DNA of 64,000 bases from Nitrospirales bacterium (GTDB lineage Bacteria; Nitrospirota; Nitrospiria; Nitrospirales; UBA8639): the NCBI GenBank assembly GCA_963422365.1, contig OY729426.1:1696001-1760000 (forward strand). The letters run 5' to 3'. The number at the start of each line of letters is the position of its first letter. Within the stretch, counting starts at the first letter, position 1. The notes under the pieces were generated by a model that made no database searches, was not told the DNA's origin, and saw only the letters and a program-made list of their open reading frames with translations. Of the stretch, positions 1-64,000 are shown one piece after another. The position numbers and the translations under genes are program-made.

Positions 1-762
1 CGCTCCTTGGGCCATGTGCATGAAAGCGAGGTTGTTGAGGCTGCCGAGAAGACCCGGACTCTTGGCGCCATAGTTTTTTGTATTGATGGTCAGTGCCCGT
101 TCCAACAACGGGATGGCTTTCTCATAGTGTTCTTGTGCCCGGTAAAGGAGCGCGAGGTTATTGAGATGTTCGACCATCGCGGGGTCGTCCGGGCCTGCGG
201 CTTTTTCAGTAATCGTAAGGGCTCGGGTTAAATGCGTCTCCGCTTCCTCATAGTGTTCTTGAGCGGCCAGCACACCTGCAAGATTTTTCAGATCTAAGGT
301 CAAATCAATAGGGGCCGCTCCAAGTGCCTGTTCACGAACGTGCAAGGCCCGTTCAAAGAGGGGGAAGGCTTTCGCATAGTGTTTTTGAGCATGATACAGT
401 GCCGCGAGGTTACTCAGACTGACGGCGAATTGGGGATCCCGATCTCCAAGAATCTTTTCAGTCAGACTGACGGCCCGACTCAACAGCGGTTCGGCCTGCT
501 CATATTCGCCCTGCGCGTCATGGAGTCCCGCCAGTTTCGTCAGCGTTTGCGGAAGCCGAAGATCTTGTTCACCGAATTGTTCGGCTTCTGTCAGCGCGGC
601 GTTGTACTGTTCTTGGGCCTCCTTGAAACGTCCCTGTTGAAAGAGAAGGTCACCCCGGTCCATGTGCCTGTCCCAAGGGATTGTTGCATCCTCGCATCCC
701 ATGAGGCTGAGCATGCCAACCAGGCATGCTGCAATCAGCCCTTTCCAACGACTATTTAGCAT
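1..762 (-). CDS. TPR-repeat lipoprotein (kinesin-light-chain-like TPRs), runs off the window's left edge
   Basis: Absent from the ORF track because no stop lies in the window. Manual minus-strand translation from ATG 762 gives MLNSRWKGLIAACLVGMLSLMGC (lipobox-like), then ~42-aa repeats such as SLSNLAALYHAQKHYAKAFPLFERAL and HLNNLALLYRAQEHYEKAIPLLERAL. Confidence 0.85.
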   Translation of the reverse strand, partial: MLNSRWKGLIAACLVGMLSLMGCEDATIPWDRHMDRGDLLFQQGRFKEAQEQYNAALTEAEQFGEQDLRLPQTLTKLAGLHDAQGEYEQAEPLLSRAVSLTEKILGDRDPQFAVSLSNLAALYHAQKHYAKAFPLFERALHVREQALGAAPIDLTLDLKNLAGVLAAQEHYEEAETHLTRALTITEKAAGPDDPAMVEHLNNLALLYRAQEHYEKAIPLLERALTINTKNYGAKSPGLLGSLNNLAFMHMAQGA

Positions 763-998
763 TGCATCACCTTTTCTGCCTTTGTAAGAAGAGAGAGAGA
801 ATCAAACTTTCATGATGATGGGGCCCGGTCAGAACCCAGGAAACCCTTTCTCTGATTGTAGAGAGGGAAATGGCCTATGCCAACTGAAAAATGTGAACGG
901 ATCGAGATTCATCGGCTGCGCGGGCCAATGGACCATCGGAGACAGATGGCAAGGCAGGTGAAAGCCTCCGGCATTCGCTCTTGTGCGGGAATGTGGTT

Positions 999-2030
999 TC
1001 ACGAAAACAGCGTGAGTTGAGCAGAGGGTGGCCGGGTGAACGTTGCAGGGATGGGTTCGTCTCGTTCGAATCGATGAAAGCCTTCTTTGCGAAAGGCCAA
1101 ATCGAATAATTGTTCAATGGCTTGCCATGTCGAGCCTTGTCCCTGATGGCGCGCAAAAACCCGCTTTTCTTCCAAGGTGCCGCCCCTGACCTCTTGCAGA
1201 CGATGGGTGATTTTCTTGATTCGGTCGGGAAAGGCTTCCGTCATGCGTTCCAAAAACACCGGTCGAACATTGTCGTTGAGCCGTAAGAGCATATAGGCCG
1301 CGTGCGTGGCGCCGGCTTGTCTCGCACGGTGAAGAATCTGTGGAATATCCTGTTCATTGAGACCTGGAATGACAGGACCAATCATGACTGCAGTTGGAAT
1401 GCCGGCGGAAGAGAGGGCGGCCATGGCCTCCAAACGTTTGGTGATGGAGGGCGTTTGAGGTTCAACCTTTCGAGCGACTTCGTTGTCGGCAAAGGGAATA
1501 CTGAAATGCACCCGAATCCACGCCTGTTCATGGAGGGTTTGCAGAAGATCGAGATCTCGTTGAATGAGTGCGGCTTTGGTAATCACGGTGACGGGGTTTC
1601 GAAATTCAGCACATACCGCTAAACAGGCGCGCGTGAGTTCATACGTCGCTTCCAACGGTTGATAGCAGTCGGTGTTGCCGGCAAAGACCACGAGTTCGCC
1701 TGTCCACGAGGGTTTCAAAAACGCCGTGCGAAGTGCTTCCGCCGCATTGGGTTTCACGATGAGTTTGGATTCGAAATCCGTGCCCGCGCCGAATCCCCAA
1801 TATTGGTGACTCGGTCGTGCATAGCAATAGGCACAGGCATGAAAGCAGCCACGATACGGATTCACGCTCCACCGAAAGGGCAGATCGGGGCTGTCGTTGC
1901 GACTCAAGATGGCTCCTGTCTTCTCCTCAAAAATTTGAGTTATGACGTGGGGTGCCGGTTCAAGCAGTTCTCGATGGTGAGAGTCAAAGGGGTTTGGTGG
2001 ATTGGCGAGTTGCTTCACGGTGCAGGACAA
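999..2030 (-). CDS. Radical SAM protein (PA0069/Rv2578c, spore photoproduct lyase-like family)
   Basis: NPYRGCFHACAYCYAR CxxxCxxC motif, NTDCYQPLE, C-terminal QLTLF; start uncertain. Confidence 0.85.
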   Translation of the reverse strand: MSCTVKQLANPPNPFDSHHRELLEPAPHVITQIFEEKTGAILSRNDSPDLPFRWSVNPYRGCFHACAYCYARPSHQYWGFGAGTDFESKLIVKPNAAEALRTAFLKPSWTGELVVFAGNTDCYQPLEATYELTRACLAVCAEFRNPVTVITKAALIQRDLDLLQTLHEQAWIRVHFSIPFADNEVARKVEPQTPSITKRLEAMAALSSAGIPTAVMIGPVIPGLNEQDIPQILHRARQAGATHAAYMLLRLNDNVRPVFLERMTEAFPDRIKKITHRLQEVRGGTLEEKRVFARHQGQGSTWQAIEQLFDLAFRKEGFHRFERDEPIPATFTRPPSAQLTLFS

Positions 2031-2575
2031 GCTATCTCATGGTGTGGCGTCGATTCCTCGCTATGTGTCGCTGCGCCACGGGAGAGTCTTCCGAAGGAGA
2101 GTGGCTCGAGTCTCACGTCCAATCATACCGCTCAAAGTCACCTTTCACCAACGTGGTGTTGAGCCGAAGGGGAGAGGTCTCGACTGTGTCGGTGACGAGT
2201 TCCAGGGTGATCGGCAGATAGTCGGCGGAAACAAGTCCGGCCAACACCGCATAGGTCGTCGTTGGAGGAGCAGGAAGGGTCAGTTGCGTTGACGGTTGCC
2301 GGACCGTCGTCATCAATGACAATCGTATGAGTCAACCACGTGTCGTTAGCCGAGAAGGGGTAGGGTGTCGTGATTGTGACGAAGAAAGAAAGCGAAAGGA
2401 TGAGAGATGGAATAAACATGTCGTTAATGTGCCGTCACCACCTGCATGGTACTCTAGACGTTCTTTATTTGGGAAACAACCCGTTGCACCCGTTTCCCTT
2501 GCTTGTCTTGTCCTGATCATTGCAGTAGACTTTACGCTTACGACACGCCTTTCTCGACAATCCCTATCCTCAGTT

Positions 2576-2652
2576 GCCCCCGTAGCTCAGGTGGATAGAG
2601 CAACGGTTTCCTAAACCGCAGGCCGGACGTTCGAATCGTCTCGGGGGCACCA
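2576..2652 (+). tRNA. tRNA-Arg (anticodon CCT)
   Basis: GCCCCCG/CGGGGGC acceptor stem, TAGCTCAGGTGGATAGAGC D-arm, anticodon loop TTCCTAA, GTTCGAATC T-loop, encoded CCA. Confidence 0.95.
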
Positions 2653-2717
2653 TTCTTTACCCCCTATTTTTCAACACCTTAAGATTTTCAGGAGGCACTT
2701 TTTGAAAACGGCGAAGA

Positions 2718-3674
2718 TTAGGGGGTCTGGATTTGATGGGTGGGTTGAACGTTGATTCGTTCTCCGAAGGTGTCGAGGGTCCCGATTCCAAAGTGGGGGT
2801 TTTCAACCATGGTGGTGTGGGCCATGCGACGATCCTTGGCGTTTTCAAATTCGAACCTGACTTGGAGGGTATCATCGGTAAGCACTACGGCTTTCATCTC
2901 AAGAATGCCTCCCATGCCTGGGTGCCAGGCAATGAGGGTGTAGACCCCTTCGGGAATGTCAGAGATGGCGAACCGGCCCTGGGCATCCGTCACGGCATAA
3001 TAGGGATTCGTCACGGCCACTCCCCACGTCTGCATGAATTCATGGAATCCACATTCCAGGTAGAAGATGCGTCGCCCCTTCGTCAATGAAATGGTATCGA
3101 AGAGTGGATCACCAGGACGGTGATCGTGGGTCCCGGCATTGGTTTGGGGATGGTAGGGATTCATGCGAAGTGGGCGATGAACCATCACTGCAGACCCAAA
3201 CGGAGCAACTTCATAAATCTGGATATCGTGGAGAATGGGATCCATATTTACGACGCGAACTTCCTGGTGGTTCCGTACGGCTATCACCGGAGGAGCCAGC
3301 GTACAGTCTTTGGCTTCTATGGTGGGTGAAGAAGAAGGAAACGGTTTCCCCTGGTGAACGCCCTCCAGCATGACGACGGCATTTTGCAGTCCTCCGTCAG
3401 ATTCGACGTGAAACTGATCGAGGAGACGCCAGGCGGTACCAGTGGAAATTATTCCGCAAAATACGGGTTCAGGATAAGTAATGAGATTAAATGCTTTTGG
3501 AGGCGGCGGGGGACCTTTCAGGATGACCGTGCCGGCAAGGTGGCCGCCATTGGCCACGGGATGCTCCGTATAGGACCAGCCCGGAGAAGTCAGGAGACAG
3601 CTTATCACCCCGGTGAGGATGCTGAGCGATTTCATCGGGACAGTGCGAATCGGAGACCGTGGCATGTATGTCAC
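2718..3674 (-). CDS. Secreted carboxypeptidase-regulatory-like / cupredoxin-like domain protein
   Basis: Signal-like N-terminus; NPYYAVTDAQGRFAISDIPEGVYTLIAWHP; N.DPILH and CGFHEFM motifs. Confidence 0.7.
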   Translation of the reverse strand: MTYMPRSPIRTVPMKSLSILTGVISCLLTSPGWSYTEHPVANGGHLAGTVILKGPPPPPKAFNLITYPEPVFCGIISTGTAWRLLDQFHVESDGGLQNAVVMLEGVHQGKPFPSSSPTIEAKDCTLAPPVIAVRNHQEVRVVNMDPILHDIQIYEVAPFGSAVMVHRPLRMNPYHPQTNAGTHDHRPGDPLFDTISLTKGRRIFYLECGFHEFMQTWGVAVTNPYYAVTDAQGRFAISDIPEGVYTLIAWHPGMGGILEMKAVVLTDDTLQVRFEFENAKDRRMAHTTMVENPHFGIGTLDTFGERINVQPTHQIQTP

Positions 3675-3753
3675 GAATTAAGAAGACACGACTTGTCTGG
3701 TCGATGATCGCGTGTCATGCTTCACTCACGTTCTCGCAACAGCGGAAAATTTT

Positions 3754-4257
3754 TTATTTCACGCTTGCCCTGATGGCATCCTTTTTTGGGCGTCCCTGTT
3801 TGGCGCGGGTCCGTGCGCGAGTGTTTAATGTCGTGTCATCCGTCAGATAAAAGAATTGATCATCCACCGACAGCTTGTCGGACCAAGCCCTGCAGGCATC
3901 GCACATTCTGATTTTGCGTCGGTCTGGACTCCAAAATCGTTTTTCGCAATGACAGGCTTTGCCGCAGAGACAGTTGACCCAGCCGGCATAGGGAGATGGC
4001 TCCGGTTCGGGAATTTCCTGTTGATCCACTAGTTCCCGCGCTTTTTCAACAGCACGAGCCCATGAACCCCAATGCCGAACAAAAAATTGAACAGAATACG
4101 CCTTTTCTTCGGTGAGATCGTATTCCAACTGGGTGAGATGAGTCTGTCCTTCTTGTCCCATAAAACATGCGAGTTCTTGCAAGGCTTGGTGTCGTTTCCA
4201 CGCACTCAGTGGTTCCAGAGACCCTCTGCCTCCACCCCCGTTTTTACTTTTTGCCAT
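3754..4257 (-). CDS. Hypothetical protein with a homing-endonuclease-associated-repeat-like segment and a Cys-rich putative Zn finger
   Basis: YSVQFFVRHWGSWARAVEKA resembles the F/WGSW..A consensus; CLCGKACHC...CDAC; start at ATG (MAKSK) chosen by inspection. Confidence 0.55.
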   Translation of the reverse strand: MAKSKNGGGGRGSLEPLSAWKRHQALQELACFMGQEGQTHLTQLEYDLTEEKAYSVQFFVRHWGSWARAVEKARELVDQQEIPEPEPSPYAGWVNCLCGKACHCEKRFWSPDRRKIRMCDACRAWSDKLSVDDQFFYLTDDTTLNTRARTRAKQGRPKKDAIRASVK

Positions 4258-5092
4258 TGCCGAATCCCTTACGCATCTATCCAACTTGTTTTCTACAGTA
4301 CAAGACTATTACCTTTTCCAGCTTCGAGTCTCACGCACAAAGAATGCGTCTTCTCATCTCTTGCGTACTCCTATTATAAACACATCCTGGCACAAAAGGT
4401 AAGATCAAGCCATAAAAGAAGACCCCCCCACCACAGCAAGTCCATTTATCTCGCACCGATTGAACTCGAAAAATTCTTATATCCTTATATGATACCATGG
4501 ACTTCTTAATAAAGCTAGGAAAAACAAGAAAAAATCACGAGTTCCCAGGTTGGAAGCCAAGGGGTTGGTTGCCCGTGACATTGGTCTGTTGGAAATGGTT
4601 TGGGATCTGAGCAGGTAGATTGTGAAACTCGAATTCTCGTTGCTGCAAGGTTAAGCACTTAGATGGTAAACGTTGCCCCATCTTTGGGGGTGTGGCGGAT
4701 ACAAGTGCGTGCTTGGCAAGGTCTTAAACGGCTCACATGGGTTTATCCATCAATAGAGAAAAATTTTCCCAAGCGGATCCTATGCTCTTTGTCGAGCGGT
4801 CGATATGTCCATCAAACATGATGGCCGACAGGGTTGTGGCAAGAGTCGAGTCATGGGAAAGAGGATACACTAAGGCGTATGGCTGAATCGGATGCCAAGC
4901 CCCTGCGTGCCATTGGGTGTACGATCCTGACGGTGTTGATTATCCCTCCCGCGTATTGTGTGCACATTCGCGCAAGGAGTCAAAGTGAAAGAGATAGACC
5001 GTTGGGTGCCGTGGTTCCGGGAGTTGACAGGAAATTCCACCGAAAACGGGTTTGAACGTGATCTGGACAACCACCAACCTTAAGCAGGTAGC

Positions 5093-5240
5093 ATGAAACA
5101 TCCTTTGAATCAAATTCTTTATGGCCCACCGTGTACGGGTAAACAGGGGATACGGTTATTTACGCTATGGCGATCATTGAGAATAAATCGGTGAACGAGT
5201 TGGGAGGAGAGGACCATGAAAACCTAAAACAACATTCTCA
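5093..5240 (+). pseudogene. McrB-like AAA+ GTPase remnant
   Basis: MKHPLNQILYGPPCTGK (decayed NQILYGPPGTGKT P-loop), a frameshift, then TVIYAMAIIENKSVNEL; the rest of the gene is absent. Confidence 0.7.
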
Positions 5241-5390
5241 TCAGCGAGATTTGATTGATGCACAAAGAAAAACTTAAGAATTGATTTCTGAAGATGATAG
5301 CAAGTGGAAAAAGCCGAAAAATTATATCGATCTCTACGAGGACAGGCAAACAGAGGACGGTCAAAACAAATAAACCTGTCAGGCTGAACT

Positions 5391-6287
5391 GTGACAATCA
5401 GTAAAGAAGACGAAGAACTGACACCCCACACGCGGGGCTTCACCCAACAGGGATGGAACACACGTACGGAGTTTGTCCTTGAGAATCAGTATAACAGACA
5501 GGGAAACCATCGGCCGTTCCAGCAATACAGGAGCGGTAAACTGATGGCTCAACACCATGTCGGTATTCTTCCAACCCGACAGGGAACGGTGTTGGAAATA
5601 CTGCCCAAGGTTGATTGGGGCGGCAGTGATGATACTGAGGCAACCAAAAAGATTTTTCTCAACATGCTGCGGGTTTGGCACGAGTTGAAATCTGCGCAGT
5701 TCAACGAGATCAGCATGAAGGCCGTGCGGCGTTTCAATATGTTGGAGGTGTTTGTCCACCTGTTTCTGCCCAACCTCGTTCTGCTGACGCAACGTGGCAT
5801 CGTCCGTCACTATAAACCGATGGAGGACAGCCTGCCTTGCCTGCGCGGATGAATCCTGTTTCCGCAGACTATTCGTGAAAACTTGGTCAACCGCCCGCGT
5901 TTTTGCGTCGGCTATGACGAGGGTACGGCCAACCGGCTGATTCACGGTGGGATTCAAAGGCTCATTGGCTTCGCGCGGCAGCCGAGGAATCAACAATGAC
6001 TGCACCAGTTGCATATCTGTTTTGCCGATATTCCGGTGCCGACCCGGCTTGAAAGCAACTGGCAACGACACCAAGCGGATCGTTCGATGCCGCACTACGA
6101 CGCGGTGATGCAGTGGGTCGGGCTGTTCCTGTTTAATGACGGTCTGACCACCTTTGTCGGTAAAGACGTCGATCAGGCACTGTGATTTCCAATAGAGGAA
6201 GTGTTTGAGGACTTTGTTATGGCGTGGTTTCGGCAGTATGGACCAATCGAAGAATATGACGATTTGGGTTGCCGAACAATTGGATAG
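5391..6287 (+). pseudogene. McrC-family restriction component pseudogene
   Basis: HHVGILPTRQGTVLEILPKV, LTQRGIVRHY..EDSLPCLRG*ILF (TGA 5850-5852), later AL*FPIEEVFEDFV resembling the LLFPME..FE.FV motif; catalytic C-terminus not recognisable. Confidence 0.75.
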
Positions 6288-6558
6288 TCTGAAGATACCG
6301 GATCTTCCACATGACAATCCTGTGCAGCGACACCCATTCGTGATGCCAGCAAATCGTCGCACGGTTGTCAGTTGACGGGCTTTGTTCGAATTATGAATGC
6401 GGTGAAGTTTCAGGAGCATTGCGCTTGTCCGACGTGCTCCAACTATCGTCAGGGATCGAACTCGCAGCTGCTGCCAAGAACGAGTCCTTGGCCCAAACGT
6501 TTGACAAAACGTTTCGCGAACGCATCGAAGTCATTCCGGAAGAAGCTGTCAAACGCGG

Positions 6559-7113
6559 TTAACTCTTTAGGTTTGCGGCGAATCGTTGACGGAATTTTGC
6601 GAGCTTGGGAGCAATGAGGTAGGCGCAATAGGGTTGGGTGGGATTACGCACGAAGTAGGCTTGATGATAGGCCTCTGCTCGATAAAACGTTTGTGCGGGT
6701 GAGACTTCCGTCACGATCGGGAAATCGAACAATTTGTCCGAGGTAAGGGTAGCAATGACGTTCTGTGCCGTGGCTGCCTGTTCGGGGGAATGATAAAAAA
6801 TCACGGATCGATATTGAGTGCCGACATCGTTGCCTTGGCGGTTGAGGGTCGTAGGATCATGAATGGCAAACAAGACTTCCAGTATGGCACGGTAAGGCAT
6901 GACGGTGGGATCGAACGTCACCTGGACGACTTCGGCATGGCCGGTCACGCCGGTACAAATGGCTTCATACGATGGATTGGGTTGCTTCCCACCCATGTAG
7001 CCTGATTCCACCACCGTCACACCCTGCAGTTGCTCAAATGCGGCTTCAATGCACCAAAAACATCCCCCCCCGAGGGTGGCAACGTCTTTTCCAGTGTCGG
7101 CTGTATCGGTCAT
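6559..7113 (-). CDS. msrA: Peptide-methionine (S)-S-oxide reductase
   Basis: GGGCFWCIE, GYMGG, GHAEVVQV, HDPTTLNRQGNDVGTQYRS, AEAYHQ; GGAGGA SD before ATG 7113. Confidence 0.95.
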   Translation of the reverse strand: MTDTADTGKDVATLGGGCFWCIEAAFEQLQGVTVVESGYMGGKQPNPSYEAICTGVTGHAEVVQVTFDPTVMPYRAILEVLFAIHDPTTLNRQGNDVGTQYRSVIFYHSPEQAATAQNVIATLTSDKLFDFPIVTEVSPAQTFYRAEAYHQAYFVRNPTQPYCAYLIAPKLAKFRQRFAANLKS

Positions 7114-7352
7114 GAGTCCTCCTGTATCCGTGTCCCATGTGTGTCGCCGAGGAGTAAACCAGTATACGGTCTCCCGATCAGTCAATGCGACTGCCACGAA
7201 TCGTCCCTCCGAATAGCCTCATGAAGTCTGTTCTCCTGCCGGTTCCTGCTTTTGTCTTGCGTCGGCTTGGAAGTTTCTTTACGGTATCGTTCCACAGGAA
7301 GGGACCCCTCCGGCTTCCGGTGTTGTCATGAGACGACTGAGAGAGACGCGTT

Positions 7353-9869
7353 ATGAATTCACTCTTTCTCCAATTGTATAAAACGCTCGTTATTGATCGG
7401 CCAGTCGTGGCATTGGGGCTTGTGCTTGTCCTGGTAACGTTCTTCACGGCTCAATCTCCGAATTTTAAACTCGATGCGTCCTCTGAATCGATTATCCTAG
7501 AGAACGACCAGGCGTTGAAATATTATCGAACCAGTCGGGCAACCTACGGCTCGGATGATTTTCTCATTGTCGCCTATACGCCTCAGGAAGATTTGTTCTC
7601 TTCCTCTTCGCTCGAATGCTTACAAAAACTCCGTGATGAATTGGCTCGGATCGATTCGGTCAAAACGGTACGCTCTATTTTGGACGTGCCACTCGTGAAT
7701 AGTCCTAAAGTGTCCATTGCAGAATTGAGTGATGAAGGTGGGACACGGACGCTAGAGACTCCAGGGATTAATAAGGAACTCGCCAGAAAAGAATTTTTAG
7801 AAAGTCCTCTCTATCAAAATAATCTCGTCAGTGTGGACGGTCGCACGACCGCGCTGCAAGTCGTTTTTAAGGAAGACACGACCTACGCCACGTTCCTGAA
7901 AAAGCGAAATCGGTTGAGAGAGAAGAAAGCCGAGTCAGGGCTCACGCCGGAAGAAACGGCGGCCTTACAATCTGCGGAGCAGACGTTTCAGGACTATCAT
8001 GCTGCCTTTGTCGAAGCTGGACGGAAGGATATCGAAGTCGTCCGCGGTATTCTCGATACGTATCGTGAGAACGCCCAACTCTATTTGGGTGGGGTGCGCA
8101 TGGTCATCGCCGATATGATCAGTTTCATTGAACATGACATTGCGGTGTTTGGCGTCGTTGTGCTCGGCTTGTTGCTCACGGCGTTAGTGTATTTTTTCCG
8201 TGCGCTGCGATGGGTGTTGTTGCCCATGTCCTGCTGTGTAATTTCAGTCAGTGTGATGGTGGGCTACTTGGGCTTTATGGATTGGCGTGTGACGGTCATT
8301 TCCTCAAACTTTGTTTCTCTGTTGCTCATCATCACCATGTCCTTAACCATCCACCTCATCGTGCGCTACCGAATTCTGAATGAGCAGACCCCGCAGATGG
8401 ACCAGAAAACGTTAGTCTTTCACACGATGCGGGAAATGGCGGAACCCTGTTTTTATACGGCCATTACGACGATTGTGGCGTTCTGTTCTCTGATTGTCAG
8501 TGATATTCGGCCTGTTATTGATTTTGGCTGGATCATGACGATAGGAATCTCCTTCGCGTTCGTGCTGAATTTCATCTATTTTCCAGCGGTGTTGGTGTTG
8601 CTCAAACCGGAGAAAGCCGTGGTGCGTGTGGATACCACGCGATCGTTCACCATGGCGGTGGCCGGCTTTACCCTCAAGTACGCCAAGCCGATCGTGATAG
8701 CCTGTGTGATGTTGGCCGTGCTGGGTGGAATGGGTATTGCGCAACTGGAGGTGGAAAACCGATTCATCGATCATTTCAAAAGCACGACGGAAATTTACCA
8801 AGGCATGGAATTGATTGATACGAAGTTGGGGGGAACCATTCCGTTAGATTTTGTGATTGATGCCGATGAAGGATTTTTGGCCTCCTCTGAAGAGACCGAA
8901 GATCCCTTTGATGATCCGTTCGGCCAGGAAGGAGATGCATCCGAAGAGATTTCTTATTGGTTCAATGGAGATCGGTTAACGCAGATTGAAGCGATTCATG
9001 ATTATCTCGAGTCGTTACCGGAAGTGGGCAAGGTCTTGTCCCTTGCCACGGGCATGAAAGTCTTCAGGCAGTTGAATGATGGCCGGATGCCGGAGGATTA
9101 TGAGCTGGCTCTTCTGAGAAAGTACGTCCCCGATGCCGTGAAGAAAGCGCTTCTTGATCCGTATCTGTCTCCTGATGCCAACCAAACGCGTTTGACCATG
9201 CGGCTGATTGAATCTGCACCGACGCTCAAACGAAAAGAATTAATCGAGTATATCCGAACGTACCTGGTCGAGGAAATGGGGTTTGCCGATACGACCGTGC
9301 ATCCAACGGGCATGGCGGTGCTCTACAGCAATTTGCTCCAAAGTTTATACACATCCCAGATTCTGACGCTGGGTATGGTCTTTATGAGCATTCTCTTGAT
9401 GTTCATCGTGCTCTTTCGCAAGGTGTCGTTGGCGATTTTGGCGATTTTCCCTAACTTCTTGGCTGCCTGTGCGGTACTTGGATTAATGGGTTGGTGGGGG
9501 ATTCCCTTGGACATCATGACCATTACGATTGCGGCGATCACGGTGGGCATCGCTGTTGATCACGCCATTCACTACATTCACCGGTTTCAAGTAGAATTCG
9601 TGAAACATCGAACCTATCGAGAAACCATCCTGGCCTGTCATGGGAGTATCGGCCGCGCCATCTATTACACGGCGCTCACGATTACCATGGGTTTTAGTAT
9701 TCTGGCCTTTTCCAGTTTTATCCCAACCATCTACTTTGGCTTGCTCACAGGGTTTGCCATGATGGTGGCCCTTATGAGCAATCTCACCCTGTTAGCCGCG
9801 TTACTGATGATCGTGAAGCCATTAGGCTCAGAAACAACGTCAAACAATCCCGCAAGACAAGCTTCTTGA
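7353..9869 (+). CDS. MMPL/RND-family transporter
   Basis: 838 aa with two sets of TM helices and periplasmic loops; GIAVDHAIHY motif. Confidence 0.85.
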   Translation: MNSLFLQLYKTLVIDRPVVALGLVLVLVTFFTAQSPNFKLDASSESIILENDQALKYYRTSRATYGSDDFLIVAYTPQEDLFSSSSLECLQKLRDELARIDSVKTVRSILDVPLVNSPKVSIAELSDEGGTRTLETPGINKELARKEFLESPLYQNNLVSVDGRTTALQVVFKEDTTYATFLKKRNRLREKKAESGLTPEETAALQSAEQTFQDYHAAFVEAGRKDIEVVRGILDTYRENAQLYLGGVRMVIADMISFIEHDIAVFGVVVLGLLLTALVYFFRALRWVLLPMSCCVISVSVMVGYLGFMDWRVTVISSNFVSLLLIITMSLTIHLIVRYRILNEQTPQMDQKTLVFHTMREMAEPCFYTAITTIVAFCSLIVSDIRPVIDFGWIMTIGISFAFVLNFIYFPAVLVLLKPEKAVVRVDTTRSFTMAVAGFTLKYAKPIVIACVMLAVLGGMGIAQLEVENRFIDHFKSTTEIYQGMELIDTKLGGTIPLDFVIDADEGFLASSEETEDPFDDPFGQEGDASEEISYWFNGDRLTQIEAIHDYLESLPEVGKVLSLATGMKVFRQLNDGRMPEDYELALLRKYVPDAVKKALLDPYLSPDANQTRLTMRLIESAPTLKRKELIEYIRTYLVEEMGFADTTVHPTGMAVLYSNLLQSLYTSQILTLGMVFMSILLMFIVLFRKVSLAILAIFPNFLAACAVLGLMGWWGIPLDIMTITIAAITVGIAVDHAIHYIHRFQVEFVKHRTYRETILACHGSIGRAIYYTALTITMGFSILAFSSFIPTIYFGLLTGFAMMVALMSNLTLLAALLMIVKPLGSETTSNNPARQAS

Positions 9870-9994
9870 ACGGGCTTTCAGACCAATGTGGCCCCAATCC
9901 GGCGCCCACTCTTGTCAGGACTGCCGTCGTGACGTATTTTTTATCCCCCGGTGACTCGTCGCACTGAAGAAGATGGAGTGACGAGGCGCCTCTG

Positions 9995-11004
9995 TCGATT
10001 TATGGTGATGATTACGTGCTTTTTAAAGGTGGGCACCGCATGAATTTCACTTTATCCGAATCCGGCCTTGTGAAACATGGCATCCCATTTCTTGAACGTG
10101 TACGCGTCACCTACCGGTGTGGTGGCAAGCATGATGAGTGTAAAGTCTGGCGAAGCAGGACTGATACGATCATTATGAAGGACAAACTCCAACGTGATCA
10201 CTCGTCCGTTTGATGCCAATGAGTCATGGGCCTTTTGGAGAAAGGCTTCACACTCCGGCGGAGCAAAGTGATGAAGAAAGTTGGTTCAAAGGATACGGTC
10301 ATACCCCTCACCAAAGTCGACTTCAAAGGCGCTGCCGGGAATGGTTTTGTATCGGTTTCCTAAAGATGCGGCGTTTGCGTTTTTCTGAGCCACGGTCAGG
10401 ACATTGGGCCAATGGATTGCGGTGATTTCGGCGGTTGGAAACCGTTTCGCGATTTCTACGCTGAAGACTCCATGGCCGGCTGCCATGTCCAGGATCTTGC
10501 GGATCGTCCCACCTGCTGAAAGAAGATGGTCGGCTATCCAGTTGGCCGGGCCGATCATCATGGGAACCATCGCACGGGCGAAGGTCACCCACTCGGGACG
10601 TTCCTCAGCCGTGGTCCCTTTGTCATCCAAAGCCGTCCCACCTTTTCGAACAGCCTCCGTGAGGCGGCGCAAGCCATCAAACAGAGGCGGAGCGAGAAGG
10701 AATTCCAGCGTCCCACCTACATAGATTGGAGAGGTTTTGACTAAAACACGTCTGAATCGTGAGTGAGGGAGGACGTATTCCCTGATTTTGTGAGAAAACC
10801 GAGCATCACCAAATAGTCAGCCAGCATGCGTATGCCTCGTTCCGAGGCTCTGCACCGATTCGCTAAGGAAGGAGGCGTATTATGCCCTTCTTTTATGGCC
10901 GTGAAGATTTTCAGATCAATGGCGGTTTTAATCGAATAGGTGCGTTGAATGGCAAAAGTCGTGTCAAAAAACAATTGAGGAGATGGAGGGGTCGCGTGTG
11001 CCAT
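9995..11004 (-). pseudogene. SAM-dependent O-methyltransferase (dimerisation + Methyltransf_2) pseudogene
   Basis: IKTAIDLKIF N-domain; frameshift in a T-run at ~10745 (repair gives VFLVKTSPIYVGGTLEFLL); ILDMAAGHG; in-frame stops in YDRIL*TNFLHHF and AGFG*SEIH; end approximate. Confidence 0.8.
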
Positions 11005-11137
11005 TGCCGTTGTAGGGCTGCAGCTTATGCAGCCAACGGAAGTCGCCATGAGATGTCGCCGCTACAAAAGAGGGAGAAGACAGAAGCTCCTGATTCTGTC
11101 AGCGAATGAATGCCCATTGACAAGGGCTGATTTCTTG

Positions 11138-12010
11138 TCATTGCCCGGTATCGGAGGATTCGAGGTCACTGAGAGCTTTGAACAGATCCAGGTATTTGAA
11201 TTGGTAGTTGAAATCAGACAGAATTTTTCTAGGTGAGAGTCGTTTCCCCACTTCGCGGGTGACGGTCGTCGGTGGGATAGGAATATGAAATTGCTCGGCG
11301 GCAAAGCGACAGATCTCCGACCAATATCGTGGTTGGCCGTCGCTCACAATATACGTTGACCCAGACGAGGCATATCGCAGTGCGAGTAGGCAAAGTTCCG
11401 CAACGTCTTCTACGTGGACCAGGTTGACGTATTTTTTTGAATTTTTGATTTTTCCCATCCGAATCCAATCGAACACGTGTCGCCCCGGTCCATAGAGCCC
11501 GGAAAGTCTCAGGGTCGTCGCACCAAGCGTCGTTCGTAAATATTCTTCGCTGGATACGCGGGGAATAGAGCGGTTAACCGGCACACGTTCGTCTACGATG
11601 TCGGGGAGGCCTGATGGAAAGGCTGACGTGCTGCCTAGGACGAACAAACGGCTTTTCTGGTCAATCAAGTGTTGCCCAAAGGCCCTGGCTGTGTCTTCGG
11701 GAAGAGCCGGAAAACACCAGATAATATCCGAACGCGCGGGAATATGAGACCACGTCTCGAGTTGCCGTAAATCAAAAAAGATGCGGTGGTCTGGTTGCGC
11801 AAACGAAAGATGGGCCGTGGGGCAACGACTCGTTGCAAAAACCAGCCGACCTTGCTGGAGAGCAGCGTGGTAGATGAATCGTCCGGTATACCCGGCACCG
11901 AGGATCACGAGAGGGGGGATGAGATGCGACCCATGAGGCACGCAAGCGGTTTCTTCACTAAAGGTGGTTGCCGCAATGGTCGGGGTGAGGCCTTGGCTGG
12001 CTTCAAGCAT
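11138..12010 (-). CDS. NAD(P)-dependent epimerase/dehydratase-like SDR
   Basis: ILGAGYTG, LRLSGLYGPGR, NLVHVEDVA. Confidence 0.8.
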   Translation of the reverse strand: MLEASQGLTPTIAATTFSEETACVPHGSHLIPPLVILGAGYTGRFIYHAALQQGRLVFATSRCPTAHLSFAQPDHRIFFDLRQLETWSHIPARSDIIWCFPALPEDTARAFGQHLIDQKSRLFVLGSTSAFPSGLPDIVDERVPVNRSIPRVSSEEYLRTTLGATTLRLSGLYGPGRHVFDWIRMGKIKNSKKYVNLVHVEDVAELCLLALRYASSGSTYIVSDGQPRYWSEICRFAAEQFHIPIPPTTVTREVGKRLSPRKILSDFNYQFKYLDLFKALSDLESSDTGQ

Positions 12011-12049
12011 GGTCGCGGAGTGCTTGGGTTGCTCGAATCATGAAAACGG

Positions 12050-12520
12050 TCAGCCTTTGCTTGCAATCGAAGCAACGACAAGAATCGTCAATGCTGTGAT
12101 CACGGTAACGTAAACGGTCACGCTTCGGTCATTCAACCAAGCGGTTTGCCAATCTTCCGGGTACAGGGCTTTTCCCACCAAATAGAGGCCCTCTTCGTAC
12201 AGTCCGAGCACTTGTTCAATTTTGATCAGGGTTTGCTTGGCAATGCGGTGGCGATCGCGTTGCTGCAAAATAAGGTAGACGAACAAGGCCGAGAACAGAG
12301 CGGTTCCGGTCATGGTAAAGACTTTGATGGTGAGATGAACCGGATAAGGAGGCGAGAGCGCGAGAATCGTGATGAGGAGCAGGACCAAAAATGCGCTGCC
12401 AAAGGCCGTCAGGCGCATCATTTGTTCCCGACGGCGGAACACCTCTTCCTTATACCAAGGGTAGAGAACCCGAAAGACTTCAATCTGTTCCTCGCTTAAC
12501 TTGACAGTGATCTCGGTCAT
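12050..12520 (-). CDS. Hypothetical membrane protein
   Basis: 156 aa with three hydrophobic segments; ATGA overlap with the upstream pseudogene stop. Confidence 0.65.
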   Translation of the reverse strand: MTEITVKLSEEQIEVFRVLYPWYKEEVFRRREQMMRLTAFGSAFLVLLLITILALSPPYPVHLTIKVFTMTGTALFSALFVYLILQQRDRHRIAKQTLIKIEQVLGLYEEGLYLVGKALYPEDWQTAWLNDRSVTVYVTVITALTILVVASIASKG

Positions 12521-13310
12521 GATCGGCTCTGAGTCAAGGGTGAAAGATGGGCCTGCATCCAGTTTGCCACATGAACGGTCCTATGACGAAAATCTTCGGG
12601 TCTTCCAAACTGGTGGTCAGCCTCGGGGAGAAGCACGAGTTTCTTGTTGCAGGGCAAGGCATTCTCCAATCGGTGGATTTGGCGGAGCGGGACCAATTCG
12701 TCTTGTTTGCATGGACGATCAGGACTGGTGTGCTGATTTTGCGAGCGGCTGCATAGGCATTCCATGCACGGCAACTCTCGTAAAATGAGAAATCCAAAAA
12801 CAGTGGTGCGGTCCCTCCCGTCACGTTGGGAATATAGTTGGTGCATTTCCATTCTTCAATTCCATTGAGCCCAAATTCCTGTTCCAGCATTTCCGGAAAA
12901 TCCGGAACGGGATATTTGAGGCCGATCGCATGCAGTTCAGGATGGGTTTTACTAACCAGGATGGTAATGAGACCGCCGAAACTCGATCCGATGAGCCAGA
13001 ATTTTTGATAGCCTTGTGCGTGCATCCGGGTTATGGCGTGTTCTCATTGGTCGCAACATTTCGAAACCGTGAGATAACTGAATCTCCCCTCGGATGTACC
13101 CATCCCAAACCAGCCGAATCGAAAGGTGCTGATACCCTTGGCGACCAAGAGTTGAGTCAGGCGGAGGTTGGTGCGACTCTCTTTATTTGAGAGAAATCCA
13201 TGGCAGAGGATGACGGCTTGCTCACTTTTATGAGTAGGCTCTGCGAGCATTGCCGAAACTGAGTTGTCTGCGTTGTCTTGAAAGGTGAGGGGGGGGTCTG
13301 AGCAAGCCAT
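12517..13310 (-). pseudogene. Alpha/beta hydrolase pseudogene (three fragments)
   Basis: ILCHGFLSNK, GSSFGG nucleophile elbow, PVLIVH / DELVP / ADHQF are distributed over ORFs 13044-13400, 12534-13025 and 12517-12852. Confidence 0.8.
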
Positions 13311-13406
13311 GGCTGAATCCTGGAGAATGTCGGGAAATTCCGTCAATTGGTACGAACTTTCTCTTGATGCGGTGGACTGCTCAGGTGCACGGCCATGCAA
13401 TTGTGC

Positions 13407-14195
13407 TTAGGAAAGAAAATAGAAATGGTTGGTTGGGCCTCGACCGTGACCGATTGCCAGACCATGACGAATCGCAGACGTGACATAATCTTTCGCCGTT
13501 TTGACTGCGGCAGGAAGGAGTTTTTCTAAAGCCAGGTGAGCGGCAAGGGCCGAGGCAAAAGTACACCCCGTTCCATGGGTGTGAGGCGTGTCGATCCATT
13601 CTCCCTTATACATGCGAAAAAACCGTCCGTCATACAAAAGATCGCTGGCGGGAGACTCCAATGAATGTCCGCCCTTGATCAGCACGTGTTGGCATCCAAA
13701 CCGGTGGAGTGCTTTAGCCGCCTCCCGGGCTTCGGCCAGCGACCGAATCGTCAGGCCTGTCAACCGTTCAGCTTCATGGATGTTGGGCGTGATGATGTAG
13801 GCTAAGGGAATGAGCGCGTGTTTTAACGCATCAATTGCATCGGCTTGTAACAGGTCCTGTCCACTTTTTGAAATCATAACGGGATCGACGACAACACAAG
13901 GCACGTGGTATTGCTGCAACTTTCGGCTTACGAGGGACGTGAGTGAGGCAGAGGACAGCATCCCCGTTTTGACTGCGGCCACGTCAAAATCAGCAAAAAT
14001 CGCGTCGATCTGCGCTTCGACGATGGATTCGGGAAGATCGTGAATGGCTGAGATTCCTGTGGTGTTTTGTGCGGTAATTGAGGTGATCACCGACATGGCA
14101 TAGGTGCCATTGGCAGACATGGCTTTCAGGTCCGCTTGGATTCCGGCTCCGCCACCTGAATCAGAACCGGCAATGGTCAGGACTTGTTTGAGCAT
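13407..14195 (-). CDS. thiD: Hydroxymethylpyrimidine/phosphomethylpyrimidine kinase
   Basis: [37 protein letters not shown]. Confidence 0.95.
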
Positions 14196-14638
14196 GGTCT
14201 GGGGAAGAGAACAGAAGAGTGTAAGCCCCGTCGGCTTGTCCTTGCGTCACGTGTTTCGACTCTAGCATGGGTCTTGGGGGTGGTCAAATTCACAGAGAAG
14301 AAGGACCTTTAAAAGCAGATGGCTCAGAATGACGGAAGGGGGGTGTCATCCTGCACCACACATCCGTGTAGGGCGCGATCTTCTCGCGCCTTTTCTCGGC
14401 CGCATGAGATACGGCCCTACAGATTCTTCGACGCGCTCAGCATGATACATAAAAAACTCGGAATGACAAGCGGGCACACAGGATAGGTTTTTGTCAATGC
14501 CCCCTCTTAGCCGGACGAATAGACCAAGCGATGTCTTCATTGAATCATTCTTTCTTACGCTTCGTAATAGGTCAAAAATATAACAAAACCAGAGGAGAAA
14601 GGAGAAGGGGACGATGATCTCAACAACATCTTCCAGGC

Positions 14639-14667
14639 TTGACACTAACGGGGTTTGTTGTTACGTT
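14639..14667 (+). promoter_or_regulatory. Putative sigma70 promoter of glyQS
   Basis: TTGACA (14639-14644), 17-nt spacer, TGn-extended TACGTT (14662-14667), ~80 nt upstream of glyQ. Confidence 0.5.
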
Positions 14668-14746
14668 CCGGTCTTAAGACTTGTATAAATTTTTTTGCTG
14701 ATCAGGTCGAATTCGATGGCTACCAGGTCTGGCGGCAACTACTTCC

Positions 14747-15682
14747 GTGACCGTTCAGAATCTTATTCTCTCGCTTCATCAGTTCTGGGCAAATCAACAC
14801 TGTCTCATTTGCCAGCCGTATGATTTGGAAAAGGGTGCCGGTACCTTTAATCCAGCTACCTTTCTGCGTGCCTTAGGGCCTGAGCCGTGGCGGGCGGCGT
14901 ATGTCGAGCCGTGCCGTCGTCCCACTGACGGTCGGTACGGAGAAAACCCTAATCGGTTGCAACATTATTATCAGTACCAAGTGGTCATCAAGCCGTGCGT
15001 GGATACTATCCAGTCGTTGTATCTGGAGAGTCTTGCGATGCTGGGGATCGATCCTCGAAAACATGACGTTCGGTTTGTTCAAGATGATTGGGAATCTCCG
15101 ACGTTGGGAGCGTGGGGGCTTGGGTGGGAAGTTCGGCTTGATGGCATGGAAATTACCCAATTTACCTATTTTCAAGAAGCTGGCGGGCAAACCCTCGATC
15201 CGGTGACGGTGGAGCTCACCTATGGAACGGAGCGGATTGCCATGTATTTACAAGGAGTCGATAACGTGTACGATCTCCAGTGGTCGGAAGATGTCAGCTA
15301 TGGAGATTTATTCCACGATTCGGAAGTCCAATTCTCTCATTATCATTTCGAGTCCGCAGATATTGCCATGATTTATACGATGTTTACGGCCTGTGAGGAA
15401 GAAGGGCACACGTTGTTAAAGCAAGGGCTTGTGTTACCGGCCTACGATTATTGTATGAAAACCTCTCACTTGTTCAATGTTCTGGATGCGCGGGGTGCGC
15501 TGAGCGTGGCTGAACGAACAGGATATATCGGGCGCGTGCGTGGACTCGCGAGGGGATGTGCGGATGCGTATGTCGCAAGAAGAAAAAGCTTGGGGTTTCC
15601 GTTCCTGACTGAAGCCAAATCAGGGTCGGTCTCAAAAAATGCCGCATCTCCGAAACAAAAGCTGAAGCGTCTTCCGTCATAA
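14747..15682 (+). CDS. glyQ: Glycine--tRNA ligase alpha subunit
   Basis: [48 protein letters not shown]. Confidence 0.97.
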
Positions 15683-15700
15683 TTCTCCATAGCCTGCCAT

Positions 15701-17923
15701 ATGCAATCCCGACGGTCGACTCCAACCCAAGTCCCCACGAAAAACCCCAAACGAGATCGTCTTCCCACATCGTCCTTTCTGGTGGAAATCGGATCCGAAG
15801 AGTTGCCATGGCAGATGATTCAACCAGCCATGACGCAACTCGCTCAATTGCTGGAAGGCTTTCTGGCGAATCAACGCCTCTCCCATGACCATATCCGGAC
15901 TTTTGGAACCCCTCGTCGTCTCGCGGTACTCGTTCAGGGATTGGCCACAAAGCAAACGTCGGTCCTGCAAGAAACGCTGGGTCCCTCCAAAGCTGTAGCG
16001 TTTGATGCTCAGGGGCACCCAACCAAAGCCGCAGCGGGTTTTGCAAAATCTCAAGGTGTGGATGTCAAAAAATTGGAGACTCGGGAAACGTCCAAAGGGA
16101 TTTACCTCTGCGCAGTCAAACGGGAGAAAGGGTTGCCGGCGGCTAAGGTGTTCACCAATCATCTCTCCAGTCTTCTTCAACAACTCACCTTTTCGAAAAC
16201 CATGAGATGGAATGCTTCGGGAGTCCGATATCCACGGCCTATCCGGTGGTTGGTCGCGCTGGTAGGCACCAAGGCTGTGTCCATCGAATTCGCCGGGGTG
16301 CGGTCGGGGTCCCGTTCATGGGGGCATCGGTTCTTATCAGGTGGGAAGACCGTCGATGCGGCAAGCAAGGGGATCGAAATCCAACGGCCGGAAGTGTATG
16401 AAGCGGCATTGGAACGCGCGGGAGTGGTGGTTGATCCGGTCCGGCGTCGGGCAGTGCTTCGTCGACAACTCGAACACTTTGCCCGTTCGGTCAAAGGACA
16501 GGTGTATCAGGCCAATCAGGAAGAACTTCTCGACCAAGCGGTTTTTTCGTTGGAATGTCCCAATATTCTTAGTGGGACATTTGATCGAAACTACCTGGCA
16601 TTGCCCCCGGAAGTGCTGATTACCTCTATGAAAGAGCATCAAGGGTTTTTCTCGGTCGTCAATCGGAAACAGGAATTACTTCCTCGGTTTTTCGCTCCTA
16701 CCAACACAAACGTGAAAAATATGGAGTTGATTGCAATCGGCAATGAGCGAGTCTTGGCCGCTCGTCTGGCGGACGCCCGATATTTTTTTCATGAGGATCG
16801 CAAGGGGAAACTGGCCGAGCGCGTGCCTCAACTGAATGGCGTGGTGTTTCATAAACAACTGGGCTCCCTGTATCAAAAAACAGAACGGACGATTTCCCTG
16901 ATCGGAGCCCTTGCGGATGCCGTCGGGGTCCCGGAGGTGAAGGCGTCGTGTCAGCGAGCGGCTCTCTTAAGCAAGGTTGATTTGGTGACGGGGATGGTTG
17001 GGGAGTTTCCGACGCTCCAAGGTGTGATGGGAGAAAAGTATGCAGCACATGACGGTGAACCCATCGAAGTGTGCCAAGCCCTAGGGGAATACTATCAGCC
17101 GCGAACACCGGATGAGAACATCCCCGAGACAACGGTGGGCAGGTTGCTGGCGCTGACCGATCGGTTGGATACCCTGTCGGCGTTTTTCTATGCAGGGCTT
17201 GTTCCTTCCGGCTCGGAAGATCCCTATAGCCTTCGCCGAAGTGCGTTTGGCGTGATTCGAATTGTGATCGAAGCAGGGTTGAAGATAAACCTAGGAGTAA
17301 TCTTGCATCAGGCAGAACACCTGCTTGATGCGCAGGGTGTCAACGCTGCTCCGCCGACACAAAGTCGGGATACAGAAGGGACCCTCATCATCCTGTGGCC
17401 CTTGCTTAAGTTTTTGGAGGATCGGCTTCGATATTATGGCCGCACCGTGCCTGGATATCGTGAAGACGTGATGGAGAGTGTCTTAGGACGTCCCAATGGT
17501 GCCGACTGTGATATCCGCGATTTGTTTTTGCGCATGGAAGCGTTGCAAGCGATCATGAGTCAGCAAGACTTTGAATGGTTAACAATCGGATTTAAGCGAG
17601 TACACAGAATCGTCGAAAAAGAAGCATGGACGAACAGAACCATTAAGGTCGAGCTTTGGACCCACCCAACAGAGCGGACGTTATATCAGGCCGTGGAAAC
17701 AGCCAAACGTGCGGTTGGGCAATCGCTTGAAGCCCGTGATTATCACGGAGCCCTGAGACAACTCATCGAGTTGAAAGGCCCCATCGACCAATTTTTTGAG
17801 GGTGTCTTGGTGAATGCCCCGGACCCTGAGGTCAGAGCGAATCGGTTGTCGTTATTGTGTCAAGTCGATGATTTGTTCTCAGCCTTCGGAGATTTGTCCC
17901 AAATCCACGTTCAAGGCCAGTAA
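15701..17923 (+). CDS. glyS: Glycine--tRNA ligase beta subunit
   Basis: FLVEIGSEELP, TPRRLA, RPIRWLVAL, GNERVLAARLADA, GSEDPYSLRR. Confidence 0.96.
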   Translation: MQSRRSTPTQVPTKNPKRDRLPTSSFLVEIGSEELPWQMIQPAMTQLAQLLEGFLANQRLSHDHIRTFGTPRRLAVLVQGLATKQTSVLQETLGPSKAVAFDAQGHPTKAAAGFAKSQGVDVKKLETRETSKGIYLCAVKREKGLPAAKVFTNHLSSLLQQLTFSKTMRWNASGVRYPRPIRWLVALVGTKAVSIEFAGVRSGSRSWGHRFLSGGKTVDAASKGIEIQRPEVYEAALERAGVVVDPVRRRAVLRRQLEHFARSVKGQVYQANQEELLDQAVFSLECPNILSGTFDRNYLALPPEVLITSMKEHQGFFSVVNRKQELLPRFFAPTNTNVKNMELIAIGNERVLAARLADARYFFHEDRKGKLAERVPQLNGVVFHKQLGSLYQKTERTISLIGALADAVGVPEVKASCQRAALLSKVDLVTGMVGEFPTLQGVMGEKYAAHDGEPIEVCQALGEYYQPRTPDENIPETTVGRLLALTDRLDTLSAFFYAGLVPSGSEDPYSLRRSAFGVIRIVIEAGLKINLGVILHQAEHLLDAQGVNAAPPTQSRDTEGTLIILWPLLKFLEDRLRYYGRTVPGYREDVMESVLGRPNGADCDIRDLFLRMEALQAIMSQQDFEWLTIGFKRVHRIVEKEAWTNRTIKVELWTHPTERTLYQAVETAKRAVGQSLEARDYHGALRQLIELKGPIDQFFEGVLVNAPDPEVRANRLSLLCQVDDLFSAFGDLSQIHVQGQ

Positions 17924-17963
17924 AGGAGTCGTCCCCATTATTGGGCCTGAGCTGTGAGAGCCC

Positions 17964-18416
17964 ATGATTGTTTCCGAGTCCGGATTCCGGTGGTTTCGTG
18001 GGGGGATTACGTTGAGCTTGATCGTCGTCTGTAACGTGGTTCTTTTGGGAGCCTTATGGGTCACCGATCTGGATTTGGATTTTATCTTGACCAACTCCGA
18101 TCTCTATGACCCGAAATTGAGCCATTGTCTCCGGGTGGCCTGGGCCGAGGTGTCTGGGGTCGAGAGGCCGCTTCAGGTATGTTCGGAATGGTTGGATACA
18201 ACTGACCCCACAGGGCAGGTCCATTCATTACGGGAAGGAGAGCCGTTGGCCATGAGCGTCGATGGGAATCTGTATTATGAGAACGCCAGAAATGCCGACC
18301 ATTGGGTGTTGGGGCTGTTGATCTTTACCGGTGTGGTCATCTATCTGGGTATGTGGACCAAACGCGTGCTTTTGACTTGGTATGAGATGCATCTTCGAAA
18401 AAATGAGTCGTCATAA
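17964..18416 (+). CDS. Hypothetical membrane protein (2 TM)
   Basis: 150-aa ORF co-oriented after glyS with two hydrophobic segments. Confidence 0.6.
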   Translation: MIVSESGFRWFRGGITLSLIVVCNVVLLGALWVTDLDLDFILTNSDLYDPKLSHCLRVAWAEVSGVERPLQVCSEWLDTTDPTGQVHSLREGEPLAMSVDGNLYYENARNADHWVLGLLIFTGVVIYLGMWTKRVLLTWYEMHLRKNESS

Positions 18417-18636
18417 TACACCTGCGTTTGAACCCGTTCGGCAGAAGCCTGAAAAAGGGTCTACAACCAGTTCAGCAAGGACTCCTGATCGGTTTTTCAA
18501 ACACTCACGGCCTGCGTTGAATAAATTTTTGTGGGGCATCAAATAGTTGTGGTAAATTGCCACCTCGGGCGCCAACCTGCAGCAACGAAGGGTCTGGTTG
18601 GGTCGCCTTGCGTCGGTCAACGGGGGGAACCCATAC

Positions 18637-21486
18637 ATGCGTAACAAGAAGTACGTTTATTCTTTTGGAGACGGCAAAGCCGAAGGCAAAGGCGCTATGA
18701 AAGCACTGCTCGGCGGGAAAGGCGCTGGTCTGGTGGAAATGACCAATTTGAAAATTTCCGTTCCTCCGGGATTTACCATCACGACAGAGGCCTGCCTTGA
18801 ATATTTCAGATTTGGGAAGAAGTATCCTGACGGCATGTGGGAACAGACTCTGAAAGGGTTGAAGCGGGTAGAGGGATTGATGAAGACGGGGTTTGGGAAC
18901 CCCAAAAACCCGTTGTTGGTATCCGTGCGGTCCGGGGCACGAGCGTCCATGCCCGGCATGATGGATACGGTCTTGAACCTCGGCTTGAACTCGGAAACCG
19001 TCAAAGGGTTAGCTGAAAAAACGAAGAATGTACGCTTTGCCATGGATTCCTATCGTCGTTTTATCACGATGTTCGGCTCTGTGGTGATGAATATACCACG
19101 AGAAAAATTTGAAGGTGTATTAGAAAATACAAAAAAGCAAGTTGGGGTTGCAACCGATATGGCCCTCTCCGCGAAAACCCTCAGTGAGTTGGTCTCCACG
19201 TATCAAAACATTGTGAGGCAAGAAACCGGCCAAGCGTTTCCTGAGGATCCGTTCGAGCAACTCAAGATGGCGATTCAGGCGGTCTTTGCGTCCTGGTTTG
19301 GTGACAGGGCAGTGGCCTATCGAAAGATTTACGGCCTTTCGGATACGTGGGGAACCGCCGTCAATGTCGTGGCCATGGTGTTTGGAAACATGGGTGAGAC
19401 CAGTGGAACCGGCGTCGTGTTTTCTCGAGATCCGTCCACGGGAGAGCGAGCAATTTGGGGGGAATGTTTATTGAATGCCCAGGGCGAAGATGTCGTGGCG
19501 GGTCTTCGAACGCCCCTTTCAGTCTCTGCCCTGAAGGACACCTTGCCCATTGCCTATAAATCCCTCATGAACACTCAAAAAATTTTGGAGAAACATTATC
19601 GTGACATGCAGGATATGGAGTTTACGATTCAAGAAGGCAAGCTCTATATGTTACAAACGCGGATTGGCAAGAGAACGGGGATTGCCGCGGTTCGGATTGC
19701 CGTTGATATGGTCAAAGAAAGGCTGATTGATAAACAAGAAGCCGTGCGTCGGGTTGAACCGGAGCAGTTGGCTCAGTATCTGTATCCTATTTTTGAAGAA
19801 ACAGAAGAAAAGAAATTTCAACCGATTGGAAAAGGGCTGCCGGCTGGACCGGGCGCCGCCTGCGGGAAAATTGCCTTAACGCCGGATCGTGCCGTGGCAC
19901 TCAAGGCGCGGGGAGAAAAAGCCGTGCTTGTTCGGAAAGAAACCAGCCCTGACGATATTCATGGCATGCACGCCTCGGAAGGTTTCTTAACCGCCACGGG
20001 GGGCATGACCTCCCATGCTGCGGTGGTGGCACGACAAATGGGAAAAGTCTGTGTCGCCGGTTGCGAAGATATCGAAGTTTTTGATGATGAAGCCAAGGTA
20101 CGGATTGGCCCTTCGGTCTTTAAAGAAGGTGATGATATTTCCATTAATGGATTCTCCGGCTTGATCTATGGTGGGATGTTATCCGTGGTCGATTCGGAAG
20201 TGATTCAGGTGATCCAAGGCAAACATTCGGCTGCTCAATCCCAAAAATCGCGCTATTTTTTCACTATCTTGAAATGGGCGGATGAGATACGGCGTCTCAA
20301 CATTCGGGCTAATGCCGATGACCCGGATCAAGCCAAAATCGCTCGGGGGTTTGGCGCGGAAGGCATCGGTCTCTGTCGAACGGAGCATATGTTCTTTGCG
20401 GAAGACCGGGCGCCGATCATGCAAGCGATGATCCTGGCCGCGAACCGGCAAGAACGAGAGCGCTATCTCGATCAATTGCTTCCCCTCCAGAAACAGGATT
20501 TCATGGGCCTGTATCGGGAGATGAAAGGGTACCCGGTCACTATTCGGTTGCTCGATCCCCCCTTACATGAGTTCTTGCCGAAACGGGAACAGCTCATGGT
20601 GGATATTGCGCGTGCCGAGGCCACAGGGGATCGGTCGGCTCACGTTGAAGAAAAACGAAAAATGTTGGCAAGAGTCGAAGAACTCCATGAATTCAATCCG
20701 ATGCTCGGTCTTCGAGGGTGCCGGTTAGGGATTACCATGCCGGAAATTACTCGGATGCAAGTTCGGGCTATCATGGAAGCGGCGTGTGAGGTGGCCAAAG
20801 AAGGGAAAAAGATCGTGCCGGAAATCATGATCCCCCTGGTGGGCATGTCATCGGAAATGAAAGCGCAAAAAGCCATCATCAAAGAGGTTGCCGAGAAAAC
20901 CATGCAATGCTGCGGAAAAACCTTGACCTATTTCGTCGGAACCATGATTGAGTTGCCTCGAGCTGCGGTCACGGCAGGGCAGATTGCCGAAGATGCCGAG
21001 TTCTTTTCTTTTGGCACGAATGACCTGACCCAAACCACGTATGGATTTTCCAGGGACGATGCAGCCAAGTTTACAGGCTTTTACCGCGACAACGATCTGT
21101 TGGAATTTGATCCTTTTGCCGTGCTTGATCGAGAAGGGGTGGGCTCGGTCATGCGGTTGGCTGTGCGTGAAGGGCGAGCGACTCGTCCTGATATCAAACT
21201 CGGGATATGCGGGGAACATGGTGGGGAACCCAGTTCCGTTGAATTTTGCCATCAGCTTGGGCTCAACTACGTGAGTTGTTCGCCATATCGAGTGGCCATT
21301 GCCAGGTTGTCCGCGGCGCAAGCCGTGTTGAATGCCGCAGGGCAAAAGCGGGCAACGACGCCAAAGAAACCGGCGGTGAAGGCTTCGGCAAAAACCAAAA
21401 CGCCCGGCCGCCGCGCGCCTGCCACGCGCTCGCTGTCCAAGCCGAAAGCAAAAGCGCGGCCGGGAATCACGCAAACTCGCCGGTGA
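18637..21486 (+). CDS. ppdK: Pyruvate, phosphate dikinase
   Basis: LLGGKGAGL, PLLVSVRSGA..SMPGMMDT, GGMTSHAAVVAR, GLCRTEHMF, FSFGTNDLTQ. Confidence 0.97.
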   Translation: MRNKKYVYSFGDGKAEGKGAMKALLGGKGAGLVEMTNLKISVPPGFTITTEACLEYFRFGKKYPDGMWEQTLKGLKRVEGLMKTGFGNPKNPLLVSVRSGARASMPGMMDTVLNLGLNSETVKGLAEKTKNVRFAMDSYRRFITMFGSVVMNIPREKFEGVLENTKKQVGVATDMALSAKTLSELVSTYQNIVRQETGQAFPEDPFEQLKMAIQAVFASWFGDRAVAYRKIYGLSDTWGTAVNVVAMVFGNMGETSGTGVVFSRDPSTGERAIWGECLLNAQGEDVVAGLRTPLSVSALKDTLPIAYKSLMNTQKILEKHYRDMQDMEFTIQEGKLYMLQTRIGKRTGIAAVRIAVDMVKERLIDKQEAVRRVEPEQLAQYLYPIFEETEEKKFQPIGKGLPAGPGAACGKIALTPDRAVALKARGEKAVLVRKETSPDDIHGMHASEGFLTATGGMTSHAAVVARQMGKVCVAGCEDIEVFDDEAKVRIGPSVFKEGDDISINGFSGLIYGGMLSVVDSEVIQVIQGKHSAAQSQKSRYFFTILKWADEIRRLNIRANADDPDQAKIARGFGAEGIGLCRTEHMFFAEDRAPIMQAMILAANRQERERYLDQLLPLQKQDFMGLYREMKGYPVTIRLLDPPLHEFLPKREQLMVDIARAEATGDRSAHVEEKRKMLARVEELHEFNPMLGLRGCRLGITMPEITRMQVRAIMEAACEVAKEGKKIVPEIMIPLVGMSSEMKAQKAIIKEVAEKTMQCCGKTLTYFVGTMIELPRAAVTAGQIAEDAEFFSFGTNDLTQTTYGFSRDDAAKFTGFYRDNDLLEFDPFAVLDREGVGSVMRLAVREGRATRPDIKLGICGEHGGEPSSVEFCHQLGLNYVSCSPYRVAIARLSAAQAVLNAAGQKRATTPKKPAVKASAKTKTPGRRAPATRSLSKPKAKARPGITQTRR

Positions 21487-22601
21487 GTGACGTCGATCGG
21501 GACGTCCGCTTCATGAAACAGGCCCTCAGGCTGGCGGCTCGAGGGAGAGGAACGACTCGCCCGAATCCCATGGTCGGCGCTGTGGTTGTAGCCAAAGGGA
21601 CCGTCGTGGGTTCCGGGTATCACCAACGAGCCGGCAATCCGCACGCCGAAATCATCGCGCTGCAACGGGCCCAATCCCGTTCTCGTCAGGCGACGCTCTA
21701 CAGCACGCTCGAACCGTGTTGCCATACGGACAAACGCACGCCGCCCTGCGTACCTGCTATCATCGCGTCAGGAGTGCGCCGTGTGGTTGTGGCGATGCCG
21801 GATCCGAATGCCCAAGTGGCTGGGCGGGGCATTCGGCAACTCAGACGAGCCGGGATTACGGTCCACGTCGGTTGCCTCAACCACGAGGCCGCCAAACTCA
21901 ATGAAGGGTATCTCCACTGGGTCACAACCAGCCGACCGTTCGTCATCCTCAAAGCCGCGATGACGTTGGACGGAAAAATCGCCACGGCTTCCGGAGAATC
22001 ACAGTGGATCACGGGTGCCCAAGCACGAGAACACGTCCATCAACTGAGGAGCCAAGTGGAGGCCCTTGCCGTGGGCGCCACGACCGTGTGCAAAGATGAC
22101 CCGCAATTAACCGTCCGGCTTTCTAAGAAACACGGGACGATTTCCTGTCATCCGATCCGGACGATCTTCGACAGCCGTCTTCGGAGTCCCCTGACGTCAC
22201 GTGTTTTTCAACGAGTGACGCAGTTCCCCACGATTGTGGCGACCACAACAATGGCCGATCAGAGAAAAATTGAACAATTGCGGACGATGGGTGTGCAGAT
22301 ATTGGTCCTTCCTCAAAAAAGAACCCGCGTTTCCCTGCGCCGCTGTCTTCGCAAACTCGGAAACATGGGGATCACCAGTTTGTTGGTGGAAGGCGGGAGC
22401 GAGCTGTATGCCGATTTTTTACGTGAGAGGTTGGTGAATCGACTGTATCTGTACGTGGCTCCGGTTCTCCTCGGAGGACAAAATGCACAGAGCTTGATCG
22501 GTGGCCTCTCACCCAAACGTCTGGCCGATAAAGTGGGAGTGTCCAATCTTCATCTTCGATCCCTTGGCGAGGACCTGTTGATGACGGGAGACTTGGGTTA
22601 A
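21483..22601 (+). CDS. ribD: Bifunctional riboflavin biosynthesis deaminase/reductase
   Basis: PNPMVGAV, HAE, TLEPCCH...PPC, KAAMTLDGKIA..GESQWIT, LLVEGG; GTG start overlaps the ppdK stop. Confidence 0.95.
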   Translation: MSDVDRDVRFMKQALRLAARGRGTTRPNPMVGAVVVAKGTVVGSGYHQRAGNPHAEIIALQRAQSRSRQATLYSTLEPCCHTDKRTPPCVPAIIASGVRRVVVAMPDPNAQVAGRGIRQLRRAGITVHVGCLNHEAAKLNEGYLHWVTTSRPFVILKAAMTLDGKIATASGESQWITGAQAREHVHQLRSQVEALAVGATTVCKDDPQLTVRLSKKHGTISCHPIRTIFDSRLRSPLTSRVFQRVTQFPTIVATTTMADQRKIEQLRTMGVQILVLPQKRTRVSLRRCLRKLGNMGITSLLVEGGSELYADFLRERLVNRLYLYVAPVLLGGQNAQSLIGGLSPKRLADKVGVSNLHLRSLGEDLLMTGDLG

Positions 22602-22608
22602 CAATGTT

Positions 22609-22640
22609 CCCTCTCCCTCTGGGAGAGGGCGGGGTGAGGG
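22609..22640. repeat. Short palindromic REP-like element
   Basis: CCCTCTCCCTCTGGGAGAGGGCGGGGTGAGGG hairpin right after the ribD stop; degenerate copy near 22752-22780. Confidence 0.55.
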
Positions 22641-22871
22641 AGGAATCACTGGCGGCTGTGTGTGGGGCAATGCCGTGGGATATTGTAGCAGCGCATCTCA
22701 TGCGCTGACGGGCACTAAACAATTAGGAATGAACAATAATGGGATAGGAATCTCCCTCTTCCTTTGGGATGGAGAGGGGTTCGCAGTACAATTATTTTAC
22801 TCTGGATTCCCGTCTCTGCTGAAAACATGCAGGACAAGCTTTTCCGGGAACGACGGATAGGGGAGGGTGTC

Positions 22872-23525
22872 ATGAAAAAAGTGGCTGTCATTTTATCGGG
22901 CTGTGGATTCTTGGATGGAGCGGAGATCACCGAAGCCATCAGCACGTTGGTGGCGATCGGACAGCAGGGTGCCACGTATCAATGTTTTGCGCCGAATAAA
23001 GACGTGGCGGAGACCAATCATTTAACGCAACAGGCCACGGGCCAGAAAAGAAATGTCCTGCAGGAGGCCGCCCGTATTGCGCGAGGGGAGATCCGACCGC
23101 TGGAAGCGCTCAAGGCGCAAGACTTCGACGCTCTGGCGTTTCCCGGTGGATATGGGGCCGCGCTGCATTTATGTGATTTTGCGCAAAAGGGGAGTGGGGG
23201 AGTGATTGATCCCCAGGTCCTGCGAATCGTGAAAGAATTCCATGAAAGCCAAAAACCCATTGCCGCGATTTGTATTGCTCCGGCCATCATGGCGTTGGCC
23301 TTTGGCGAGCAAGGCGTGAACGTGACGATTGGCGAGGATCACGGAACGGCGTCGGAAGTCGAAAAAACCGGGGCCAAACATACCAACTGTGCGGTCGAAA
23401 CATTCGTCGTGGATACGGCTCATAAGGTGATCACTACGCCGGCTTATATGTACGGGACCGCGAAACCCCATCAAATCTTTGAAGGCGTAAGCGGCGCCAT
23501 CGCCGCATTGATGAAGATGGCGTAA
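22872..23525 (+). CDS. elbB: ElbB/ES1-family (DJ-1/PfpI) glyoxalase
   Basis: MKKVAVILSGCGFLDGAEITEA, EAARIARG, FPGGYGAA, AICIAP, TTPAYM. Confidence 0.9.
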   Translation: MKKVAVILSGCGFLDGAEITEAISTLVAIGQQGATYQCFAPNKDVAETNHLTQQATGQKRNVLQEAARIARGEIRPLEALKAQDFDALAFPGGYGAALHLCDFAQKGSGGVIDPQVLRIVKEFHESQKPIAAICIAPAIMALAFGEQGVNVTIGEDHGTASEVEKTGAKHTNCAVETFVVDTAHKVITTPAYMYGTAKPHQIFEGVSGAIAALMKMA

Positions 23526-23557
23526 TGCCATCAGTAGACTCTCAATAGGTTGTCCCT

Positions 23558-23583
23558 GTAGGAGCACGGCGTGCCGTGCCCTA
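23558..23583. repeat. GTAG-type REP-like palindrome
   Basis: GTAGGAGCACGGCGTGCCGTGCCCTA: GTAG head plus GCACGGC/GCCGTGC stem. Confidence 0.55.
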
Positions 23584-23608
23584 AGATGGCGTGATGATCT
23601 GGTGCTTT

Positions 23609-23884
23609 CTACTTTGACAATGCCTTATGCGTCGGTGGCGGGGCTGGTACGCCGGTGAGCATGCCGAGAGCGCTGAGGTCCTCATCAATATCTGGCCAAT
23701 GCACCCCTTGCCCTGTCCCGATAATCTCAAAGTGCTGACGTTGCACTGGGGTCGCATTGGATAAACGCCATGACCACGCCAGAGGGACGCTGACCGTGCG
23801 GCCATCTTCGATCTGCGCGATAATAAGGTCGTCAGTCACCTCTACCTTCATAATCCGTGGTTCGTTACTCGCTACAATGCTCAT
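23609..23884 (-). CDS. DUF2442-family protein (putative antitoxin)
   Basis: DGRTVSVPLAWSWRLSNATP.QR..FEIIG.G.GVHWPDIDEDLS. Confidence 0.88.
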   Translation of the reverse strand: MSIVASNEPRIMKVEVTDDLIIAQIEDGRTVSVPLAWSWRLSNATPVQRQHFEIIGTGQGVHWPDIDEDLSALGMLTGVPAPPPTHKALSK

Positions 23885-24104
23885 GCCACTCCTCCATGAT
23901 GTATTCTTGAAACTCCAGAATGATCGCCCTGATACGGTTCAATTCACGTGGTGAAAATCCATGATTCGTACTGAACGCGACTGGCTCCAGCCAAAACTTA
24001 TATGCCATTCGTTCTCGACGTATGTGGACATGCGGAGGTTCATGACAGTCAAAGCTATAAAAGAAAAAACGGTAGGGGCCTGGGATAGTGGGAACGGTTG
24101 GCAT
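23865..24104 (-). CDS. DUF4160-family protein (putative TA partner)
   Basis: MPTV..GPYRFFFYS.D..EPPHVHI...KFWL; overlaps the DUF2442 gene. Confidence 0.88.
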   Translation of the reverse strand: MPTVPTIPGPYRFFFYSFDCHEPPHVHIRRERMAYKFWLEPVAFSTNHGFSPRELNRIRAIILEFQEYIMEEWHEHCSE

Positions 24105-24272
24105 GTCATCTGCCTTGTAAAGATGCCATGAACGCAAAGCCTATGATTCACAGTATACTTGGTCTGTTCTCGGAGAGTGATTTGTTCCTAACATGTTACG
24201 CGAAAAAATGACATAAGGGTCTTATGCGTGGGTGAGGCCCGCCGGCAGGTCTTGAACCCTTGTGCATCGTCG

Positions 24273-27200
24273 TCAGTTATTCATATCCAGAAAATCAAAT
24301 CGGCCGGCACGGAGCAGGTTCTCACGGGCGCGTTCGGCGTTCGCGCGTACGTGTTCATCGCTGCTTTCAAGGCCAGCGTTCAAGATGGGTTTGGCCTCCT
24401 CTGTTTGGATGTCGATCGTGTCATTTTTGAGCCTATCTGTAATCTTGGCGAAGCATTCGACGACCTTTTCGGTATGGGTTGGAAGCATTGTATGTAATGC
24501 ATCGAGTTCGGCAAAAACGTCCGCATCGGGCGCAACGGGTACGTCCAGAATCCTGGAATAAGCAGCCAACCGCCATTCGGGCTCCAGACATTCGGCTTTG
24601 AGCCAATAGGTAAATTTTCGAAGCTCCGTCGGTTCTCCAGCCGTAAGCCGCCATTCGAAGAACGCAATAGCTCTATTTTTTAAGGCATCATCAAGATTCT
24701 TCACGCTGAGGCCCACGTGATGAAACAACCTTGCCCAACGCGCACAGTCGCCGTTCGTCTTTTGGTAATACCGTTCAAGCAGGCTTTCGTCTCCCGTGAG
24801 CGGATACACGTCTCACAAATAATAGCTGAACAGATGCCGTCCGAGTCTGTCGGTCAAATCTCTGTCAGCATGCGGTGGCTTGTTGAAATCGGTCAGATGT
24901 TCCAATGCAAAATCAAAGTCGCTGCGAAGAATTTCAAAGATCGGCTTGAACGGACGACTATAAGAGATAAAGGTATCAAATGCCGCCAGCCATGCGGGCA
25001 AGTCATTCTGGGGGAAAAAGTCCGACTTGTGCTCAGTCGCCCATGATTGGTCGAGGCTAAAAATGCGGCTATAGTCTACGCCTAAAATGGCATACTCCGG
25101 CAACATGAGCGGGTATTCCGCTTCCGCGTTAAAACGTTTTTCAAGAATGGAAACAACCTCGGCGACTTCTGCATCGGCATCGTGCCTTCGCACCCAGAAA
25201 CCGAAATTGATCAGTGCTTGCAGTGCACGACTTCTGGTCTTGTTGATCGCTTGGTCTAACAGGTCGTTGTGGATCAACAGCACTCGGCTATCCTGATCCA
25301 GTTCCCCATCAAATTGCGCACACAGCAGTTCCAGAAGTGTAGAGAGTTGTGCCCGATTGGAAACAGGTACATTTTCCTTGAGGCAGGTTTCGACAAAATC
25401 AATGACGGCGCGCCGTGCGCTATGCCAATCTGGGTTTTCCTTGAATTCATCGCTGGTTCGAACGCCTTTCTCGTGCTCTTGGTTGGGGCGTGAAAGTACC
25501 CATTCGCAAAACGTCAACCATTCGTCGAGCCTGTCAAGGTTTTTTGCCTTAACACACTCCTGCATACCGTTGATCATCATTGCCACATAGATGGGCCGCT
25601 CGATCCGTTCACGATTTTTGATCCAGAAATCGAGCCTGCCGGCTTCCGGGATGATCGATTCCTTGAAGACGGTCTGAAACGCTTTGGCAAGTGCCCGAAT
25701 GGTAATTTGTATAATTTCTACTGCCCTGTAGTCCCCCATGTTGTCGTGTTCTTCCTGCCATTCGTTGATGTAGGCAAATAATTCTTTATCTGAAAGGTTT
25801 GCGAGGTCCTCAGCAGATTGTGGGCTGCGATGAATGATGGATTGCTCTCTTATAGGAGATGGTGGATAGTCTTCATCAGAAATCGGTTTGTCGTCTTCAA
25901 CATCCAATTTTTGGACGTAGGTCAGATATTCGCCGAACAAGAGGGAGGCAAAAGGCCTGAGTTGCCTTCGATGAAAATGGCACTGGCATTGCTGGAAATC
26001 CTCTTCGGTGAATCGTTCACCCATGAACTCTTGGGAACGGGTCTTTGATGGACCGATAAGCACGGTATCGAAAATCCGTGTCCGATCTTCTTCCGTGAGC
26101 AACGTTGCGCCGAAGCGCTCACAGGCGCAGCGTATCATCTTTTGAAATTCGTAACGATGCTCCCATTGGGCGTAATCCCCATGTGCGAGAATCATCTCTC
26201 GAATCCATGGCTTGGTTTGCTCGTTCGGATGAAGTGCATAAAGGTGTTGCCGCAGGCGTTTGAAAATCTTCCATCGTTGATTGCGCAGGGCTGTGTCCAG
26301 TGCTGAGACCGATTCAGGAGATTGTTCATAAACCTGCTCGCAGGCGAAAGTCAGTGTACGAATAAACACTGCCTCAGAGCACTGGGGATTGCTCTCCTCC
26401 TCAACAAGTCGAGGAGGCCATACGTCAGAGAAGAGTTTGTCTATGCCCTTGTCAGTAGCGGCATCAATGAGGAGACGGGCAACATTGTATGGTTCCTTCT
26501 CTGCGAGGGGACGAACACCCTCGTCCAATATTTTCTGATATGCGCATTCGTCGAATCGGGGAGTTGGTTGAAGGATCATCTCCCCTCTTTCAGGGGTTTC
26601 TTGTCGTCGTGCCTGTTTTTCTTGTGATTGAGGGCCGGGTACAAACTGAACAAGTGCCTTTGAAAGTTCCAATGCGGCTGATGTTTGATTGTCTGCCGCC
26701 CAATGGGCTAACACCTCCGCGTATCTGTGTGCAGAGAATTGATATTCTATGCCCGCATATTCAAGCATTTTCGGCTTAAGTTTCGCGGATTGTTCGCCGC
26801 GGAGCCGCAGTGCAATATCCAGAATATCGTTGTAGACCCTTGGGTTATCGACTTTGGGAAGCTGTGATACGATTTTAATAACTTCATCTGGCGCATGATC
26901 GGAAATTGCTGCCAGATAACAAAGCGGCCACCACAAAGGTAAATGTGCCCTGCCGTCACCGGTTGGCTCCACGTTCGGCGGATGGGCGAAATAGCCTTTC
27001 TTTTTGAGGATAGGTAGCCATGTGGCATCGGCGTTCTCGGTGACTCGGCTGAAAAAGAAAGCAAAATTCGCTCCCCTGCTCTCAATCAGGGCAAGCATTC
27101 GTTTTATATCACTTTCAGACCTATCGGAACGTTTTAAGATTGATTGAATCTCATTTTGATTTTGCGCGGTTATGGGGGCCAGAAGGTCGATTATTATTTT

Positions 27201-27758
27201 TTCCAGTGTTTCCAGGTACCGTTCAAAGTCCTCGATATCCGGTGCAATGTTGTGGTGCGCAAAGCCTTCTAATTTTTGCCACAGGCTGTGTAAGCGATCC
27301 CGCTTTTCTTCTCGAATCCTGCTGTCCAATTGGTCACCCATTGGGTCAATATCGGCTACCACCCGCTGCATCTGTTCTCTCCGAGTTGGTTGATGATTCC
27401 GCTCAACATAGCGTTCGACTTTCCGAAGTGTCTCGTCGAGGTGATTGTCAATGACTTGACCTTCCCAGCCTTCAGGGTAATGCTCTTTATCTTTCAACAG
27501 GCGTGTGTCTATCTGGCGTCGCATTCCCGCAAAGTCAAACGCTGTACTCTGTGCATCCATTGTCCGCACGATTCGCGGGAGTTTTTCAACAAGCTCTCGT
27601 AGCGACTGCGCTGCCTGGGAGACGCGATCAGGGTTGTGATAGTTATCCAGCGCATAGAGCGCGCTAAGATACCAATCGCTTAGTGGGTATTCTGCCGTTT
27701 CCTTACCCCTTAGCGTTTCTAATACCGCTCGCTGTAGGGGGGTTAGAACCAACGGCAT
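24273..27758 (-). pseudogene. Large (~1161-codon) hypothetical protein interrupted by one in-frame TGA at 24813-24815
   Basis: ORFs 24813-27881 and 24273-24809 are in the same frame: ...FSYYL*DVYPLTGDESLL...; likely start MPLVLTP at 27758, just after the hsdS stop. Confidence 0.7.
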
Positions 27759-27787
27759 TGGCTGATTTTGACTTTGGATTCCGTGTC

Positions 27788-29125
27788 TCATGCTGGAGCA
27801 AACGCTTTTTTCAGGACGGCTTGTAAGAGGTGATCTGCGTGGCTGCGGGAACGGCCGATTTCGGCTTCCATCTCGTGGCAAAGCGTCATCAGTGCTTCTA
27901 CTCGTTTCACAATAGCGGCTTGCTCGGCGAGGGGTGGGAGGGGAATTGGCAGTTTTCCTACCTTTCCTGTGCTCAGATTGTACAGACCAGTCGAAGTTTT
28001 AGCCTGGCTCTCAATCAATTGACGCCCGTCTGGCGACAAAAACCAGTAAAGGGTCCACCGAGCGATCTTCGGCTCTCTAAAACGTACCTTTATCACGTGA
28101 TTCTGATGCACGCATGGAGCAACCGACCCATCCCACAGAGCAACCCGTCCGACTTGGTTGCGGCTACCATTTCCTTCGACAAGCAGCAAGTCGTTCTCTT
28201 TCAACAAAACCCTTTCTATTTCTGAATCAGTAACGCCAATTTCTTGCAGGTTGGTAAGCTGTAGGCGATTCGCATAGACGTTTGCTACTCGGAGATACGG
28301 CATAATGAGTTTATGTGTACCTCGTTTTGCGGCGTTCTTTGTCAGGCCGCCCATCACAAGCCCGAGGTCAGCCACACAGTACCACTCCCACTTATCAGGA
28401 ATCTCGAAAGGAATTTCATCAGGGGCAATTTCAGGAAGCGGCTTTTCCTTTCGGAGTTTCTTTTCGGCGATGAGGCGGGCTTTCTCGGTCCGGATGCGGT
28501 GAAGAAGTTGACCGGCGGGTTCCACGTCCGGGTTAGCGGCCCGCCAGTCAGCGGTCAGTTTGCCCTGTATCGCTTCCTGCAGGATGGCTTGCTTAAGTTT
28601 GGTGACGAGGGTTTCTTGGCGGGCGATTTCGGGGTTGGCTACGGCAATGCCTGACCGTGCCTTGTTAATCTTTGTGATGAGATGACGTTGTTGCGGCAGT
28701 GGCGGGAGATTTAACTTGAATGCTAGAAAGAAGTCTTCCTCAATCCGCTTGCGATTGGTATTGCCACGGCTCGCTTTAATACACGCATCGAGAAACACTG
28801 GCGACTGTAGAAAGACGTTAAAAAATTCATGTTCGACTTCATCTTCATTGACGTCGAAGGCGAGAAAGTCATTGGTCACAATCGCGCCGTCCAGCTCTTT
28901 CGAGATGATGCCGAAAGCCCCGTTTCGAGCATCAATTCGGCTGAGAATGAACTGGCCAGTCGCGACACGCCACTGATTCTTAGTCCCAATCTCTGCTCCC
29001 GTTTTGGTGCCACGAAGAACGACTCCCTTGTAATTTGTACGGATCGTGACCTGCTTGTAGATCACGTCGTCTTGGACCGTCACCGGCGTTTTGTGTCGTG
29101 TGAGGATGTCACCGATTCGTTTCAT
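27788..29125 (-). CDS. hsdS: Type I R-M specificity subunit
   Basis: Two TRDs with conserved LPPLPQQ, LKQAILQEAIQGKLT, PFEIP..WEW, PLPPLAEQAAIV. Confidence 0.93.
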   Translation of the reverse strand: MKRIGDILTRHKTPVTVQDDVIYKQVTIRTNYKGVVLRGTKTGAEIGTKNQWRVATGQFILSRIDARNGAFGIISKELDGAIVTNDFLAFDVNEDEVEHEFFNVFLQSPVFLDACIKASRGNTNRKRIEEDFFLAFKLNLPPLPQQRHLITKINKARSGIAVANPEIARQETLVTKLKQAILQEAIQGKLTADWRAANPDVEPAGQLLHRIRTEKARLIAEKKLRKEKPLPEIAPDEIPFEIPDKWEWYCVADLGLVMGGLTKNAAKRGTHKLIMPYLRVANVYANRLQLTNLQEIGVTDSEIERVLLKENDLLLVEGNGSRNQVGRVALWDGSVAPCVHQNHVIKVRFREPKIARWTLYWFLSPDGRQLIESQAKTSTGLYNLSTGKVGKLPIPLPPLAEQAAIVKRVEALMTLCHEMEAEIGRSRSHADHLLQAVLKKAFAPA

Positions 29126-29126
29126 T

Positions 29127-30527
29127 TCAGGAGATGTATTCCTCCTCCACTGCGGTGAGTGCGTCGTTGATTCGCTCCATTGATTTGCGGAATTCTATCA
29201 GGCATTCGACGACACTGAGGCCTCTTTCCTCCACAATGGAGTTCGGATTCTTCACGTCCAGATCAAGCCCGGTCTTTAAGTCTTTCACCTTCACCCGCCA
29301 CGCCACGTCGTTTTCCTGCCGCTTATTCCACCACGCAATCAAGGGCGCGAACTCATCGAACCGGATGGGTTTGGTTTTGGAGTAGCTTTTCTGGCCCTCC
29401 GGCAGCCGGTGCTCGTAATACCAGATTTCTTTGGTCGACACCGTGGCTGGATGGAAGGTGGACTGTGGCAGGCGAACGATGGTGTGGAGATTGCAGTCGA
29501 TCAGGAGCTTTTCGCGGAGGCGCTCTTTGTACCCGTCTCCCGTAATGGAGCCGTCGGGGAGCACGATGGCACAGCGGCCACCGGGCTTGAGAAGCCGGAT
29601 CATCAGGATGATGAACAGGTCGGCGGATTCCCGGCAACGGAAGGCTTGCGGAAAGTTCGTCTCCACTCCTTCGGCGATGCTGGCGCCGAATGGTGGATTG
29701 GCCAGGATGACGTCCACTTGCTGCTTCGGACCAATGGCGTTGTATTCGGTCTTGAGACTGTCGCGATAGTGCCAGTCCGGTACGTTGAGGTCGTGGAGGA
29801 TGAGATTGGTGAGGCCAAGGACATAGGCGACGGGTTTCAACTCCCAGCCGGAGATGGATTGCTGCAGGACGGCCTCGTCGTCGAGAGTACGGACGTCGTT
29901 CTCGCGCACGTCGTCAATGACCGCGGTCAGGAACCCGCCGGTGCCGGCGGCAGGATCGAGGACTTTTTCCCCAAGCGTGGGTGCGGTCATCCGCGTCATG
30001 AGTCGGGTGATGGCGCGTGGCGTATAGTATTCTCCCTTGTTCCCTGTGTCGCGCAATTCGGTGAGGATGGACTCATAGACGGTGCCGAAGATGTGGCGAT
30101 CAGTGGATTTGTTGAAGTCGAACCCGTTGAGTTGGTTGATGACTTTGCGCATCTCGAAGCCGGACTTCATGTAGTTGTTTGAGCCGTCGAAGACCTCGCG
30201 CACGAGGGCGGCACGCTGTGGCTCGTGAACAGCCTTGAGTTCCTTCAAGGCGGCGAAGAGTCCGTCCGCTGGGTGGTCAATGAAGAGGATCAGTTCCTCG
30301 CCGGTCATGCCCTCGGGGTTCGCGGCCCAGTTACGCCAGCGGAATTTTTCAGGGATGACGGAACGGTAGCTGTCGCGGATGAGTTCGAGTTCCTGGTCTT
30401 TTTCGTCCAGGATTTTCAGAAACAACATCCAGCCGAGCTGTTCGAGGCGCTGGGCGTCGCCGGAGACGCCGCGATCCTGGCGCATGATGTTACGGACGTT
30501 TTTGATGATGGACGAGATCGTTGACAC
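29127..30527 (-). CDS. hsdM: Type I R-M N6-adenine methyltransferase
   Basis: GEYYTPR, VLDPAAGTGGFL, ILANPPFG. Confidence 0.93.
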   Translation of the reverse strand: MSTISSIIKNVRNIMRQDRGVSGDAQRLEQLGWMLFLKILDEKDQELELIRDSYRSVIPEKFRWRNWAANPEGMTGEELILFIDHPADGLFAALKELKAVHEPQRAALVREVFDGSNNYMKSGFEMRKVINQLNGFDFNKSTDRHIFGTVYESILTELRDTGNKGEYYTPRAITRLMTRMTAPTLGEKVLDPAAGTGGFLTAVIDDVRENDVRTLDDEAVLQQSISGWELKPVAYVLGLTNLILHDLNVPDWHYRDSLKTEYNAIGPKQQVDVILANPPFGASIAEGVETNFPQAFRCRESADLFIILMIRLLKPGGRCAIVLPDGSITGDGYKERLREKLLIDCNLHTIVRLPQSTFHPATVSTKEIWYYEHRLPEGQKSYSKTKPIRFDEFAPLIAWWNKRQENDVAWRVKVKDLKTGLDLDVKNPNSIVEERGLSVVECLIEFRKSMERINDALTAVEEEYIS

Positions 30528-30539
30528 GATGCGCTTTCG

Positions 30540-32927
30540 TTAGGCGGCTTTGTAGAGGTGCGTGGTGAGTTCGTGAATGGCTTGATCGTAGGCCGGTTTG
30601 CCGCCGAAGGCACGGATGATCTCCGGCGCGGTGCCGAGGTGCTTGATAGGGTCCAGCGTGATGATGGCTGGGTTCTCCAGGTCGAGCGGGCCGGCATCGG
30701 CATACTTGTCGAGAAGGCTATCCATGACCTGCCGCGCAAGATCGCCGTATTTCGTGAAGTAGTTGCGCTTGCGCACGTTTTCGGCGCGCTCTCGGCGGGT
30801 GAGCGGTTTCTGATCGTAGGCGATATGGCAGATCAGATCGAACGGGTCGAAGGCCGCGCCAACGTCATCTTGCAATGCGGCGAAGATGACGCCGTGATTC
30901 TCGAGCTCTTCGACGACGACGTGCTTCTTGTCGGCCTGTTTCCATGAGTTGAGGAAGGAATCGAGTGAGGCGTAGGTGGCGCGGACGTTCCTGCGGGTGT
31001 AGTCGCGCAGGTTCTCGGTGATGATTTTTCCGTCAGCGCCCAGGTATTGAACACGTTCCTTGATGATCGTAACCTCGACGCCGTTCACGATCACTTTGCG
31101 CCCGGTCTGATAGCCGCCAGGGTCTTCACGTATATGCAAACCACCTGCCGTTGCAGGGTCTGGAAAATCAATCGTTTCTCCGCTCAGAGCGCCCAATATC
31201 GATGTCTCATCAGCTTCATTGTCTGCATCTGAAATATCATCATATTGGGCGACTTCCTTGACGCGAACAGGGGTACCGTCAAAGTCTTTGTCGGCGAACA
31301 GCGCGGTGACGTTACGGAAATCCATGACGGTGAAGTAGTGCTTGCCGAAGTCTTTGTTAATTCTGGTGCCGCGACCAATAATTTGCTTGAACTCGGTCAT
31401 GGAGCCGATATTTGAGTCGAGGACGATGAGCTTACAGGTCTGGGTATCCACGCCGGTGGTCATCAGTTTCGAGGTGGTGGCGATAACCGGACAGCGTTCA
31501 GTAGGGTTCATGAAGGAATCAAGGTGACGCTTGCCCTCCTCGTTGTCTCCGGTGATCTGCATCACGTATTTGCTGTTTTCTGAGACAAGATCGGCGTTCG
31601 CATTAGCCAGTTCCTTGCGCATTCCTGCGGCGTGTTCGATGTCGACGCAGAAGACGATCGTCTTGGCAAAGCGATCGCTGCCTTTGAGAAACTCCGTCAT
31701 TTTTTGTGCCACGAGACGGCGACGCTCTTCAACGACAAGATGTTTGTCGAAGTCGATGCGATTGTAGATGCGGTCTTCTACGATATTGCCGTCTTTGTCC
31801 TGGAATCCTTTTGGTGGCCGCCAACCTTCGGCGTCGATGTCTAAAGTAACTTTGATAACCTTGTAGGGGGCAAGAAAGCCATCGTTAATGCCCTGCTTGA
31901 GAGAGTAGGTATAGAGCGGGTCGCCGAAATATTCGGAACTGGAAACCTCTTTGGTTTCCTTGGGGGTGGCGGTGAGACCAATGTGCGTGGCGCTGTTGAA
32001 ATATTCAAGGATTTCCCGCCATTTACTATCTTCGTGGGCACTGCCGCGGTGGCATTCGTCCACGATAACGAGATCAAAGAAGCCCGGGCTGAACTGTTTG
32101 TAGGCGTCTTCGCCGTTGTTATCCGAGAGTCCTTGGTAGAGCGCGAGATAGATATTGTAGGCGGTATCGATCTGCTTGTGTTTGACGACGGTCATGGCCT
32201 CTTTGAAATGGCGGAAATCGCCGCGCGCCGTCTGGTCGATCAGTGCCGTGCGGTCGGCAAGAAAAAGAATGCGTTTCTTAGAGCCGCTTTTCCACAGGCG
32301 GTAGATGATCTGGAACGCAACGTAGGTTTTTCCTGTACCCGTTGCCATGACAAGGAGATGGCGGTTGTTGCTCTCGCCTTTGGCAACGGCCTCTACTGTA
32401 CGGTTGACGGCGATTTGCTGGTAGTAGCGGGGAGATCGTCCTGAAGCATCGATAAAGTAATCTTGCGAAACGGTTCGTTCGGCAGTACTCGGGATCTTCT
32501 TGAAGGTCTTGTATTTTTCCCAAAGCCCTTGAGGAGATGGGAACGCATCAAGTGCGAGTTCGGTTTCAATTTCTCCGGACGTGATGGTGCGGTCGTGAAA
32601 CAGGAAGGCGTCACCGTTGCTGCTGAAGACGAACGGGAGATCAAGAATCTCGGCGTACTCCAACGCTTGCTGGATGCCTGCGTTGACTGAGTGGTTGTTG
32701 CCCTTTGCCTCAATGACGGCGATGGGAACGTTCGGTTTGTAATAAAGAATATAGTCGGCCCGCTTTCGATCGCCGCGGGTATGGATTCTCCCCCGGACCA
32801 GGATACGTCCGTCTGTGAAGTTGACTTCTTCACGCACCTGGGTCTGGACGTCCCACCCGGCTGCGATGAGATGAGGCGTGATGAATTTTGTGCAGATGTC
32901 ACGCTCGCTGAAGGATTTTTTATTCAT
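30540..32927 (-). CDS. hsdR: Type I R-M restriction subunit (EcoAI/EcoEI-like)
   Basis: SERDICTKFITP, RADYILY..IEAK, MATGTGKT, DECHRG, FKQIIGRGTR, EcoEI-type C-terminus. Confidence 0.95.
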   Translation of the reverse strand: MNKKSFSERDICTKFITPHLIAAGWDVQTQVREEVNFTDGRILVRGRIHTRGDRKRADYILYYKPNVPIAVIEAKGNNHSVNAGIQQALEYAEILDLPFVFSSNGDAFLFHDRTITSGEIETELALDAFPSPQGLWEKYKTFKKIPSTAERTVSQDYFIDASGRSPRYYQQIAVNRTVEAVAKGESNNRHLLVMATGTGKTYVAFQIIYRLWKSGSKKRILFLADRTALIDQTARGDFRHFKEAMTVVKHKQIDTAYNIYLALYQGLSDNNGEDAYKQFSPGFFDLVIVDECHRGSAHEDSKWREILEYFNSATHIGLTATPKETKEVSSSEYFGDPLYTYSLKQGINDGFLAPYKVIKVTLDIDAEGWRPPKGFQDKDGNIVEDRIYNRIDFDKHLVVEERRRLVAQKMTEFLKGSDRFAKTIVFCVDIEHAAGMRKELANANADLVSENSKYVMQITGDNEEGKRHLDSFMNPTERCPVIATTSKLMTTGVDTQTCKLIVLDSNIGSMTEFKQIIGRGTRINKDFGKHYFTVMDFRNVTALFADKDFDGTPVRVKEVAQYDDISDADNEADETSILGALSGETIDFPDPATAGGLHIREDPGGYQTGRKVIVNGVEVTIIKERVQYLGADGKIITENLRDYTRRNVRATYASLDSFLNSWKQADKKHVVVEELENHGVIFAALQDDVGAAFDPFDLICHIAYDQKPLTRRERAENVRKRNYFTKYGDLARQVMDSLLDKYADAGPLDLENPAIITLDPIKHLGTAPEIIRAFGGKPAYDQAIHELTTHLYKAA

Positions 32928-32990
32928 GCAGCCATTGTCAAGACAGGTTCCGCCATGTAGCGTGCCTCATTAAGGGGAACTCACTTTACC

Positions 32991-33096
32991 GTCGTTCCCA
33001 CAAAGTAGACAAAATCATCGTTCGGCTTGTCTGGATTCCCGCCTTCGCGGGAATGACGACACGTCGCTCCCACAAAATAGGCCAAATCGTCGTCCG
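32991..33096. repeat. ATTCCC-N8-GGGAAT palindrome between imperfect ~34-bp direct repeats
   Basis: GGATTCCCGCCTTCGCGGGAATGAC flanked by GTCGTTCCCACAAAGTAGACAAAATCATCGTTCG and GTCGCTCCCACAAAATAGGCCAAATCGTCGTCCG. Confidence 0.6.
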
Positions 33097-33507
33097 ACGG
33101 CCAGTCACGTCAATCCGGCGGTAACAGAGAAGGTTGGTTACGTTCGGCGTGCACCAATTTTCTCATGGGTTTCGCCTCAAAATCGTTGCTGCGGGTGAGC
33201 AAGCTAAGTGAGTAGTATACCCTAATCGCGAACCTAAGTCAGACAGATTGCGAGGTAGTCTCATAGAAATACCTTTTATCAGCCGGCTCCCGAGCTGCGG
33301 GCCTCATTCGTGCCTGCTATAATTTCGGACAATCGTCTTCCTGTCGATCTTCCGCAAAGGCCGAGTGGCCAGCCGAGGGCGTCGGATAGCTTTCGTGTGA
33401 ATTGAATCCATCTATCCTTCCTCCTCCATCGCATTCTGCTGTTACTGCAGTGCGGAGTGACCGTCACCTATGTCACCGGGCTGGATAGGAATCGAAGAAA
33501 ACAGACA

Positions 33508-35343
33508 ATGGAATCCATCCGACCCACCGCCGCTCTTCGTATTCTTCAAACCGTCTTCGGACATTCTGCTTTTCGTTTTCGACAGGAGGAAGTGATTGAG
33601 GATCTGCTGGCCGGCAGAGATGCTTTGGTTCTGATGCCGACCGGTGGGGGCAAGTCGTTGTGTTATCAAGTGCCGGCCATGATGCGTGACGGAGTCGGCG
33701 TTGTGGTATCGCCGCTGATTGCGTTGATGAAGGATCAGGTTGACGCGCTGCGCCTGTGCGGGGTGCGGGCAGCCTGTCTGAACTCCACGCTCGATCCCAA
33801 GGAAGTGCGGGCGGTGGAGGCAGCGGTCAACGGCGGGAGACTGGATCTGCTTTACGTCGCCCCGGAACGCCTGCTGCAGGCGCGGACCCTGGAGTGGCTG
33901 GACATGCAAACCATTGCCTTGTTCGCCATCGACGAAGCCCACTGTGTGTCGCGTTGGGGGCACGACTTCCGTGCGGAGTATCTGCAGTTGTCCGTGCTGC
34001 ACGAGCGTTATCCTTCGGTGCCACGTATCGCCCTTACGGCAACCGCTGATTTCGCGACCCGCCGTGAAATCATGACCCAACTGCAACTGGAGGGGGCCCA
34101 TGCCTACATCCACAGTTGTGACCGTCCCAACATTCGTTACGCCATCTCCGACGACGATAACGGACGCGAGCGTCTGTGGCGCTTTCTGCAAAGCGAGCAC
34201 CCCACCGACGCGGGCATCGTCTATTGCCTGACGCGCAAGAAAGTGGAGGAGATCGCCGAGTGGCTGCGCGCTCGTGGGCGCGACGCGCTGCCCTACCACG
34301 CGGGCCTTTCGGACCACACTCGTCGCCGGCATCAGGAACGCTTCCTGCGTGAAGAGGGCGTGGTGATTGTCGCCACCATCGCGTTCGGCATGGGCATCGA
34401 CAAGCCCGACGTGCGCTTTGTCGCCCACCTCAGTCTGCCGAAGAGCATTGAGGCCTATTACCAGGAAACAGGGCGTGCAGGCCGCGACGGCCTGCCGGCC
34501 AGCGCGTGGATGAATTACGGCCTCCGGGACATCATCATCTTTCGTCAGTGGCTGGACGAGTCCGAAGCCGATGAGGCGCACAAGCGGGTGGAGCGACAGA
34601 AACTGGAAGCCATGTTAGGTCTGTGCGAACTCGCGACTTGTCGTCGCCGCGCCATCCGCGCCTACTTCGGCGAAGTTCCTGGAAAGGACTGTGGCAACTG
34701 CGACAATTGCATGGACCCGCCGCAAACCTGGGAGGGTGCCGAGGTCGCACGGAAGGCTATGGCCTGCGTCTCCCGTACCGGCGAACGCTTCGGCGTGAAT
34801 TATCTGGTTGACGTTCTCATCGGCAAGACGAATGTACGCATCCGCGACCGCCGCCACGACCGACTGCAGGTGTTCGGCAGCGGCGCGGAGTACAACGCCG
34901 CCGAGTGGCGCTCCATCTTTCGCCAACTCATCGCCCAGGGGTGCCTCCGGGTGGACGCTGATCGCTTTGACGCTCTGCGCCTGACGGAGCAGTCGTCCCC
35001 GGTGCTGAACGGCGAGCGGGGGTTGACCCTGCGCAGATTGCGGCGCGCCGTGCCGGTGAAAAAAGAAAAGGTTGCCGTCCCCCATGCGCTGATTGCGCCG
35101 ACTGATGAGGCCCTTTGGCAGGCTTTGCGAGAGACGCGTACGACTCTGGCTCGGGAGCAGGGAGTGCCGCCCTACGTCGTGTTTCACGACGCCACGTTGC
35201 GTGAGTTGGTACGGCTCAAGCCCATGAAGCGGGAAGAAATGGTACAAATCCAAGGTATTGGCAAGCATAAATTGAGGAAATATGGTGAAGTTTTTTTACG
35301 GGTCGTGCGGGAACATTTGCCAGCGGAACCTGACGGTGAATGA
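33508..35343 (+). CDS. recQ: ATP-dependent DNA helicase RecQ
   Basis: MPTGGGKSLCYQ, DEAHCVSRWGHDFR, YYQETGRAGRDG, CRR..CGNCDNC, HRDC VPPYVVFHDATL. Confidence 0.96.
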   Translation: MESIRPTAALRILQTVFGHSAFRFRQEEVIEDLLAGRDALVLMPTGGGKSLCYQVPAMMRDGVGVVVSPLIALMKDQVDALRLCGVRAACLNSTLDPKEVRAVEAAVNGGRLDLLYVAPERLLQARTLEWLDMQTIALFAIDEAHCVSRWGHDFRAEYLQLSVLHERYPSVPRIALTATADFATRREIMTQLQLEGAHAYIHSCDRPNIRYAISDDDNGRERLWRFLQSEHPTDAGIVYCLTRKKVEEIAEWLRARGRDALPYHAGLSDHTRRRHQERFLREEGVVIVATIAFGMGIDKPDVRFVAHLSLPKSIEAYYQETGRAGRDGLPASAWMNYGLRDIIIFRQWLDESEADEAHKRVERQKLEAMLGLCELATCRRRAIRAYFGEVPGKDCGNCDNCMDPPQTWEGAEVARKAMACVSRTGERFGVNYLVDVLIGKTNVRIRDRRHDRLQVFGSGAEYNAAEWRSIFRQLIAQGCLRVDADRFDALRLTEQSSPVLNGERGLTLRRLRRAVPVKKEKVAVPHALIAPTDEALWQALRETRTTLAREQGVPPYVVFHDATLRELVRLKPMKREEMVQIQGIGKHKLRKYGEVFLRVVREHLPAEPDGE

Positions 35344-36222
35344 GGTGACCCCTGTCTGCCGTGCCCTGGTTATGATGTGGCAATTCATGGTTCTTTGTCG
35401 GACTACTGGCTGGTGGGGGCTGTATGCCGGTGCTGATGCGTGGGGACAGGCCAAGCAGTCCAATGCGGCGACTGGTTTACCCCTGATGTCAGGTCGATCC
35501 TTGGCGACTCTTGTCGAGTACTATCTCACGGTTGAGGATCGTGCTCAGGCTGAATCGTTCTTACAGGCAATTCTTGGTCATCCTAATGCACGTCTGGATC
35601 GTATGAGCCGGTTGCTTCAAGAAAGCCGACCTACGAGGCTGCTCCGGTGGGCATGCTTCCGAATCAGCCGATTCGGGTTCGCGGACGAACCTTATCGTAT
35701 GGGTTGTTCGTGCCTCCGTCCTATGATCCTGAGGTGGCCTTGCCGTTGGTGTTCTGTTTGCATGGTGCCGGGTTTACGGGTGATCCTATTTGGAGCGATG
35801 GGCCACGCGGTTGGACGAGTCGCATATTCTTGCCTGTCCGATGTCCACGGCGGGGACGTGTTGGACCCTGCTGAGCGAAGAATTAATGCTCTCGCGACCA
35901 TCAAAAAAGTCCGTACGCAGTATCGAATCGATCCTGACCGAATTTATCTGCCGGGTATGTCGAACGTCGGAATTGGGGCCTGGATGATCAGGATGCATCA
36001 TGCCGATCTGACTGAGCCGGAACATGACGAATGAGTTGGCCAGGCTTGGTATCGCGTTTACGTATCGTGAACATGAATGGTTGCATCCGCATGCCGGTCG
36101 CCATTTTCCCACTCGACAAGAGTTGCCGGCCCTGGTGGAGTGTTTGAAGAAGCAGCGTCGTGATCCGTATCCGCGGATTTTGACTGTGGTTCATGATGCG
36201 AGCCATTTGACTGAGTTCGACA
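35340..36222 (+). pseudogene. Esterase/depolymerase-like alpha/beta hydrolase pseudogene, frameshifted and 3'-truncated
   Basis: Fragments YGLFVPPSYDP..LPLVFCLHGAG, IDPDRIYLPGMSNVGIG and HAGRHFP lie in different frames. Confidence 0.65.
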
Positions 36223-36262
36223 CGTTTCCCGCATCCCCCCCCAGTGGAGCAGAGCCCCCTCC

Positions 36263-39200
36263 CTACAAGCCCACCGTCCAGGAGAACACGATGCCGTGCT
36301 CAGTGGCGCTGTCAAGGGTGGTTTGCTGTATCCCCTCGAGGCTGAGGGCCATGGCCTCGTGGACCTGGAGGTGGCCGCCCAGCCGATACCGGCTGGTGGC
36401 CGGCCCGGTGGCCACTCCCCCGTAGGGCGTGACCCGCCACCCGGGCTGGCGCAGGGCCAGCCCATAGCCAACGTCCGCCGTCAGCCGGCCCACGGCCCCG
36501 CCCGCGGGCGCCCCGTTGCCGGCCGGCCCGGCCTCACGGCCCCACAACTGCTCCACGCCACTGGCCGGGGTGCCCCACGTCGGCTCGAACGCCACCCACA
36601 GCCCCTGCCCCCCCAGCCCCTCTCCTACTTTCACGGCGAGACTGCCGCCCCAAGCCTCAAAGTCCGTTGCCTGATGCGCCAGCAGATACCGGCCGCGAGC
36701 CGCGAGACTCACCCCCCACCACCTCTGCTGATACTCGACCCCGCCGCTGAGCTCTGCTCCCATCCCCGTCTCGGCGTCGCCGTTGTCCCAGCGCCCCCCC
36801 AGCTCCACACTGGGCTGCAGGGCCGACTCTGGTGACAGGGCGACATCCGTCTTCATCGCCAGCGCCACCCGCGCCCGGTGCGCCACCCCGGTCACCGCCG
36901 CCAGCCCCGCGGCTTCGTCCGCTTTCACCCGCACGGCAAACGCATCGGATTTTACCGCCACCTCGATCCCGTGCCACGTGGTCAGCGCCTGCCGCCCGCC
37001 TACCGCGGCCAGCAGCAACTGAACGTCCGTCTCCACGCGCCCGGCGGCGTCTTGCACCTCCAGCTCCCCTACGCCCGCGCCCGCGAGGCCCCACAGCCCA
37101 AGCCCCGGAGACGGCGTGTAGTGGACATAGGGCAGCACGCTGGTCATGGCTAGGTCTACCTCGCCCCGGATGCCCCCTCGCTCGCCGCTGACCAGGAGAA
37201 AGTCCCCCGCGACCTCGTAGTCCAGGCCCCCCACGCTGTGCGACACCGCGACGCCCGCTAGCCCCTTCTGCCCGAACCGGTAGTCCAGTCCTACGTAGCC
37301 CGTGTAGACCGCCCCGTCGGTCTCCAGGAGCTGACTGGAAAAGCCGCTGGCTGCCCCCGTGCCCCAGAAGGTCCAGCCCGTTGTCAATTCACCCTCGTTC
37401 GTCCCGGTCAACGGCACGGCAAACTCGCTGCGCGCAAACACGTCCGTGGCCGCAAGCCGCGGGGACCGGCTCGGGGCCACCCGGCCCTCGGCCGCTCGGC
37501 CTCGGCCGGCCGAGTCCCGGCTCGCTCCCGTCAGGCCCAGCACCCCGCCCAACACCCCCGCTACGGACCGGACGTCCAGGGCGGGGACTGCCGTGCCCCC
37601 CACCGTGACCGCCGGCTTCCCAACCGGCGGCGCCCCAAACCGGCGCCCGATCACGGCCACCGCCTCGGTGGCGGCTGTCCGCCCGAACGCCGCGAGGGCC
37701 ACCGTGAGCGCCCGGGAACGGTGCGTCACCTCAGCAGCCTGCACCGTCACCCTGAAGTGCAACTGCCCCGTCTGGCCATCGGCGTCCGTGGCCGTGTCGG
37801 TGAACCGCGTCTTCGCCACCGCCTCCGTGGGCGTGCCGGTGATGGTGCGCGCCTTTGCCTCAAAACTGAGCCCCGCCGGGAGAGCCGGACTCAGCCGGTA
37901 GGTGATCGGCCCGTCTCCCCCCGTGGCTGCCGGCAGCCGCACGTCAACGGCCTCGCCAACCGTCCAGTTGTACTCCTCAATCGAGGCCGACCCGAAAAAC
38001 GGCAGCGGCGACCCTACCTGAACGGCATCAGAGGTGAGGGTCTCCACGGTGCTGCCACTGTCGGTCCAAGTCACGGTGACGGTGATCTTGGCCCCGACGT
38101 CGGCTTGCGTCAGGGTGTACGTCGCCTGGGTGGCGCCGCTGATGGGATTCCCGCCGCGCGTCCATTGGTAGGTGAACGTCAGACGGTCAGGCCCGTCCGG
38201 GTCGACGATCGTGCTGGTCACCGCGGTCAGTGTCTCTCCCTGGGTCACCGTGCCGGTGAGGGTGACGGCCCCGGTCGGCGGGTCGTTGACGTTCGCCACG
38301 TTCGACGTTGCAGCAGAGGTGAGAGACTCTGATGCCCCATGAGCATCGGTCCAGCTCACGGTGACGGTGATGGCCTTCCCGACGTCGGCCTGCGTCAGAA
38401 TGTAGGTTCCACTGGTGGCGCTGCTGATGGCAGACCCGCCGTGCTTCCATTGGTAGCTGAACGTCGGACTGCTCGGGCCGTCCGGATCGGAGATCGTGCT
38501 GGTGTCTGCGGTCAGTGTCTCTCCCTGGGTCGCCGTGCCGGTGATGGTGACGGCCCCGGTCGGCGAGTCGTTGACATTCGCCACGTTCGCCGTTGCAGTC
38601 GAGGTGAGAGACTCTGATGTCCCACGAGCATCGGTCCAAGTCACGGTGACGGTGATCTTGGCCCCGACGTCGGCCTGCGTCAGGGTGTAGGTGCGGCCGG
38701 TGGCGCTGCTGATGGCAGACCCGCCCCGCTTCCACTGGTAGGTGAACGTCAAACTGCTCGGGCCGTCCGGATCGGAGATCGTGCTGGTGTCTGCGGTCAG
38801 TGTCTCTCCCTGGGTCGCCGTGCCGGTGATGGTGACGGCCCCGGTCGGCGAGTCGTTGGTGTTCGCCACGTTCGCTGTTGCAGCAGAGATGAGGGTCTCC
38901 ACGGTGCTGCCGGCATCGGTCCAGCTCACGGTGACGGTGATGGCCTTCCCGACGTCGGCCTGCGTCAGGGTGTAGGTACGGCCGGTGGCGCTGCTGATGG
39001 GATTCCCGCCGCGCGTCCACTGGTAGGTGAACGTCAGACTGCTGGGGCCGTCCGGGTCGGAGATCGTGCTGGTGTCTGCGGTCAGTGTCTGTCCCTGGGT
39101 CACCGTCCCGGTGATAGTGACGGCCCCGGTCGGTGCGTCGTTGAGGTTCGCTACGTTAGATGTCGCATCAGAGATGAGGGTCTCCACGGTGCTGCCGGCA

Positions 39201-40395
39201 TCGGTCCAGCTCACGGTGACAGTGATGGCCGCCCCGACGTCGGCTTGCGTCAGGGTGTACGTCTCCTGGGTGGCGCTGCTGATGGCAGACCCATCGCGCT
39301 TCCACTGGTAGGTGAACGTTAGACTGCTCGGGCCGTCCGGGTCGGAGATACCGGAGGTGTCCGCGGTCAGCGTCTGCCCCTGGGTGGCGGTGCCCGTGAT
39401 GGTGACCGCACCGGTCAGAGTGACGACCACGAAATCGGAATCCACCCCCGTAACACTGCCTGCCACCGCACGGATACGGAACCTATACCTCACGCCGTTG
39501 GTCAGACTCCTCACCGTGTGTGTGATCGTGTTCTTCCCACTCCCCGATATATCAACCCAGTTGCCAGGGTTAGTCTCGGTATTGCCAGTCCACTGCTTAT
39601 ACTGATAGCCTGTGACGGCAACATCATTAGGATTACTCCAACTCAACGTCACCTGACTGTTACCTGCTACCGCCGTGAGTCCAGTGGGACTGCCAGGCGC
39701 CGGTGTCGCAAAGATGGGAAGGGACCCATTCCCTATAACAGGACCTATCAACGCACGAATACGGAACCTATACCTCACGCCGTTGGTCAGACCCCTCACC
39801 ACGTGGCTGGTGGTGTCCGCATTACTGCCAGGAATCTCAGCCACCCTAGCTTTCTCGCTCTCTTCACTCCACAGCTCGAAATGGTAGTTCGTGATAGCAG
39901 GGTTACCAGGATTATCCCAACTCAATCTCACCTGACCGTCGCCCGCCTCCGCCTTGAATCCGGTGATACTGACTGCAATTGTCAGTTTGATGACCTCGGA
40001 CGGCGTCCCCGTAACACTGCCTGCCACCGCACGGATGTGAAATCTATACTCAACGCCTTCGGTCAGACCACTCACCGTATGTATGATTATGTCCTTCCCA
40101 TCCACCTTGCGTGTGATCGTGCCCTTCCCACTCACCGATACGTCAGCCCAGCCATCGGCCGGCTCGCTACTCCCAGTCCACTGCTTGATCTGATACCCGG
40201 TGATGGTGCTATCATCTGTAATCTCCCAGCGGAACCTCGCCTTACCGCTGCCCTTGGATTCAATAATCGCACTGATTTTAGGTGCGCCCGGGGGGGGGCT
40301 ACCTGCGCTTGAACAACGGTGACCATCGACAGGAGCAGCGTACCAACCAGGGCAAGGCTCACCCGCCCCACCGTCACAGAGGGAGCAGCATTCAC
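36263..40395 (-). CDS. Large surface adhesin / autotransporter-like protein (3 FN3 domains, five 95-aa Ig-like repeats, putative Ig domain, C-terminal beta-barrel), frameshifted after the signal peptide
   Basis: FN3 motifs (VTLSW, GLTNGVRYRFRIRA); repeats GAVTITGTATQG.TLTADTSTISDPDG; LPAGLSF....RTITGTPT; beta-strand-rich C-terminus. The signal peptide lies in ORF 40132-40407, a different frame. Confidence 0.8.
38020..39415 (-). repeat. Five tandem 285-bp coding repeats
   Basis: Unit starts (TGAVT) at 39415, 39130, 38845, 38560 and 38275, exactly 285 bp apart, with high nucleotide similarity. Confidence 0.9.
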
Positions 40396-41382
40396 CCCCC
40401 CCCTCAATGGCGGGTTGGCGCGTCCTTATAGCAAGTAGCTCAAGTATGATGGGATCCCTCCTCCTGTGACAGGATACAGGTCGAACCATCATATCCCATC
40501 ACGGTCAACGGGCGTCAACCGTCCCTCTTCGTTCTCCCTGAACGCAACACCTTCATTCCACTCACAAGCCGCTATGTGCAAACGGATGGGGCGGCCCCCC
40601 TCACCAACCCCCCCCCCCCACGGGCTTGCCGCGCCCGTCCTCTGCTGCCTCGTCGTCGCCAACAGTCCTCAGATGAAAGCCCGCAGATCTCCAAAAGGGC
40701 GTCGCTCCTAAGAAACGACGAAGACAGGCCCCACAAACGACCCACCCCCGTCTGTCGCCTCCTGGCTGACGGTAGCTTGCCACAAGGCGAGCCCATGCCA
40801 TATTCGCCACTCCTCACTCGCCTGGGCTTCAGGCTGGCGGCAAGACACGCCGGCAGCCATTCGGCGAGGTGGTTCCCACCGTTAAAAACAGAATTTGGCG
40901 GAATGTAGCAAAGCCGGACTGGGGACACACTCTACCTGAATCCGGAGACGCTGTTCCTGGTTGCTGCCACCCGGCACGCGGTGCTTGGAACCGGAGCCCG
41001 GCGCCGGCGCACCGCCTTGACGGTCAAGACATGCTGTGGCTGATACCCGAATACAAGGAGACACCGGAGAATTCACGCAGAGCGTTGTTGGCAAGGCGCC
41101 GCGATCAAGACGCCAGGCACAAGAGCGTTGCTTGAGGCGCTGGCCCCATGGACGGAGACCCCCACGGCCCGGAGGGGCAGCACCCTAGACGAGTCTGTTG
41201 ACAAGGGGTATAGTCTAGACTGAGTCCCCTCAGAAACTGAGTCAGTGAATCTTTGGCTTTCTCATTCAGTCGGGTAGCCTGTCCAAGCTGATGAACGAGA
41301 GGGGAGCGGCGACCACGGGTCTATTTTCATGTAGAACTGGCCGCAACGTTGCGCGGCTTGTCGGCGACGACCGGAGGAGTCG

Positions 41383-42756
41383 ATGAAACGCATCTTTGGC
41401 CTTGAATGTGAATACGGGCTAATCTTTTCTCCTCATGGCCGAGTGAGGCTGCCCGTTGAAAAGATTTTGGGGTATATTTTCGAAGGGTTGATTCCCAACC
41501 GTTGGCCGTCGAACGCTTTTCTGACGAATGGCGCCCGGGTTTACCAAGACACCGGCTGTCACCCGGAATATTCCACACCGGAATGTGATGATATTGTCGA
41601 GCTGGTGGTTCATGAGAAAGCGGGCGAGCGCCTGCTCGAATCCTGTGTCCCCACGGCCGAAGCGCGTCTTCGAGAAGAAGGCCTTGCCGGCGACATCTAC
41701 ATTTTCAAGAATAATACCGACTCCTGGGGGAACACCTATGGGTGCCATGAAAATTTTCTGATGCGGCGCGACGTGGAGTTTGGGAAGGTGGCCGAGCACC
41801 TCATGCCCTTTTTTGTGACGCGCCAAATTTTTGCCGGATCAGGCAAAGTGCTGAAGGTCTCCGGCAAGCCTCACTATTTTCTCTCTCAGCGAGCCCAGCA
41901 TATTCACGAACCCACCTCGGCCTCCACCACGTCGTCCCGAAGCATTATCAACACGCGGGATGAGCCGCATGCGGACGCCGAACGGTATCGACGGCTTCAC
42001 ATCATTCTGGGGGATTCGAATCTGTCGGAGTTTGCCATGTATTTGAAGGCCGGCACGGCGGATCTGGTGCTGTCCATGATCGAAGCCGGGCACTTGGTCA
42101 AGGGCATTGAATTAGAAGATCCCGTCAAGGCCCTCCGGGACATTTCCCGTGACCCCACGTTGAGACAAAAGGTGAAGCTGGAGGATGGCCGGGAATGCTC
42201 CGCGTTGGATATTCAGCGGCTGTATTGGGAGCAAGCCTCCGAGTTTCTCCTCACGCAACCCTACGATCAGGTGACAGCGGACGTCTTGAAAGAATGGGAA
42301 CGGGTCTTAACGGCCTTGGAGGCTGATCCCATGCAACTGGTGCGAGAGATTGATTGGGTCACCAAACAATGGCTGATCCAAGCGTATCTCGACCGAAAAG
42401 GGGGCGGGTGGGATGACCCGCGTGTGGCGATGATGGATCTGCAATATCACGACGTGAACCGGAAGCGGGGCCTCTATTATCGGTTAGAGGCGCAGGAGAA
42501 GACGGTGAAGCTGGTGGATGAGCGAGCCGTTACCCGCGCCATGGCCGTGCCGCCCCAGTCGACCCGGGCCAAGGTGCGAGGAGATTTTATTCGCTTTGCC
42601 CGTGCCCACAATCGATCCTACACGGCCGATTGGACCTCTTTGAAATTAAATGGATATTGGGAAGAAACGATTTTGTGTCTGGATCCGTTTTGTGCGGTCA
42701 ATCGGCGGGTGGATGACTTGCTGGCTCAAGTGCCGGCGGCGAGCCTGGAGCCATGA
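41383..42756 (+). CDS. pafA: Pup/UBact--protein ligase (PafA-type)
   Basis: RIFGLECEYG, NGARVYQDTGCHPEYSTPEC, IFKNNTDSWGNTYGCHENF, IINTRDEPHAD..YRRLH, DLQYHD, PPQSTRA..RG; lacks the Dop-type YVDHAHPEY. Confidence 0.85.
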   Translation: MKRIFGLECEYGLIFSPHGRVRLPVEKILGYIFEGLIPNRWPSNAFLTNGARVYQDTGCHPEYSTPECDDIVELVVHEKAGERLLESCVPTAEARLREEGLAGDIYIFKNNTDSWGNTYGCHENFLMRRDVEFGKVAEHLMPFFVTRQIFAGSGKVLKVSGKPHYFLSQRAQHIHEPTSASTTSSRSIINTRDEPHADAERYRRLHIILGDSNLSEFAMYLKAGTADLVLSMIEAGHLVKGIELEDPVKALRDISRDPTLRQKVKLEDGRECSALDIQRLYWEQASEFLLTQPYDQVTADVLKEWERVLTALEADPMQLVREIDWVTKQWLIQAYLDRKGGGWDDPRVAMMDLQYHDVNRKRGLYYRLEAQEKTVKLVDERAVTRAMAVPPQSTRAKVRGDFIRFARAHNRSYTADWTSLKLNGYWEETILCLDPFCAVNRRVDDLLAQVPAASLEP

Positions 42757-43679
42757 AAGGGGCTTCTCGTTGGGGCTCAGACCCCCCGATCGTCACTCGC
42801 CGGTGGCTCATGGGGTTGGTGCTGGGGCTGGCGAGCCTGTTCCCGGTCCCTCTCTCTGTCACGGACGGGGCTCAGCCGGCCGGGGAGGCCGATGGCCCAT
42901 TAAGGGGCACACAAGGGGCCGTGGTGGTGGTGCGGGTTCCAATCCAGGACCGGCCGGACCGAGTCACGGGGACATTTCTCAAACGAACGGTGACGTTTTT
43001 TCCTGTCAAGGAACAGGTCTATGCCGGCCTGTTGGGGCTGGATATGCAAGATCCTCCCGGTCCGCATGAACTCACGCTTGAGGTCGTCTATCCTCAGCGG
43101 ACCGACCATCGTCGGCTGTCGGTGCTGGTGAGGAGGAAAGCGTACCCTGAGCAACGGGTGACGTTGCCCCAACACATGGTGGATCTCGATCGGGACACGC
43201 TGGCTCGCGTCAAGGCCGAAGCCCAAGTCCTGCACCACGCCTTTGAGCATGTGGTGCCGTATCCGTTGTGGAAGGGAGAATTTCTTGAGCCGGTGCAGGG
43301 ACACGTCTCCGGACGCTTCGGCAGTCGCCGGGTCATCAACGGACACCCCCGACAGCCTCATAGCGGTGAGGACATTGCGGCTCCCGAAGGTACGCCCGTG
43401 GCGGCAATGAATGAGGGGATTGTGCGGCTGACCTTGAATCACTTTTTTACAGGACACGGGGTCATCGTGGACCATGGGCTTGGCCTGTTCTCCATGTATT
43501 TTCACTTATCCGGCGTGGTGGTAGAGCAAGACCAAGCCGTGACGAAAGGGCAGGTGATCGGGTATGTCGGTGCAACGGGACGGGCGACCGGGCCACATCT
43601 TCATTGGGGCGTGCGACTGAATGGAGCCCGGGTTGATCCCTACGCGTTGCTGGCGCTGCCCTTTGACACCCTCTTCTAA
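42753..43679 (+). CDS. M23 family metallopeptidase
   Basis: HSGED, DHGLGLFSMYFHL, GATGRATGPHLHWG. Confidence 0.9.
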   Translation: MKGASRWGSDPPIVTRRWLMGLVLGLASLFPVPLSVTDGAQPAGEADGPLRGTQGAVVVVRVPIQDRPDRVTGTFLKRTVTFFPVKEQVYAGLLGLDMQDPPGPHELTLEVVYPQRTDHRRLSVLVRRKAYPEQRVTLPQHMVDLDRDTLARVKAEAQVLHHAFEHVVPYPLWKGEFLEPVQGHVSGRFGSRRVINGHPRQPHSGEDIAAPEGTPVAAMNEGIVRLTLNHFFTGHGVIVDHGLGLFSMYFHLSGVVVEQDQAVTKGQVIGYVGATGRATGPHLHWGVRLNGARVDPYALLALPFDTLF

Positions 43680-43689
43680 CCGCAGCGCG

Positions 43690-44345
43690 TGATCCCCCCG
43701 CTGGTTCTGCCCAACGGCTGTGTCTGGTGCGGCTCCGGGATTGGGCTGAACAATCGGTACGTTGAGGTGGCCAAGCTCTGGGGCTGACACCGGGCGGGTC
43801 GTGGCCGGGGATTCGTGTCCGGCGGCGGCAAGAGGGGGGGGGATGGCCGTGGTCGCCGAAGCCTGTCTTGCGGAATCCGGGCGAGTGATCGGCGTGCTTC
43901 CTAAGTGTATGGCAGAGCAACATTTCGCCCGGCACAACGTCTCCGCTCTTCACGTGGTTGGGTCGATGCATGCGCGTAACGCCCTCATGGCGAAGGTGGC
44001 CGAGGCCTTTATGGGGCTGCCTGGCGGATACGGTACGCCGGCAGCGTGTTGTGAAATGATCACCTGGCCACAGCGTCGGATTCAGCCGAACCCCTGTGGG
44101 CTCTTCAACGTCAAGGGCGTGTTTGAGTCGTTCCTCACCCTTGTTCGATCAGCCGCTCCTTTCCCACTTCTGCCTTCTGCCTTGTTCCTTCTGCCTTTCG
44201 TGTTTGAGTCGTTCCTCACCCTTGTTCGATCAGCCGCTGCGGGAAGGGTGTATCGCCCCGGAGCCTCGTGCGTTGGGCAGCGCAGCCTCTGCTCCGGAGA
44301 CACGGCTCGATCTGTTCGAGCCAGCCGTCACGCCGAATCCCGCTT
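43690..44345 (+). pseudogene. LOG-family (TIGR00730-like) pseudogene
   Basis: CVWCGSG, GGMAVVAEACL..GRVIGVLP, SMHARNALMA...LPGGYGT; degraded and carrying an internal duplication; ends approximate. Confidence 0.7.
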
Positions 44346-44405
44346 GAGCCGGGCGGCTTTCTTAAGGAGAAAACAGCCCCGATTGGTTTTAGATGGACAC
44401 TGGGC

Positions 44406-45242
44406 TTAGTAGGCCGGGGGGCGCGAAAGGGGGCGGCTGGTGACCAGTTCGACAACCCGCAGGTTATCAAAGGCAAAGGCTCCTCCCCCGGTGGTCATGA
44501 GTCCGATTTGTCCGGTTGAGAAGGTCGAATCAGAGACCGAGAGGAAGAATTGGTTGTCGAACGAAATCTCAAAAAAATCTTTGCTCACAATCGTATTTCT
44601 CTGGACACGCAGAAAATGCCACAGCGTTCTTTTCTTGGGCCGCACAGCCTGTGCTTTGATCAGCGTCGGGATCCCCTCGTCAAACCGATAGACCCTGACC
44701 ATATTGCTTGCCGGGGACACGAGCACAGCATAAAAATTCTTCACGTCCTGCAGCCCCAACACCAGCCCGGCGGCCGAGGTCGGGGTGCCGCGTTTCGAGA
44801 GAATGCCCACCGAGAGATCAAGATATTCCACACGCATCGTTTCATTGATGAGCAGGTGATAGCAGCTGGGATCTCCGCATGGGGTCGCTTGGCCCAGCGC
44901 GTGGGGCCGACTCGGGGCGGTTTCGTCTGTCAGCACGGTCCAGTCCCCAGGGTACCCGTGCCCCAACGTATGCGCGGCAAACCCGAGAGGGCGCACGGCC
45001 TCTCCGTTGGTTTCAAAGTCCCATTCGGCAACCAGGGGAGGGGTATGCCGTAAGACGGCTCGAGGCAGTTCCTTCAAGGGCTCGCCCTCTTCTGCAAACA
45101 GATTAGGCATCCCCGGGCACAGCACACACACAAGGGCTGCAAGGCCGAGGCAGAACGCACGAGCCAGCCTGCCGATCCGCCAAACGCATGCAAAGAAAGG
45201 GCGATGGGAAGCCCCAGGCTGCCAGCAATCTGTGTTCTCCAT
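44406..45242 (-). CDS. Secreted protein with a concanavalin-A-like beta-sandwich domain
   Basis: Hydrophobic N-terminal segment; AGLVLGLQD..NFYAV, WHFLRV, DSTFSTGQIGL...FDNL; start uncertain. Confidence 0.6.
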   Translation of the reverse strand: MENTDCWQPGASHRPFFACVWRIGRLARAFCLGLAALVCVLCPGMPNLFAEEGEPLKELPRAVLRHTPPLVAEWDFETNGEAVRPLGFAAHTLGHGYPGDWTVLTDETAPSRPHALGQATPCGDPSCYHLLINETMRVEYLDLSVGILSKRGTPTSAAGLVLGLQDVKNFYAVLVSPASNMVRVYRFDEGIPTLIKAQAVRPKKRTLWHFLRVQRNTIVSKDFFEISFDNQFFLSVSDSTFSTGQIGLMTTGGGAFAFDNLRVVELVTSRPLSRPPAY

Positions 45243-45760
45243 AAACGTCACTACCTGAGTCAAAACGTGCCCATGGGGTGCTGCCTGCAGCATACAAAAA
45301 ACTGTCTCCTGCTGCAAGGAGACAAAATGGTCCTTATCATCCAACCAGCAGAAGAGAATGGGCCTTGTGGCTGGCTTTTATTCCGCTCCTTGCCACGGGG
45401 GTATTTTATAGTCTCCCTGCTGACCTTCAGTGTAGCCGCACGAAAATAATTCGTGGATCTGCACGAAAATAATTGCGAGTGGGGGAGAAAAATCTTTGGG
45501 GTTGTGTTGGGGAATTGGCGGGGCAAGGGGCTGAGGTGAGGTTGCCGATGCGGACGCGCCCCGCTGCGTCGTACACTAAGATGTGAACGTCGGAGATTTC
45601 GATACACTCGCCGGAGGCCGCGAAGCGGACTATAATCGTGTAGCCCGACCCAGTAGCCTGTGGTGGCAGCGGGCAAGAAGTCCTGCCCGCTTGACCAATT
45701 ACCGTATGCCGCCAACCACGCTGTTAAAACATAGCCGTCAGCAGACCGACTGCTCATCGG

Positions 45761-46147
45761 TTATTTCAGCTTTTTGACGTGAGCTTTCAGGATCTCCGAA
45801 TTCTGAATGTCAGGATTGTCTGCGCCGAGGTCTTGCGCCTTTTTAAACTCTTTGGCGGCTTCCATGTGCTGATCCGACGCGTCCAAGGCAAGCGCGAGGT
45901 TGTAGTGCGCTTCCGCTGACGCCGAATCGGCTGCGACCGCCTTCGTAAAGTGCTCCACAGCCTTATCCCAATGCCCTTGGTTGTAATGCTTGATGCCTTC
46001 ACTGTTTGACGCATTGGCTTTGGAGTCAGCAGCTGTCATGAGCGCTGGGGAAGTATCGGCAACGGCCGTTCCGACTCCAAGGCCCACCATAGCAATACAT
46101 GCCATGAAAGAAGCACAAATAGTTAATCCCACGAACTGTTTCATCAC
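45761..46147 (-). CDS. Secreted small TPR protein
   Basis: Signal peptide; EGIKHYNQGHWDKAVEHF..A, AEAHYNLALAL. Confidence 0.8.
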   Translation of the reverse strand: MMKQFVGLTICASFMACIAMVGLGVGTAVADTSPALMTAADSKANASNSEGIKHYNQGHWDKAVEHFTKAVAADSASAEAHYNLALALDASDQHMEAAKEFKKAQDLGADNPDIQNSEILKAHVKKLK

Positions 46148-46236
46148 GTAACCTCCTTTTTAAAATGTAAATGAACGCACAACGTATCATCCACCACGCA
46201 GGTGTATCGCCCTGCACCCGAAGGGAAGAAAATGGC

Positions 46237-46983
46237 TTAGGTTGTCATCTTGAGCGAAGCGAAGGTTCTGCGTTTCCAGGCATTCGGTTGTTCATTGAGA
46301 GATTCCTCGCTTCGCTCGGAATGACTGATGTCGTTGGTTCTGTTCTTACCAATACCCGAATTGGAACGGACCATACAGTCCGTAATACGGTCTTCAGTAT
46401 AGGCCCTCATACGGGCCGGCGTACCAATAGGGGGTCCCCATACAAGGGAGGGCAGGAGCGCCCGTATCGGTACGTACGGAGGCTGCATGGCTTCGGGCCA
46501 CACTTTCAGGAATTTAATGGTGACCGTGGGATACGTATATTCCATTTCATCGAGCAACTCAGTCGTGGCTCCCGACACTTCCCCGACGATCGTGATTCGG
46601 GTGCCGTTTGGCACCGTAGCCGGATCCAAGAACTCGGTTTGAAACGCAAGAAAGCGGCCACGGGACTGTGAGAGGTCCATGGTCGGTGCGTGATTCCCGT
46701 CCGTGGGAAGCTGCAGGATGGTCAAGCGGGTGCGATCTTTGAGACGCGTGGCGTCCAAGACTTCACCGCTCAGGACAATGACTGTTCCCCGATGAGTCGT
46801 CGGCGCTTCTTTGACCTGGGCAAACGACGCCTTGGGGTCGATTTGCTTTTCGAGATCCAACGGGATAATGGCCGGCCCGGCACAGGCCGGAAGCAAGAAG
46901 CCCATTGCCGGAAGTACTCCACAACGGGCTGTGGACGATTTTCTCCGCATGAGAACGCATTCCGGAACAGAGTGCCTCATCAT
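46237..46983 (-). CDS. Slp-family outer membrane lipoprotein (3' end possibly degraded)
   Basis: LLPAC lipobox-like, GEVL, LTILQLP, GRFLA..EFLDPA...ITIVGEV, EYTYP; start uncertain. Confidence 0.7.
   Translation of the reverse strand: MMRHSVPECVLMRRKSSTARCGVLPAMGFLLPACAGPAIIPLDLEKQIDPKASFAQVKEAPTTHRGTVIVLSGEVLDATRLKDRTRLTILQLPTDGNHAPTMDLSQSRGRFLAFQTEFLDPATVPNGTRITIVGEVSGATTELLDEMEYTYPTVTIKFLKVWPEAMQPPYVPIRALLPSLVWGPPIGTPARMRAYTEDRITDCMVRSNSGIGKNRTNDISHSERSEESLNEQPNAWKRRTFASLKMTT
46244..46325. repeat. Palindromic miniature element
   Basis: GTCATCTTGAGCGAAGCGAAGG ... CCTCGCTTCGCTCGGAATGAC imperfect inverted termini. Confidence 0.6.
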
Positions 46984-47890
46984 GCTGTTTAGGGTACTAT
47001 CCATTTGTCCATTTCTCAAGCCCTGAAACAATGGAGACACTTCGGCTTTCTTGAAGTCTTGTGGGTGTGGCGCATGACAACGAGCTTTAACGCAAAACAA
47101 GGACTGAGTAAGGAGCCCACTCCGGAGCTCTCAGCCAACAAGCGGTATCCGTCTTGATGCCACACGCGATTTGACCAATGGGATCAGAAACGTCAGCGCA
47201 ATAACGATAAAGACGATGGTCGTACTCGTTGCTGCCGGAGAGGTCAAGTGCTCTCTGTGAGCCTCTACGTGAGCAAATGCTGCGAGGAGGAGGATGACAC
47301 CCGTCGCCCCCCGTAACCATTGGCCCATCAGGTCCGGTTTCGGAACTGCGACAGCGATACATCAAGCGAGGCTGAGGCTGAGCCAGAAGATTGCAGGCAG
47401 AGCTGTAGCAGATATCGCACCTGTAACATTGGCCAATAGGGTAAGGGAAAGTGCTGCAGGTGTTCCCCAAAGCACGCTTGCCCAGGCTGCTTCAAGACGC
47501 AGCACAGAGCCCCCTTCACGCCGTTTGAGAAGATAAACGGTGAATCCTGACGAAATAACATAAGCGAGCACCACACAAAAAGAGCATACACGATTTTGAC
47601 CGGAAGACCACCGAACGATCCGAAATGGACTCGATAGGTTGAGGCGACGGCTTATAATTTCCAATTCTCGAATGTGCAGGGGCCGGGACGGAGACTGTCG
47701 CTTGGGTATACGATGAAATGCTAAGGGACTGGACGGATGCGTTGCATGCGCCCTCGTCTCAGACGTGACAGCATCCAGTGCACCAAAGCATGACTGGCGA
47801 AAGAGCCCCGTTCGACTGTCAGCGTGTAAGCCATGGAAAGCCTTTTCATAAAATCGTGGCGGGTGCCAGAGAATGCAAATAATAGAGTAC

Positions 47891-48452
47891 CTAGGGCGTC
47901 AACGCATCCGGTTTGGTGGCAATACGCCGGTTTTTCTCACCGCATCCATCACGGTAACGAAAATGCCGGCAGCCGTGCATATTAACGCCTCGGCGACGCC
48001 GCTCGTGACGGCGTGCAGTTGACCAATCCTCTGAATGGCTATGACGCCGAAGGAATCGATCATGCTGGATGGTGCCTAATAATCCCCATAAGGGTGCAAG
48101 CGTGATGATGGTGTCCAAAAAGGGCAAGACCCCGTTTCATGTGACGGACTTCTACCATGCCGGCGGATTCCATGGCTTTCTCCGGCATGGAGGCGCGCGC
48201 GAGGATGCCTGTCGTCAAGACTCGCAGGACAGGATGAGTGTTGCCTTCGTTCAGCGACAAAGCGTCGGTGAATTTCCCTTGTGTGACGAGCTTGAGCATA
48301 TGATCGGCATGTTCGAGAGCCGGCAAGTGGTCAAAATACCATCCTCGCTCCAGAGTGATGGTAACAGCCACTAGAGAACAGACGAGAATGGGAATGATCA
48401 GCCATCCGTCGGCTATGAGAATTTCGACAAACGCCAGTGATGTTTCAATCAT
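47891..48452 (-). pseudogene. MotA/TolQ/ExbB proton channel pseudogene
   Basis: GWLIIPILVCSLVAVTITLER and, in another frame, LDTIITLAPLWGLLGTI. Confidence 0.75.
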
Positions 48453-48490
48453 GAGAATGGTGAAAGATGATTATCCTTGTTTTTGTTTTG

Positions 48491-49250
48491 TTAACCTAAA
48501 GTTGATGGGGATTCGCACGATGCTGCGAATCGGGATGTTGCCGTCTTTTTCAGGGTGAAAGGTCCATCGCGTGACCGCGTCAATCGTGCCTTCTCCAAAA
48601 CTCGATGCCCGCTGCTCCGTGGCACGGTGATCTCGTTCGGTCTGCCGTTAGGCTCAACCTCCATGCGAATGAGCACCTTTCCTTCCCATTCTCCTTTTTT
48701 GGCAATTCCCGGATAGATCGGGGGCATGGTTCGTTCCAGAACCACGCGTGTCTTTAAAGGCCCTTCGGACGTCGGGACTGACCGTAATGTTTTGCCGTGG
48801 CGTCTGAAGCGACACGCGACGGGGAAGGCAACGGCGAGACTTTGGTCGAGATTCCCCTTAAGGCAGGGATGGTCATCGATGGATTGTGAATGTTGGTTGT
48901 GGTTCGTGTCGGGGGGAAGGCACTGCGGGCTACTTTCGCGAACTTTTCAGTCTTAAGGCGTCGCCGGTACGCTCATCTTGAAGGATTCGTCGTTTCAACG
49001 GTGAAGGGGATTGGCGGGGTGACGATTGGGGAATGACCTTGGCTGGCTGGGTCGGTTCAGTAGGAACACGAAGTCTCGGCGATGTCGCCGACATGGAGCA
49101 AGACGGACCACGTCCCGAATCGCAGAAAAGACGGTTCAGGATAGGGCATGATGAAGGAGGCGCTGGGAGTCATGAACCGGTTTTCTTGAGCAAGTTTCAG
49201 ACCCGTTCGTCTTTCCCGCCGAGCTCGACGTATTTACGGTATTGGGCGAG
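48491..49250 (-). pseudogene. TonB-family energy transducer pseudogene
   Basis: PPIYPGIAKKGEWEGKVLIRMEVEPNGRP......SSGHRVL, frameshifted; Pro-rich upstream fragments; 5' limit approximate. Confidence 0.6.
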
Positions 49251-49804
49251 GGCGCGAGCTGTCTCTTTGCGATAAAACTCATAAAATACCCCTAGTGTTC
49301 GGGATTTGGGGAAAATGAGCTACGGCGTGGCATGGCGCAACCAGGAGGGCCACGTCATCGTGGACGGCACGTTCGTGCCCTTGCAGGTCCACGTCCTGGG
49401 CAGCGGAACAGGCGAGATCGGGGTGGATGTCCAGGGTCTGCACGCACCCCTGCTCTTCGCTCAACCCCCAGCCGGGCACTGGGTCGCCCAAACACTGAAC
49501 GGCCGGGCACGACACCCCGCCTTGCAAACGTCTTCCGGCGCCCCGCAGTGGGGCATCAACGCCGTCCCCCCGCATGACACGACCCGGTGGGTGGACGTGA
49601 CGCACACCGCCTCCTATAACTCCACCCCACCATTATTTTCGTTGATTCACACCAGCAGGTATTCGTGTTGGCAAGAACGAACACAGATCAAAGCTTACAA
49701 ACTTAGGGCACTCACGCAGAGTGGCTCAAGTGTACGCCGCGCCTGCCAGCGCAGATCGACACGCAGCCTTCCTCATTCGTGTTGTGCTTGATTCGGTCGG
49801 CCCT

Positions 49805-50785
49805 CTAGTCGAGGGACATGAGGGCGGGATTCCAGACTGGCTTGAATAACGTGAACACGGCGGCCCTGTCTTGATCGACCGTGATCTCTACGGCGTGCAT
49901 GTCTTCCCCGCCGTACACCTCCACGGCGGTCAGATTGCCTGCCGAACGGGGAAAGGGTTGAAAAATCCGAAACTCGTGACTGTCCCCGAAAAGCAGAAGG
50001 ACCGGTTTCCGAAATGATTTTGCCTTGATGATAAGGGTTTCGCCGAACCCCTTGAACCCTGAGGCGCGGGAAAAGGTTTCCTGCTCCGGGTCGAATCCGT
50101 CTTCGAACATGTCGGCGTGAATGGCAACCACCACGGCCTCGGCGTTCGTTGCTGTGGCCTTGTCAAATGAGTCAGCAAGCCAGACTTGGTTCGCCTGGTC
50201 ACGGGCGAAGAATTCCTGAGCCGCATTTGAATCCCGAACATCGAGCTTCGTATTGAGATTGTTGTTCGAGCCGACCACGTGCGCGGTCATAAACCACACG
50301 TCGCCGCGGCTGAACCTGCTGTTCTCAACGAATTGCTCGAAGCCGCGCATGACGTCCGCCTGGCGCTCGATGCGAATCGGATGCCTGCCGAGACTCTCGT
50401 CCGTCTGAAAATAGTGCGCACGGATAAATTGCAGTCGGTCGAGCGGGTCAAACCCTCCGGCCTGCGGGCGGTGACAATCGTTCCACTCGTTGTCTCCCGG
50501 GGTGTAGATGACGGCGGACGCGAACCTGTTCATGAACTCCCGCTGATCGAGCAGCCTCTGGTCGGAGCACGGGGTCCAGCCCGATTTGGTATCGCCGACA
50601 TGGATGGTTAAGACGGGAGATCTGCGGTTGATCTCCGCGATCAACGCCTTGAACGTGCCGTAGGCCTGTTCCGGGAAGCCATAGGGCATATCGCCCAAGG
50701 CCACAAACGTGAACTCTGCGGCTGCGGCGGCCGTTGATACGACGAACCACGCACCGACGAGGGCCATTGCAAGTCGGCTGTTCAT
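49805..50785 (-). CDS. Secreted calcineurin-like metallophosphoesterase
   Basis: Signal peptide; GDMPY, IHVGD, TPGDNEW, GDSH (preceded by F rather than the usual H); ATG overlaps the upstream stop. Confidence 0.8.
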   Translation of the reverse strand: MNSRLAMALVGAWFVVSTAAAAAEFTFVALGDMPYGFPEQAYGTFKALIAEINRRSPVLTIHVGDTKSGWTPCSDQRLLDQREFMNRFASAVIYTPGDNEWNDCHRPQAGGFDPLDRLQFIRAHYFQTDESLGRHPIRIERQADVMRGFEQFVENSRFSRGDVWFMTAHVVGSNNNLNTKLDVRDSNAAQEFFARDQANQVWLADSFDKATATNAEAVVVAIHADMFEDGFDPEQETFSRASGFKGFGETLIIKAKSFRKPVLLLFGDSHEFRIFQPFPRSAGNLTAVEVYGGEDMHAVEITVDQDRAAVFTLFKPVWNPALMSLD

Positions 50786-51114
50786 TGACCGTGGTCGACC
50801 GATCGGGGAAGGCGCCCCACTTCCAGCAGCAACGCGCCCAACTGTTTGACCCGTTCGAAATAGCCCAGTGGCTCTTCGCTTAATTCCGGAAGCACGGCCT
50901 CCAAATCGGACAGGCAATCTTCAAGAATCGTCACGCGTTGCGGATCGAGGTGGTGCTCGTCGAAGAAATAGGTGACACACCCACTGACCACCGTATCCAG
51001 AGTCATGAGTTCGCCTTCACAAGGCCCCACTGAACCGGGCCATTCCGCCGCTTGGTGCCTCTCCCACAACCGGGTCAGGTCCTGGCTGTTTTCTGGGGTC
51101 ATGGCTTCAGCCAT
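50782..51114 (-). CDS. Hypothetical protein
   Basis: 110-aa ORF in an overlapping operon-like chain. Confidence 0.6.
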   Translation of the reverse strand: MAEAMTPENSQDLTRLWERHQAAEWPGSVGPCEGELMTLDTVVSGCVTYFFDEHHLDPQRVTILEDCLSDLEAVLPELSEEPLGYFERVKQLGALLLEVGRLPRSVDHGQ

Positions 51115-51535
51115 AGAGAATGAGATCCGCGGCTAAGCAGACCGCGAAGGCCAGATTCACCATTCCGCCGAACCGATGCAGCCACACCGGCCAATTGTTG
51201 ACTCGTTGCAGCATCCAATCTCGACACGACACTGGGGCCCCAAGCAAAAGACAGGCTTTGGCCACGGCGATCCCGCCACACGCCACCCACAACCAAAATC
51301 CTTTGAGATCCACCGTGCCAATCATCAGGAGCAACCCCATCAGCAGCATCACTTGTGCAATCCAAAATCGCCACCAGGGCTCCAGGAAAAATCGTTTGGC
51401 ACAGGCGAGCCCCATCGTGGGCACAATGGTCATCATCAACCCAGCCAACCCCCAAACCAAACTTGTCAACCCCATGATGATGCTTGCGAACACCCCTTCA
51501 ACACCTTTTCTTGACGATGGCTCAAATCCATCCAA
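51107..51535 (-). CDS. Hypothetical membrane protein
   Basis: Four hydrophobic segments; resembles the neighbouring gene. Confidence 0.65.
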   Translation of the reverse strand: MDGFEPSSRKGVEGVFASIIMGLTSLVWGLAGLMMTIVPTMGLACAKRFFLEPWWRFWIAQVMLLMGLLLMIGTVDLKGFWLWVACGGIAVAKACLLLGAPVSCRDWMLQRVNNWPVWLHRFGGMVNLAFAVCLAADLILYG

Positions 51536-51899
51536 CGCTATGGATCAACAAAATCGAGAGCGTACACAACCCCAGGCCCCAAAAACGATAATCCACCGCC
51601 TGTCGGCTCAAGCACCAATTCAACGCGGAATGGCGCGTTTCGTCATCTGACAACAGAAAAAACCCTGCCTTCGCCACCATGGCGACCCCCGTGATCATCC
51701 ATACTCCTGAGTAGGTCAGATCAGTCGCTTGCAGAAGCAGGATCATGCCCGCCACCATGCTCACCCCCGACCATTTCATAAGTGAAGGGGAGGTCAAGAG
51801 GGCTTGTTTGATCTGCCCAACGATCCACAGAGGTGCCACCAATAAGGCCAAACCATCAGCCATCCATAACCCTGCAATGGCCATCAGGAGGTAGGGCAT
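51522..51899 (-). CDS. Hypothetical membrane protein
   Basis: Four hydrophobic segments; DGLALLVAP. Confidence 0.65.
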   Translation of the reverse strand: MPYLLMAIAGLWMADGLALLVAPLWIVGQIKQALLTSPSLMKWSGVSMVAGMILLLQATDLTYSGVWMITGVAMVAKAGFFLLSDDETRHSALNWCLSRQAVDYRFWGLGLCTLSILLIHSVGWI

Positions 51900-52080
51900 T
51901 GCTTTGACCTATCCGTCTTTTCTGTATCAGGATGGTGTAAGAGAAAACGTCACGGCAAGACTGGCATTCACCAGGTTTCAGTGTCAAGCGAGGCGCTTGC
52001 TTCACCAATGTCCCTCTGCGTATGCTGCGCAAGCGATTATCATGTGCCTGTCTTCGTTCTTGCCGCCCTGAGCATGCCAT

Positions 52081-52578
52081 ATGACCGAGCTAGCCCAACA
52101 GACGGCAAAAGCCCTCGTTCAACTTATCCCCCCGTCCGTCGCACCCGATTTCCTCGAGGAATACGGATTGGTCCTGACCACCCAGCAGGCTCAAGCCATC
52201 ACCAAAGCGCTACTTGCACTGACCATGTATTGGATGACCTGTGCCGTTCGCGTGAGTATCCCGGAACCCGTCTGCGGCCAGATGCACCGAGCTATTCGTG
52301 AGCACGTTCGTGAAAAATGGGGCAGCAGATTCGGACTGGTCCACGTCCCCATCGATCAGTTTTTTGCCGTGATGGAACGCACGCATCAGACGTGGGAGCA
52401 GGTGACCCGACAAGGCGGGGAACCCATTGCGGTCTTGAGTGACGCGGCACGGGGGCTCGAGGATGACAACGTGATTGCCTCCCAGGATCGACAAAAAATC
52501 TTGGCGGTGTTTCTTGACTTGGTGCCTATCGAAGAAATAGGGGAGCTCATCGCTGAACTGGAGGAAACCCTGAGATAG
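52081..52578 (+). CDS. Hypothetical protein
   Basis: 165-aa ORF with protein-like composition, divergent from the preceding operon. Confidence 0.6.
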   Translation: MTELAQQTAKALVQLIPPSVAPDFLEEYGLVLTTQQAQAITKALLALTMYWMTCAVRVSIPEPVCGQMHRAIREHVREKWGSRFGLVHVPIDQFFAVMERTHQTWEQVTRQGGEPIAVLSDAARGLEDDNVIASQDRQKILAVFLDLVPIEEIGELIAELEETLR

Positions 52579-53052
52579 GGTTGGTTACACATTAGAGCAT
52601 AACCGAATTCTCTAACAATACACATTCTTGCAACACCCGTTTTGCCAGGTTGGCTTGACATTTCCTGTCATTCACACGAAACAGGCTGTGTGAAAACTCC
52701 TGAAGCTGTAGCCGGAGGGCCGCGCATCGTATGCGTCCGGGACAGGCGTCATCTAACGGCTTTTGAACAAGGCAACCAGTTTTCATACAGCCTGGAAAGC
52801 GGGGGCATCCGGAGCGGGGGTACTGCCTGTTTCCCAAGGCGGTGGATTCCGGCGGAAAATATCATTTACGCCGGAATGACGAAATGAAGATTCAGAATAC
52901 CAACACAACCTAGTACAATAGGTACGCCGAATGGTAAAAAGCCATAAAATGGGACGTGCAAGACATAGAATCAACGAGTTACGCAAATCCGACACTCCGA
53001 CAGCCTGAAGCACTCAAGAGATTACCCACCAACGAATGCACAACGGATCAGC

Positions 53053-56000
53053 ATGGCGACAAAATTCTTCACCAATGACGGCGAGAATACGTTATTGGAA
53101 AAGTTCAGGGGGGTGTTTCGGCATAATCCGCATATCGCCGAATTTGATGCCCTGGTCGGTTATTTTTACTCCACAGGATATTTTCACCTGCGCCCGCATC
53201 TGCAAGACATAGGGCAAATGCGGGTGCTGGTGGGCATCGACGTGGACACAATTACCGCCCAGGCACAAGGGCGGGGATTAGCCTTGTTGTCCGGAGCGAC
53301 GCAAGAGCAGGCCAGCCGGGATTACACACGGCAGTTTCAGGAAGAAATAGATGGCGCCCGGTATGACCGGCAAACCGAGCGCAGCATTGAGCAGTTTGTG
53401 CAGGACATTGCCGATGGGAAAATTGCAATCAGGGCGCATCCCGCACGCAAGCTGCACGCCAAGATCTATATCTTCCGCCCGCAAGCGTTCAATGAACACA
53501 GCGGCGGCGAGGTGATTAGCGGCTCGTCCAACCTGACCGCGGCCGGGCTAGGCGCGGATGGCGACACTGCCAACTATGAATTCAATGTGTCGTTGCGCGA
53601 CTATGACGACATTCAATTCGCCACCAACGAGTTTGAAAAATTGTGGCATGAGTCGGTTGCGATCTTGCCCGAGGCCGTGATGGATGCCAGAAATAAGACC
53701 TACCTGCGCGGCGATTTCACGCCGTTTGAGCTCTATATCAAGCTGCTGGTTGAATACTTTGGCAGGGAAGTTGAGTTTGACCCGAACAGCATCACCGACG
53801 TACCCGACGGCTTCAAGCGCCTGAATTATCAGCTGGATGCGGTGGAGCAGGGGTACATCCTGCTGCAAAATCATCACGGCTTTTTTCTCTCCGATGTGGT
53901 GGGTCTCGGCAAAACGGTGGTGGCCACGCTGATTGCCAGAAAACACTTTTTCCTCAACAAATATCCCGAATACCGCTCGCATACGCTGATCGTCTGCCCG
54001 CCGGCGGTGTGCGCGAACTGGCGGGAAACCGTTGATCAATTTCAGCTTGACAATGTGGATCTGATGACCACCGGCAGCCTGCACACAATCACAGACCCGA
54101 AAAAATATGACCTGATCATCGTGGACGAGGCGCACAAGTTCCGAAACGACACCTCTACAAGTTATGCCGAATTGCAACGCATCTGCAAAACCCCGTGTCG
54201 CAATGACGGCAGAAAGCGGGTTATTCTGGTGTCTGCCACGCCGCTCAACAACCGCCCGGAGGATATACGCAATCAACTGCTGCTGTTTCAGGACGCCAGT
54301 GACAGTACGCTGGATATCAACATCGCCCGTTTTTTCAGCCGGGCGTCAAGGGAGTATAAGGACCTGATTAAACCCTCCGCGCCGGCTGACGCTGTCGAAC
54401 GGCTGGAATCGCTTTACGCCGGCATCCGGCGCAAAATAATTGAACCCCTGACCGTGCGGCGCACTCGTACCGACCTGTTGCGGCATCCGCTTTATGCCGA
54501 TGACCTGCAATGCCAGGGCATTGTATTTCCCAAAGTCGAGCCGCCGGCAAATCTGCTTTACCAGCTTGAGCCCGAGCTCAATGACACCTACCAGCACTCT
54601 TTTGACCTTATCCGGAACCAACACGGCAACGGCCTGCAATATATGCGCTACCGCCTGATCGAATATCTCAAGCCTGAGCATAAGCAGGACTATCAGCGCC
54701 CGGAATTTATTGCTGAACGCCTGGCGGCCATTATGAAAACCCTGCTGATCAAGCGGCTGGACAGCAGTTTTTATGCCTTTCACCAGTCGTTGAAGCGCTT
54801 TGTGCACGCTTCCCGGCAGATACTGGACATGATGGACAACAACCGCGTCTACCTTGCGCCCAAACAGCAAATTGACCAGTATCTGGAAGAAGACCGTGAG
54901 GAGGAATTACTGGAAAAACTGGTGCAGGAGCAACTCACCGACCCGAGCATCAAGGTACTCACCCGCGACGACTTTGAACCAGGGTTGTTTGCGCTGCTGC
55001 AGCAGGATCATGCGCTGTTGCAGCAGATGGAGGCCCAATGGCGGAAAGTTGTTGACCAAAAAGCCGACCCCAAACTTGAACTGCTGCTGGCCGAGTTGCC
55101 GAAGCGACTGTTGAACGCAGAGCATAACCCGGAGCGCAAACTGGTTATTTTCTCCGAATCCGCCGACACCACCGGCTATCTGTACGGGAAGCTCAGAGAC
55201 CAATACCGGGTTCTATCTATCGATTCGCACAACCGCGCCCTGCAGCAAGACATCATCCGGCAGAACTTCGACGCCAATCTGCCGCTTAAAGAGCAAAAGT
55301 CCGACTGCGATATCCTGATCGCCACCGAATCCCTGGCCGAAGGCGTCAACCTGCACCGCGCCAACACCATCGTCAACTACGACACCCCCTGGAACGCCAC
55401 CCGCCTGATGCAGCGTATCGGCCGCCTCAACCGTATCGGCAGCCCCGCCGGCGCCATTTATATCTATAACTTCTTGCCGACCGAGCAGGTGGAAGACGAC
55501 ATCGGGCTGAAGCGCCGTGCCCAGGTCAAGCTGCAAGCCTTCCACACCGCGCTCGGCGAGGATTCACAAATTTATTCCGTGGATGAAAAAGTGGAGACCT
55601 TTGGCCTGTTTGATAGAAACATCACCGAACCAGAAGAAGTCAGTGGACGGCTGGCGTACCTGATGGAAATCCGTGCGTTCAGGGAAAAGCATCCCGACGA
55701 ATTCAGACGCATCAAAAACCTGCCGCTGAAAATCCGCAATGCCGTCGCCGATCCTGAGCGCAGCGGCGCAACCCTGTGCTTTTTGCGCAACTCAAAACAC
55801 AACGCCTTTTATCAGGTAGACCACGACAATCAGGTAACCGACTTGGGCTTTCTGGAAGTTGCGCCGATTTTCAAAAGCCACCACAACGCTGCACTGATAA
55901 AGCCCCTGCCGGATGCGCATTACAATCAGGTGCAACGCGCCCTGGCGTATTTTATGGAACAGGTGCAAGATAAAATCATCAAAGAACAGCAGGCGCCGGA

Positions 56001-56325
56001 ACTCACCCCGCAGCAGCGCACGGCCATCAACTACCTCCAAGCCTTTATTAACCTCGACATTACCCATGCGAGAGAACAACAGCGTATTGCAGGGGCTATT
56101 GAATGGGTGAAACTGGGGCGTTATCAAAACCTGCCCAGAGAGATAGCCAAACTGCAAAGAAGCCAGAAAAATTCACCGGTGGTGCCCGCCAGACAACTGG
56201 AGGCACTGATAAAGATAATCGACAAGCATGCGCCGGAAACCACTGTGAACGACAGTGACGAACCGCCCGCCGAGCTGCAGGCCAACGAGCGGCCAAGGGT
56301 CGTTATTTCACAAAGCTATCTGTAG
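53053..56325 (+). CDS. PLD-nuclease / SNF2-type SF2 helicase fusion
   Basis: LHAKIYIF...GSSNLT (PLD-type HxK), SDVVGLGKT, VDEAHKFRN, SATPLNN, EGVNLH...NYDTPWNATRLMQRIGRLNRIG. Confidence 0.9.
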   Translation: MATKFFTNDGENTLLEKFRGVFRHNPHIAEFDALVGYFYSTGYFHLRPHLQDIGQMRVLVGIDVDTITAQAQGRGLALLSGATQEQASRDYTRQFQEEIDGARYDRQTERSIEQFVQDIADGKIAIRAHPARKLHAKIYIFRPQAFNEHSGGEVISGSSNLTAAGLGADGDTANYEFNVSLRDYDDIQFATNEFEKLWHESVAILPEAVMDARNKTYLRGDFTPFELYIKLLVEYFGREVEFDPNSITDVPDGFKRLNYQLDAVEQGYILLQNHHGFFLSDVVGLGKTVVATLIARKHFFLNKYPEYRSHTLIVCPPAVCANWRETVDQFQLDNVDLMTTGSLHTITDPKKYDLIIVDEAHKFRNDTSTSYAELQRICKTPCRNDGRKRVILVSATPLNNRPEDIRNQLLLFQDASDSTLDINIARFFSRASREYKDLIKPSAPADAVERLESLYAGIRRKIIEPLTVRRTRTDLLRHPLYADDLQCQGIVFPKVEPPANLLYQLEPELNDTYQHSFDLIRNQHGNGLQYMRYRLIEYLKPEHKQDYQRPEFIAERLAAIMKTLLIKRLDSSFYAFHQSLKRFVHASRQILDMMDNNRVYLAPKQQIDQYLEEDREEELLEKLVQEQLTDPSIKVLTRDDFEPGLFALLQQDHALLQQMEAQWRKVVDQKADPKLELLLAELPKRLLNAEHNPERKLVIFSESADTTGYLYGKLRDQYRVLSIDSHNRALQQDIIRQNFDANLPLKEQKSDCDILIATESLAEGVNLHRANTIVNYDTPWNATRLMQRIGRLNRIGSPAGAIYIYNFLPTEQVEDDIGLKRRAQVKLQAFHTALGEDSQIYSVDEKVETFGLFDRNITEPEEVSGRLAYLMEIRAFREKHPDEFRRIKNLPLKIRNAVADPERSGATLCFLRNSKHNAFYQVDHDNQVTDLGFLEVAPIFKSHHNAALIKPLPDAHYNQVQRALAYFMEQVQDKIIKEQQAPELTPQQRTAINYLQAFINLDITHAREQQRIAGAIEWVKLGRYQNLPREIAKLQRSQKNSPVVPARQLEALIKIIDKHAPETTVNDSDEPPAELQANERPRVVISQSYL

Positions 56326-56359
56326 CATTGGAGCACTTCAGGTTGGGAAACAAAGAGTA

Positions 56360-57580
56360 ATGCCGGGTTTTGCTGACAAAGAGCTACGACAAATCATCGA
56401 ATCCGGCGAATCCGACCACGTCGAGTTCAAGGAGTCTTTATCCGGCGACGCCGCCACCAGAATCAGGGAAGCCATCTGCGCCTTTGCCAACGATTTGGCC
56501 GCTCACGACAAACCCGGTTTTGTGTTCGTAGGCGTGAAGGACGACAAAACATTTGGCAATCTGGCGGTTACAGATTCTTTGCTGCGACAGTTGGCCGACA
56601 TGAAAACCGACGGCAATGTCCTGCCGCCGCCCTCCCTGACCGTGCAAAAGCGCATCCTGCAAGATAAAGAAATCGCCGTCGTTATCGTGCAGCCCTCCAA
56701 CTCGCCACCGGTTCGCTGCAAGGGGGTTATCCATATCCGCACCGGCCCGCGTCGTGGTATTGCCACCGCACAGGATGAAAGGACGCTCAACGAAAAGCGC
56801 TGGTATGGCGACCGCCCCTTCGACCTCCAGCCAGTCTCTGTTGCCACCTTGAGGGATCTCAACCTCTTCCGGTTCGAGCATGAATACTTGCCGCAGGCCT
56901 TTGATCGCGCAATTCTGGAAGCCAACGAACGCAGTCTCGAAGAACGGTTGGCCGCGGCCAAGATGATTGCCTCTGCTGACGATCCCGTGCCTACAGTGTT
57001 GGGGATACTTGTATTGGTCAAACGGACACTGGATCACCTGCCGGGAGCGTATCTTCAATTCTTGAGACTTGCTGGTAACGAACTCACAGCCCCCATATCC
57101 GATGAAGAAGTAATCAGCGGAACCATTACGGATGTACTGCGCCGCCTTGACGAGAAGCTGAACGGGCACAATCGGACAGCGGTTGACTTCACATCGGGAC
57201 CAGTCGAGAGACGGGTCAGTACGTATCCGGTCCCAGCGATCCAGCAGATCGCTCGTAATGCGATCATGCACCGATCATACGAAGGAAGCCACGCTCCCAC
57301 ACGAGTGTACTGGTACGACGACCGTATAGAAATACTGAGTCCCTGGGGCGTATTCGGCTCGGTAACAGTAGAGAGTTTCGGCCGACCCGGCATTACCTCC
57401 TACCGCAATCCCAATCTTGCAGAGGCGATGAGAAACCTGGGGTTCGTGCAACGCTACGGCGTCGGCATTCCATTGGCGAATCGGCTGCTTCGACAAGCCG
57501 GGCATCCTGAAATGGAATTCAATGTCGATATGAACAACGTGCAAGTCACAATACTGGCTTGCAAGAAAGACCGGACATGA
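56360..57580 (+). CDS. Schlafen/AlbA_2 domain + HATPase_c_4-like protein
   Basis: GESDHVEFKES, ICAFAN, FVGVKDD; NAIMHRSY, DRIEILSPWG, YRNPNLAEAM..LGFVQRYGVGI. Confidence 0.85.
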   Translation: MPGFADKELRQIIESGESDHVEFKESLSGDAATRIREAICAFANDLAAHDKPGFVFVGVKDDKTFGNLAVTDSLLRQLADMKTDGNVLPPPSLTVQKRILQDKEIAVVIVQPSNSPPVRCKGVIHIRTGPRRGIATAQDERTLNEKRWYGDRPFDLQPVSVATLRDLNLFRFEHEYLPQAFDRAILEANERSLEERLAAAKMIASADDPVPTVLGILVLVKRTLDHLPGAYLQFLRLAGNELTAPISDEEVISGTITDVLRRLDEKLNGHNRTAVDFTSGPVERRVSTYPVPAIQQIARNAIMHRSYEGSHAPTRVYWYDDRIEILSPWGVFGSVTVESFGRPGITSYRNPNLAEAMRNLGFVQRYGVGIPLANRLLRQAGHPEMEFNVDMNNVQVTILACKKDRT

Positions 57581-58620
57581 CCGTTCCCGTATTGACGTTT
57601 TTCAACAACAAGGGCGGCGTGGGCAAAACCTCGCTGGTCTATCACTTGGCCTGGATGCTGTCCGACATGGGGCATCGGGTGCTGGCCTGCGACCTGGACC
57701 CGCAGGCAAACCTGACCGCTGTCTTTCTGAATGAAACACAGCTTGAGGAGCTGTGGGAGACCGGCGACGGCGCGTCCGGGCGGACCATTCTGAACTGCGT
57801 CCGCCCACTGACGAAAGTGGGTGACATCAAAGCCCCGCTGCTGGCGGATATCACCCCCACGCTCCGCCTCATCCCTGGCGACCTGGCACTGGCCGGCTTT
57901 GAGGATACCCTGTCGGCGAAATGGCCGAATGCCCTGGGTTCCTCCGACAGTCTCTACCGTCCCTTACGTATTTTGACGGCATTCTCAACCGTCATGCAGA
58001 CCGGGGCAAAGCAAATGGAAGCGGATATTATCCTCGCCGACGTCGGCCCCAATCTCGGCGCGATCAACCGCTCAGCACTGATTTCGACCGACTCCATCAT
58101 CGTTCCTTTGGGCGCCGATTTGTTTTCTCTCCAGGGGCTGCGCAACCTGGGGCCCACCTTGAGCCAATGGCGACAGGACTGGCAACAGCGGAGAAACAAC
58201 TGGAAACAACCGGAATTTCCGCTGCCGAAAGGAGACATGAAACCTGTCGGCTACGTGGTGCAACAACACAGCGTGCGCCTGAGCCGCCCGGTTAAGGCAT
58301 ATGACAAATGGGTGAACCGGATGCCGGAAGAATACGCCCGGAATCTGCTGGACGATACAAAAGGCCCCTATCCGGCGACCCCGGCGCAAGACCATGAACA
58401 CGCCCTGGCCACCGTCAAGCACTATCGCAGCCTCGTGCCACTGGCACAGGAAGCGCGCAAGCCCATTTTTCACCTTACCCCGCCTGACGGCGCCATCGGC
58501 AGCCATGCCGCCGCGGTCACCGACGCCCGCCACGATTTCAGGGCACTGGCAGGGAAGATACTGGAAAGAATTGATTATCAGCGCCAGCCGAATCCCAAGC
58601 CACCGAGCCACCAAAAATGA
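57577..58620 (+). CDS. ParA/Soj-family ATPase
   Basis: FFNNKGGVGKT, DLDPQANLT, DVGPNLGAINR; ATGA overlap with the upstream gene. Confidence 0.88.
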   Translation: MTVPVLTFFNNKGGVGKTSLVYHLAWMLSDMGHRVLACDLDPQANLTAVFLNETQLEELWETGDGASGRTILNCVRPLTKVGDIKAPLLADITPTLRLIPGDLALAGFEDTLSAKWPNALGSSDSLYRPLRILTAFSTVMQTGAKQMEADIILADVGPNLGAINRSALISTDSIIVPLGADLFSLQGLRNLGPTLSQWRQDWQQRRNNWKQPEFPLPKGDMKPVGYVVQQHSVRLSRPVKAYDKWVNRMPEEYARNLLDDTKGPYPATPAQDHEHALATVKHYRSLVPLAQEARKPIFHLTPPDGAIGSHAAAVTDARHDFRALAGKILERIDYQRQPNPKPPSHQK

Positions 58621-58635
58621 CTATTTCACAGCCCT

Positions 58636-61600
58636 ATGTCTGATTTGCAAACCTTATTAAGCAGTGGCTACGACCGCGAAAGCTGGCTAGCCCGATTGCA
58701 GCAGTTTTTCCCCGGCATTGAAATTTTCTCACAGCCGCAAGCTGTTGAAGACAACCGCGCAGCGTCCTTTGACTATCTCGGCAAGGTTCCCACTGCGGAC
58801 GGCCAGCAGTTGGGCATCTATGAAATAAAAGTCGGCGCTAACACCCAGCTCGCCCGCAACCGTGTGCAACTACGCCAGATGGTGGCCAAACAGGTTTCAG
58901 CGCATACCCTGGGTGGTGCACTGGCGGTTTACTACGACCATGGCCAACAGTGGCGGTTCAGCTTCATCAGCATGGAATACAAGCTGAACGAGCAGGGACA
59001 GATCGACAAGCAGGAAAGCACCTCCAAACGCTACACCTATCTGCTGGGCAAAGGTGCCAACGTCCGCACCGCGGTTGAGCGATTTGACCATCTACCGCAG
59101 CAACCATCGCTCGAAGACTTCAAAGCCGCCTTCGCCGTAGAGCCGTTGAACAAGGAATTCTATGAAAAACTGTTCAACTGGTATGAATACGCCAAATCCG
59201 AAGTCGTTTTCCCCAACGACGAACGCGAACCACAAGACAACCATACCGCTACCAGCCTGATCCGCCTGCTCACCCGTCTGCTGTTCGTCTGGTTTATCAA
59301 AGAGAAGAAGCTGGTCAACCCCGACCTGTTTGACCAGGAGCAATTGCAATCCATCATTGACTGGAAGAAAGACAGCAGCTACTACAAAGCCATTTTGCAG
59401 AATCTGTTCTTCGCCACGCTGAACCGCGAGATCAAAGACCGCAGCTTTCGCACGACTACCGACGGCAAGGCCAACAGCAGCAATTATCTCGTGACCAATA
59501 TCTACCGCTATCGGGACCATTTTCAGGAGAGCAATAAAGACAATATCATCGCCCGCTTTGCGCAGACCCCTTTCCTGAACGGCGGACTATTTGAGTGCCT
59601 GGACCGGCAAGCCAATGAGGATGAACAACAGAAATATGAAAAAGACAAAACCATCCGCAATGAAAGATATGCCATGCGCATGGACGGCTTTTCCGACCGG
59701 GCGGACAATCCCCTCAGCCTGCCCAATGCATTGTTTTTCAGCGATGACGAACGCAAACCCGGCCTGATCGACCTGCTGCATCAATACCAGTTCACGGTGG
59801 AGGAGTCCACCCCGCTGGATATTGAAGTGGCGCTGGACCCGGAGCTGCTGGGCAAGGTGTTTGAAAACCTGCTGGCGGCCTATAACCCTGAAACCGAGCA
59901 AACCGCCCGTAACGCCACTGGCAGCTACTACACCCCGCGTGAGATTGTCGGTTATATGGTGGATGAAAGTCTGAAAGCGTATCTGGCCGGCGCGGTGCCG
60001 CCGCAGGATGGCGATGCTGAATTCTGGCGCGAACGCTTGGACGATCTGTTTAACATGGCCTCTCAGACCGGGGAACTGGCAGAGAAAAATGGGAAAGCCC
60101 TGCTGTATGACGAAGAAATCCCCGAACTCATTCAAGCCATCGACCAGGTCAAAATCCTCGACCCGGCAGTGGGTTCCGGCGCCTTCCCCATGGGTGCTTT
60201 GCAGCGGCTGGTCGGGCTGCTGGCGATTCTCGACCCGAACAACCGGCAATGGAAAGAGCAGCAACTGCTCAATCTGCCGGATATGCAATCCATCCAGGCC
60301 GACCTGCAAACATCAGAAAACATCAACGACTGGCAAGCCAGACAAAAGGCGCAAGAGGAATTGCAACAGCGAAAGCAGGAAATCACCCGGGCATTTGAAA
60401 CAGAAGCCGACTACGCCCGCAAACTTTATCTGATAGAAAACGCCATCTGCGGCGTGGATATCCAGCCCATCGCCTGCCAGATTGCCAAACTGCGCTTTTT
60501 CATCTCCCTGGCCATAGAGCAGCAACCGACCGCCGACAAGAAGGACAATTACGGCATCAAGGCCCTGCCTAATCTGGAGACCAGATTTATTGCTGCCAAC
60601 AGCCTCATCGGCCTGGACAAGCCCAGGCAGACGGTAATACGCAATCCGGCCATTCAGGAAAAAGAACGGGAACTGAACCGGGTGCGCCGCCGCCACTTCA
60701 ACGCCAAAACCCTAAAAACCAAAAGGCAATATCGGGAACAGGATAAAACACTCCGTGAAGAGATTGCCGCGTTATTGATAAGTGATGGCTGGGGCGACAG
60801 CAATGCCGAGAAAGTCGCCCACTGGGATCCCTACAACCAGAACGCTGTCGCCGACTGGTTCGACCCGGAATGGATGTTCGGCATCAGCGACGGCTTTGAC
60901 GTGGTGCTGGGCAATCCGCCGTATATCCAATTGCAGAAGAACGGCGGCATGCTGGCAAATCTCTACGAAAACAGGGGCTTTGAAACCTTTGTGCGCTCTG
61001 GCGACATCTACCAGTTGTTTTATGAACGCGCCGGTCAACTGCTGGGTAACCAGAGCCACCTGTGCTTCATTACCTCTAACAAATGGATGCGCGCCAAATA
61101 TGGCGAGAAACTCCGCGCCTTCTTTACCACCCTAACCCCCAAAGTTTTGCTGGATTTTGGTGGGTTCAAAGTCTTCGAGAATGCCACGGTGGATACCAAT
61201 ATCCTGCTCATTACAAAGGAAAACGTGCAAGGCGAGTTGTGGGCAACGGCGTTCAAAGACGATTTCAAACAAGGCGACAGCATCGGCGATTACGCGCAGA
61301 ACAACGCCGTTTCTATTAACGTAACGCCCGATACCTGGTTTATCGGCAGCCGTGCGGAAGTCGCATTAAAAGAAAAGATTGAGCGCATCGGCACACCGCT
61401 AAAAGAATGGGATATAGCCATTTATCGAGGAATACTGACGGGACTTAACGCCGCCTTTATCGTCGATAAAAAGACCAAAGACGCACTGATTGCCGAGGAT
61501 CCCAGATCGGCGGAGCTACTAAAACCGATCCTGCGCGGAAGGGATATCAAGCGGTATCGGGCGGAATGGGCGGGGCTGTGGGTGATCGCGACTTTGCCGT

Positions 61601-62187
61601 CTTTACACGTTGACATTGAGAACTATCCGGCAATAAAACGATATTTGCTTTCTTACGGCAAAGAAAAGCTAGAACAGACAGGAGAAACGCTTGTTGATGG
61701 AAGCAAGTCGCGAAAGAAAACCCCTCATCAGTGGTTTGAATTACAGGATACATGCGCTTACCACGCGGAATTTGAACGCGATAAGCTCGTTTGGGGAAAC
61801 TTGTCTGTTCAGCCAAGGTTTGCTGTAGATACGGATGCCAGCTCTATTTCTGCACCAACCAATCTTCTTACGGGAACGGATCAAATAAAATATATTGCTG
61901 CGATTCTCAATAGTTCATTTTGCTATTGGAGCATGAGGCGATTGGCTTACAGCAGAGAACACGGATATATGGAATACAAGAAAATTTTTGTGGAACAGAT
62001 ACACATTCCGAAAATCTCCAAAGTGAGACAACAACCGTTTACAGATTTAGTAGATAAAATCCTTGCTGCCAAAAAGGCTAATCCTGATGCAGATACAAGC
62101 GAACGGGAAAAGGAAATCGACCGCCTCGTCTATGCGTTGTACGATCTCACCGAGAAAGAAATTCAGGTAATTGAAGGCATTGCCTGA
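58636..62187 (+). CDS. Type IIG / Eco57I-like N6-adenine methyltransferase with TaqI_C-like target recognition domain
   Basis: PFLNGGLF, LDPELLGKVFENLL, TGSYYTPREIV, ILDPAVGSGAF, GFDVVLGNPPY, FITSNKW, KPILRGRDIKRY, EIDRLVYALYDLT. Confidence 0.92.
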   Translation: MSDLQTLLSSGYDRESWLARLQQFFPGIEIFSQPQAVEDNRAASFDYLGKVPTADGQQLGIYEIKVGANTQLARNRVQLRQMVAKQVSAHTLGGALAVYYDHGQQWRFSFISMEYKLNEQGQIDKQESTSKRYTYLLGKGANVRTAVERFDHLPQQPSLEDFKAAFAVEPLNKEFYEKLFNWYEYAKSEVVFPNDEREPQDNHTATSLIRLLTRLLFVWFIKEKKLVNPDLFDQEQLQSIIDWKKDSSYYKAILQNLFFATLNREIKDRSFRTTTDGKANSSNYLVTNIYRYRDHFQESNKDNIIARFAQTPFLNGGLFECLDRQANEDEQQKYEKDKTIRNERYAMRMDGFSDRADNPLSLPNALFFSDDERKPGLIDLLHQYQFTVEESTPLDIEVALDPELLGKVFENLLAAYNPETEQTARNATGSYYTPREIVGYMVDESLKAYLAGAVPPQDGDAEFWRERLDDLFNMASQTGELAEKNGKALLYDEEIPELIQAIDQVKILDPAVGSGAFPMGALQRLVGLLAILDPNNRQWKEQQLLNLPDMQSIQADLQTSENINDWQARQKAQEELQQRKQEITRAFETEADYARKLYLIENAICGVDIQPIACQIAKLRFFISLAIEQQPTADKKDNYGIKALPNLETRFIAANSLIGLDKPRQTVIRNPAIQEKERELNRVRRRHFNAKTLKTKRQYREQDKTLREEIAALLISDGWGDSNAEKVAHWDPYNQNAVADWFDPEWMFGISDGFDVVLGNPPYIQLQKNGGMLANLYENRGFETFVRSGDIYQLFYERAGQLLGNQSHLCFITSNKWMRAKYGEKLRAFFTTLTPKVLLDFGGFKVFENATVDTNILLITKENVQGELWATAFKDDFKQGDSIGDYAQNNAVSINVTPDTWFIGSRAEVALKEKIERIGTPLKEWDIAIYRGILTGLNAAFIVDKKTKDALIAEDPRSAELLKPILRGRDIKRYRAEWAGLWVIATLPSLHVDIENYPAIKRYLLSYGKEKLEQTGETLVDGSKSRKKTPHQWFELQDTCAYHAEFERDKLVWGNLSVQPRFAVDTDASSISAPTNLLTGTDQIKYIAAILNSSFCYWSMRRLAYSREHGYMEYKKIFVEQIHIPKISKVRQQPFTDLVDKILAAKKANPDADTSEREKEIDRLVYALYDLTEKEIQVIEGIA
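61412..61792 (+). repeat. 381-bp inverted repeat, left copy (inside the Type IIG gene)
   Basis: ATATAGCCATTTATCG...ATAAGCTCGTTT; reverse complement at 62573-62953; translations match in the coding and shadow frames. Confidence 0.95.
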
Positions 62188-62188
62188 G

Positions 62189-62972
62189 TTAATTCATCGC
62201 TTCCACAAGTTCAATTTCCTTCTCCGTCAGGCCGTATAATTGATATACCAGTCGGTCAATCTCGGCTTCTATCGCGGTGGTGTCCTTCCTTTTTTCCTTG
62301 CCAGCAATCACTCTATCCACCAAGTCGATGAAGGGTTGTTGCGTTATTTCCAAGATTCGCGGTGCTGGAAAATTCTCAAAAAACACTTTGCTCAATTCTC
62401 TTGTCCCGCCAAGCAATTCTGGGCAATTTTCCCGTAACCATTTTGCTCCAACTCTTGAATTCAGTATCGCGGTAAGAAATTTCAGATGTTTCCCAGTAAC
62501 TATGAAGCATTTTTGGTTTGTGAAAATTTTATGTATCAAATACAAAAGGTAAAAACTTCGTCATATTGGGATAAACGAGCTTATCGCGTTCAAATTCCGC
62601 GTGGTAAGCGCATGTATCCTGTAATTCAAACCACTGATGAGGGGTTTTCTTTCGCGACTTGCTTCCATCAACAAGCGTTTCTCCTGTCTGTTCTAGCTTT
62701 TCTTTGCCGTAAGAAAGCAAATATCGTTTTATTGCCGGATAGTTCTCAATGTCAACGTGTAAAGACGGCAAAGTCGCGATCACCCACAGCCCCGCCCATT
62801 CCGCCCGATACCGCTTGATATCCCTTCCGCGCAGGATCGGTTTTAGTAGCTCCGCCGATCTGGGATCCTCGGCAATCAGTGCGTCTTTGGTCTTTTTATC
62901 GACGATAAAGGCGGCGTTAAGTCCCGTCAGTATTCCTCGATAAATGGCTATATGCGTTACTAATCTCAACAC
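62189..62972 (-). other. Inverted alternative 3' cassette of the Type IIG gene (repeat plus a different TRD tail), with a frameshift at ~62530
   Basis: ORF 62529-62972 repeats IAIYRG...ERDKLV then diverges (YPNMTKFLPFVFDT*); ORF 62189-62545 continues FTNQKCF...EIDRLVYQLYGLTEKEI. Confidence 0.9.
62573..62953 (-). repeat. 381-bp inverted repeat, right copy
   Basis: AAACGAGCTTAT...CGATAAATGGCTATAT is the reverse complement of 61412-61792. Confidence 0.95.
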
Positions 62973-63019
62973 TTATATTTGCTCTCCTTTCAATAAACCA
63001 CACATCAGGAGAGCATAGG

Positions 63020-63994
63020 ATGACGAAATCTACTCATATCTGCACCGACAAAGCGATCTTCTCCGACAGCCTGCGCCACGCGCACATGGCCGACAACACC
63101 CGCCGCGTGTACGGCGAGGGCTGGGCGCTGTTTGCCGACTGGTGTACGCAAGCAGGATGTGAGCCGCTGGCGGTTTCACCCCAGGACCTCGTGGACTTTT
63201 TCACTGAGTTGGCACTTCGCCGCAGAAAAGGCACAGAGAAGCCGCTGGCCTACGGCACCTTGATGCTGGTGCGGTGTGCAGTACGCCGCCGGTATGCGGA
63301 CGCCAATCTGACGTCGCCGACCCATCATCCAGAAGTCACCAACCTATTCCGTGGCTTGGCCCGCCTGCGTGGCACAAAGCCGAGACGGGCCAACGCCCTA
63401 CGCGAAGATCACATGGCCGCGATCCTGGCCTGTTGTCCCCCGACCGCCCGTGGCGCACGGGACGCCGCCGTGCTGGCGATTGGCTTTGCGGCCGCCTTGC
63501 GCCGCTCGGAATTATGCGGGCTGTCGATAGGGGATATTGAACGGTTTCTGACGGCGGAGGGGGAACCCTCCGGTATCATATTGCATATCCGTCGCTCGAA
63601 GACGGACCAGGCAGGGCGGGGCCAACAGGTCGCGGTGCCCGCCGGGAAACGGATTCGCCCGGTCGCCGTCCTGGATCGCTGGCTCCGCATCCGTGGCTCC
63701 CACGCCGGCCCACTTTTTCAATCATTGCGCCGGGGCGGACGACTCACCGGCCGCCCGCTCCACCACTCTGACATTCCGCGCCTGGTGAAACAGTATGCCG
63801 CGGCCATTGGGCTGGACCCGGCCGGGTTCTCCGCCCACTCCTTGCGGGCAGGCTTCGTCACCAGTGCCGCGGTCCATCATGCGCGGATGGACAAGATCAT
63901 GGCGGTCACCCGTCACACCAACACGAATACAGTCATGAAATACATCCGCGATGCGGCCGTGTTTACGGACCATGCCGGACAGGAGTTTCTGTGA
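63020..63994 (+). CDS. Tyrosine recombinase (Cre-like phage integrase family)
   Basis: RDAAVL..GFAAALRRSEL (R), RSKTDQ (K), HSLRAG (HxxR), TRH, VMKY (Y). Confidence 0.93.
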   Translation: MTKSTHICTDKAIFSDSLRHAHMADNTRRVYGEGWALFADWCTQAGCEPLAVSPQDLVDFFTELALRRRKGTEKPLAYGTLMLVRCAVRRRYADANLTSPTHHPEVTNLFRGLARLRGTKPRRANALREDHMAAILACCPPTARGARDAAVLAIGFAAALRRSELCGLSIGDIERFLTAEGEPSGIILHIRRSKTDQAGRGQQVAVPAGKRIRPVAVLDRWLRIRGSHAGPLFQSLRRGGRLTGRPLHHSDIPRLVKQYAAAIGLDPAGFSAHSLRAGFVTSAAVHHARMDKIMAVTRHTNTNTVMKYIRDAAVFTDHAGQEFL

Positions 63995-64000
63995 GTGGCG

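Follow-up and report, generated by a model that had tools for sequence, protein, structure and literature searches.

Organization of the locus

We analysed a 64,000-nucleotide stretch of a Nitrospirales genome, called the window below, and all positions refer to it. At the locus, a Type IIG-like methyltransferase gene is followed by an inverted partial copy of itself and by a recombinase gene. The features are as follows:

53053..56325, plus strand: PLD-nuclease/SNF2 helicase fusion, 1090 aa (Pfam PLDc_2, SNF2-rel_dom, Helicase_C)
58636..62187, plus strand: expressed Type IIG-like adenine methyltransferase, allele A, 1183 aa (PADLOC REase_MTase_IIG, 8e-159; Pfam Eco57I, TaqI_C)
61412..61792, plus strand: left repeat arm (381 bp), which encodes residues 927-1053 and so recognition-domain modules 0 and 1, the same in both copies
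61793..62187, plus strand: tail A (module 2, distal recognition domain), in frame
62189..62572, minus strand: tail B, silent alternative module 2, with a frameshift near 62520-62537 and an early stop at 62529-62531
62573..62953, minus strand: right arm, 5'-truncated silent copy that begins at the codon of residue 927
63020..63994, plus strand: Cre-like tyrosine recombinase, 324 aa (Pfam Phage_integrase), beginning 66 bp past the right arm

The two arms (381 nt each) were 100% complementary, with 780 nt between them. The 2.5-Mb genome contained 12 inverted pairs of at least 100 nt and at least 97% identity, and this was the sole pair with arms less than 12 kb apart. The spacer had a GC content of 0.41, as against 0.48 for the arm, 0.53 for the 5' gene and 0.64 for the recombinase. 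The initial annotation had described both the inverted copy inside the methyltransferase gene and an AT-richer spacer, and both were confirmed. So were its two homologous, divergent C-termini placed tail-to-tail: tails A and B were 42% identical over 106 aa, and their stop codons were 1 bp apart (TGA 62185-62187 on the plus strand, TAA 62189-62191 on the minus strand). Inverted repeats overlapping coding sequence with a 5'-truncated tail-to-tail partner, and a recombinase gene with intact catalytic residues adjoining the invertible region, are both features of gene-altering programmed inversion. A promoter scan of 62100-63100 returned 2 weak sites, against a chance level of 1.2.

Tail A was 60% identical to the expressed tail of a related locus, L135, across the first 75 aa. 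Tail B, proposed earlier as an alternative C-terminus, is indeed homologous to tail A but is frameshifted, a point at which the initial annotation merely hinted by speaking of a repaired B allele. It is out of frame with the arm and reads YPNMTKFLPFVFDT, then a stop; the part beginning NQKCF lies in a different frame. A flipped allele would therefore end at 1066 aa, and inversion in the source genome would give no alternative full-length allele.

Assembly support

We compared the locus with public runs X3 and X5 from studies P3 and P4, one of which may be the source sample. The 100% identity across 381 bp is unusual among relatives, as the arms of 10 of 11 of them were 77-97% identical over 115-179 bp; this could speak for an assembly artefact, with the second arm or the frameshift being erroneous. 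Contigs of X3 and X5, however, joined the arm to tail B, to the recombinase and to the 5' gene (the right arm-recombinase side was also present in X8), and in the X5 contigs the depth of the arm was 41.6 as compared with 18.8 for the recombinase. Since all repeat junctions were recovered in contigs from two studies, the cassette is no assembly artefact, and we regard an error of this kind as extremely improbable. Tail B in the unitigs of X3 and X5 showed 0 other letters and 0 gaps, so sequencing error does not account for the frameshift. The flipped orientation was seen in no read or contig of the source organism, where unitigs end at the perfect repeat and so cannot span the arms, and 0 reads of raw Hi-C run X9 mapped to the locus.

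With tail B broken and the arms identical, the source locus can be no more than an ON/OFF switch, or else a relic in orientation A, and not an A/B specificity switch. A working A/B switch would need an intact tail B in part of the population, or read-through of the break. The recombinase is intact, and past the break tail B holds an open 111-aa frame that is 53% identical over 113 aa to the intact orthologue in L135, which suggests that the loss was recent. On the other side, the identical broken tail B was present in unitigs of two studies with no gap listed there, and homopolymers at the break were 4-base runs at most. Runs of this length are too short for frequent slippage. Because rare variants are lost from unitigs, an allele with intact tail B may persist in a minority, yet we consider a working A/B switch in the source genome very unlikely.

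Methyltransferase and the neighbouring helicase

The methyltransferase carries the motifs DPAVGSG at 509 and NPPY at 760, and its structure model matched CamA with E of 6.5e-26. Sequence motifs, profiles and the model point to a gamma-class adenine methyltransferase with a fused recognition domain, as in Type IIG enzymes. For the N-terminal domain, the atlas lead was MmeI_N at 0.85. The N-terminal model matched the N-terminus of BpuSI over 136 aligned residues (Z 5.4, rmsd 5.1) and that of DrdV over 110 (Z 5.2, rmsd 3.8), both within background, and Foldseek found no match for this domain at E<=0.001. As to putative nuclease residues, E63 was present in 88 of 93 homologues and K65 in just 23 of 93. 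The modelled nuclease-like fold is thus weak and the catalytic lysine is not conserved in the family. The initial annotation had called the gene a single-chain Type IIG R-M enzyme; the methyltransferase with its fused recognition domain stands, while single-chain R-M status is uncertain. We also considered BREX-1 PglX, and rejected it at 54.8 bits against an NCBIfam cut-off of 500. No brx or drm gene set was seen beside the methyltransferase gene.

The PLD/SNF2 protein retains the H-x-K, Walker A and DEAH motifs. Most related loci have a homologue of it next to their IIG gene, and in the source genome two other genes separate the helicase from the methyltransferase. The helicase fusion is a probable partner of the methyltransferase.

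Recombinase and related cassettes

The recombinase frame at 63020-63994 agrees with the complete tyrosine recombinase of the initial annotation, 66 bp past the right repeat. Catalytic R162, K194, H273, R276, H299 and Y308 are all there, in columns invariant across 40 relatives. The nearest solved relative is Cre (E 2e-15), and the likeness is full-length. The clade was absent at E<=1e-40 from 300 other genomes of the same phylum. A search of metagenome contigs returned 34 distant loci with 25-50% identity in the best segment, and 20 of 23 recombinase loci on genome contigs were of a distant actinobacterial type without an IIG match. The best rows of a plasmid search had 22-47% identity.

Further, we looked for the same arrangement elsewhere, as the initial annotation had suggested. 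A IIG gene with an inverted copy starting at about residue 925-934 and a recombinase in the same orientation was found in other lineages, at 11 of 22 strong-scoring clade loci outside the source genome; the compared genomes include close kin, so these and the following counts are not independent. The other 11 loci had no IIG cassette, therefore the recombinase is not exclusive to it. Six weaker clade matches (L149-L154, three on short contigs) had no cassette either. Two taxon samples contained 28 genomes with a recognition-domain match, of which 10 carried an inverted pair; the recombinase was directly adjacent in 9 of the 10 and about 13 kb off in the tenth. None of the single-copy recognition-domain genes in these samples had this recombinase within 1.5 kb. 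Of 37 other genomes of the same genus as the source genome, 11 had a IIG match, and the flanks retrieved for these contained no inverted copy.

The silent copy was an open frame of at least 240 aa in 9 of the 11 related loci, and in these inversion would give a full-length alternative allele. Tails were swapped between the expressed and the silent position from one genome to another (L042A/L147B 79%, L131A/L133B 72%, L133A/L131B 67%, L129B/L130A 81%).

Modules and candidate crossover boxes

In related cassettes the partners differ in three modules parted by short boxes that are identical between partners. The variable modules align to base-contacting residues and loops of CamA, a mapping based on a structural relative of 16% identity and on sequence alignment. 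In the source genome the boxes, which on sequence grounds are candidate crossover points, lie at:

61417..61422, plus strand: box 0, outer 6 nt the same between partners in 10/10 non-homogenised related loci
61453..61478, plus strand: box 1, codons AFIVDKKTK, mirror copy 62887-62912
61753..61765, plus strand: box 2, codons CAYH, mirror copy 62600-62612

Partner homology stops just upstream of box 0. Box 1 spans about 26 nt with hardly any difference between partner copies and includes a short palindrome, and box 2 was the same between partner copies in 9/9 scored related loci. Box identity across loci was 0.73-0.91; since the boxes are conserved across loci too, protein constraint accounts for part of the signal.

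Alternatively, the silent copy might donate sequence in RecA-type gene conversion or take part in homologous inversion, and the recombinase would be a defence-island integrase that is there by chance. Half of the clade loci are without a cassette, the L217 cassette is without an adjacent recombinase, homogenised arms of 344-381 bp in 3 of 13 cassettes point to conversion, and the defence island is common to the source genome and an Arenicellales MAG (L043) at 92-93% nucleotide identity. Against this, the recombinase keeps its position and orientation, about 50-330 bp from the silent copy, in 12 loci; all related cassettes share the codon at which partner homology stops; and in 8 of 11 loci the partners diverge in module 0 behind an identical block of 6-13 nt. 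Such a block is too short for RecA. Taking both sets of observations together, we consider this reading unlikely, though clearly less so than the two alternatives above.

Proposed mechanism

We think it likely that the locus is a degenerate programmed-inversion system that varies the recognition domain of a Type IIG-like methyltransferase, here reduced to an ON/OFF switch or a relic. Comparison shows a design in which one expressed gene is paired with one silent copy of the recognition domain, inverted and truncated at its 5' end. The Cre-like recombinase next to it would cross over at the short conserved boxes in the coding sequence and exchange one, two or three base-contacting modules, which would change the methylated or protected motif in part of the population. 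In the source genome modules 0 and 1 are now identical, probably via gene conversion, and tail B is no longer in frame. A flip would then yield either full allele A or the 1066-aa protein, without distal base-contact loops and C-terminal helices, which is probably inactive.

Inversion that switches specificity through the TRD, as proposed initially, is thus supported for the design of the locus by the intact silent copies and swapped tails of relatives, but not for the source genome with its frameshifted tail B. Recombination at the 381-bp repeat itself did not hold: the 381 bp are a homogenised stretch and not the native site, for which relatives offer short boxes instead, and the repeat is this long because modules 0 and 1 were homogenised.

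A bolder reading, possible but in our judgement somewhat less than an even chance, is that a mobile Cre-like clade in unrelated bacteria shuffles one TaqI/CamA-type recognition domain at three very short boxes within conserved codons, with up to 8 specificities from two copies. One unit would be about 8 codons with two predicted base contacts, and in the source genome the outcome would be an ON/OFF switch of a defence enzyme.

Comparison with known systems

The initial annotation compared the arrangement with Type I hsdS loci and was less sure of precedents among Type IIG enzymes. Type II R-M genes that undergo programmed inversion have, however, been published with long-read proof (Milman 2023, PMC9881135). 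In what that paper presents as homologs of C. jejuni Cj0031, one case, Bacteroides ovatus CP083813.1, has an upstream PLD-SNF helicase. Our locus shares with this class a Type II enzyme with an Eco57I domain (about 1120-1240 aa), an adjoining PLD-SNF helicase gene, an asymmetric tail-to-tail pair of gene and 5'-truncated copy, and inverted repeats in coding sequence; as a class assignment, the likeness is one of domain content and the PLD-SNF neighbour. It differs in its frameshifted silent tail, homogenised arms and two genes between helicase and methyltransferase, and in that its inversion is predicted from sequence, whereas inversion in that class was shown by long reads. The main text of the paper appears to name no recombinase family and no crossover boxes for this class. 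The BREX-1 PglX and DISARM DrmMI inversions described there likewise involve a large adenine methyltransferase with a shuffled recognition part (PMC9881135).

As in Type I hsdS invertons (SpnD39III/ivr, Bfa9343I, Tde35405VII; PMC7672463), expressed and silent modules would be exchanged through nested inverted repeats next to an invertase. Those systems act on a separate HsdS subunit with two TRDs. In our locus the recombinase is Cre-like, and the units that vary are three sub-modules within a single TaqI/CamA-type recognition domain, which forms one chain with the catalytic domain. For the catalytic and recognition domains, the nearest solved structure is that of Clostridioides difficile CamA (PMC8187626, PDB 7LNI), an orphan methyltransferase of 577 aa that has neither an N-terminal extension nor a switch and served only to place base contacts. 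A literature search for R-M invertons in sponge symbionts found no match.

As the kind is already published, the locus adds range and detail and no new principle. What it contributes is a recombinase clade associated with the cassette in different lineages, a set of candidate boxes for crossover, and modules that have been swapped naturally where base contacts are predicted. Together these form a ready set for deciphering how such methyltransferases recognize their motifs. Since its spare copy is broken, the source genome is a poor model, and L135, with its intact orthologue, is a better one.

Downstream of the cassette we also observed short IIG 3'-end fragments amid broken recombinase pieces shared with L043. 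An integron-like reading of these fragments was considered but not favoured, as their setting fits scars of a decaying island.

Layout of the inverted repeat and its genes

The inverted arms reported in the initial annotation, with an AT-richer interior and two homologous C-termini whose stop codons lie 1 bp apart, were confirmed by sequence analysis. GC content was 0.41 between the arms and 0.53 in the 5' part of the methyltransferase gene, and the two C-termini were 42% identical over 106 aa. The whole genome has 12 inverted pairs with a length of 100 nt or more and an identity of 97% or higher, and this pair was the only one less than 12 kb apart. The methyltransferase gene encodes a 1183-aa Type IIG-like (IIG) adenine methyltransferase (PADLOC 8e-159; Eco57I and TaqI_C domains). 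Its in-frame C-terminus is called tail A and the silent, inverted one tail B. The tyrosine recombinase beside the repeat was indeed complete in its catalytic set, and Cre was the best match of its profile among solved structures.

Features of the locus (window positions)
53053-56325, PLD-SNF2 helicase gene, upstream of the methyltransferase gene
56255-58620, AlbA_2/HATPase_c_4 and ParA-like genes, which separate the helicase and methyltransferase genes
61412-61792, left arm of the inverted repeat, 381 nt, fully complementary to the right arm
62573-62953, right arm, 381 nt, 780 nt from the left arm

The N-terminal 170 residues of the methyltransferase had a confident predicted fold (pLDDT 88). 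It resembled the BpuSI and DrdV nuclease domains weakly, at background level (Z 5.4 and 5.2, respectively), and the E-x-K lysine was present in only 23 of 93 homologues. DNA may be cut by the putative PLD-SNF2 partner.

Programmed-inversion cassettes of Type II R-M genes are a known kind, to which this locus adds one case. Milman et al. 2023 (PMC9881135) found predicted inversion targets to be enriched in Eco57I-domain genes (odds ratio 16) and confirmed 11 Type II R-M inversion loci with long reads; these included homologues of Cj0031 that lie next to a PLD+SNF gene. Our locus resembles the latter in its helicase gene near the methyltransferase. Type I hsdS invertons are treated in PMC7672463; PMC5903667 and PMC10333322 were also consulted. 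Literature searches listed no publication that deals with this recombinase clade or the crossover boxes described below, but the supplements of PMC9881135 may cover them.

Related cassettes in other genomes

The two closest full-length recombinases (genome_contigs) came from a Dehalococcoidia MAG and a Gammaproteobacteria MAG, both with the same layout. Further, we built a clade profile from 40 members and used it to search a set of 555 genomes sampled around the two hosts and around an Arenicellales MAG, which gave 22 strong loci (>430 bits) and 6 weaker ones. Among the genomes compared, which include kin, a IIG gene, an inverted copy from approximately residue 925-934 and then the recombinase were observed in 11 of the 22 strong loci and none of the weaker. 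In a search from the other side, the recognition domain was matched in 28 of 502 genomes, 10 of them with an inverted pair. The recombinase adjoined nine of these ten pairs and was approximately 13 kb away in G657.

Half of the clade's recombinases (L132, L136-L141, L143-L145, L148) had no IIG cassette, and several lay beside secD or ilvD. At L140 and L148 other inverted repeats end just upstream of the recombinase. At L041:12-3831 a CRISPR-like array (period ~61 bp) lies directly upstream, and the IIG gene lacks its N-terminal third. A pair similar to the AlbA_2/HATPase and ParA-like genes was found behind a weaker clade recombinase in L149.

The repeats of 10 of 11 cassette loci were short, at 115-179 bp, and imperfect, at 73-97% identity, and there was usually a second repeat of 44-56 bp. 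In 9 of 11 loci the silent copy was an open frame of at least 240 aa. Three recognition-domain modules differed between partners: module 0 in 8 of 11 loci (YRGI[LT] versus [NY]YGIK), module 1 in 9 of 11 (68-residue versus 59-residue type; one locus had a third type), and the tail. Three blocks matched fully or almost fully in the two partners and are candidate crossover boxes: box 0 (6 nt) at the outer end, box 1 (~26 nt) at AFIVDKKTK and box 2 (13-14 nt) at CAYH. Protein constraint contributes to this conservation, since identity of the same blocks across loci was also high (0.73-0.91). Some tails that are expressed in one genome had a silent orthologue elsewhere, at 79, 72, 67 and 81% identity over 75 aa; therefore exchange has happened.

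We placed base contacts by sequence alignment, with positions counted by hand, on the C. difficile methyltransferase CamA, whose contacts, according to PMC8187626, include Gln346, Ile349, Arg425, Gln438, Trp439, Tyr455, Lys456, Ser472, Ala473, Ser514, Ile517 and Tyr521. Equivalents of Gln346 and Ile349 are R931 and L934 in module 0; those of Arg425, Gln438 and Trp439 fall in module 1, and those of Tyr455, Lys456, Ser472 and Ala473 in the tail. The last three lie past the aligned part and would also fall in the tail. Since all three modules hold predicted contact equivalents, each should affect specificity.

State of the proposed switch in this genome

The proposed tail-inversion specificity switch stood as far as the cassette design, which is well supported and of a kind already described, but the locus is damaged here. 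Tail B meets a stop codon 14 codons past the arm and its remainder lies in another frame, so that inversion would yield an allele of 1066 aa. At the position of the break, the intact orthologue in L135 has, on balance, two more bases. Modules 0 and 1 were identical in both copies, hence the 381-bp repeat; L146, whose silent copy is frameshifted, and L217 were homogenised in the same way, with repeats of 363 and 344 bp, respectively. The alternatives absent from this cassette are still present at a second locus, with a recombinase of 79% DNA identity.

Second cassette (genome positions, G000:C1)
617601-618993, decayed cassette with 59-residue-type module 1, YGIK stub and frameshifted recombinase

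The surrounding region (617601-620450) further contains IIG 3'-end fragments and, after them, a gene for an 822-aa TIR-NTPase. The GATAA of box 1 is the site of both breakpoints in this remnant.

We compared tail B with public sequencing runs (4 of 10 covered, with 0 reads from the raw-read run). Unitigs of runs X3 and X5, which come from two studies and of which one run may be the source sample, spanned tail B with zero differences and contained all three repeat junctions. As unitigs cannot cross a perfect repeat, the comparison covered tail B and the junctions. The depth of the arm contig in X5 was roughly double that of the recombinase contig. Tail B (L001:6161-6603) was covered in X5 by a unitig of depth 46, against 19-24 for tail A and the recombinase, which hints that this sample may contain an additional copy of tail B.

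Inversion at any of the boxes would exchange the tail only. The resulting protein would be without the residues equivalent to CamA 472-521 and without the final helices of the structure model, and is probably inactive. ON/OFF variation would follow from a working recombinase or from RecA action on the long repeat; otherwise the locus would be a relic fixed in allele A.

Probable transfer of the island

In its 5' part, the IIG gene matched L043 (796-8269), a locus of the Arenicellales MAG, at 92% DNA identity, and a search of 300 other genomes from the same phylum as the window gave no member of the recombinase clade. We therefore infer that this genome acquired the island recently; the L043 comparison indicates recent transfer between distant lineages. 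Homologue source names (Candidatus Spongiihabitans, Poribacteria, Entotheonellaceae) are sponge taxa, which suggests sponge-associated hosts.

The identity to L043 extends over the 5' 2.3 kb, and the recognition domain is different. Behind the IIG gene of L043 come ThsB-TIR, Panacea and DUF3644 genes, with IIG 3'-end fragments between them. Just past the window (G000:C1:1760041-1763678; L001:8042-11679), short IIG 3'-end fragments follow the recombinase. Also present are DUF3644, HAD and HARE-HTH genes, the remnant of a recombinase, and 194 bp that repeat the tail A/tail B stop junction in inverted orientation at 90% identity; parts of this stretch past the window were 92-93% identical to L043.
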